Below are positions 1-32,257 of a stretch of DNA of 32,257 nt, one piece after another; positions within the stretch are counted from its first letter, which is position 1, and each line of letters starts with the position of its first letter. Source of the DNA: Sphaerodactylus townsendi (Eukaryota); NCBI RefSeq assembly GCF_021028975.2, contig NC_059439.1:34255744-34288000 (forward strand). The letters run 5' to 3'. A program made the translations under genes and the position numbers. The notes beneath the pieces are model-generated. The model saw only the letters and a list, made by a program, of their open reading frames with translations. It had not been told where the DNA came from and made no database searches.

Positions 1-288
1 TATTGGGTTTATAGACCGCCCTCCCCCGGAGGGCTCAGGGTGAGCAGCATATAAATAGAGCACAATATCAGGTTCAAATCCAGTAAGTGTCAATTAATAC
101 AGTCTCTAATAAAAATAAACCCTACCCCATTAAAATGCAGCATTATTAAAATTAACATTAACACAAGATGGCACCTGCTATCAATTCCCTCAAAAACCCC
201 AAGAGGGGGAGGGGCGGTAGGATCCACTTGATGTTATAAGAGAAAAGGAGAGGGCCCCCCCATCAACGGCTAGTCTCCCCAAAGGCCC
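1..288 (-). mobile_element. L2 LINE 3' end remnant
   Basis: Reverse complement resembles the 3' terminus of the L2 copy at 5043-5655 (ccgccc...gagccct...gggcggt...ataaa). Confidence 0.55.
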
Positions 289-304
289 AAAATGATGATG
301 GTGA

Positions 305-510
305 TGAATTAGATTTAGGAACCGCCCATCCCCGAAGGGCTCTGAGCGGTGTACAGCAGAACACAAATTACAATAATAAATAATAAATTAAAACTCATAA
401 CTTAAAACTCTATAAAAACAGAGCAGCATTCCATTTTCAGTACAAAATGATACAAAATGGTACAAAATGGTGGCGCCCGGTCCCAAGGCCGGGAGGGGAC
501 AGGCAGTGCT
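305..510 (-). mobile_element. Second L2-type 3' end remnant
   Basis: accgcccatccccgaagggctctgagcggtgtaca is close to the reverse complement of 5589-5623. Confidence 0.6.
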
Positions 511-935
511 GAGGAAATGTTAGATTAGAAGATGGGTTTGCATTTTTCTGCTGTTTTCCCATGAATGTCTCAACTCTGATTTGACACTTCCCTTCTGTGA
601 ATGCAACCTGTCCTGTCTTGCGTGGAACTCCTGTGAAATGACATTATTATGGACATTATTTTGCTCATAACTTCAATGAACATTCAGAGCTGGAAAATAA
701 TTTCTCAGGTTGGGAGGAGACTTGAAACATAGGAGCCAAGTACCAAGAGTTGGAGAACATCATATTCCAATCCAACCAATTTAATGCATACATAGTCAAC
801 ACTGTGCGTGGATCTGAGGGAAACCATCCGTAAAATTCACCCCTGATGGCATCTTCCTCCTGCAGAATTAAGTAACATCTATAGGTTATAATTTGTGAAT
901 GGCAAGTCCCTGTGCATTCAGAGGAGGATTGGATG

Positions 936-1192
936 CAGTGGCGTATCTGCCAATGGACAAGGGAGGACCCTTGCCCATGGGCGCAATGATTTCAGCCACG
1001 TGGGGGGTGCCAAAATGTCTCAGCCCCACCCACTCTGGACGGTGGCCTACTGGCCCCGCCTCCAGTCTCAGCAAGCCACCAGAGCAGGAGGATGGGGAGT
1101 TCCGCCTCCCTCTGACCCAGCATGTCTTGCCCATTGGGGGGCGCCAAACTCAGGTTTTGTCCTGGGCTCCAGTTTGCCCAGATACGCCTCTG
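936..1192. mobile_element. hAT MITE
   Basis: TIR CAGTGGCGTATCTG / CAGATACGCCTCTG; perfect 8-bp TSD ATTGGATG. Confidence 0.9.
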
Positions 1193-1509
1193 ATTGGATG
1201 CTTAACTTACAGATAAATTTCCTGCTGGGCTAACCACCCAGCAGCTCTGTTCAAGTTTCAGGTGCTGCTTGGCCCACACCCTTCATCAGCCGTGACAGTT
1301 TGAGTTGGCTCACCCACTGTTTCCTCCTGCACCACCTCCAGTTGGGAGGATGATGTAATGGATGAGCTAATTCCCACTGGTGGATCCATTGAGAGGATAG
1401 GCCCCAACCAGGACTGAATTTTTCTTGCAAGTGACTCCTCCCCAGTTTTTCCACCTAGACTTCCTACCTGAGCTGAAGGGAATTATAGTTGGCATAGGAG
1501 CCCCACTGG

Positions 1510-1750
1510 GCAGAGTGATCTGCTACAGCACTGCCATTTAAGCTCTGCCCATGACCTGAATTCGATTCAGTCTCAAGGTTGATTCAGCCTTCCAACTTTC
1601 CGAGGTTGGTAAAATGAGTACCAGCTTGCTGAGGGTAAAGTGTAGATGACTGGGGAAGGCAGTGAGAAACCACCCTATAAATATAGTCTGCCAAGTAAAT
1701 GTTGTGATGTGATGTCACCCCTTGGGTCAGTAATGATGCAATGCTTGTAC
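1510..1750 (+). mobile_element. Sauria-type SINE, degenerate
   Basis: Characteristic core ctcaaggttgattcagccttcca...ccgaggttggtaaaatgagtaccagcttgctg. Confidence 0.7.
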
Positions 1751-2170
1751 ATTAACAAACAAAATTAATCACATAAATTAAACCATTTCTTTATTAGGAA
1801 CTGTCTATGAGTTTTGGTATATTGGAGTAACAATGTCCAATCACATTTGTTTAGAATGTTTAAGAAAAATGTATTAATTGCATAATTGTGGTCATCTTTT
1901 TATTGGTCACATTTGTATCAGTGAAAGATATCCATCTGTCTAAAAACAAACCAGTGAATTGCTGAAGAACTTTTTTTATTTGTTATACACTTAAACTGTT
2001 TCACTCTAAACACACCTCAGAATTTGGCATTTCAATGGGACATTTTTTAATTTGAATAGCCAAAGTCCAATCTATGCAAAAAAAAAACCCCACCCAAGTG
2101 ACTCGTGACAAGTGACATGGTCCTCAGAGGAAACAAAATTGACTATAAACTGAGCTACCAGTACTTTAAT

Positions 2171-2308
2171 TGGTTGTTGTTGGTTTTCCCGGTGAGATAG
2201 TCCTCACCATGACATGACTCTGAAAATGCCAGCCATAGATGTGGGTGAAACATTTGGAGCAAAAACTACCAGCTTGTGGTCATGCAGCCCAGAAAACCCA
2301 TAACAGCC
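2171..2308 (+). mobile_element. Degenerate Penelope-like element remnant (continues at 3441-3475 after the LTR insertion)
   Basis: ctctgaaaatgccagccatagatgtgggtgaaaca...cagcccagaaaacccataacagcc resembles 31844-31935. 3441-3475 resembles the reverse complement of 31689-31720. Confidence 0.7.
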
Positions 2309-3436
2309 TGTGGGGCCAGAGCCTCGTTTCTGGTCCTACACAGCAGAGTTAGTTTTAAGAAAAACTTAAAGTTAAAATAAAAGCAAGACATCTGACATTA
2401 TAAACAAACAGACAATTTTTACTTTGGCAGAATTTAGATCAGGATTACAGAATGTGAACTCTCCTTCAGAGGGAGAGAGCTCTCAATTGAGAGGCACGGC
2501 ATTTAGAACGTTACAGAATACAGATAAGTTACCGAAGGTGACCTTCCCCCGAGGGAAAGGCACGCCCCAATACAATGTTTAGAATGTTACAGGAGATTGC
2601 CCTCTCCTGGGTGGCTCTCGACGGAGGCACGCCCAGTATAGGAAAACTTGAGTTTTTGTAGATGCAAAGACGTCACATAGTCCTCCCCTTTTGTTCCACG
2701 TATTATAATCCATACCCCTTAAGAATCTCATTGGACAGAATCTGTCTCCTGGTTTACATGAAGACAGCCCCTTACGTATTACATTCCATTCTGTAATTCA
2801 AACTGCACGCTGTGAGCTTATGGCCATCCCTGCCCATATGCAAAGGACAGCTAGCTGTCTTTCTTGTTTTCAAGAAAAACCTGTTCTGCTAAGTTGCTCC
2901 CAGAGAGAGCCGATGTCCTCAGGCAATGCCTCTGGGCTATGCAGCATTCTTTAAGATCATAAAACTTCTCTTCTCCCACAGTTTGAAATGATTCTAACAA
3001 TTCCCCAGTTTGAAATGTTAAAACATAATTCTAATACAATGATTCTAACACAATAGAATTATAGTGAAATACAAATACATGTGAATATGAATCATTCTCT
3101 CTGTGTTCATTTAACTATATAGAAAAACTCTTATTCCTATTTTAACTAATCACACTGATTTAGCTAGTTCTACCACAACTATAAAATGCACATTTCTGCT
3201 GTCACGTAGTAACCTGTAGTTCCAAGATCCCAAAGATGTTATCTGTAGCCTGCCTGCATAGTGGTAACATTCCTTTGACCTACTGCAAAATGCAGGCTTC
3301 TGACCTGTTGGAGACAAGCAAACCTGCTGTCTCTTTACACAGAAACCATTTTGATTCTTTGCAATCCTTGGTTCATTTGAATTAATCCTCCTTGATTAAA
3401 TACACAAATTTATACACATTCTGATCTGTCCCCACA
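2309..3436 (-). mobile_element. Solo LTR (~1.13 kb; ERV1- or Gypsy-type by 4-bp TSD)
   Basis: TGTGGGGCCAGA...TCTGTCCCCACA termini (11/12 inverted match); TSD AGCC; cleanly splits a Penelope remnant; internal short tandem repeats at ~2490-2640. Orientation inferred from minus-strand AGTAAA at 2418-2423. Confidence 0.75.
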
Positions 3437-3483
3437 AGCCAGTCGATTTTGACTATGAAAGTCTTTGACAGTGTATCAATACT

Positions 3484-4385
3484 TCAATATTTTCTCCTCA
3501 TGAGCTGTTCTTTTTTGTTCAGATGAGGCCTCAACACAATGATGAAGCATTTGGGAGAAAAGATGCAACCCAGTAGTCCAGCCCCAGAAGCCAAGATGGA
3601 GAAGATCTCCACGGCCACCATCTCTTTTCCTCTTGTGCTCAGGTAAGTTGGAATGAAGGACAGCCAAACGCTGCAAAAAACCAACATGCTGAAGCTGATG
3701 AACTTGGCCTCATTAAAACTGTCAGGTAATTTCCTAGCTAGGAAAGCCACAGCAAAGCTAATGGTGGCCAGGAAACCCAGATAGCCCAGGACGCAGTAAA
3801 ACATGCTCACTGACCCTTCATTGCATTTCACTGTGATTTCTCTGCTCACCAAATGCATGTCCAGATCAGGAAATGGAGGGGAAATTGCCAGCCAAACAGC
3901 ACAGATACCCGCTTGAACAAGAGAGAGGGAAGTGACAACAGGAAATGCAAACCTTTTCCCCCTCCACTTTCGGAAATTAGTTCCTGGCTTGGAGGCCATG
4001 AAAGCCACCACCACTGTGACAGTTTTGGCCAAGACAGAAGATACCGCCACTGAGAAGATAATACCAAAAGCTGTTTGTCGGAGAAGGCAGGTCAAACTGT
4101 TAGGCCGTCCAATGAAGAGTAAGGGACAGAGGAAGCAAAGAAGGAGAGAGAGAAGGAGAACATAGGTGAGGCTCCGGTTGTTGGCTTTGACAATGGGAGT
4201 GTCCCGGTGCTTGATGAAGATTCCGAACACTAGAGCTGCGATCAGAGAAAAGGAAAGAGCCAAGAGAGATAAAACAATGCCCAAAGGTTCTTCAAAGGAC
4301 AGGAAATTTGTGGTCTTGGGAAGACATTGATCTTGGTCATTATTTGGATAGCGATCTTCTGGGCAACTGACACAGTCATCCATGT
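3484..4385 (-). CDS. V2R gene A exon 6 (7TM domain, stop codon)
   Basis: tttcag|AC acceptor; 902 bp. Class C GPCR motifs [49 protein letters not shown]. Confidence 0.97.
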
Positions 4386-4480
4386 CTGAAAAACAAACAT
4401 ATGCTTATATGTACGCTGGTAATTCTATTTAGCAATCCACTACTTTTCAAGCCTGAGTGTCAGCAGAGTGACAAACCTAA

Positions 4481-4786
4481 GAGCAGCAGTGGTTTAGTGG
4501 TTAAGAGCAGGTGCACTCTAATCTGGAGGAACCGGGTTTGATTCCCTGCTCTGCTGCTTGAGCTGTGGAGGCCTATCTAGGGAATTCAGATTAGCCTGTG
4601 CTCTCCCACACACGCCAGCTGGGTGACCTTGGGCTAGTCACAGTTCTTCGGAGCTCTCTCAGCCCCACCTACCTTACAGGGTGTTTGTTGTGTGGTGGGG
4701 GGAAGGGAAAGGAGATTGTCAGCCCCTTTGAGTCTCCTTACAGGAGAGAAAGGGGGGAATATAAATCCAAACCTCCTTCTTCTTCT
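4481..4786 (+). mobile_element. Squam3-type tRNA-derived SINE
   Basis: A/B-box-like head (gtggtttagtggttaag...ggtttgattccc), L2-like 3' part, (TTC)n tail. Confidence 0.85.
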
Positions 4787-5042
4787 AATCTAGCTTGAGG
4801 GTTTATAGCAAGCAATGCCTGAAATCAGGGTGGGTTTTTAAAGATGGTCTTAATCCTTATGCACATATCCCCAGGGAACAAGCCTTGTAATCACCGTATC
4901 ACCTTCTTATCATATATCTCTAACATATCTTGTTACTTCACAAAAGACCTTAGTAACAAGCAATACATGCTGAAATGCATAATAATGGAACACCTCCTTC
5001 AATCACATTTTTTATATTGATTTCACAGGCCATATCTCATCA

Positions 5043-5655
5043 TTGTGCCAGCTGCACTGGCTCCCAGTAGAGTTCCGAATCATCTTCAAGGTGCTGGTGA
5101 TGACCTTTAAGGTCTTACATGGCCTGGGGCCCTCGTATCTTCGAGACTGCATCACCCCATACGTCCCTGTACGGCCTCTTAGTTCAGTGGAGGCCAATTT
5201 ACTGGTGGTCCCTAGCCCCTCGATGATACAGCTGGCCTCCACGCAGGCCAGGGCCTTTACGGCTTTGGCCCCGGGCTGGTGGAACACTCTCCCACCAGCT
5301 GTCTGGGCCCTGCGGGACCTTACTGAATTCCGCAGGGCCTGTAAGATGGAGTTGTTCCGCCGGGCCTTTGGAGGGACCAGCCGTTGATGGTGCCCCCCCC
5401 CCGGTCCTTTACATCTGGGCCTCTTGCCATCTTGGGACTTGCTGCTCCTCCCTCTTGAGAGAGGATTTTTTTTTAAAAAATGGGGTTGCTGGACGCCACT
5501 TTTATTCATAATAATTAGTTATGTTTAACCTTTATTTTTATTGCTGCTTTTAAAGGTTTTAGCTGTTTTATTTATGCGACTGTCTGTTGTACACCGCCCA
5601 GAGCCCTTCGGGGATGGGGCGGTATAAAAGTTGAAAGAATAAATAAATAAATAAA
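5043..5655 (+). mobile_element. L2 LINE, 5'-truncated (ORF2 C-terminus plus 3'UTR)
   Basis: QLHWLPVEFRIIFKVLVMTFKVLHGLGPSYLRD...RAF...APGWWNTLP is the L2 ORF2 C-terminal signature; (TAAA)n tail; possible TCATCA TSD. Confidence 0.9.
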
Positions 5656-5758
5656 TCATCAGAAAGCATCTAAGCTCCATCTGAACCCCGCACCATTAGT
5701 CATAAATGGGTGGCTGGATGTTAGATTCAGCTTGTATCTTGAGCTGCGCCTCTCTTAC

Positions 5759-5885
5759 CGTTCTCATCTGAGATCATCTCTTCCGGACAGGGAACACAAT
5801 TGTAGCAACAAAATTTTGCATCCTCCTTTTTTTTCTTGTTGTAACCTGGCGGGCAGGGGTCGTTGCACACAGAGGTGGGAGGCAC
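5759..5885 (-). CDS. V2R gene A exon 5 (cysteine-rich NCD3G domain)
   Basis: gacag|GTG acceptor and G|GTAAGA donor; 127 bp. VPPTSVCNDPCPPGY...CCYNCVPCPE. Confidence 0.95.
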
Positions 5886-6385
5886 CTGTCCTTGAGTCAA
5901 AGAAGAATTTAACACTGAGAATATGCGCCCGGGATTTACCTGCCCTACCATTTGTAGTTTGGGAGATGTGGGGAGGGAGAAAGCATGGCCAGCTGCTACA
6001 TGATGTCCTGGGGGGGAGTTAGGAAGGGTGGCCAGTGCTCGTGCAGCCTGCTACATCAGGGTATAAAAGCAGGCCTGTGCATGGTCTTGACCTTCTCCTT
6101 CCGTAGATGATGACTTGCCCACCCTTCCTCCCTGCTGTCACAGCAGTATTTGTTTATTAGAAAGAGAAGAAGAGTGATGAAAAAGGACTCCTCTTCCCTC
6201 TTGCACCCGTGATAATGTTAGTAGGAGCCAAGACCTTAGTGATGCTTCCCAAACATAGCCCGCCCTTCCTATGACTGCAGGATGCATTGCATGAATAAAA
6301 ATCTTTTATTCATTTTGCCTAATTTGATCACCTGACCATTGCTGTGAATTACCTTCCTACAATGGGCGGATGTACGGATCCCCAC

Positions 6386-6613
6386 CTGTGTCAAATTTTT
6401 GTGCCACTCAATTTTGCTGTCCTCCAGGATCAGCTCTCGGCCTGGAGGAGCCCGAGGATCCAGTCTTCCCACCTGGACTTTAAAATAGGAGTTATTTGGG
6501 AAGGTGACCAAGTTTCTGACATGAAATCCACCTTCTATTTCTCGGTGATCATTAAAGGCAATTTCATCTCCTGAGGTGGTGTTGAATGAGATCCTCTGGA
6601 GAAATGAGTGGAG
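6386..6613 (-). CDS. V2R gene A exon 4
   Basis: cctctag|CTC acceptor and CAG|GTGGGG donor; 228 bp, open. LHSFLQRISFN...VTFPNNSYFKVQVG...IEW. Confidence 0.95.
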
Positions 6614-6804
6614 CTAGAGGGAAGAGAGAAAGAAATGCTAAGCGTTGGGGTCTCATTTTGTTGCTGAGATTTTTTTTCAAACAAGTTGCCAAGTTCCTTT
6701 ACTTTAGGCGGAAACTTGCAACTGAAAAGTCGTGGGAATGGAGAACAGCCCACTTTACCAACAGATGCAAGCAGAGAGTGGCAAATTAGGATGAGTGTAA
6801 CTTT

Positions 6805-7063
6805 GGCCCTTTCCCCACTTACCGTTTGCGGCGCACCACTCTCAGCGCGAGTCCTTTCTGGCTCGGGGTTGTGTTCCCCATTGCCGTTTTTTCAGCAGCA
6901 GAAATGGTGCTGTTTTTTCAGCAGCAGAAATGACACGCGCTGGGGGAGAGTGGCAGAGTCGGGGCGGTTGCGTTGTCGCTACCTGGACTCGTGGGGAGCG
7001 CCGCTGGACCCCGCGCTATTTGGGGAGAGTAGAGCGCAGCAAACGGTAAGTGGGGAAAGGGCC
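6805..7063. mobile_element. PIF/Harbinger-type MITE
   Basis: Long TIR GGCCCTTTCCCCACTTACCGTTTGC; 3-bp TSD TTT. Confidence 0.8.
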
Positions 7064-7267
7064 TTTCTCAGCTAGTTTTGTAGTTGAAAGAATGATTCAT
7101 GGGAGAATAGGTGTGTGAAGAGGTTGCTGGGGGTACAGCATCAGGCAAATTCACACTAGCCTGACAAGGCCTTTGACCTCCGGATAGGAAACCAAAAGGC
7201 TTTGAATAAATTACCCAAAAGGAAACTAGTAGCCAAACAGTGGGTAGAACAAAGAATTGGCTTACAG

Positions 7268-7904
7268 CAGGGGTCCCCAAACTTTTTAAACAGGGGGCCA
7301 GTTCACTGTCCCTCAGACTGTTGGAGGGCCGGACTAAAAAAAAACTATGAACAAATTCCTATGCACAAATGATTGTAAAATGTTTGATTTCACCTTTTAG
7401 CCTTTCTGTTATGGTCTATTTTTAGAACAGTGACCAAAGTATGTCAAGTACAGGGTGGGCTCCAAATATTGTTGGGGAGGCTGTGGAATACCTTCCCCTG
7501 TAAAAAAAAGCAGAACTTTCCCAATGAAGCATTCCATCTAACCCAGGATCAGGTATCTTCCTGGGTTCTTCCTCCCTAGCAGCCAGCGAGCGATTAGCCA
7601 ACCTGGCTGATGCCAATGGGAGTGAGCCGGAACAGAAAGCCTGAGAGCAACACATGGAGTAGCCGAGAGGGAAGGGCGGAGCAGGAGTTGCCACGTGTAA
7701 GGTTTCCAACTCTGGGTCAGAAAATTCATGGAGATTTGGGGGTGCCATCATGTAATTGCAATCAACAGCCGTTGGGGCCGGTTCCTCCTCTCCCTGGAGG
7801 CCCCACTGCACATGAATGGAGCCATCGCTGCCATGCCTGGCGGGCCGGATAAATGCCTTCAGGGGGCCGCATTTGGCCCCCGGGCCGTAGTTTGGGGACC
7901 CCTG
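7268..7904. mobile_element. hAT-Charlie (MER30-like) non-autonomous transposon
   Basis: TIR CAGGGGTCCCCAAACT / AGTTTGGGGACCCCTG; perfect 8-bp TSD GCTTACAG. Confidence 0.9.
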
Positions 7905-8326
7905 GCTTACAGCATGGCCAGGAAATGTTTACCTGAAAACCCAGGAGAGGGAACAAAGGATATACTAAGCCAAGCCGGGCAGGAGGGAGCATCACCCGAA
8001 CCCAAGTCTGAAACGAAGCCTGCCAGGAAGCGTGCCAGTTAGCTAAGAAATATCCGTATCAGAATGTTTTCTCATTTTCTGGGTTTTTTAAAATAAAGAC
8101 AGGCGTGGTCACCCCCTCCCCCAATTCCTGGTCTTGTGACAAGGCAGTTACAAGGTTTCATGGCACTGATTTCTGCAAGGAATCAAAATGAGTCTGAGAA
8201 GATGGGGCAGAGGTAGGCTCCACCACTTTGCAGACATTTTGTCGAGCAAAGGCATGTGGGCTATTGCATGCCAAACCACCCATTGGTATCTAGGCCATTA
8301 TTTTTTTCTCAGAGGGGACGAATTAC

Positions 8327-9214
8327 CTGCCAAGGTTCTATGTTCACACATTCCAGTCTGTGTTCTTCCTCCCGTGCTCTACGGTTGGTGTGAGATGAAC
8401 ATAGGGCCTGCAGTGCATGTGTCACCGCATAGACAGCAGTGTAGATGCTATAGCTGTGGCTGGTCATGCTCATTTCAAAGAAAGGACCAGGAAGACTTTC
8501 CAACTTTTCTTCCCTGGTACATCTTTTGTTGCCCTCTGGTGGCTCCGAAGAGGTTGGAACTAGTGAGCAGTCAAACGCTTGCTCCCAGAAATCTTTGAAA
8601 AAACCATTTCCTTTTGGCCAAGTACGTCCTACAGACTGAAGAAAATTTTGGAAACCAGGAGGCTCATTTGAGTGGGGTGAAAAAGACATCGAACCGTGAA
8701 ACATTTGGATGTCCCAGTCTTTCTGAAAGAGATTGAACATGAAATCGATCTGGGCCGTTGTAATCCACACCTTTCCTGCAGAGACCTTTCCCTTATAGCT
8801 GAGGTCTGTCATAGGAATCACCAGTGTGGTTACCCATATAATGGTCGCCAGCCACGTAATGACGGCAGTCTCTCCATACACAACAAATGCGTTCACTTTG
8901 CTCTCCATCACAATGGGAATGTGACTCATCATGTCCTCAAGAACATCAGCTATGCGGTTTAAGCGCATATTTTTGGGCACTATTTCTCTGAAGGCCAAAC
9001 AGACTCCTTTCTGGGAAAGCATGGCCTCCAGAGTTTGGAAGAAATATTCTCCGGCGTCATCGTCCATAGTCATGAGCCCAACCCATTTCCACCTGAAATG
9101 CAGAAGCAACTGGACGATTCCTGCATACTGAAGGGCTTCGTTGGGGACCATGCAGTAAAATGCAGGGGGAAAGGCATTGGAGCTCGCTCCCGTTTCAAAT
9201 GAGCCATAAGAAAA
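8327..9214 (-). CDS. V2R gene A exon 3 (Venus flytrap/ANF-receptor domain)
   Basis: ttcaag|TTT acceptor and CAG|GTAATT donor; 888 bp, open. FSYGS...MVPNE...LLLHFRWKWVGL...SYSIYTAVYAVTHAL...PWQ. Confidence 0.95.
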
Positions 9215-9300
9215 CTTGAAGAAGAAAACAAAGGAAGTTAGTGTTTTAGTGAATAATGGGAATCAGACCTTCCAAAAGCTTGTGTAAGGATTAGAAAAAC

Positions 9301-9851
9301 AGCTAGATTTGAGTCTAGTAGCACCTTAGATGCCAACTTAGAAATGTTGGGTTATAAACTACAACATTGAATGGAGGTACAAGATAGAATGGAGATCTCA
9401 GTTTCTTTGTATCCCGGTTAGAAGGTGGGAGGTGTGTTATAATGAAAGAAGCTAAGCTGCAAAGATACAATGCAAGGATCAAGGGGAATTTCTCCATTAC
9501 ACCCGTCCAGAAATCTTACCTGTGGAATCTTGTAAAGCTTCAAGATGTCCTCCATGCAGGAGGAGATTTGAAAATCAGCTAGATTTGAGTCTAGTAGCAC
9601 CTTAGACACCAACTAGAAATGTTGGGTTATAAACTACAACATTGAATGGAGGTACAAGATCGAATGGAGATCTCAGTTTCTTTGTATCCCAGTTAGAAGG
9701 TGGGAGGTGTGTTATAATGAAAGAAGCTAAGCTGCAAAGATACAATGCAAGGATCAAGGGGAATTTCTCCATTACACCCGTCCAGAAATCTTACCTGTGG
9801 AATCTTGTAACGCTTCAAGATGTCCTCCATGCAGGAGGAGATGTGAAAATC
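9301..9851. repeat. Tandem duplication (276 + 275 bp) of the 3' end of gene A exon 2 plus adjacent intron
   Basis: 9301-9576 is near-identical to 9577-9851, with a second CAG|GTAAGA donor at 9520/9519. Confidence 0.95.
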
Positions 9852-10086
9852 GAGTCCTCCAATGACCCCCATGAGCTTTTTCTGGAAGCAGCATTTGTAG
9901 TTGGGGACGAACCTGTAAGATGTGAAAAGCAGGCCCAGGGTATTGCGATAGGTCGTCCTCGCATCACTGTAGCTGTCATAGATGTGGAAGCCCAGAGTGA
10001 TGTTGGGCAAGATCCTGGGATTCTCGTTGATCTCCTTGATTGCGAACACCAAAGACAGGAGTTGCTGGTGGAACTTGGTCACCAGG
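9795..10086 (-). CDS. V2R gene A exon 2
   Basis: tttgcag|C acceptor and CAG|GTAAGA donor; 292 bp, the same length as gene B exon 2. [27 protein letters not shown]...YKIPQ motif. Confidence 0.95.
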
Positions 10087-10860
10087 CTGCAAACACAATT
10101 AGATGTTCTTTCGTGGGAAAAAAAAAACCATGCAGTGCGCCCAACAATTTTATTACCAAGTCATTCTGTTCTCAGAAAGCTTCGTGGTATTACTTTACAC
10201 TTAATTACAATTGCCTGAATTATTTTTGTAACAACATTTAGTCCCTAGAACTGAAGAATGGATAGAGGAAAAGTGTCAGAGATTTATCAACTGAGTGCGT
10301 TGACTGATTGCGGCCCAGCAATTAAGGGCGGGAGGAAAGAACGGGGAGGCGTAGATCCAGTAGCACCGAGTAACCGAACGAACACCTCAGTTGCAGAGAA
10401 ATGACCATAATTTTATTGAAACAGAGAAGCGCCTTGGCCTTTATGCCATGTTTGGTAGCCCTCTGGTCATCTTGCTTGCTGCTGTATGAAACCACATGGT
10501 AAACTAGAACCCTTGGGAGATGGAGCTGACTGCCAGAAAACTATTTCAGGTATTCTGGTATCTACACAAAGGGGGGGGGGAACCATACAGGGTGGGGATG
10601 CACTGAGGAGGGAAATTAAAGAATATTGTTGTTTGCCTTTGTTGTGCCAATAGAAAGCATGGTTTGATCCAGCCGCATCGGATGGCGGCTGAAGTGGCTA
10701 CAGTCCAGATGGGAGCCATGTGAGAACAGGCAGACAACTGGTGGGACATGAACCATATAAAAACTGAATACACACTTTCCCCTAAAAGATGGGTAAAAGG
10801 TAGTCCGGTGAATAAGCACCAGGTCATGGAGTGATATCACATCACAACATTTTCTAGACA

Positions 10861-11135
10861 GAAGAAGAAGAGTTTGGATTTATACCCCCTTTCTCTCAAG
10901 GTGGCTTGCAAGCTCCTTTTCCTTCCTTTCCCCACAACAGACACCTTGTGAGGTAGGTGGGGCTGAGAGAGTTCCAAAAAACCTGTGACTAACCTGAGGT
11001 CACCCAGCAGGAATGTAGGAGTGCGGAAACACATCTGGTTCACCAGATAAGCTTCCACTCAGGTGGAGGAGTGGGGAATCAAACCCGGTTCTCCAGATTA
11101 GAATCCACCTGCTCTTGACCACTACAACACGCGGG
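10861..11135 (-). mobile_element. Squam3-type SINE
   Basis: Reverse-complement homology to 4481-4786; (GAA)n tail on the plus strand. Confidence 0.85.
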
Positions 11136-11149
11136 CAGACTAGGTTGAC

Positions 11150-11350
11150 AGAGTGATTTGCCATCACCTTTTCCAGCTGTCTACAGACTCTACACTTAGC
11201 AAGCCGGGTACCCTTCATCCTTGGAAGGACAGAAGGCTGAATCAACCTTGAGGCGGTGACCTGAAACTGACTTCCCTCAGGATTGAACTCAGGCTGTGAG
11301 CAGAGCTTTGGCTACACCATGGCAGTTTACCACTCTGTGCCACGGGCCTC
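11150..11350 (-). mobile_element. Sauria-type SINE, degenerate
   Basis: ggaaggacagaaggctgaatcaaccttgag is the reverse complement of the Sauria core seen at 1570-1600. Confidence 0.7.
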
Positions 11351-11364
11351 CTACTTTCCTAAAA

Positions 11365-11719
11365 ACACTTTACAAGTGTAGTTATATTCACTTTTTAATT
11401 TTTTGTCATAATCAAATGCATTTTACCTACTACTTGCTTTTTCACGAGTTGACCTTTTAGTAAACAGTCACCGACTGTGTATAAGTACAATAATAATTAT
11501 AATAGTCTCGCAAATATTCCTTCTTGTAAATACCATAGACTATGTAATATTTCGTATAGTGCTTTTAGTACTCTTATTATAGATTATAGATTATGCAACA
11601 TTTGAATAGTGCTTCTAGTACTCTTTTGTCTATATATATATATATACTATGGTAATGGTACCTTGAAACTGATGTACCCTGATCTTTTACTACTGGTCAC
11701 TGACTGTAAATAAATGACT
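11365..11719 (+). mobile_element. 5'-truncated non-LTR retrotransposon 3'UTR (clade uncertain)
   Basis: 13-bp TSD TACTTTCCTAAAA (11352-11364 and 11720-11732); AT-rich body ending tggtcactgactgtAAATAAAtgact. Confidence 0.7.
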
Positions 11720-11809
11720 TACTTTCCTAAAAGGGTGGGAATAAGACATAACAAGTCACTCAGTCAAATCAAAGCATAGTTAATTTCTAATAAAGGAATA
11801 GCTCTTTAC

Positions 11810-12024
11810 AGGGGAACTGAAGTCTGCTCCTGAGACGGATGTTTCTCGAAGGAAATGTTGGGGAAAATGTAAGAGACGTGAGTTGCAATCTCGCCAATGA
11901 GGATGTCACCTGGTTGGTACCACTCGTGTGGAACCCAAAGCATACGGTCCCCCCTACACTTCATAGCATGTTCTTTGCTCATAATTTGGGGAATCATCAT
12001 CATCATCAACATCAGAGGTGCCAT
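11810..12024 (-). CDS. V2R gene A exon 1 (signal peptide and start of Venus flytrap domain); vomeronasal type-2 receptor, Vmn2r26-like family
   Basis: MAPLMLMMMMIPQ...KC...HEWYQPGDILIG matches a V2R exon-1 motif. Donor CT|GTAAAG at 11810/11809; 215 bp, phase 2. The six exons (215+292+888+228+127+902=2652 nt) join into an open 883-aa CDS. Confidence 0.88.
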
Positions 12025-12521
12025 AATAAGGTGCTGATTCTATCGAATGGCTCTATAACACTTCTTGCTGATGGCTGATTTCTCCATTAGAACACTATCT
12101 AGGCAGCCGGATCTCCAGTCTCAGTCAAAAAGCAAGTCTCAATGTCAATCAAGAGATGCTGATTCGAAGGGCGTTTTATCCAGTAGTTCAATCTGACACG
12201 GTCCCGCCACTCTCTTGACCTTAATCGTTGCTGTGAGTGGCACAGGAGATTTTCTTATAGCCGTCTCAAACTTGCTCGTGGGTTTTCACTGCATTCTCAA
12301 AAACCACTGAAGCTTTGAACAGGTGAGTGAATGATTGTGATTTTGAAAATTACAGGGGAGTTGGCCACAACTGCAAAATATTTGGACCCTGCCAGAGGGG
12401 GAAAACATGTTTGTCAGATACTGCCTCCAGGGATTCACACTTCTGGTTTCTTTTGACTTTCCTAACATTATCATTTGTTCTGTTGCTATCAGTTTAGTTC
12501 AGTACCTTGATGGGCATAAAT

Positions 12522-12529
12522 TAGTAGTG

Positions 12530-12597
<68 letters not shown>
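12522..12597. repeat. (TAG)n microsatellite
   Basis: About 25 units with one interruption, ~500 bp upstream of the gene A ATG. Confidence 0.98.
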
Positions 12598-12679
12598 TTA
12601 TTTATGATTAATAACCAATAAAACAGCAATTCATGAAAAGCCAAATTCCAGATTATTTACAAACGAGGAGATTAGCGTT

Positions 12680-12820
12680 GGCCCCTTCCGCACATGCAGA
12701 ATAATATGCTTTCAATCCACTTTCACAATTGTTTGCAAGCAGATTTTGCTATTCTGCACAGCTTCCAAGTTTACTGAAAGTGGACTGAAAGTGCGTTATT
12801 CTGCATGTGCGGAAGAGGCC
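12680..12820. mobile_element. 141-bp Harbinger-type MITE, diverged copy
   Basis: GGCCCCTTCCGCACATGCAGAATAA...TTATTCTGCATGTGCGGAAGAGGCC; TSD eroded. Confidence 0.8.
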
Positions 12821-12869
12821 ATGGAAAGTTAAAATATAAAGTAAAGCTTATTTTAACATTCCTCTATAG

Positions 12870-13004
12870 CACAGGTGTCAAACTCATGGCCCTCCAGATG
12901 TTATGGACTACAGTTCCCACCATCCCCTGCCAGCATGATGCTGGCAGGAGATGATGGGAACTGTAGTCCATAACACCTGGAGGGCTGCGAGTTTGACACC
13001 TGTG
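12870..13004. mobile_element. Palindromic hAT MITE
   Basis: TIR CACAGGTGTCAAACTC; perfect 8-bp TSD CTCTATAG. Confidence 0.9.
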
Positions 13005-13050
13005 CTCTATAGGAATTAAGGGTCTCCTGTCCACCTGCTCTTCTGTATTA

Positions 13051-13191
13051 GGCTCATTCCGCACATGCAGAATAATGCACTTTCAAACTGCTTTCAGTGC
13101 TCTTTGAAGCTGTGCGGAATAGCAAAATCCACTTGCAAACAGTTGTGAAAGTGGCTTGAAAACGCATTATTTTGCCTGTGCGGAAGGGGCC
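13051..13191. mobile_element. 141-bp Harbinger-type MITE
   Basis: Near-identical to 26871-27011 and 31020-31160. Confidence 0.9.
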
Positions 13192-13350
13192 TCTGTTTAC
13201 TAAAACACAAAAATGGGCTACATCACTGGAAACTCTTTGGTCCTTACCCAACAGCAAATAGTTCAATTTCCATTTATTGTCTTTTCCAGCCCATTCACTC
13301 AAAATTGGTGCCAGGATTTCTTCTCTAAGCTTGTCATATAGGGGGTACTT

Positions 13351-13659
13351 AAGAAGAGAAGAAGAAGAAGAGTTTGGATTTATATCCCCCCTTTCTCTCC
13401 TGCAGGAGACTCAAAGGGGCTTACAATCTCCTTGCCCTTCCCCCCTCACAACAAACACCCTGTGAGGTGGGTGGGGCTGAGAGAGCTCCGAGAAGCTGTG
13501 ACTAGCCCAAGGTCACCCAGCTGGCGTGTGTGAGAGTGCACAGGCTAATCTGAATTCCCCAGATAAGCCTCCACAGCTCAGGCGACAGAGCTGGGAATCA
13601 AACCTGGTTCCTCCAGATTAGATACACGAGCTCTTAACCTCCTACGCCACTGCTGCTCC
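13351..13659 (-). mobile_element. Squam3-type SINE, full length
   Basis: Reverse complement closely matches 4481-4786; (GAA)n tail. Confidence 0.88.
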
Positions 13660-13967
13660 TTATGTTCTAGTGAATAGACTTCTTCCTGGGCATAAATGAT
13701 AAACTTAACAAAAGAAAGCACAATTTTAGCATCACAAAGGGAAGAGTTATCTATCAGAGGATTTAACCTTATGGTCCTGAATCCTCCTAGCAATTAAAAG
13801 ATTTCAGACATGAAGGGGTTAACTGTATGCATTGAAATTAGTTACTGAGGTCAGAGTTTTATAGCCAGTCCATTGATTAAGCTATTGATCAGTTGGCTCC
13901 AGCATTGCCTGCGTGGAACTAGTCACATAGACAGAAAGTTATAAAGTCTGTTTCTCTGTTAGTCAGA

Positions 13968-14107
13968 GGCTGATTCTGCATGGGCCAAAAACAGCAGTGT
14001 GAAAACGGTGTGAAAACAGTGTAAAAGGGTTTACAACCGTGTAAAAGGGTTTATTCTGTTTTCACACCATTTTCACACCACTGTTTTTGGCCCATGCGGA
14101 ATCAGCC
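13968..14107. mobile_element. Palindromic Harbinger-type MITE (second family)
   Basis: TIR GGCTGATTC(T/C)GCATGGGCCAAAAACAG; 3-bp TSD AGA. Confidence 0.85.
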
Positions 14108-14153
14108 AGAGTCACCATCATGATGTGACTACAAGGTAGTAAAATATAACTAA

Positions 14154-14294
14154 GGCCCCTTCCGCACACGCAAAATAATGCGTTTTCAAACCACTTTCAC
14201 AACTGTTTGCAAGTGGATTTTGCTATTCCGCACAGCTTCAAAGAGCACTGAAAGCAGCTTGAAAGTGCATTATTCTGCATGTGCGGAATGAGCC
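14154..14294. mobile_element. 141-bp Harbinger-type MITE
   Basis: Family match; TSD TAA. Confidence 0.92.
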
Positions 14295-15233
14295 TAAGTG
14301 TAGTGCTATAGTAAGGTGTTCTTATGTTCTCCCATGTAACTCTCCCTTAATAGAAAAATTCGTTTGCATAAAACCAGCAACTGTGTCTCTCTCTTTTATG
14401 CTACTCTGCAAATTATATTAAGTTTACAAGTCAACATTAGCTTTTCCTGGTGACTTTTCCTGGTATACTTTTCCTCAGTTTTAGTATTTGCATTCTGTTT
14501 TGCTGGCTTTTGAATGACTCAAAAGCTTATAATGTTAATTGTCTTTTACTCTCATTCATCCTTCCATCACTATTTCTTAGAACAGGATGTGTTTCAACAT
14601 GCGTGTGATTCTCTCTGGGCTTCTGGGTGTATTTTTTTTTAGTTAAAGATTTATGTGATGCTCAAAATCATGATAATGAAAAGTTTCTGGTTTTCTGCAT
14701 TATCTTCTGTAAGCAGAAGTGTCTTCGATGTCATGATAGCCAAACATAAAAATAACCAGAAACTGTAACATGCAAAGATGAGTGTAATCTTATCTCATGT
14801 TGCCATCCCCGAAAGACTGCAAACTTGTCAGTGGGGACTGGCCGTGAATTCCACGGGCATATTTTAGTGTTGGGCGTAATTCTTTTAATGATGTGTGTTG
14901 GTTTCTAACATCCATCCACTTCTTCAGATTTCAGTGGATCTTTTAAAGGGCTCCTTTTCATGCCTTTCCATTGGTTCTGCTTAGTGGGAGACTTTATATT
15001 AAGGTGACCAAATTTTTACTCCTGTAACGCAGGGTGCGCGTGCGCGTGCGCGCCCGCGCGGCTGCAGGAGCACACTGCCTTTTGCGACGCTCCCCAGTCA
15101 GGAAACAGAGAAGCACCCCAGAAGGCAGTGCAGCAGCGCAGGAGGCGCACACGGCCGCAGAAACGCACTGCCTTTTGCGGCGGTCCCCGGTTGAAACTCC
15201 CCACGTTACAGGAGTAAAAATCTGGTCACCTTA

Positions 15234-15679
15234 CTTTAAATGCGCTTACAGACACCCGCCCGTGGCATAGTTGACGTCGATTCTGCCTGCCTCTAGGCCT
15301 AAACTTCACTAGAATAATTACTTTCCTCGCCCTTTCCCGAACAGCGGGAGCACTGGGTCTGTTAAGCCACCATTATCCCCACCCCCCAGTTTCCTGAAGC
15401 AGCCACCCTTGGGTCCATTGCCAGGCAGCGGGGGACTACAGCTCCCATCACGCCCCTTGTTGTGATGTTCGCTCCCCCTGTCTCTCTTGGAGGAAGGGAA
15501 GGGGGAGATATCGCAAGAGTTTGTGCAAAGCAAAGGGGAAAGGGTGTTGTGCGCGTACAAGTTTAGGGACGGCCCGGCCAGCCGCAGCGTTCTCGGAGAG
15601 GAATCGAAACTGTGCGAGGATCCCGTGGGCAGATCGACCTGACCGGCTTCCTCTCTCCTGCTGGCGCCGAGTCACCCCG
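15234..15679 (+). promoter_or_regulatory. Captured CpG-rich promoter/5'UTR with ZNF143/THAP11-type motif and CRE-like site
   Basis: ACTACAGCTCCCA at 15435-15447 and TGACGTC at 15272-15278; CpG-rich; directly upstream of the ZFC3H1-like ATG. Confidence 0.6.
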
Positions 15680-15863
15680 ATGGCAACTCCTGAGGCTGAA
15701 GAGAAGGCGGAGGCGCGCCCCTCGAGCAGCCTCTCACCGAAAGAGGAGGGCGAGCTGGAGGACGGCGAAATCAGTGGCGATGACAATCCCGAAGGCCCTC
15801 CCAAGCCGACCAGCCGAGGTGGTGGCCCAAGGGGCCCTTACGCCAGGTGCAGGCCTCATCCCG
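15680..15863 (+). pseudogene. ZFC3H1: Captured 5' fragment of ZFC3H1 coding exon 1; the ORF reads on into transposon sequence to a stop at 15967 (95 aa)
   Basis: MATPEAEEKAEARPSSSLSPKEEGELEDGEISGDDN...PYARCRPH matches my recollection of the vertebrate ZFC3H1 N-terminus (MAT...SSGLSPKEEGELEDGEISDDDN...PYPRRRPPH). Confidence 0.85.
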
Positions 15864-17100
15864 ACGTTGAAACTGGGGAGCGCCGCAAGGGTAGTGGCTT
15901 TGCAGCCGGCAGAAAGCCCTGCGCTAGCCACTGCCTTTGCATGCCTCTCGTTTCCCCGCCTCTGTGACACGGCAAGAAACAGGGAAGTGCCCCAGAAGGC
16001 AGTGCGGCAGCGCAGGAGGAGCACGCGGCTGCAGGAGCGCATTGCCTAATCGGGACAATTTAAAAACCCCGCGGGACGCAGGACACATTGCGGAAAAGTG
16101 TGAGTGTCCCGCCAAAAGTGGGACGGCTGGTCACCTTACTTTATATGTATATATGAAGGCCCAACTGTGCCCTTGCAACTCTGGTGAAACAACTACTTAC
16201 AGTTTGTTGTATCGAAAATTTTATCAGGATGTTAGAAATTTATTGATTTCACCCGGACACCTCCAAATGGAATGATAACCATTGGTGTAAAAGCAGCTAG
16301 AGGGGACTAGAAATCCCATGCTCCTTTGCAAACCCATGACACAATGCCCAGCACAAAGGACTAATTTGATGTGCAGCTGCTCAGAGAGCTTGAAATAACA
16401 GTTTGACTATTCTACTATGTGTAATGTGACCTTGGTTATAAATCAGGAGATAAGAAGTCAGGGCTTCAGAAAAGGGATGTGTTCCCCAGTTTGGAAATAC
16501 TGAGTTTAAAGGAAAGAACTTTGCAATCAGCTTGGGATTTGACAAATGCACTTTTTTTGAAAGGAAAGGTTGCAATCAATAATTATACAACTGATACACC
16601 CTTATCTACAGACAATCAACTTGGGAAGTGGAAAATATTATACACAAAACTCATAAAATGGGAGAAAAATCTGCAAAAACAATTGAACAACATTTGATGA
16701 AACAGCCAGATAGAGACTTGGGGAAAAGAACTTCAGAGGGAAGAATACAGACGCTTCAGCCTGCACAAATCATAAGTCCATTACTGGTGTATTGCAATGA
16801 ATTAGCAGAGTAAATACTAGGGCAGAAATGCAAGTAAGTTGTTTTGTAGAACTTTATTAGATGACAAATTAATTTACACTAAATATAGGAAGAGCAAACA
16901 CTGTCTATGCAAGTTCTTAATCTGGACCTTTGTGCAGTCTATCTCTCAAGTTTTGCTGGAAGAAGAAAGGAGAGATCTTTCCAGAAGCTCATGTGATTCT
17001 AGGCATATGACTTGAGCAGTAAACTCCTGCTTGATTGAATGAAACAGGCACTTATACCAGCCTAACAGCTACCCCAAGTACTCTTCTGAATGTGAGTAAT

Positions 17101-18008
17101 TCATTCAACTTCATGCTTTCTCATTAGATGTCCTTTTTTATTCTGCTCAGGTCTTACTATAATGACGTAGCATTTTGGGAAGAAGATGCAGGCCAGTAAT
17201 CCAGCACTGGAGGTTAAGATGGAGAAGATCTCCACAGCCACCATGGATTTGCCCTTGGTGCTCAAGTAGGTTGGAACGAAGGAGACCCACACACTGCAAA
17301 AGACCAACATGCTGAAGGTGATGAACTTGGCTTCATTGAAACTGTCCGGTAACTTCCTGGCTAAGAAAGCCACAGTGAAGCTGATGAGGGCCAGGAAGCC
17401 AAGAAAGCTCAGGACACCGTAAAACATGGTGACAGACCCCTCGTTACATTCCAGCACAATTGTCTCTGTCATTGAGTGCCTGTCAAAACCTGGGAAGGGG
17501 GGAGATGTTGCCAACCACACGGTACATATAGTAGTTTGGAAAAGGGAACATGCAAGGACAATGGAACTGGCCAACTTTTTCCCCAGCCATCTCCTCATTC
17601 TGGATCCTGGTTTTGTGGCCAGAAAAGCCAGAACTACAATGACAGTTTTGGCTAAAACACAAGAAACAGCCACTGAGAAGATAATGCCGAAAGCCGTTTG
17701 TCGAAGGAGACAGGTCCACTTCTGAGGTTGGCCAATGAACAGCAAACCACAAAGGAAAGACAAGAGGAGAGAGATGAGGAGAGTGTAGGTGAGATCCCGG
17801 TTGTTGGCTTTGACTATGGGAGTCTCCCGGTGCTTAACAAAGATCCCAAGCACCACAGCCGTGATGACAAAGAAGGAAAGAGCAACAGCGGCCAGGCTGA
17901 TCCCCAAAGGTTCTCCGTAAGTTAAAAAGCTGATCTCTTTCGGTATGCATGAATTCTGGCATTTGTTTGGATACTGACCTTCAGGACACTCAAAACATTC
18001 ATTCATGT
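17101..18008 (-). CDS. V2R gene B exon 6 (7TM)
   Basis: tttgcag|AC acceptor; 908 bp to TGA; full set of class C 7TM motifs. Confidence 0.96.
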
Positions 18009-18328
18009 CTGCAAACATAAAACATTTTTCCTGACTTTACCTTTGATAAAGCAAAGAATAAACAAAGACTCGGAAGGTTCTATAGGGTCCTGTATACTTG
18101 GTCAGTTGAACTTAAGCTGCTGAAGAGACCTTCTGTGGCCCACTTAGGTCTAACTAATTTTACATAGTTTAGCTATAGCAAGTATATCACTAACTATGGG
18201 CTTCTTCTGGAAGATTAACTCCTGGGTTGAGCAAAACATGAAATTCAGGAGATGTCTACAGGGCCATTCTCACCATTCTATGTACATATCGAAATACAAT
18301 GAACATATCTGATAGTCGAATCTCTTAC

Positions 18329-18455
18329 CCTTCTCGTTTGAAATCTTCCCTTGTGGACACGGAAGACAGTCATAACAGCAAAAAGGTCTGCCTTCGATCT
18401 TTCTTTTGCTGTAACCAGAACGACAGTATTCATTGCAAACCGAAAGGGGCTGCAC
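18329..18455 (-). CDS. V2R gene B exon 5
   Basis: ggccag|GTG acceptor and G|GTAAGA donor; 127 bp. [11 protein letters not shown]...[15 protein letters not shown]. Confidence 0.95.
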
Positions 18456-18746
18456 CTGGCCCAAATGAAAGATACGTATTAAACGCACCCATTTTCATTT
18501 GCTATCCCAAATGTATATCTTATTGGTGTAATTGCAGTTATAATGGGTTGGCATGGCATGATAGCATGACTTCAGTGGAACATTTGGAGTGCAACGAAGA
18601 ATTGAAACTTTTGTATTCTTTTATTCCGGACAATATAAGCACCATTTCAATCGTTCAAAATGAGGCATTTTGTTAAGGCAGGAACCTTCCAGCTGTAGTG
18701 TCTCTTGAGGCTGAGATCCCATGCCAGTCAAGTCAGCAAAATCAAA

Positions 18747-18887
18747 GGCCCCTTCCGCACACACAAAATAATGCATTTTCAAACTACTTTCACAACTGTT
18801 TGCAAGTGGATTTTGCCATTCCGCACAGCTTCAAAGAGCACTGGAAGCAGTTTGAAAGTGCATTATTCTGCATGTGCGGAATGAGCC
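18747..18887. mobile_element. 141-bp Harbinger-type MITE in gene B intron 4
   Basis: TSD AAA; the empty site is visible in paralog C (atcaaagataaagg at ~29511-29524). Confidence 0.95.
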
Positions 18888-19498
18888 AAAGATAAAGGTC
18901 CAAGCAAGAACTGAAATTAGCAAAGTTGATGTGAAGGGTGTTGATACCTCCTGCCTTATGTTGAACACTTCAAAGCCCCATCCAACAATCAGGCATCTAG
19001 ATGTGACGCCATGCCTGCACGAGCCTGCCACTCCCAAGGAGCCTTTCCATTGGTGTGGGGATGCTAAAATTGCAACCAAACCTCCCCCCTGCTGGAAAGC
19101 CCCCACTGGGCATTATGGACTTAAGTCTGGTGGGAGGGAAGGGAAGGGAAGGCCAATTCTTAGCTGCTTTTAGGCTCCTCGTGGTAAATATATGTGGGGT
19201 GTAAAAACCAGTTATTTTTATTTGATCAAGCTGTTCCTTTCCATGAGGATTCGACTATTGTCATTTTTTCCATGCTATATATCTAAATATATCTTTATTT
19301 ATAATCTCTTCTGCTTGGAAGGAACACAAAGGATGTTAATGACATGACCCAAAATACACTGAACCATTTGTTCAAAGCTTTTCCTAACAACAGTATTAGA
19401 AGAAAATGATGATTTAGCTATTCACCACCTAATCAGCAGAACAAACACAGAGAAAAAAATAGCATGTGAATATTTTATTCCTATTTCAGCACTGGTAG

Positions 19499-20014
19499 TG
19501 TAACCCCCATGCTCAGAATGGGTTGACCCAGAAAGGGATGGAGACTCAAAGCAGCAAGAGGCTGCAGAGCTCATGTAGTTTGGAGGAGACAAGGCTACCA
19601 GACGCGGACCTTGATTTGTATAAGCCCCTTAAGGTAACTGCAATGTTGTTGGGAACTACCGGGAAGGTAGTTGTTTATTTTTGCTATGTTGTAAATGTTG
19701 GAGTTTATTGTTTCAGGGTTTCTTTTTGTGGTTGTAATGGGTGAGAGTTCTCCTGGAAACCTTCATCACGTTGAATCCTGTTCATCAAGCCCTTGGAGTC
19801 TTCAGGAGCCAACCCACTTGCAAAGAAGAATTGGACTTGGCAGGATCAGTAGACTGTAAATATAAGGACTTGAAATTGCAACCTGAACAGGACCTTGAAG
19901 TGTGATGTTAAATGTTGATGTTATATGTTAAGAAATTAAACCATTTTGTTTTTAAAATTTGTTGTTGCACTCATTCCAAGTTCTGCCCCACAGAACCCAC
20001 AGTTAGAGGTTACA
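19499..20014 (+). mobile_element. Solo LTR (516 bp) in gene B intron 4
   Basis: TGTAACC...GGTTACA termini; 4-bp TSD GTAG/GCAG (1 mismatch); ATTAAA near the 3' end; absent from the paralogous intron of gene C. Confidence 0.85.
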
Positions 20015-20056
20015 GCAGCATTAGTTGAGATGTCCTAGAACATTTATAAATCCTAC

Positions 20057-20284
20057 CTGGTTGAACATAGCGGGCCATACAATGGCCTTGTCATTAATGG
20101 AGAACATTTTTTCAGAAAGAGCCGTTGAGTCGGCCTTTCCCACTTTGACTCGAAGAAAGGACTGATTTGGGAAGGTGACCCAGTTGACAATATCCAAGTT
20201 GGTTACTAGTTCCCCATTTGTGTCAAAGGAAATGCTTTCCCCAGCACTGTTGTTGAAGGAGACACTTCTCAGAAAGTGGTAGAG
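20057..20284 (-). CDS. V2R gene B exon 4
   Basis: cctttag|CTC acceptor and CAG|GTAGGA donor; 228 bp, open. LYHFLRSVSFNNSAGE...NWVTFPNQSFLRVKVG...WPAMFNQ. Missed by the ORF track. Confidence 0.95.
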
Positions 20285-20594
20285 CTAAAGGCAGACAAAA
20301 AGCAAAACACCAATTCATACAGAAATGCAAGATATGCAAATATGAAATGGGATGATACTTTTTCAAACAAGAGAACTGTTGATATTGTTTTCCTTAAATC
20401 TATGTTCAGGTACACAGTGGGGAGACTTACAGAATTTAATATGTCAACATACTAGGGAGAGTCAATGTGAATTGATGTAGAGCAGGTGGACTCTAATATG
20501 GAGAACTGAGTTTGGTTCTCCACTCCTCATGTGTGGTGGACTCTTTCCTAGTGAACTGGATAGTCTATTGATTTCTTTTTCTGTATCTTATGCC

Positions 20595-20980
20595 CAGTGG
20601 TGGGATCCAAAAAATTTAGTAACAGGTTCCCATGGTGGTGGGATTCAAACTGTGGCGTAGTGCCAATGGGGCTGGGCAGGGCACGACGGGGGCGTGGCCG
20701 GGCATTCTGGGGGCAGGGCATTCCTGGGCGGGTCTGTGGCAAGGACACAGCTGCTGCACCAGTCCTTGGGCGGGAAATGAATTCACGCAGGCTGCCACAC
20801 ACACCGGTGCACCTCCTGCTAGACTGCTTCAAGTTCTGGGCACTACTGCTGAGAGGAGGGGCATAACTAAGGCAAAAATCACGTGGCAAAATCACGAATT
20901 AGTAACCCCCTCTCGGCACACACAAATAATTTGTAACCTCCTCTCGGGAACCTGTGAGAACTTGCTGGATCCCACCTCTG
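20595..20980. mobile_element. hAT MITE
   Basis: TIR CAGTGGTGGGATCCA / TGGATCCCACCTCTG; TSD CTTATGCC/ATTATGCC. Confidence 0.88.
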
Positions 20981-21019
20981 ATTATGCCAATGAAGGCTTA
21001 TGTATGTAATATATATATA

Positions 21020-21172
21020 TGTAGCTGTGGACAGTTGGGATTGTTTCAAAAACAGATCCCGGAAGAGCCTTTGACTTCTCTCCCATGTCCATTTTCCATT
21101 CATGTCAACTGTGGAGAAGGAACACCAAAACACCTGTTTCCAGAAGTCCCTGATGGAGCTGTCTTCTTTTTC
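21020..21172 (-). pseudogene. Degenerate V2R exon-3 fragment inside gene B intron 3
   Basis: gtagctgtggacagttgggattgtttcaaaaacagatcccggaagagcc matches 21891-21939. Translates ...IRDFWKQVFWCSF... with a frameshift. Confidence 0.8.
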
Positions 21173-21767
21173 ATATACATCATATTTTCTCCACTATTAG
21201 TCTATTGAATTAGATGCACCACTCCCAGCTGCTGTAACTTCTGATATGGTTTACTGAAATGGGATTTTAATTGGGATTGCCATTAAAATGACTAGGAAGC
21301 TTTAACTACTGCTAAACATAGAAGCCCACTGCTCCAATCACCTGTTTAAGGTACCCTCCTCAGAGAGGTTTGTTACTCTTCCTCCTGTTCTGGGGAAATT
21401 ACCGGTAGTTCATGGTACGAATACCATGGTAACACATTCGCTTCATCACTTTAGGACAGCTATTAAGAATGTTTCCAACAGCTCTTCTTGGAGGTTAATG
21501 GAAATATGAAGCCAGAAATTTGGTTTAGAGAGATGGTAAGAAATGTATTCAGGGTGTTTTACAGTGATTGAAAAGGCCAGAATTCAATTTGTGGTAAGTT
21601 AACTTGTGCCTGTAGGGGTTTGTTTGTTCCCTATCATACGTTCTCAGAGAAAAGAGGGTGCACATGTTTTGGCCAACAAATCCATTCAACAAATAAGTGA
21701 GTATGATTAGAATGTGGGGATAGGGAGGGATATAAACAAAAATAAATTAATAAAAAATAAATGTCAC

Positions 21768-22628
21768 CTGCCACCCCTCATGGTCTAGGAGATTCCACTG
21801 CCTGCTGTGTGTGGTTACTCTGAGTCTAAAACCGGAGAACTGCCAATCTTGCAAAGCATGTGCCAGAGCATAAACTCCGTTGTAGATGCTGTAGCTGTGG
21901 GCAGTTGTGATGGTTTCAAAAACAGATCCCGGAAGAGCCCCCAACTCCTCCTCTCCTGTGCACATTTCTCCATCCTCTTGGACTGCTGTGGAGTCAGTGA
22001 ATGAACAAAGAAAAGCCAATTGCCAGAATGGTCTGATGAAGCCATCTTTTTCTTCAGAGTCAAGCTTTCTCTCCTGAATAAATTTCTGGAATCCTGAGAG
22101 CTCTACTGAGTTAACTGCGAAGGATATGGCACCGTGGATAGAACTGATGTCCCAGCTACTTTCAAAGGGTAGAGAGGTGAAGTCCATCTGAGCTGTCCAT
22201 ATCCAGAGTTTAGCTGTCTCACAGAGTGGTGTATCCTCAAGTTCTGGGAGTTGGAGAAACAATCTTAACATTATCATGGTATGAATTTCCCCATGGAGGA
22301 CCAAAACTTTGGCAGTGCTTCCCATGACAACTTTGTACTTTTTAACTGCTTCAGCCACTCCCTCTGCAGCTTCACTGGAAAATGCTACTTCTGGCATTAT
22401 GGCTATGAAGTCCACACAGATGCCCTTCTGCGATAGCATAGGAACCATGTCCTGTACAAATCTTTCTCCTGTCTCATCAGACAGAGAAATCATCCCAATC
22501 CACGTCCACTTGAAATATAACAGAAGGTGAAGAATCCCTATATTTTGATGGGTCTGGCTTGGGAACATTTGGTGAAAGAAAACAGCTTCCATTTTGTTAT
22601 CTGTCCTGGGTGCAGAGCCATATGAGAT
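21768..22628 (-). CDS. V2R gene B exon 3
   Basis: tctgtag|ATC acceptor and CAG|GTGACA donor; 861 bp, open. ISYGS...LLLYFKWTWIG...SYSIYNGVYALAHAL...WQ. Confidence 0.95.
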
Positions 22629-23002
22629 CTACAGACAGAGTAGCAGGGGAGAGATTTCAAAACTACTATTAGTGATTATTTGGTTTCCGTATTACATTAT
22701 TGAATGTATAATTTGACATGCCAACTAAACTAACTTTTTGTATTAATGCGGACCAAGATGAGGTACAGAGGCTCTACATTCTTATGTCATTGGTACATCC
22801 ACAAAAGGATTAACTCTGAATCATTTGATTTTCTAAGTACTGAGGAATGTCATTAATTATGTTCTATGTACAGCCTTTCAGCTACACATGAGATCTACCT
22901 AATCTTACAATGATGCCAGTCTTTGTCTGCGATACATATCTAAACGGCCAGAAAAAGTGTTAAGTGCGTGCTAATGTTTCATTCTTCATGGTTACACCTT
23001 AC

Positions 23003-23294
23003 CTGTGGGATCTTGTAGAAGCAGAGAATGGTTGCCGCATAGAGACAGATGTCAGAGTTAGGTCCTGTGATGGCTGCGACGGGACGGCTCTGGGAAGCAG
23101 ACTTGTAGTTGGGGATGAACCTGCCCTTTGTAGAGAGAAGTTCCATTGAGGCAAGATAGGTCCAGCTTGGATTGAAATGGCTATTGTAGATGTCAAATCC
23201 CAGAGTGATGTTGGGTAAGAGCTGAGGATTTTCATTGATCTGCTTCACAGCAAAATCCAAGGCTAGGATATGCTGGTAGTTGTGAGTCAGGAAC
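23003..23294 (-). CDS. V2R gene B exon 2
   Basis: ttgcag|G acceptor and CAG|GTAAGG donor; 292 bp. [28 protein letters not shown]...YKIPQ. Confidence 0.95.
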
Positions 23295-23916
23295 CTGCAA
23301 TGAGAGCAGATGACTTCAAGCAGAAAATGAAGTCTTCTTCTGTCTGATTCCAGCCCAACATAACTGCTATCTATACCTTACATCTAAGACACCGGAAAGA
23401 CTATATCCCCAGAATATGAAGAGTTCTATTTGAGAAAAAATAGACCTTGTAATACTTTACAGCTCTGTGGAGATGAAGAATATCTTTTCCCCCAGAAAAG
23501 AAGACATAAAAATTCTCTAAGTAATAAGTACATACCTTGCAGGGACCATCGGAATTTGAACCAACAAAGAAGCAAACAGAAAGGACACTCAGTACTGATT
23601 CAGTGGAGTCAGATTAAAATATTTCCCAAACTACATATGTGATCCTCAACCAGTAGATTAGAATGCAGAATATCTCTGGACAGAATCAAGGATGGCTGAC
23701 CAGTCATAATTCTGCTAAACACATCTTCAAAAGTGGCCAACATAATAGACTTAACTGCAACATAACACGGAAAGAGGAGAACAGATCCCAACAACATTTG
23801 GATTCTGAAATCAAGAATGAAAAGCAAGAACAGAACTATGTGCCAACCATTTTCCAGCGAACTGAATCTCACTCAAATCTACTTGCACAAGGGGAAGAAA
23901 ATGGGCATTTTCTTAC

Positions 23917-24188
23917 GAAAGGTCAGCGAACAGTTCCTCAGATGGACATTTTTCAAACATGATTGGATCAATAGCAATGTAGATCTGAGACAGAATGGCA
24001 GCAATGATGAGATCCCCTGATTTATAGTATTTGTGAACAATAGGAAGAGGATCCCTGATGGGGCATTTACTAAGAGGAACCCTACACATTGCCAGAGGCA
24101 CTAATTCAAATTCAACCGCCAGAAACAACACCGTCTTGAGTGACAAATGTTCCAGGAACGAGTTCAGCTGTTCAGACAAAGTTTCCAT
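23917..24188 (-). CDS. V2R gene B exon 1 (start uncertain: ATG 24188, ATG 24236, or ACG 24134 at the family-typical position)
   Basis: KC...HKYYKSGDLIIAAI V2R exon-1 motif. Donor TC|GTAAGA at 23917/23916, phase 2. The spliced CDS from 24188 is open (895 aa). Confidence 0.75.
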
Positions 24189-24769
24189 GTGTCTCTGACT
24201 ATCCTGTTTGAATGGTCGGGCGTTTTGATTGTACATTTGTATATCCCAATGTCAGGGCTGAGCTTGATGAATTCTTCTCTGTCCCCTGCCCCTGCTCTGA
24301 ATGACATGGGGACTATTAATAGTTTCCTTCAATCTTCTGTCTAGGAAATTGGAATAGAGGTGGAAGTAATTGTGGTTAATTTGATGATTGCAGGGATGAT
24401 AATAATTAGTCACAACTGGTGGTAGAAAAAAGCATTGTGGTGTTATTTCCCTTAGATTGATGTTAATATTATATTATTTTCTTGTATAATGCTGTCAAAA
24501 TGCCTGGGGATTTACAAAGTCCAAGGAAACAGCTCCCTGCTTCCTTGAACTCGCAATGGACAGTTCCTGGAGTAATACACTGAACTGAAGCAAGTGATAT
24601 CTGCAGTGTTGCCAGTCTGCCACAAGGACAGGAATCTCCGGTTCCCTGCTCTTAATGACAGCAACAGAAGAATAAAACAAAAATGGCTACCAGATCTATG
24701 GTGTGATGTCACTTTTGGGTAGAATCCAGAAGTGGCAGAATACCTCTCCAGGAAACCCTGGAAACTATG

Positions 24770-25061
24770 GGCCGTTCCCCACTTTCGTCCTTCCCCTCTA
24801 TGCCGGCGTTGGTTCCCATGCCTGCGAGCATCCCAGGGCGCTGCTACCTCAAGGTCAGCCCCTACCGACCCCCGCACTCTGCACGGGGCCATCAAAAGGT
24901 GCCATTGAGAAGAGCGCCTGGGATGCTGCGCACTGAGGGGCGCGACAGCAGCAGCTTCGGGGCGGTTGCGCTGTCGCCGCTCCTCTCAGTGGGGAGTGCC
25001 GAGTGACCCCGCGCTACTCTCCTCGAGTAGCGCGGGGCTTAAGGGAAGTGGGGAAAGGGCC
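24770..25061. mobile_element. Harbinger-type MITE related to 6805-7063
   Basis: GGCCGTTCCCCACTT...AAGTGGGGAAAGGGCC termini; shares internal motifs (cggggcggttgcg, gaccccgcgcta); TSD not clear. Confidence 0.7.
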
Positions 25062-25825
25062 AAAGTTGAGTTTCTGGTGGTTCCTTTAGAGACCTTGTAT
25101 CAGTTCTGCGTTTCTCCACAGATTGAGTCAGACAGAAATACACTGAGACCAGTGGTGGGATTCATAGGTTTTCCACCGGTTCGGGTTGCTCTGAGCTGCT
25201 AAAAGCCCCGTCCTTCCCTCTCCCTAGCTTGGAAGAAGTTCCATCAGCCTTGAGCTGAGCCAGGCCTTTTTTTGGTTCGGGCCCCAAGGAGCATAAAATG
25301 ATCTTGCAATAAAGTAACACAGTTTTAATTACGACGCCCTTAGTTGTTGCCTTATCAGGGGGGCAAATGAGAAATCAAAGGGGACAGAATCTGAAAAAGT
25401 TGTACTGTCCTTTTCTCAAGGAGAATAAACTGCTTATTCAAGGTAGGGTTTACCAGGATGGCAAGAGACATGGTGGTAGAGTCCCATGCATCGTTCCAGA
25501 AGCTGTGCTATTCCCATTTTGTGAGTCCAAAGAATTCCTCACCATTTGCAATTCCCCTGGATTTTTGATATCAGGCTAGATATTCACCTGGATTTTTTTT
25601 TATCCAGGTCCCTGGCAGTCCGTTCTGAGGATATCTCAAGGTGAAAATAGGCAGAGATCTGGATGGGAGATTCTCAAATATAAGTTTGAGAATGAAACTT
25701 TAACAGATGAATCAAGTAATCCTCAAGCTCTTACTCTGGCTGTTCAGTGTATGGAGATGAAATAGGAGCGTTATTTCTTTTTTGCTGACCTACTGGTGGA
25801 GCATTCTTTTGTTATGATTCCAGTT

Positions 25826-26308
25826 GGGTAAAAGGGGGAGTCCGGCTCTCAAGATGGCGGCGCGTTAACTTCTGAGTCACGCTGAGCTCCGGGATAAACT
25901 TAAGTAATTGCTTTCAGCCTTATCTTTTAATGTTTGTATTAGCGTTTTATTGTTTTATGGCCCTCGGTTTTATTGCCAGTGGTGTTGCAGTTTGCTGGCT
26001 GAGATAAGCAGTGTGGAGACCTGGTAGTGGGAGTTACAGCTAACAACTAGTAGCTGCCGGCATGGCTCCTAGCAAACGCTCCCGAGATTTGGAAGAGGTT
26101 TGCTCTCCTCCTGCCAACAAGCAATTGAAGATTGACGACTTCCTTGTTGGAGGAAATTCTACCATCTCCAATTCGGCTGGGTTGGAATTTGCAGTGCCCG
26201 TCTCCAACCGCTTCACATTGCTTCAGACAGACTCAAACTGCCCAGTGGACCATAGTGTCACAATATCTCCCGTGGAAGAGCATGGAACAACAAACGCACC
26301 CATCAATC
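25826..26308 (+). mobile_element. 5'-terminal fragment of a LINE (5'UTR plus ORF1 start), 3'-truncated
   Basis: 12-bp direct repeats ATGATTCCAGTT (25814-25825 and 26309-26320). The 5' end has GGGGAGTCCGG...CAAGATGGCGG (YY1-type motif). ORF MAPSKRSR...KQLKIDDF...VPVSNRFTLL carries an ORF1-like SNRF motif. Confidence 0.6.
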
Positions 26309-26870
26309 ATGATTCCAGTTAAAATGATCCAATTATTTTTTCAGGATAATAAATTTAAAACAAGGAAGAATACTCCAAAATAGCTCCAGAAATACAGTTT
26401 CATGGTGCATCTGAAAATGCCAAGTTCAAAGGAAAGCAGTTTGCAATCTGTTTTGGACTGAGAAATGCATTTATTTCCAAGGGGTCTAATAATTTATTAT
26501 ACAACCATTGATACAAACTGAACATGTGGTCCATTACAATCATTAAAAATCCAGAAACAGGCAAAATTACAGGCACAAGCAAGGAGTAAACCCCTCCTCC
26601 TATTCAAAATTATTTAACACTACACAAAGGGCCAAACACAGATCTTCAAGAAGATTGTGAACACTTGAAACCCAAACTGAATGGACTATTGACCAGTTCA
26701 GGAAACCCAGCTACAAATGTGCTTGCTAATTCTCAGACTAAATGCACAGCTCACACAAAGTACACATTGTAATGTAGAAACAATTGGCCCAGAAGAAGAC
26801 ATAGGCCCACCAGTCCCAGCACAGTTGAATATAATACAATGGATCCTGGTATTTGCATCATACAATCTAA

Positions 26871-27011
26871 GGCTCATTCTGCACATGCAGAATAATGCAC
26901 TTTCAAACTGCTTTCAGTGCTCTTTGAAGCTGTGCGGAATAGCAAAATCCACTTGCAAACAGTTGTGAAAGTGGTTTGAAAACGCATTATTTTGCGTGTG
27001 CGGAAGGGGCC
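26871..27011. mobile_element. 141-bp Harbinger-type MITE at the gene C stop codon
   Basis: Family match; TSD TAA (26868-26870 and 27012-27014). Confidence 0.93.
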
Positions 27012-27912
27012 TAAGTTTTTATTTTTATCAACTGTCCTCTTTTGTTCATCTCAGGTCTTTCTATAATGATGTAGCATTTTGGGAAGAAGATGCAGGTCAG
27101 TAGCCCAGCACTGGAGGTTAAGATGGAGAAGATCTCCACAGCCACCATGGATTTGCCCTTGGTGCTCAAGTAGGTTGGAACGAAGGAGACCCACACACTG
27201 CAAAAGACCAACATGCTGAAGGTGATGAACTTGGCTTCGTTGAAACTGTCCGGTAACTTCCTGGCTAAGAAAGCCACAGTGAAGCTGACGATGGCCAGGA
27301 AGCCAAGAAAGCTCAGGACACTGTAAAACATGGTGGCTGAGCCCTCCTTACATTCCAACACAATTGTCTCCGTCATTGAGTGCATGTCAAAACCAGGGAA
27401 GGGGGGACATGTTGCTAACCACACGGTACAGATAGTAGCTTGGAAAAGGGAACATGCAAGGACAATGGAACTGGCCAATTTTTTCCCCAGCCATCTCCTC
27501 ATTCTGGATCCTGGTTTTGCGGCCATGAAAGCCAGAACCACAATGACTGTTTTGGCTAAAACACAAGAAACAGCCACTGAGAAGATAATGCCGAAAGCCG
27601 TTTGTCGAAGGAGACAGGTCCACTTCTCAGGCTGGCCAATGAACAGCAAAACACAAAGGAAAGACAAGAGGAGGGAGATGAGGAGAGTGTAGGTGAGGTC
27701 CCGGTTGTTGGCTTTGACTATGGGAGTTTCCCGGTGCTTAATAAAGATCCCGAGCACCACAGCTGTGATGAAAGAGAAGGAAAGAGTGACAACAGCCAAG
27801 CTGATACCCAAAGGTTCTCCATAAGACAAAAAGCTGATCTCTTTCGGTATGCATGAATTCTGGCCTTTGTTTGGATACTGACTTTCAGGACACTCAAAAC
27901 ATTCATTCATAT
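27011..27912 (-). CDS. V2R gene C exon 6 (7TM)
   Basis: tttccag|AT acceptor; 902 bp to TAG; 7TM motifs near-identical to gene B exon 6. Confidence 0.95.
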
Positions 27913-29098
27913 CTGGAAATGGAAATGCAATGGCAAGCTGATAATAACATGACCAAGTATTCAAGAAATGCTGCTCAGTTGAAGTCAGACAACAGAGCTT
28001 TCTCACTTTCTTTTCAATAATATGAGGACAAATTTAGGATCAGTGGTGCCCTCAGAGCACCCCACAGTTTTGGAGATTGTAGTAAAGGGCTTTCTGGTAC
28101 GCTAAAATGATCACAAACCAAACTGGTGTCTACGGTATGTCTGTCTCTGCCTTTCTTGCCTCTTTTTGTCTCAGTCAACTGACCACTATCTGTAAGAGCA
28201 CTTGCATATCTGTGCATATCGAATATTGTTTCCTTTTCTAATAAAAACCACGGAATCAAGAAGAAGTGTTCAACTTCAAGGAGCTTCAAATGCCGTCATA
28301 AGAACGGTTTTCTGGCAGTAAGAATGACTGAATCAAATGACATTTGCTTCTGTGTAGTTCATTTGTCTGGTTTTTTTTTAGTAAGGAAATATTTGTTAGG
28401 AGATTAATGTCCAAGGATGTCTGTCGAGATATTTTAAACAAAAGTCCAACCAAGGAATCTTCTACATTCATTAATACCAACATTCCAATCTGTGTTAACA
28501 ATGAAAAATAAACAATGTTTATAAACATAAAACATTTTTCTGGCTTTACCTTTGATAAAGCAAAGACTAAACAAAGAAGATTCTTTAGGGTCCTTTATAC
28601 TTTGTCAGTGGAACTTAAACTGCTGAAGAGACCTTCTGTGGCCCACTTATGTCCAACTAAATTTACATATAAAATTTAACTATAGCTGGTATATCACTAA
28701 CTATGGGCTTTTTCTAGAAGATTAACTCCAGAAGATGTATAAAGGCCTATTCTCACCATTCTAATTTTGAACACTTATTTCAGAAATAATGGAACTTGCT
28801 TCTGGATAGGACTGCTATCAGTGAGGAAGGGAGGGGAAACTGTGCCCACGACATGAACTGCCCGTGTGCCCCCTCCCACCCCTGCCCTGCCCCCCAAATC
28901 TCCGACATGCTCCACCCCACCCTCAACACTCCCCGGTCCTGCCTCCGATGCGTGTCTGCAATGGCAGCACCTGGGGTGAGCCGCCCCGGATGTTCCCATT
29001 GTAGCTCCGCCTCTGCCTGCTGCGGATTGCTTCAAGCGTCTACATGCCTTTGTACATACTGAAATACAATGAACATATCTGATACTTGAATCTCTTAC

Positions 29099-29225
29099 CC
29101 TTCTCATTTGAAATCTTCCCTGGTGGACACGGAATACAGTCATAACAGCAAAAAGGTCTGCCTTCGATCATTCTTTTGCTGTAACCAGAACAGCAGTATT
29201 CATTGCAAACCGAAAGGGGCTGCAC
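29099..29225 (-). CDS. V2R gene C exon 5
   Basis: 127 bp, GT-AG; [15 protein letters not shown]...[15 protein letters not shown]. Confidence 0.93.
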
Positions 29226-30125
29226 CTGGCCCAAATGAAAGATACGTATTAAACACACCCATTTTCATTCGCTTTCCCAAATGTATATTGTATTGGTGTA
29301 ATTGCAGTTATAATGGGTTGGCATGGCATGATAGCATGACGTCAATGGAACATTTGGAGTGCAATGGACAATTGAAACGTTTGTATTCTTTTGTTCCGGA
29401 CAATATAAGCACCATTTCAATCCTTCAAAATGAGGCATTTTGTTAAGGCAGGAACCTTCCAGCTGTAGTGTCCCTTGAGGCTGAGATCCCATGCCCGTCA
29501 AGTCAGCAAAATCAAAGATAAAGGTCCAAGCAAGAACTGAAGGTAGCAAAGTTGCTGTGAAGAGTGTTGATACCTCCTGCCTTATGTTCAAAGCCCCGTC
29601 CAACGATCATGTGACTCCATGCCTGCACGAGCCTGCCACTCCCAAGGAGCCTTTCCATTGGTGTGGGGATGCTAAAAATGCATACAAACCTCCCCCCTGC
29701 TAGAAAACCCCCACTGGGCATTATGGACTTAAGTCTAGTGGGAGGGAAGGGAAGGCCAATTCTTAGCTGCCTTTAGGTTCCTCATGGTAGAGAAAAGTGG
29801 GGTATAAAAACCAGTTATTTTTATTTGATCGAGCTGTTCCTTTCCATGAGGATTCTGCTATGCCTTGTCATTTTTTCTATGCTATATATCTAAATATATA
29901 ATTACTTATAATCTGCTTGGAAGGAACACAAAGGATGTTAATAACATAACCCAAAATATAGTGAAACATTCTTTCAAGGTTTTTCTAAAAACAGTTTTAG
30001 AAGAAAATGATCAGCTAATCAACAGAACACAGAGGGGAAAAAAATAATATGTGAATATTTTCTTCCTGTTTCAACAGTGGGAGATTTACTTGAGGTTTCC
30101 GACCTAGAGCATTTAAAAATCCTAC

Positions 30126-30353
30126 CTGGTTGAACATAGCCGGCCATACAATGGCCTTGTCATTAATGGAGAACATTTTTTGTGGAAGAGCCGTTGAGTC
30201 GGCCTTTCCCACTTTGACTCGAAGAAAGGACTGATTTGGGAAGGTGACCCAGTTGACAATATCAAAGTCGGTTACTAATTCCCCATTTGCGTTGAAGGAA
30301 ATGCTTTCCCCAGCACTGTTGTTGAAGGAGACACTTCTCAGAAAGTGGTCGAT
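30126..30353 (-). CDS. V2R gene C exon 4 (exons 1-3 expected beyond the right edge)
   Basis: cctttag|ATC acceptor and CAG|GTAGGA donor; 228 bp, open; 12 nt and 8 aa differences from gene B exon 4. Confidence 0.93.
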
Positions 30354-30524
30354 CTAAAGGCAGACAAAAAGCAAAACACCCGTTCGTACAGAGAGGCAAG
30401 ATAAGCAAATATGAAATGGGATGATACATTTCCAAACAAAAGAACTGTTGTTATTATTTTCCTTAAATGTATGTTCAGGTACACAATGGGGAGACTTACA
30501 ACATTTAATATGTCAATATACTAG

Positions 30525-30962
30525 TAAGGCAATGTGGTGCAGTGATCAGGAGCAGGTGGATTCTAATCTGGAGAACTGGGTTTGATTCCCCACTCCTCCA
30601 CCTGAGTGGCAGACTCTTTCCTGGTGAACTAGATTTGTTTCCGTACTCTGCGGTGCTCTCATTAGTAGACCAGCGATACAAATTAGGAACTACATTCTAT
30701 CAAGCTTCCTACCAGCATGGCCAATTGGCCATGCTGACAGAGGCTGATGGGAATTGTAGTTCCTGAACATCTGGAGAGCCGCAGGTTCCCTACCCCTGTT
30801 CTACAGAATAAGCGTGCTGAGTGACCATGGGCTAGTCATGGTTCTCACAGAACTCTCTCAACCCCACCTAACTCATAAGGTGTCTACTGTGGGGAGGGTT
30901 TGTTGACTGCTTTACAGGAGAAAAAGCCGAGGTATAAATCCAAACACTTCTTTGTCTTCTTC
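30525..30962 (+). mobile_element. Old Squam3-type SINE interrupted by a partial palindromic hAT MITE (~30685-30798)
   Basis: SINE head and tail homologous to 4481-4786; inner segment homologous to 31298-31443. Confidence 0.75.
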
Positions 30963-31019
30963 CACCAAATTCAAGACAGAAAAATCCAAAAAATACTAAT
31001 GACAGCCTAAAAACTGTTA

Positions 31020-31160
31020 GGCTCCTTCCGCACATGCAGAATAATGCACTTTCAAACTGCTTTCAGCGCTCTTTGAAGCTGTGCGGAATGGCAACATCCA
31101 CTTGCAAACAGTTGTGAAAGTGGTTTGAAAACGCATTATTTTGCGTGTGCGGAAGGGGCC
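31020..31160. mobile_element. 141-bp Harbinger-type MITE
   Basis: Family match; TSD TTA. Confidence 0.93.
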
Positions 31161-31297
31161 TTATATTTGAGCACCATTTAGTGATGAAAAATTATAGCCC
31201 ACTGATGGCGACACGCTAGGATTTTGAAGAGAAGAGAAGAGAAGAGCTAGTTTACCATTTCCTGTCCCTGAGTAGGATCACTTAACTTCCTCTATTG

Positions 31298-31443
31298 CAG
31301 TGGTGGCGAACCTTTGGCACTCCAGATGTTATGGACTACAATTCCCAGCAGCCCCTGCCAGCATAGCCAATTGACCATGCTGGCAGGGGCTGATGGGAAT
31401 TGTAGTCCATAACATCTGGAGTGTCAAAGGTTCACCACCACGG
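31298..31443. mobile_element. Palindromic hAT MITE
   Basis: TIR CAGTGGTGGCGAACCTTTG; perfect 8-bp TSD CTCTATTG. Confidence 0.9.
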
Positions 31444-31771
31444 CTCTATTGTCTCCCATCCAAGTACTTTGAAAAAGCCCAATCAACTAAGCTCCCAAGG
31501 GTTGATGAGGTCTGGTAGCTTCAGCCAATCAGGTTAGAGCAAGCTCTGATCAGTTGCCCACTCCAAAATGCAGTGATAAAGCCAAATTACTCTTTTAGGC
31601 TCATTCACGCACAAGCAGAATAATGCACTTTCAAACTGCTTTCAGTGCTCTTTGAAGCTGTGCGGAATGGCAAACAGTTGTGAAAGTGTATTGTCGAAGG
31701 CTTTCACGGCCGGAATCACTTGGGTGCTGTGTGGTTTCTGGGCTGTATGGCCGTGTTCTAGCAGCATTCTC

Positions 31772-31814
31772 TCCTGACGTTTCGCCTGCATCTGTGGCTG
31801 GCATCTTCAGAGGA
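31772..31814 (-). ncRNA. Minimal type I hammerhead ribozyme, opposite-strand copy
   Basis: Exact reverse complement of 31842-31884. Confidence 0.75.
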
Positions 31815-31841
31815 TCTCTGATCTCTTCAGAGGATATCAGA

Positions 31842-31884
31842 TCCTCTGAAGATGCCAGCCACAGATGCAGGCGAAACGTCAGGA
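31842..31884 (+). ncRNA. Minimal type I hammerhead ribozyme (Penelope-associated)
   Basis: TCCT-CTGAAGA-T-GCCAGC[loop]GCAGGC-GAAAC-GTC-AGGA: conserved CUGANGA/GAAA/GUC core, 4-bp stem I, palindromic ACGT stem III. Confidence 0.75.
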
Positions 31885-32257
31885 GAGAATGCTGCTAGAA
31901 CACGGCCATACAGCCCGGAAACCACACAGCACCCAAGTTGTGAAAGTGGTTTGAAAATGCATTATTTTGCGTGTGCAGAAGGGGCCTAAGTTGCTTTGAG
32001 GAATCACAGTTAGCAAGACAAGAGTTACAACTATTTTAATGAATACAATAGTTAGAAAATAAAATCTGGCATAACACCATAAAGATTTCAAATAATGTAA
32101 CCAGTCAGTCTGTATAAGATAGCAAATATAAAACAGCTCCGTTACAGAAACAATTAACAGATACCTTGTGAGGCAGGTTGGGTTAAGAGAGTTAAGAAAG
32201 AACTCTAGCTGGCACAACGACTTTAATATATTTACTCTTTTTACTTTTTTTTCTGCT

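What the first reader, a model, noticed from the sequence alone, without database searches (positions are those of the whole stretch)
15000..16138. Composite hAT transposon that captured the ZFC3H1 promoter, 5'UTR and N-terminal coding sequence
Seen: one 1139-bp unit bounded by TAAGGTGACCA termini and a perfect 8-bp TSD (CTTTATAT). It has three parts: a complete 234-bp MITE, ~630 bp of CpG-rich non-TE DNA ending mid-exon, and the right arm of a related but different element (shared internal motif at 15101-15160 and 15976-16035, different subterminal sequence). The cargo begins with CTTTAAAT, which could be the MITE's target site at the donor locus. Known: 8-bp TSDs mark hAT elements; gene capture by DNA transposons (Pack-MULE/Pack-TIR) is common in plants and much less reported in vertebrates. 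Inference: two non-identical hAT ends moved a housekeeping-gene 5' end into a V2R cluster by a DNA route, since putative promoter sequence is included. Retained CpGs suggest a young or unmethylated insertion.
Basis: partly seen in the sequence, partly recalled or inferred. Interest (0 to 1): 0.88.

Follow-up and report, generated by a model that had tools for sequence, protein, structure and literature searches.

The report
Gecko hAT composite carrying ZFC3H1 start
A 1.1-kb cut-and-paste (hAT-type) transposon unit in a dwarf-gecko pheromone-receptor cluster carries a DNA copy of the upstream region, leader and first 62 codons of the housekeeping gene ZFC3H1; this is a well-documented example of a process already known in vertebrates, not a new kind of element.

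Summary
The 1139-bp unit (15000-16138) has identical 11-bp inverted termini and a perfect 8-bp target-site duplication (TSD). It consists of a complete 234-bp MITE, 632 bp of CpG-rich cargo, and the 273-bp right arm of a different element.

- **Cargo identity.** The cargo is the ZFC3H1 5' region. Its 62 codons are 87% identical to a Sphaerodactylus townsendi protein, which in turn matches proteins named ZFC3H1. The whole 632 bp aligns to ZFC3H1 upstream-plus-exon-1 contigs of other species.
- **Insertion as one piece.** Contigs of two related species carry the exact empty site with a single CTTTATAT. Parental contigs match the window only between 15234 and 15867. This excludes a segmental duplication and a retrocopy.
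- **Likely mechanism (inferred).** The layout is that of maize Ac/fAc "composite insertions" made by alternative transposition: a whole MITE plus its donor flank, one junction without homology, then a truncated second element.
- **Age.** The copy is not very young. It differs from the parent by about 6.5% and has lost 5 of 19 coding CpGs. Its ORF shows no detectable constraint.
- **Expression.** This could not be tested.

Pack-type hAT captures are already catalogued in vertebrates, so this is a new member of a known kind. The scan noted similar gene captures elsewhere in this genome.

The parts
14992..14999 (.). Left copy of the 8-bp target-site duplication, CTTTATAT
   Evidence: Organisms C and D have a single copy of this 8-mer at the empty site (records 18 and 24).
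15000..15233 (+). Complete 234-bp non-autonomous hAT-type MITE. Its 30-bp TIRs lie at 15000-15029 and 15204-15233, around a GC-rich fold-back core.
   Evidence: The TIRs agree at 29/30 positions. The fold has z -7. It is a high-copy family whose members end at 15233, followed by unrelated flanks (loose ends and depth).
15234..15241 (+). CTTTAAAT, the first 8 bp of the cargo. It is probably the MITE's target site at the donor locus.
   Evidence: The parental contig of organism D starts matching exactly at 15234 (record 27). TTTAAA is present at the homologous place in L002 and L001. It fits the hAT target pattern (T at position 2, A at position 7).
15234..15679 (+). Cargo, part 1: 446 bp upstream of the ZFC3H1 start codon (promoter-proximal region and 5'UTR)
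   Evidence: It aligns to the upstream region of ZFC3H1 exon 1 in L002 and L001, with invariant blocks such as the ACTACA..TCCCATCA block at 15436-15451. CpG o/e is 0.72. The transcription start was not determined.
15680..15865 (+). Cargo, part 2: the first 62 codons of ZFC3H1, including the EEGEL-EDGEI motif at residues 22-31
   Evidence: phmmer gives 87% identity to P0001 residues 1-62, E 1e-21. P0001 hits named ZFC3H1 proteins. Homology to parental exon 1 stops at 15865. The EDGEI motif of ZFC3H1 binds ARS2 (PMC9402713).
15680..15967 (+). Chimeric ORF of 95 codons plus stop: 62 ZFC3H1 codons followed by 33 codons read from the transposon arm
   Evidence: There are 8 nonsynonymous and 4 synonymous differences from the inferred parent, pN/pS 0.63, so no detectable constraint. 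Expression was not tested.
15866..16138 (+). Truncated right arm of a second hAT-type family. It has a hairpin module at 15869-15954, a core shared with the MITE at 15973-16047, its own subterminal region with GGGAC repeats at 16048-16127, and the terminus at 16128-16138.
   Evidence: It has no left TIR. 15940-16155 is very high-copy, while 15868-15939 is at about single-copy depth at 80% likeness or more.
16139..16146 (.). Right copy of the 8-bp target-site duplication, CTTTATAT
   Evidence: (empty site in organisms C and D).

Best explanation
**What it is.** The unit is a non-autonomous hAT-type composite (a 'Pack-hAT') that inserted as a single piece at CTTTATAT. It lies between two V2R-type receptor genes of a dwarf gecko. 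It carries a DNA-level copy of 632 bp of the ZFC3H1 5' end: 446 bp upstream of the ATG plus codons 1-62.

**Shown here.**
- Integration used the left terminus of a 234-bp MITE and the right terminus of a different family that shares only the last 12 bp.
- Integration made an 8-bp duplication.
- The site is empty in two related species.
- The parental gene still exists.
- Parental homology covers exactly 15234-15865/7.

**Inferred origin.** A MITE sat at CTTTAAAT just upstream of ZFC3H1. A hAT transposase paired that MITE's outer (left) end with the right end of a nearby second element; this is alternative transposition. DNA synthesis then copied from each inserted terminus inward. On one side it ran through the whole MITE and 632 bp of its donor flank. 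On the other side it ran through 273 bp of the second element, up to a hairpin. The two aborted ends were joined without homology at 15865/15866. This is the 'composite insertion' route described for maize Ac/fAc.

**After insertion.** The copy has decayed as neutral, probably methylated DNA. No function is shown for its promoter or its 95-codon ORF.

**Confidence.** About 0.9 for the shown part and about 0.45 for the composite-insertion route specifically.
For: - Termini, TSD and parts.
- hAT hallmarks: an 8-bp TSD and termini starting TAAGG (the YARNG pattern). Flanks of family members give a consensus of about nTCTAGnn (loose ends at 15233 and 16138).
- Empty site: one contiguous contig each in organism C (559 nt) and organism D (1360 nt) joins 14990 to 16138 with no extra letters (records 18 and 24).
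- ZFC3H1 identity.
- DNA-level homology of the whole cargo to the upstream region plus exon 1 in other species, ending exactly at 15865.
- Parental copy in the same and related species. Contig letters at 15711, 15717, 15728 and 15777 turn the window's residues into those of P0001. Parental contigs of organism D leave the window at 15234 and 15867 (records 27 and 30).
- Composite-insertion architecture in maize: a TE terminus, the TE and its donor flank, joined by NHEJ to the other TE, with an 8-bp TSD (PMC4270019; macrotransposons, PMC9910405).
- The junction shares at most one base of homology.
- The arm begins at a hairpin module.
- The cargo/arm junction contig is at about single-copy depth in run X1 (record 7).
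Against: - The donor locus in this genome could not be read. The MITE upstream of parental ZFC3H1 and a second element facing it are therefore predictions only.
- In organism D the parental contig shows no MITE next to 15234 (record 27).
- Maize composite insertions are kilobases long and usually land close to the donor. Linkage between ZFC3H1 and this V2R cluster is unknown.
- Divergence from the parent (12/186 coding nt; 11/145 in the leader) is higher than flank divergence between species (about 4%). That is odd for an insertion absent from those species, unless CpG decay explains the excess. Five of the 12 coding changes are CpG transitions.
- Organisms A and C show extra cargo-like variants that I could not assign to loci. 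These could mean that an older mobile copy exists elsewhere.
- The 9-bp GTTGAAACT at 15190-15198 and 15866-15874 also allows a template-switch origin.
Confidence: 0.6

Rival explanations
1. Pack-TIR made by template switching and then moved (the gap-filling or FoSTeST route of Tan et al. 2021). A longer progenitor element with a MITE-like left half and this right arm was being replicated or repaired. Synthesis switched by homology into a related MITE upstream of ZFC3H1, read through that MITE's right end into 632 bp of host DNA, and switched back. The chimera then transposed here as a unit.
For: - GTTGAAACT occurs 44 bp from the MITE's right end (15190-15198) and again as the first 9 bases of the arm (15866-15874). 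The segment 15199-15865 could therefore be a filler flanked by a 9-bp repeat.
- The two families share core modules.
- The hairpin-rich core could stall forks.
- Divergence from the parent above the species divergence, and unassigned cargo variants in organisms A and C, would fit an older mobile copy.
- The model is published for multicopy animal Pack-TIRs, which favour GC-rich cargo (PMC8277862).
Against: - No such progenitor and no second copy of the unit was seen.
- The cargo/arm junction is at about single-copy depth in X1.
- GTTGAAACT may simply be a shared family module boundary.
- This route also needs the MITE at the ZFC3H1 donor site, plus one more step than the composite-insertion route.
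Confidence: 0.22
2. Simple macrotransposon. At the donor locus a MITE lay upstream of ZFC3H1 and a second (fractured) element lay inside exon 1. The outer ends were cut and the whole interval moved.
For: - Two different elements sit in direct orientation with matching 11-12-bp termini, and the donor-type 8-mer is retained after the MITE.
- Ac macrotransposons that use Ac and fractured-Ac ends can excise and reinsert in maize (PMC9910405).
Against: - The second element has no left end and begins at an internal point fused to codon 62.
- A truncated transposon inside the first coding exon of an essential gene is unlikely to have persisted.
- The parental exon is intact in the same species group (P0001).
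- Cut-and-paste would also have removed the promoter and start of the parental gene from the donor chromosome.
Confidence: 0.1
3. In-situ filler capture. Only the MITE inserted here. A later break at its right end was repaired with filler DNA (ZFC3H1 5' DNA plus a piece of another element) without any transposition of the cargo.
For: - Most single-copy animal Pack-TIRs arise by transposition-independent gap filling (PMC8277862).
- The outer TSD would then be the MITE's own.
- CTTTAAAT differs from the TSD by a single base.
Against: - The filler would have to end exactly at an intact transposon terminus abutting the TSD.
- CTTTAAAT is parental sequence, not a mutated TSD.
- No related species shows the MITE alone at this site. 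Organisms C and D are completely empty, and organism B already has the cargo/arm junction.
Confidence: 0.05
4. Artefact or ordinary duplication: a misassembly, a segmental duplication of the ZFC3H1 locus, or a retrocopy.
For: - No listed short-read contig crosses 15233/15234.
- The junction-spanning contigs reach fewer than 31 letters into the repeats.
Against: - Three of the four junctions are reproduced with 0 differences in an independent run of the same species, and the cargo/arm junction also appears in organism B.
- Parental contigs diverge exactly at the cargo edges.
- Upstream non-coding DNA is included, there is no poly(A), and the copy ends mid-exon. This rules out a retrocopy.
Confidence: 0.03

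Closest known systems
Animal Pack-TIRs, especially Pack-hAT (Tan et al. 2021, Nat Commun, PMC8277862): 370 cases in 100 animal genomes, 208 of them hAT. One example is a frog hAT-N8_XT that carries 291 bp of the CAPSL 5'UTR at three sites.
   Same: - Non-autonomous hAT ends enclose a short, GC-rich fragment of a host gene's 5' end, and the parental copy is retained.
- The TSD is 8 bp.
- As in their rare transposition-dependent (multicopy) class, the orthologous site in outgroups holds neither the transposon nor the cargo.
   Different: - The two ends come from two different families.
- The left 'arm' is a complete MITE that keeps its inner terminus and a donor-site 8-mer.
- Only one locus is shown here.
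- The cargo (632 bp) is larger than their median of 224 bp, and it includes upstream DNA and the start codon.
Maize Ac/fAc composite insertions and macrotransposons made by alternative (reversed-ends) transposition (Zhang et al. 2014 eLife, PMC4270019; Sharma & Peterson 2022, PMC9910405)
   Same: - The element is bounded by termini of two separate hAT elements, one of them incomplete.
- One terminus is followed by the whole element and its contiguous donor flank.
- There is a single internal junction with little or no homology.
- The TSD is 8 bp.
- The donor gene is left intact.
   Different: - The size is 1.1 kb, against 10-28 kb in maize.
- The host is a vertebrate and the ends belong to MITEs.
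- On the right side only transposon sequence was copied, with no donor flank.
- The donor configuration and the linkage to the target are unknown here, whereas in maize they were observed directly.
Plant Pack-MULEs and Pack-type elements
   Same: Transduplication of host gene fragments, often GC-rich 5' ends, between transposon ends.
   Different: - The superfamily differs (Mutator, with 9-10-bp TSDs and long TIRs).
- Plant elements are usually multicopy and often carry fragments of several genes.

Membership tests
hAT superfamily (non-autonomous element) | 8-bp target-site duplication | tested here: met
   A perfect CTTTATAT lies on both sides. A single copy is present at the empty site in organisms C and D.
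hAT superfamily (non-autonomous element) | Short terminal inverted repeats that begin with the YARNG pattern | tested here: met
   All three termini read TAAGGTGACCA. That YARNG is the hAT pattern rests on my own knowledge.
hAT superfamily (non-autonomous element) | Target preference nTnnnnAn, often nTCTAGAn | tested here: met
   Both CTTTATAT and CTTTAAAT have T at position 2 and A at position 7. The flank consensus of family members after the terminus is about GTCTAG.. in four runs (loose ends). The published consensus is recalled from memory.
hAT superfamily (non-autonomous element) | A cognate autonomous element that encodes a hAT transposase and has the same termini | not tested
   The window holds no transposase. 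Earlier scan notes report hAT transposases in this genome, but their termini were not compared.
Pack-TIR (transduplicating TIR element) | Internal non-transposon sequence between transposon ends, with an identifiable parental copy elsewhere | tested here: met
   The cargo at 15234-15865 is at low depth, unlike the arms. Parental variants are seen in runs of organisms A-D and match the protein P0001. Parental contigs diverge at the cargo edges. The parental locus in this assembly itself could not be read.
Pack-TIR (transduplicating TIR element) | Mobility of the chimera, shown by several copies with different TSDs | tested here: inconclusive
   One insertion event is shown by the empty sites. 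The cargo/arm junction is at about single-copy depth. Extra cargo-like variants in organisms A and C could not be placed.
Composite insertion by alternative transposition (Ac/fAc type) | Outer termini belong to two separate elements | tested here: met
   The left end is the MITE. The right end has a different subterminal sequence, with only the last 12 bp shared.
Composite insertion by alternative transposition (Ac/fAc type) | Each terminus is followed by its element and contiguous donor-flanking DNA, and the two segments meet at one end-joining junction | tested here: met
   On the left, the complete MITE is followed by 632 bp that start at the base next to its terminus. On the right, only 273 bp of the element were copied. 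The junction at 15865/15866 has 0-1 bp of homology.
Composite insertion by alternative transposition (Ac/fAc type) | The donor locus carries the two elements close together with the used ends facing each other | not testable with these tools
   The rest of the genome is not searchable here. The look-up of encoding contigs has no record for P0001.
Retrocopy (processed pseudogene) | Starts at the transcription start, lacks upstream DNA, ends in poly(A), with a variable-length TSD | tested here: not met
   446 bp upstream of the ATG are included, with conserved promoter-type blocks. The copy ends mid-exon at codon 62 with no poly(A).
Segmental duplication of the ZFC3H1 locus | Homology to the parent continues beyond the transposon ends | tested here: not met
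   Parental contigs of organism D (1435 and 1562 nt) match only 15234-15483 and 15740-15867. The flanks are orthologous and contiguous in organisms C and D.

The most novel reading that the evidence does not exclude
Dwarf geckos may have, or recently had, hAT MITE families that undergo alternative transposition and make small composite insertions duplicating promoters and first exons. This would be the first natural vertebrate counterpart of maize Ac/fAc composite insertions. In this instance the captured ZFC3H1 promoter would still fire and produce a 95-residue protein. That protein keeps the ARS2-binding EEGEL-EDGEI motif and could compete with ZFC3H1/PAXT for ARS2.
Probability: 0.07. Interest if true: 0.8.

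Novelty: new member of a known kind. Interest (0 to 1): 0.45.

Why it matters
In vertebrates, most catalogued Pack-TIRs look like repair accidents inside old, immobile transposons. Cases where the chimera itself was integrated by a transposase are rare: 4 of 370 in the published survey.

This unit is a well-resolved example of that rarer class. It has exact empty sites in two related species, a retained donor-site 8-mer, and a single junction without homology. Together these preserve the order of events and point to alternative transposition between two neighbouring MITEs.

Earlier scan notes report ETNK1 and LIX1L captures in the same genome. Taken together, this suggests that this gecko lineage would be a good place to study DNA-transposon-driven exon and promoter shuffling in an amniote.

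For the gene itself nothing suggests a function. The copy evolves like neutral DNA.

Tried and rejected
- **Other copies in the window.** There are no further copies of the MITE, the arm or the cargo. There is no paralogous empty site in the tandem V2R repeats.
- **Parental locus of the same species.** The look-up of encoding contigs has no record for P0001. The protein searches returned no near-identical ORFs from the same genus. The prediction that a MITE sits upstream of parental ZFC3H1 therefore stays untested.
- **Expression.** No RNA run holds the stretch.
- **Solved structures.** The PDB sequence search with P0001 gave only low-complexity noise.
- **Peptide in the literature.** The ZFC3H1 peptide string is not printed in PMC9402713. 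The paper is used only for the position and role of the EDGEI motif.
- **Synteny.** I looked for a head-to-head neighbouring gene upstream in L002 and found nothing recognisable.
- **Rfam.** No match anywhere in the window.
- **Joints in run X1.** Joints that skip 14990/1 to 16152-16218 looked at first like empty alleles within the species. They have short sides (25-36 letters), different end points and extra letters, and both flanks are moderately repeated. I read them as other copies of the flanking repeat, not as polymorphism.
- **Joints between about 15192 and 15962-15986.** These looked like MITE/arm hybrid elements. They are better explained by family members whose hairpin arm aligns better to the MITE's arm than to the window's diverged arm.
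- **Mammal-like hit.** P0003 (ENA) has a mammal-like N-terminus that could be human. I did not fetch its contig or compare it further.
Full report
**1. The observation**

- CTTTATAT lies at 14992-14999 and again at 16139-16146.
- TAAGGTGACCA starts the unit at 15000. Its reverse complement ends the MITE at 15233 and ends the unit at 16138.
- These are the only exact copies in 32 kb. About 0.75 matches are expected by chance even with one mismatch allowed.

The 234-bp MITE has 30-bp terminal inverted repeats that agree at 29 of 30 positions. It folds much better than shuffled sequence (z -7).

The right arm shares a 75-bp core with the MITE (15099-15173 against 15973-16047, 85% identical). Its subterminal sequence is entirely different, and only the last 12 bp agree.

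The middle part, 15234-15865, has 60% G+C and CpG o/e 0.71. The whole window has CpG o/e 0.36, and the two 1-kb flanks have 0.41 (left) and 0.08 (right).

**2. What the cargo is**

The ORF that starts at 15680 gives 62 residues before the arm begins.
- A full HMMER scan of 1.8 billion representative proteins found four hits. The best is P0001, with 87% identity over residues 1-62 and E 1e-21.
- P0001 is an unnamed UniRef protein of the dwarf gecko Sphaerodactylus townsendi.
- P0001 in turn hits proteins named 'zinc finger C3H1 domain-containing protein' from a sea snake (E 3e-78), the tuatara and a pocket gopher.
- The window ORF aligns directly to the sea-snake protein.
- Residues 22-31 read EEGEL-EDGEI. 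This is the position where ZFC3H1 carries its ARS2-binding motif (PMC9402713).

At the DNA level, window 15246-15865 aligns over its full length to two Logan contigs of other species. These contigs carry ZFC3H1 exon 1 with its upstream region: L002 at 75% identity and L001 at 74%. The upstream part holds invariant blocks, such as the ACTACA..TCCCATCA block at 15436-15451. Homology ends exactly at 15865, where the parental exon goes on coding.

So the cargo is 446 bp of upstream region and leader plus codons 1-62. The transcription start was not mapped, so 'promoter' remains an inference from position and conservation.

**3. Evidence from other genomes (contigs of four runs, 80% likeness or more)**

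*Same species (organism A, run X1).* Contigs with 0 differences cover 14500-15028, 16109-16640 and 15751-15888. They reach 29, 30 and 23 letters into the repeats. This is what unitigs do at a repeat edge, but it is just short of the tool's 31-letter rule. No listed contig crosses 15233/15234.

*Organism B.* It has the identical left flank and the cargo/arm junction with 1 difference.

*Organisms C and D.* Each has one contig that runs from 14990 straight to 16138 with no extra letters (559 nt and 1360 nt). This is the exact empty site with a single CTTTATAT. The flanks differ from the window by about 4%.

*Parental contigs in organism D.*
- A 1435-nt contig matches the window only from 15234 onward. 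Its other 1185 nt are unlike the window, so there is no MITE next to it in D.
- A 1562-nt contig matches 15740-15867 and then runs on unlike sequence.

The copied segment is therefore exactly the cargo. Sequence outside the TSD is not part of the duplication, and CTTTAAAT belongs to the parent. L002 and L001 also have TTTAAA at that place.

*The transposon families.* Both are very abundant. Thousands of contigs were laid, and many end at 15233 or 16138 followed by unrelated flanks. The consensus of those flanks is about nTCTAGnn, a hAT-like target preference.

**4. The parent in the same species group, and the age of the copy**

Contigs in all four runs read C, C, G and A at 15711, 15717, 15728 and 15777. 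Applying these letters turns four of the window's eight deviant residues into those of P0001. Each of the other four needs one base change.
- The inferred parent differs at 12 of 186 coding positions.
- Eight of these are nonsynonymous and four synonymous (pN/pS 0.63).
- Five are CpG transitions, and coding CpGs fell from 19 to 14.
- In the leader, one contig variant in organism A differs at 11 of 145 positions and another at 3 of 145.

The copy therefore evolves without detectable constraint and has probably been methylated. It is roughly as old as the split from organisms C and D, not very recent.

Some points stay unresolved:
- Which variants in organisms A and C belong to which locus.
- Whether organism C holds a second copy elsewhere.
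- Why every contig in the four runs reads G at 15631, where the window has A.

**5. How it was made**

*Shown.* A canonical hAT-type integration placed the whole 1139 bp here, using the MITE's left end and the other family's right end.

*Not consistent with the simple picture of two elements flanking a fragment.* The second element has no left end. It is fused at an internal point to codon 62 of an essential gene whose exon is intact in the parent.

*The model that fits.* The layout fits the composite insertions described for maize Ac/fAc (PMC4270019). There, the ends of two neighbouring elements are used together. DNA is copied from each inserted end inward, through the element and into its donor flank. 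Copying aborts, and the two ends are joined by end joining. The product is bounded by an 8-bp TSD, and the donor is left intact.

*Applied to this unit.*
- The left segment is the whole MITE plus 632 bp of its donor flank, beginning with its donor target 8-mer.
- The right segment stops after 273 bp, at the far side of a hairpin (15869-15954, -23.5 kcal/mol, z -2.4).
- The junction shares at most one base of homology.

*Main rival.* The main rival is template switching inside a longer progenitor element followed by transposition, the FoSTeST model of PMC8277862. It is favoured by the 9-bp GTTGAAACT at 15190-15198 and 15866-15874, and by divergence that looks somewhat too high for an insertion absent from organisms C and D. 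Both models need a MITE next to ZFC3H1 in the donor chromosome. This could not be checked because the rest of the genome is not searchable here.

**6. Context**

The window holds three V2R-type genes on the minus strand. Their 7tm_3 exons lie at 3487-4383, 17104-18018 and 27014-28006, and ANF_receptor exons lie at 8312-9151 and 21750-22592. The unit is intergenic, about 1 kb beyond the 3' end of the middle gene. The cargo points towards that gene, in the convergent orientation.

**7. Comparison with what is known**

Pack-type capture by TIR transposons in animals has been surveyed: 370 cases in 100 genomes, 208 of them hAT. Most are single-copy products of transposition-independent gap filling. 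Only four are clearly transposed families, including a frog hAT that carries a 5'UTR fragment (PMC8277862).

This unit belongs to the rarer, transposase-integrated class, and it is unusually informative about its origin. A full-text search found no report of Ac/fAc-type composite insertions in a vertebrate. That is only absence within the library searched.

Earlier notes of this scan describe other gene captures in the same genome: ETNK1 by a hAT and LIX1L by a Tc1/mariner. They also describe modular hAT MITEs that share a hairpin core. I used those notes as leads only.

**8. Verdict**

The mechanism is refined to alternative transposition giving a composite insertion. This is a new member of a known kind, of moderate interest.

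Noticed in passing
window 14141-14298 (also 12680-12814, 13048-13192, 18745-18891, 26867-27025, 31017-31163, 31595-31674, 31936-31992): A second, roughly 150-bp palindromic MITE family has termini that begin TAAGGCCCC. Five full-length copies 95-98% alike, a sixth at 86% and two shorter fragments lie in this 32-kb window. One of them reaches the edge of the 7tm exon at 27014-28006. It looks hAT-like and recently active.
   Followed up: partly
window 14860-14999 and 16147-16240: Both immediate flanks of the unit are moderately repeated in all four runs (raised depth). They are bracketed by a perfect 12-bp inverted repeat (14902-13 / 16227-38). The composite may have landed inside an older small fold-back element. 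Short joints in run X1 that skip the unit probably come from other copies of that repeat.
   Followed up: partly
window 15523-15704 in run X5 (organism C): Organism C has two contig variants of the leader part (6 and 16 differences from the window) but only one contig for the coding part, at about double depth. Its site here is empty. It may carry a second copy of the cargo elsewhere, or two very different haplotypes.
   Followed up: no
window 15631: The window reads A, while every contig in all four runs, including the same species, reads G. This is either a private variant or an assembly error.
   Followed up: no
window 15436-15451: An ACTACA..TCCCATCA block is invariant upstream of ZFC3H1 in three species and resembles a ZNF143/THAP11-type promoter motif (from memory). 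The window copy has C at 15442 where the parental contigs of the related runs read T, inside the TTCCCA core.
   Followed up: partly
window 6781-7160 and 24761-25160: These are two further CpG-rich islands, 75% alike over 112 bp, with internal inverted repeats. They lie at equivalent places in two V2R repeat units. A one-mismatch copy of the terminus (GAAGGTGACCA) lies at 6500. They are possibly other GC-rich fold-back MITEs.
   Followed up: no
window 3487-4383, 8312-9151, 17104-18018, 21750-22592, 27014-28006 (minus strand): Three tandem V2R-type (family C GPCR) genes have open 7tm_3 and ANF_receptor exons (Pfam E 1e-84 to 1e-18).
   Followed up: partly

What the first reader, a model, noticed from the sequence alone, without database searches (positions are those of the whole stretch)
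15680..15967. Chimeric 95-aa micro-ORF keeps the ARS2-binding EDGEI motif: possible PAXT decoy
Seen: the ZFC3H1-like ATG (G at +4) opens ~61 host-derived codons including SPKEEGELEDGEIS. The frame continues without a stop into TE sequence to TGA at 15965-15967. Known: ZFC3H1 is the scaffold of the PAXT nuclear-exosome adaptor, its N-terminal acidic EDGEI-type motif binds ARS2, and PAXT helps degrade nuclear polyadenylated and TE-derived RNA. Inference (speculative): if expressed from the co-captured promoter, the peptide has the ARS2 motif but none of the rest of the protein, so it could act as a competitor, i.e. a transposon-borne anti-surveillance microprotein. Neutral passenger status is at least as likely.
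Basis: partly seen in the sequence, partly recalled or inferred. Interest (0 to 1): 0.7.

Follow-up and report, generated by a model that had tools for sequence, protein, structure and literature searches.

The report
Gecko transposon carrying ZFC3H1 gene start
A small DNA transposon in a gecko carries a copy of the upstream region and first 62 codons of the RNA-surveillance gene ZFC3H1 at two genomic sites; one copy's reading frame is dead and the other is likely decaying as a passenger, so the proposed decoy peptide is possible but unsupported.

Summary
The core observation holds. Window 15000-16138 is a 1,139-bp non-autonomous hAT-type element with an 8-bp target duplication. It carries 632 bp of the ZFC3H1 locus: 446 bp upstream of the ATG plus 62 codons, including the tandem ARS2-binding motif EEGELEDGEI. 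The cargo is about 95% identical to the parent on C6 at aligned sites. A sister copy on C4 has its own target duplication, so this is a multicopy Pack-TIR. The 95-aa length is not reliable: contigs of 3 of 3 public runs match up to 15888, then continue with the family sequence, not the assembly's, so residues 71-95 are probably an assembly error in a hairpin arm. Function is unsupported: the sister has a stop at codon 8 and a frameshift; the window copy has 8 amino-acid changes to 6 silent ones, compatible with neutral drift (P 0.2-0.5); both copies lost about 30% of CpGs; only 2 copies carry the cargo against at least 160 family ends. The decoy idea is biochemically sound: an overexpressed human ZFC3H1 1-209 fragment blocks ARS2-dependent decay (PMC10720265). 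Expression was not testable. Verdict: most likely a neutral passenger (0.85); expressed decoy with a selected role about 0.04.

The parts
14992..14999 (.). Left 8-bp target site duplication CTTTATAT
   Evidence: identical to 16139-16146
15000..15118 (+). Left end of a non-autonomous hAT-type element (terminal TAAGGTGACCA) and first internal module
   Evidence: 90-94% like family copies
15119..15233 (-). Inverted second left end of the same family (type seen in L058); its terminus abuts the host DNA exactly
   Evidence: 93% identical over 115 bp to the reverse complement of the L058 left end; this end type found at 3 places only: C17, C4, C15
15234..15679 (+). Captured ZFC3H1 upstream region and 5' UTR (CpG-rich, likely the promoter), beginning at CTTTAAAT; CpGs decayed, CGCG core of a BANP-like site mutated at 15515
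   Evidence: BANP consensus from PMC10206803 passages; promoter role inferred
15680..15865 (+). First 62 codons of ZFC3H1 exon 1 (of 188), with tandem ARS2-recruitment motif EEGEL/EDGEI at residues 22-31; 8 amino-acid and 6 silent changes against the parent
   Evidence: supported by contigs of public runs
15866..15888 (+). Host/TE junction and first TE-derived codons (VETGERRK), supported by contigs of public runs
15889..15975 (+). 5' arm of a long internal hairpin; sequence probably miscalled in the assembly; gives residues 71-95 and the stop of the reported ORF
   Evidence: loose end AAGGCAGTG after 15888 in 3 of 3 runs; 72% best match to family; sister arm folds as a hairpin, z -16.7
15976..16138 (+). 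Right end of the hAT-type element (terminal TGGTCACCTTA)
   Evidence: 95-98% like family copies
16139..16146 (.). Right 8-bp target site duplication CTTTATAT

Best explanation
A non-autonomous hAT-type transposon carries 632 bp from the start of ZFC3H1 at two sites (C15 and C4), each with its own 8-bp target duplication, and this cargo is likely a neutral passenger that is decaying, not a working decoy gene. Shown: the anatomy, the parent, the two copies, the dead frame in the sister, CpG loss and amino-acid changes in both. Inferred origin: a family element once inserted at CTTTAAAT, 446 bp upstream of the ZFC3H1 ATG. Its hairpin-rich interior stalled replication or repair, and template switching joined left end, an inverted left end, the adjacent host DNA and the right end into one unit. 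A transposase acting in trans then moved that unit. Inferred fate: the captured CpG island was methylated in the germ line and lost CpGs by deamination. The open frame and the motif in the window copy are leftovers, about 5% diverged from the parent. The 95-aa tail is probably an assembly error.
For: Element ends and TSD. Sister copy of 1,139 bp with TSD GTATATAA; 45 of 47 extracted family elements have an 8-bp TSD. Parent on C6, 92% by the search and 32 substitutions in 630 aligned sites. Sister frame dead: TAG at codon 8, 1-bp deletion, no Met before the motif in the remaining frame, yet KEEGELEDGEIS is intact there, so the motif persists without selection. Window copy: 8 amino-acid changes from 14 substitutions; simulations expect 8.4-9.8, P(8 or fewer) 0.20-0.50. 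None of the 8 new residues occurs in the 4 other gecko orthologs inspected; they include D33G and R57C/P60H in conserved stretches. CpG count 59 in parent, 41 in window, 39 in sister; window-only changes hit 10 of 114 CpG sites against 9 of 514 others, Fisher P 6e-4; sister 15 of 114 against 9 of 514, P 1e-6. The CGCG core of the BANP-like site is broken independently in both copies. Cargo junction found 2 times against 160 exact right ends: no sign that the cargo helped spread. CTTTAAAT is also the TSD of family copy L019.
Against: The raw ratio is below 1: 8 of 140 nonsynonymous against 6 of 46 synonymous sites, about 0.43, and 62 codons give little power. The 14-residue acidic block has no amino-acid change in the window copy, which happens in only 9-13% of neutral simulations; open frame plus intact EEGELEDGEI occurs in 12-15%. 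41 of 59 CpGs and the CRE-like word remain. Tan et al. report that 30% or more of Pack-TIRs examined are transcribed, and 5 of 8 exonic ones in human (PMC8277862 section 10). No family element or clear excision footprint lies in 20 kb of the parent locus, so the origin step rests on junction anatomy alone. Only 40 candidates were scored per family DNA search, so other cargo-bearing elements were not surveyed.
Confidence: 0.85

Rival explanations
1. Expressed ARS2 decoy: the C15 copy is transcribed from the captured promoter and makes a peptide of roughly 100-125 aa that occupies the ARS2 zinc-finger surface, weakening ARS2-dependent NEXT and PAXT decay, and it is kept by selection on host or element.
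For: Tandem motif intact, and EEGELEDGEI is present in the first 120 aa of 79 of 85 homologs. Short peptides suffice for ARS2 binding (PMC9402713). Overexpressed ZFC3H1 1-209 acts as exactly such a competitor (PMC10720265). ATG and 446 bp upstream are co-captured; raw dN/dS about 0.43.
Against: Sister frame dead. Substitutions compatible with neutrality. CpG decay and broken CGCG site. The published effect needed overexpression, and the related yeast peptide binds with a Kd of about 5 uM. No host splice donor is captured and the first + strand AATAAA is at 18057; short unspliced RNAs are themselves ARS2-dependent PAXT substrates (PMC10720265 section 10). A non-autonomous DNA element needs no RNA of its own to move (own knowledge), and the cargo did not amplify.
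Confidence: 0.04
2. The captured CpG-island promoter still drives some transcription, coding or not, without a selected protein: for example antisense RNA into the last exon of the neighbouring receptor gene (17101-18036), or leftward transcription towards the receptor gene whose first-exon-like stretch lies at 11827-11961.
For: 446 bp of upstream DNA retained with CpG o/e 0.71 against 0.36 for the whole window. Position between two receptor genes on the minus strand. Pack-TIRs are often cotranscribed with neighbours (PMC8277862 section 10).
Against: CpG deamination in both copies and loss of the CGCG core. No THAP-family match near the parent among 10 matches, so a bidirectional partner gene is not shown.
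Confidence: 0.09
3. The whole chimera is a misassembly, or a plain segmental duplication of ZFC3H1 with unrelated TE insertions.
For: Part of the element (15889-15975) does look miscalled.
Against: Contigs of 3 runs bridge the right host/TE junction. Two loci on different contigs share both junctions, differ at 44 of 630 sites and have different perfect TSDs.
Confidence: 0.02

Closest known systems
Animal Pack-TIRs, multicopy class (Tan et al. 2021, PMC8277862), e.g. Pack-hAT-N8_XT carrying 291 bp of the CAPSL 5' UTR in Xenopus tropicalis
   Same: Short non-autonomous hAT with a captured 5' gene fragment, copies on other chromosomes than the parent, distinct TSDs, rearrangement-prone repeats (sections read).
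   Different: Cargo here includes upstream DNA, the ATG and a functional short linear motif; it has an extra inverted element end abutting the cargo; two copies; gecko. Multicopy cases were only 4 (1.4%) in their reference genomes.
Ssk-FB4 of Drosophila melanogaster (same paper)
   Same: [quoted passage not shown]
   Different: Ssk-FB4 holds almost the whole gene, is strongly transcribed and has proteomic and selection support; here 62 of 1,976 codons are held and one of two copies is dead.
Engineered ZFC3H1 1-209 fragment (Polak et al. 2023, PMC10720265)
   Same: ARS2-recruitment motif without the rest of the scaffold; defines what the peptide would do if abundant.
   Different: Overexpressed construct in HeLa cells; no natural or transposon-borne case turned up in my searches.
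Xenopus dm-W (PMC9250109, abstract only)
   Same: Host-gene N-terminus joined to coding sequence recruited from a non-coding part of a hAT element.
   Different: dm-W is a shown, conserved functional gene with a spliced hAT-derived exon; no function or conservation is shown here.

Membership tests
Pack-TIR (Tan et al. 2021) | Internal non-TE sequence of 100-5,000 bp flanked by the two ends of one TIR element | tested here: met
   632-bp cargo inside 15000-16138 with both family termini; criterion from section 14
Pack-TIR (Tan et al. 2021) | Unique parental copy, at least 90% identity, length ratio 80-120% | tested here: met
   C6 parent, 92%, 632 against 648 bp
Pack-TIR (Tan et al. 2021) | Parent not flanked by TEs (not a segmental duplication) | tested here: inconclusive
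   No hit of the 47 family elements in 20 kb of the parent locus apart from the cargo; other TE families next to the parent were not screened, no repeat library on hand
Pack-TIR (Tan et al. 2021) | Not a retrocopy | tested here: met
   Cargo starts 446 bp upstream of the ATG, ends inside exon 1, no spliced junction or poly(A)
Multicopy Pack-TIR | Same chimeric structure at several loci with distinct TSDs | tested here: met
   C15 CTTTATAT, C4 GTATATAA
hAT superfamily, non-autonomous | 8-bp target site duplication and short terminal inverted repeats | tested here: met
   45 of 47 extracted elements with 8-bp TSD; 11-bp terminal repeat TAAGGTGACCA; that these define hAT is own knowledge
hAT superfamily, non-autonomous | An autonomous partner with a hAT transposase and the same ends | not tested
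   No transposase-bearing copy among the 47 extracted elements (235-1,139 bp; extraction limited to 2.5 kb); no dedicated search made
hAT-Blackjack subgroup | Terminal sequence and transposase clade | not testable with these tools
   Resemblance of the terminus is recalled only; paper search gave nothing usable
ARS2 recruitment motif (ARM) | [DE][DE]G[DE][ILV], often tandem | tested here: met
   EEGEL and EDGEI at residues 22-31; consensus from PMC10720265
ARS2 recruitment motif (ARM) | Direct binding to the ARS2 zinc-finger surface | not testable with these tools
   Shown for human ZFC3H1 peptides in the papers, not for this peptide
Functional TE-borne microprotein | Frame kept across copies | tested here: not met
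   1 of 2 copies has a stop at codon 8 and a frameshift
Functional TE-borne microprotein | Purifying selection | tested here: inconclusive
   8 nonsynonymous, 6 silent; P 0.20-0.50 against neutral models; low power
Functional TE-borne microprotein | Transcription and translation | not testable with these tools

The most novel reading that the evidence does not exclude
The C15 copy is a natural, transposon-built gene for an ARS2-blocking micropeptide: a captured housekeeping promoter drives the tandem ZFC3H1 motif without its scaffold, damping both ARS2-dependent NEXT and PAXT decay in gecko cells, a natural counterpart of the engineered ZFC3H1 1-209 competitor and a transposon-borne antagonist of nuclear RNA surveillance.
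Probability: 0.04. Interest if true: 0.8.

Novelty: new member of a known kind. Interest (0 to 1): 0.3.

Why it matters
As it stands it is a clean example of a multicopy Pack-hAT in a lizard, a rare class in animals (4 cases, 1.4%, in Tan et al.), with a junction that records how the capture probably happened and a CpG island caught in decay. It also shows that hairpin arms in this family can be miscalled in the assembly and can invent ORF tails. If the C15 copy proved to be expressed and selected, it would be a transposon-derived inhibitor of ARS2-dependent nuclear RNA decay, for which my paper searches found no natural example.

Tried and rejected
Expression: the look-up of sequencing runs for RNA gave 'no RNA holder listed'; this is no evidence either way. 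The 3 runs listed are of unrecorded kind, one study, at most 2 samples, and may be the data behind the assembly. Cover: no contig of the 3 runs lay on 15897-15950 at 95% likeness; a hole alone proves nothing, and the argument for miscalling rests on the loose end and the family comparison. PDB sequence search with the 95-aa ORF: 1 chance hit at E 1.3. Pfam: no family for the ORF. Homolog search at 52-167 aa: none of 4 candidates scored; exact sequence not in the protein collection; neither shows absence. A head-to-head THAP gene next to the parent (recalled from human): none of 10 THAP matches lies near C6:58.4 Mb. Pattern search was badly aimed and found nothing. I considered GTTGAAAC on both sides of the insert as a target duplication and rejected it as unproven, since the word is native to family copy L058. 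Empty site: no relative genome is held, and no paralogous flank was found in the window. A fourth weak protein match (C852, E 0.23) was not examined. Earlier-findings look-ups returned nothing. One search failed on a script error and was rerun. The supplements of Tan et al. were not read; they list the Pack-TIRs per species.

Full report
Observation. Window 15680-15967 (+) translates to 95 aa containing SPKEEGELEDGEIS and ends in TGA. It lies in a GC-rich island of about 1.1 kb between class C GPCR genes on the minus strand (7tm_3 and ANF_receptor matches; exon layout). I call these vomeronasal type 2 receptor genes from my own knowledge of squamate clusters. The island is 963 bp beyond the last exon of one gene (17101-18036) and about 3 kb upstream of a first-exon-like stretch of the next (11827-11961).

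The element. The island is one element, 15000-16138, with terminal TAAGGTGACCA inverted repeats and a perfect 8-bp duplication CTTTATAT. Genome searches with its two TE parts returned many copies (40 candidates scored in each). From the fetched loci I extracted 47 distinct complete elements of 235-1,139 bp; 7 loci gave no complete element. 45 of 47 have an 8-bp duplication with a TA-centred preference. An exact 25-base right-end pattern occurs 160 times, a lower bound. The median pairwise difference of 40 right ends is 5.3%. Eight-base duplications and short repeats mark hAT elements (own knowledge); no transposase is carried. The interior is built from direct and inverted copies of one module and varies widely.

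The cargo. 15234-15865 matches two other places only: G000:C6:58445607-58446252 and G000:C4:43089462-43090089. The C6 locus continues as exon 1 and further exons of a gene whose exon-1 translation is 100% identical to a 1,976-aa protein named zinc finger C3H1 domain-containing protein of Sphaerodactylus townsendi. This is the parent. The cargo holds 446 bp upstream of the ATG and 62 of 188 exon-1 codons, with no host splice donor. The C4 locus is a sister element of 1,139 bp with the same junctions and its own duplication GTATATAA. A pattern for the left junction finds these 2 places and no other, and a protein search finds 3 strong matches: window, parent, sister.

How it probably arose (inferred). 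Left of the cargo sits an inverted second left end, 93% identical over 115 bp to the end type of family copy L058. Its terminus abuts host DNA at CTTTAAAT, which is also the duplication of copy L019. That is what an insertion just upstream of ZFC3H1 would leave. Template switching in the hairpin-rich interior could then join left end, inverted left end, host DNA and right end, and a transposase in trans could move the unit. [quoted passage not shown] No family element remains in 20 kb of the parent locus, so the donor insertion is inferred, not seen. The two copies share 11 differences from the parent and differ from each other at 44 of 630 sites.

The ORF tail is probably wrong. Contigs of three public runs (kind not on record, one study, at most two samples, possibly the source data) match 15655-15888 and bridge the host/TE junction, with 0 other letters in X1 and X2 and 1 in X3. 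In 3 of 3 runs the bridging contig continues AAGGCAGTG after 15888, as the sister and most family copies do, not GGGTAGTGG as in the assembly. The stretch 15889-15975 is 72% like its best family match, against 90-100% for six other stretches and 91% for the sister's arm. In the sister this arm folds back on the next stretch as a long hairpin, z -16.7. Inverted duplications cause miscalls in nanopore reads (PMC7229812, abstract); whether this assembly used such reads I did not establish. A rare real allele cannot be excluded. Residues 1-70 stand; the true tail begins RQ and the length is about 97 aa if like the sister, or about 124 aa if like a common family arm. Reading on into this GC-rich TE is the default: 7 of 8 natural copies are open for 30 or more codons in this frame.

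Selection. The sister has TAG at codon 8 and a 1-bp deletion near codon 13, with no Met ahead of the motif in the remaining frame, yet it keeps KEEGELEDGEIS. The window copy differs from the parent by 14 bases in 62 codons: 8 amino-acid changes and 6 silent. None of the 8 new residues is found in the 4 other gecko orthologs inspected. Simulations with CpG weights of 1 to 15 expect 8.4-9.8 changes, P(8 or fewer) 0.20-0.50. The frame stays open in 61-64% of runs, open with at least one ARS2 motif in 47-51%, and open with intact EEGELEDGEI in 12-15%. Against my reading: the unweighted ratio is about 0.43 and the 14-residue acidic block is unchanged, which happens in 9-13% of runs. With two copies and 62 codons this is not significant, but the test is weak.

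Promoter state. CpG counts are 59 in the parent, 41 in the window copy and 39 in the sister. Copy-specific changes are enriched at CpG sites: 10 of 114 against 9 of 514 (P 6e-4) and 15 of 114 against 9 of 514 (P 1e-6). One of the window's non-CpG changes (15297) is contradicted by contigs in 2 runs. This pattern points to germ-line methylation (inference). A near match to the BANP site (CGCG within TCTCGCGAGA; PMC10206803, passages) has lost its CGCG core by a different change in each copy; an X-box-like word is changed in both and an ACTACA-type word in the window copy (these two labels are recalled). The first + strand AATAAA lies at 18057, after the antisense of a receptor exon. Short unspliced RNAs are the preferred substrates of ARS2-dependent PAXT decay (PMC10720265, section 10), so a transcript from here would likely be unstable.

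The decoy idea. Its biochemistry is sound. Human ZFC3H1 12-33 and 20-31 bind ARS2 (PMC9402713, passages). Overexpressed ZFC3H1 1-209 lowers ZC3H18 and ZFC3H1 on ARS2 and raises NEXT and ARS2-dependent PAXT substrates (PMC10720265, passages). EEGELEDGEI occurs in the first 120 aa of 79 of 85 homologs. In mouse ES cells NEXT contributes most to TE RNA control and PAXT less (PMC9433625, passages). But nothing here shows use: one of two copies is dead, the other drifts, the island is decaying, and the cargo stayed at 2 copies while another internal variant of the family has 7 near-identical copies.

Comparison and verdict. The element meets the Pack-TIR criteria that I could test (PMC8277862, section 14) and belongs to the rare multicopy class (4 cases, 1.4%; section 5 part 1). 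It is a new member of a known kind. My searches found no report of a transposon-captured ZFC3H1 fragment (listings only); most subscription journals and all supplements were outside what I saw. Best reading: decaying passenger, 0.85. Residual promoter activity without a selected protein, 0.09. Selected decoy, 0.04. Whole-structure artefact, 0.02. Interest 0.3.

Noticed in passing
L002:2525-2532 (parent ZFC3H1, G000:C6): Exon 1 ends at GTATCCTT, which looks like a U12-type (minor spliceosome) 5' splice site (consensus recalled); the annotated protein continues K-S-K across it.
   Followed up: no
L055:1441-1505 and six other places (C10, C5 twice, C3 twice, C12): A 62-bp internal segment not seen in the other extracted elements occurs 7 times at 98-100% identity, three of them 250-360 bp from an exact family right end: a young subfamily, suggesting recent activity; its source is unknown.
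   Followed up: partly
L019 (element positions 168-291), L029 (307-382), L051 (160-220): Other family copies have garbled-looking stretches where a hairpin arm is expected (L051 aligned, the others judged by eye): possibly the same assembly miscalling.
   Followed up: partly
L059 minus-strand element (374 bp): A distinct subfamily with the same terminal repeats but a different interior lies near a standard copy.
   Followed up: no
window 3484-30353, minus strand: Tandem class C GPCR (V2R-like) genes; two last exons are 90% identical as protein; an extra partial exon-3-like piece with a frame change lies at 21021-21265.
   Followed up: no
window 9289-9851: 275-bp tandem duplication (96% matches) at the end of a receptor exon 2 and the following intron.
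   Followed up: no
window 12858-13016, 31297-31444, 13968-14107, 31718-31938: Several short foldback elements with abutting inverted arms, and a 150-bp dispersed repeat with many copies in both orientations.
   Followed up: no
window 15297: Contigs in 2 of 3 runs read A, as in parent and sister, where the assembly has G: an allele or an assembly error.
   Followed up: no
L066:1-1535 (G000:C4, upstream of the sister copy): About 1.5 kb of a perfect G/C-rich simple tandem repeat, possibly an assembly artefact.
   Followed up: no
L071 (G000:C852:177950-178102): Weak protein match (E 0.23, 36% identity, one stop) to the ZFC3H1 N-terminus.
   Followed up: no
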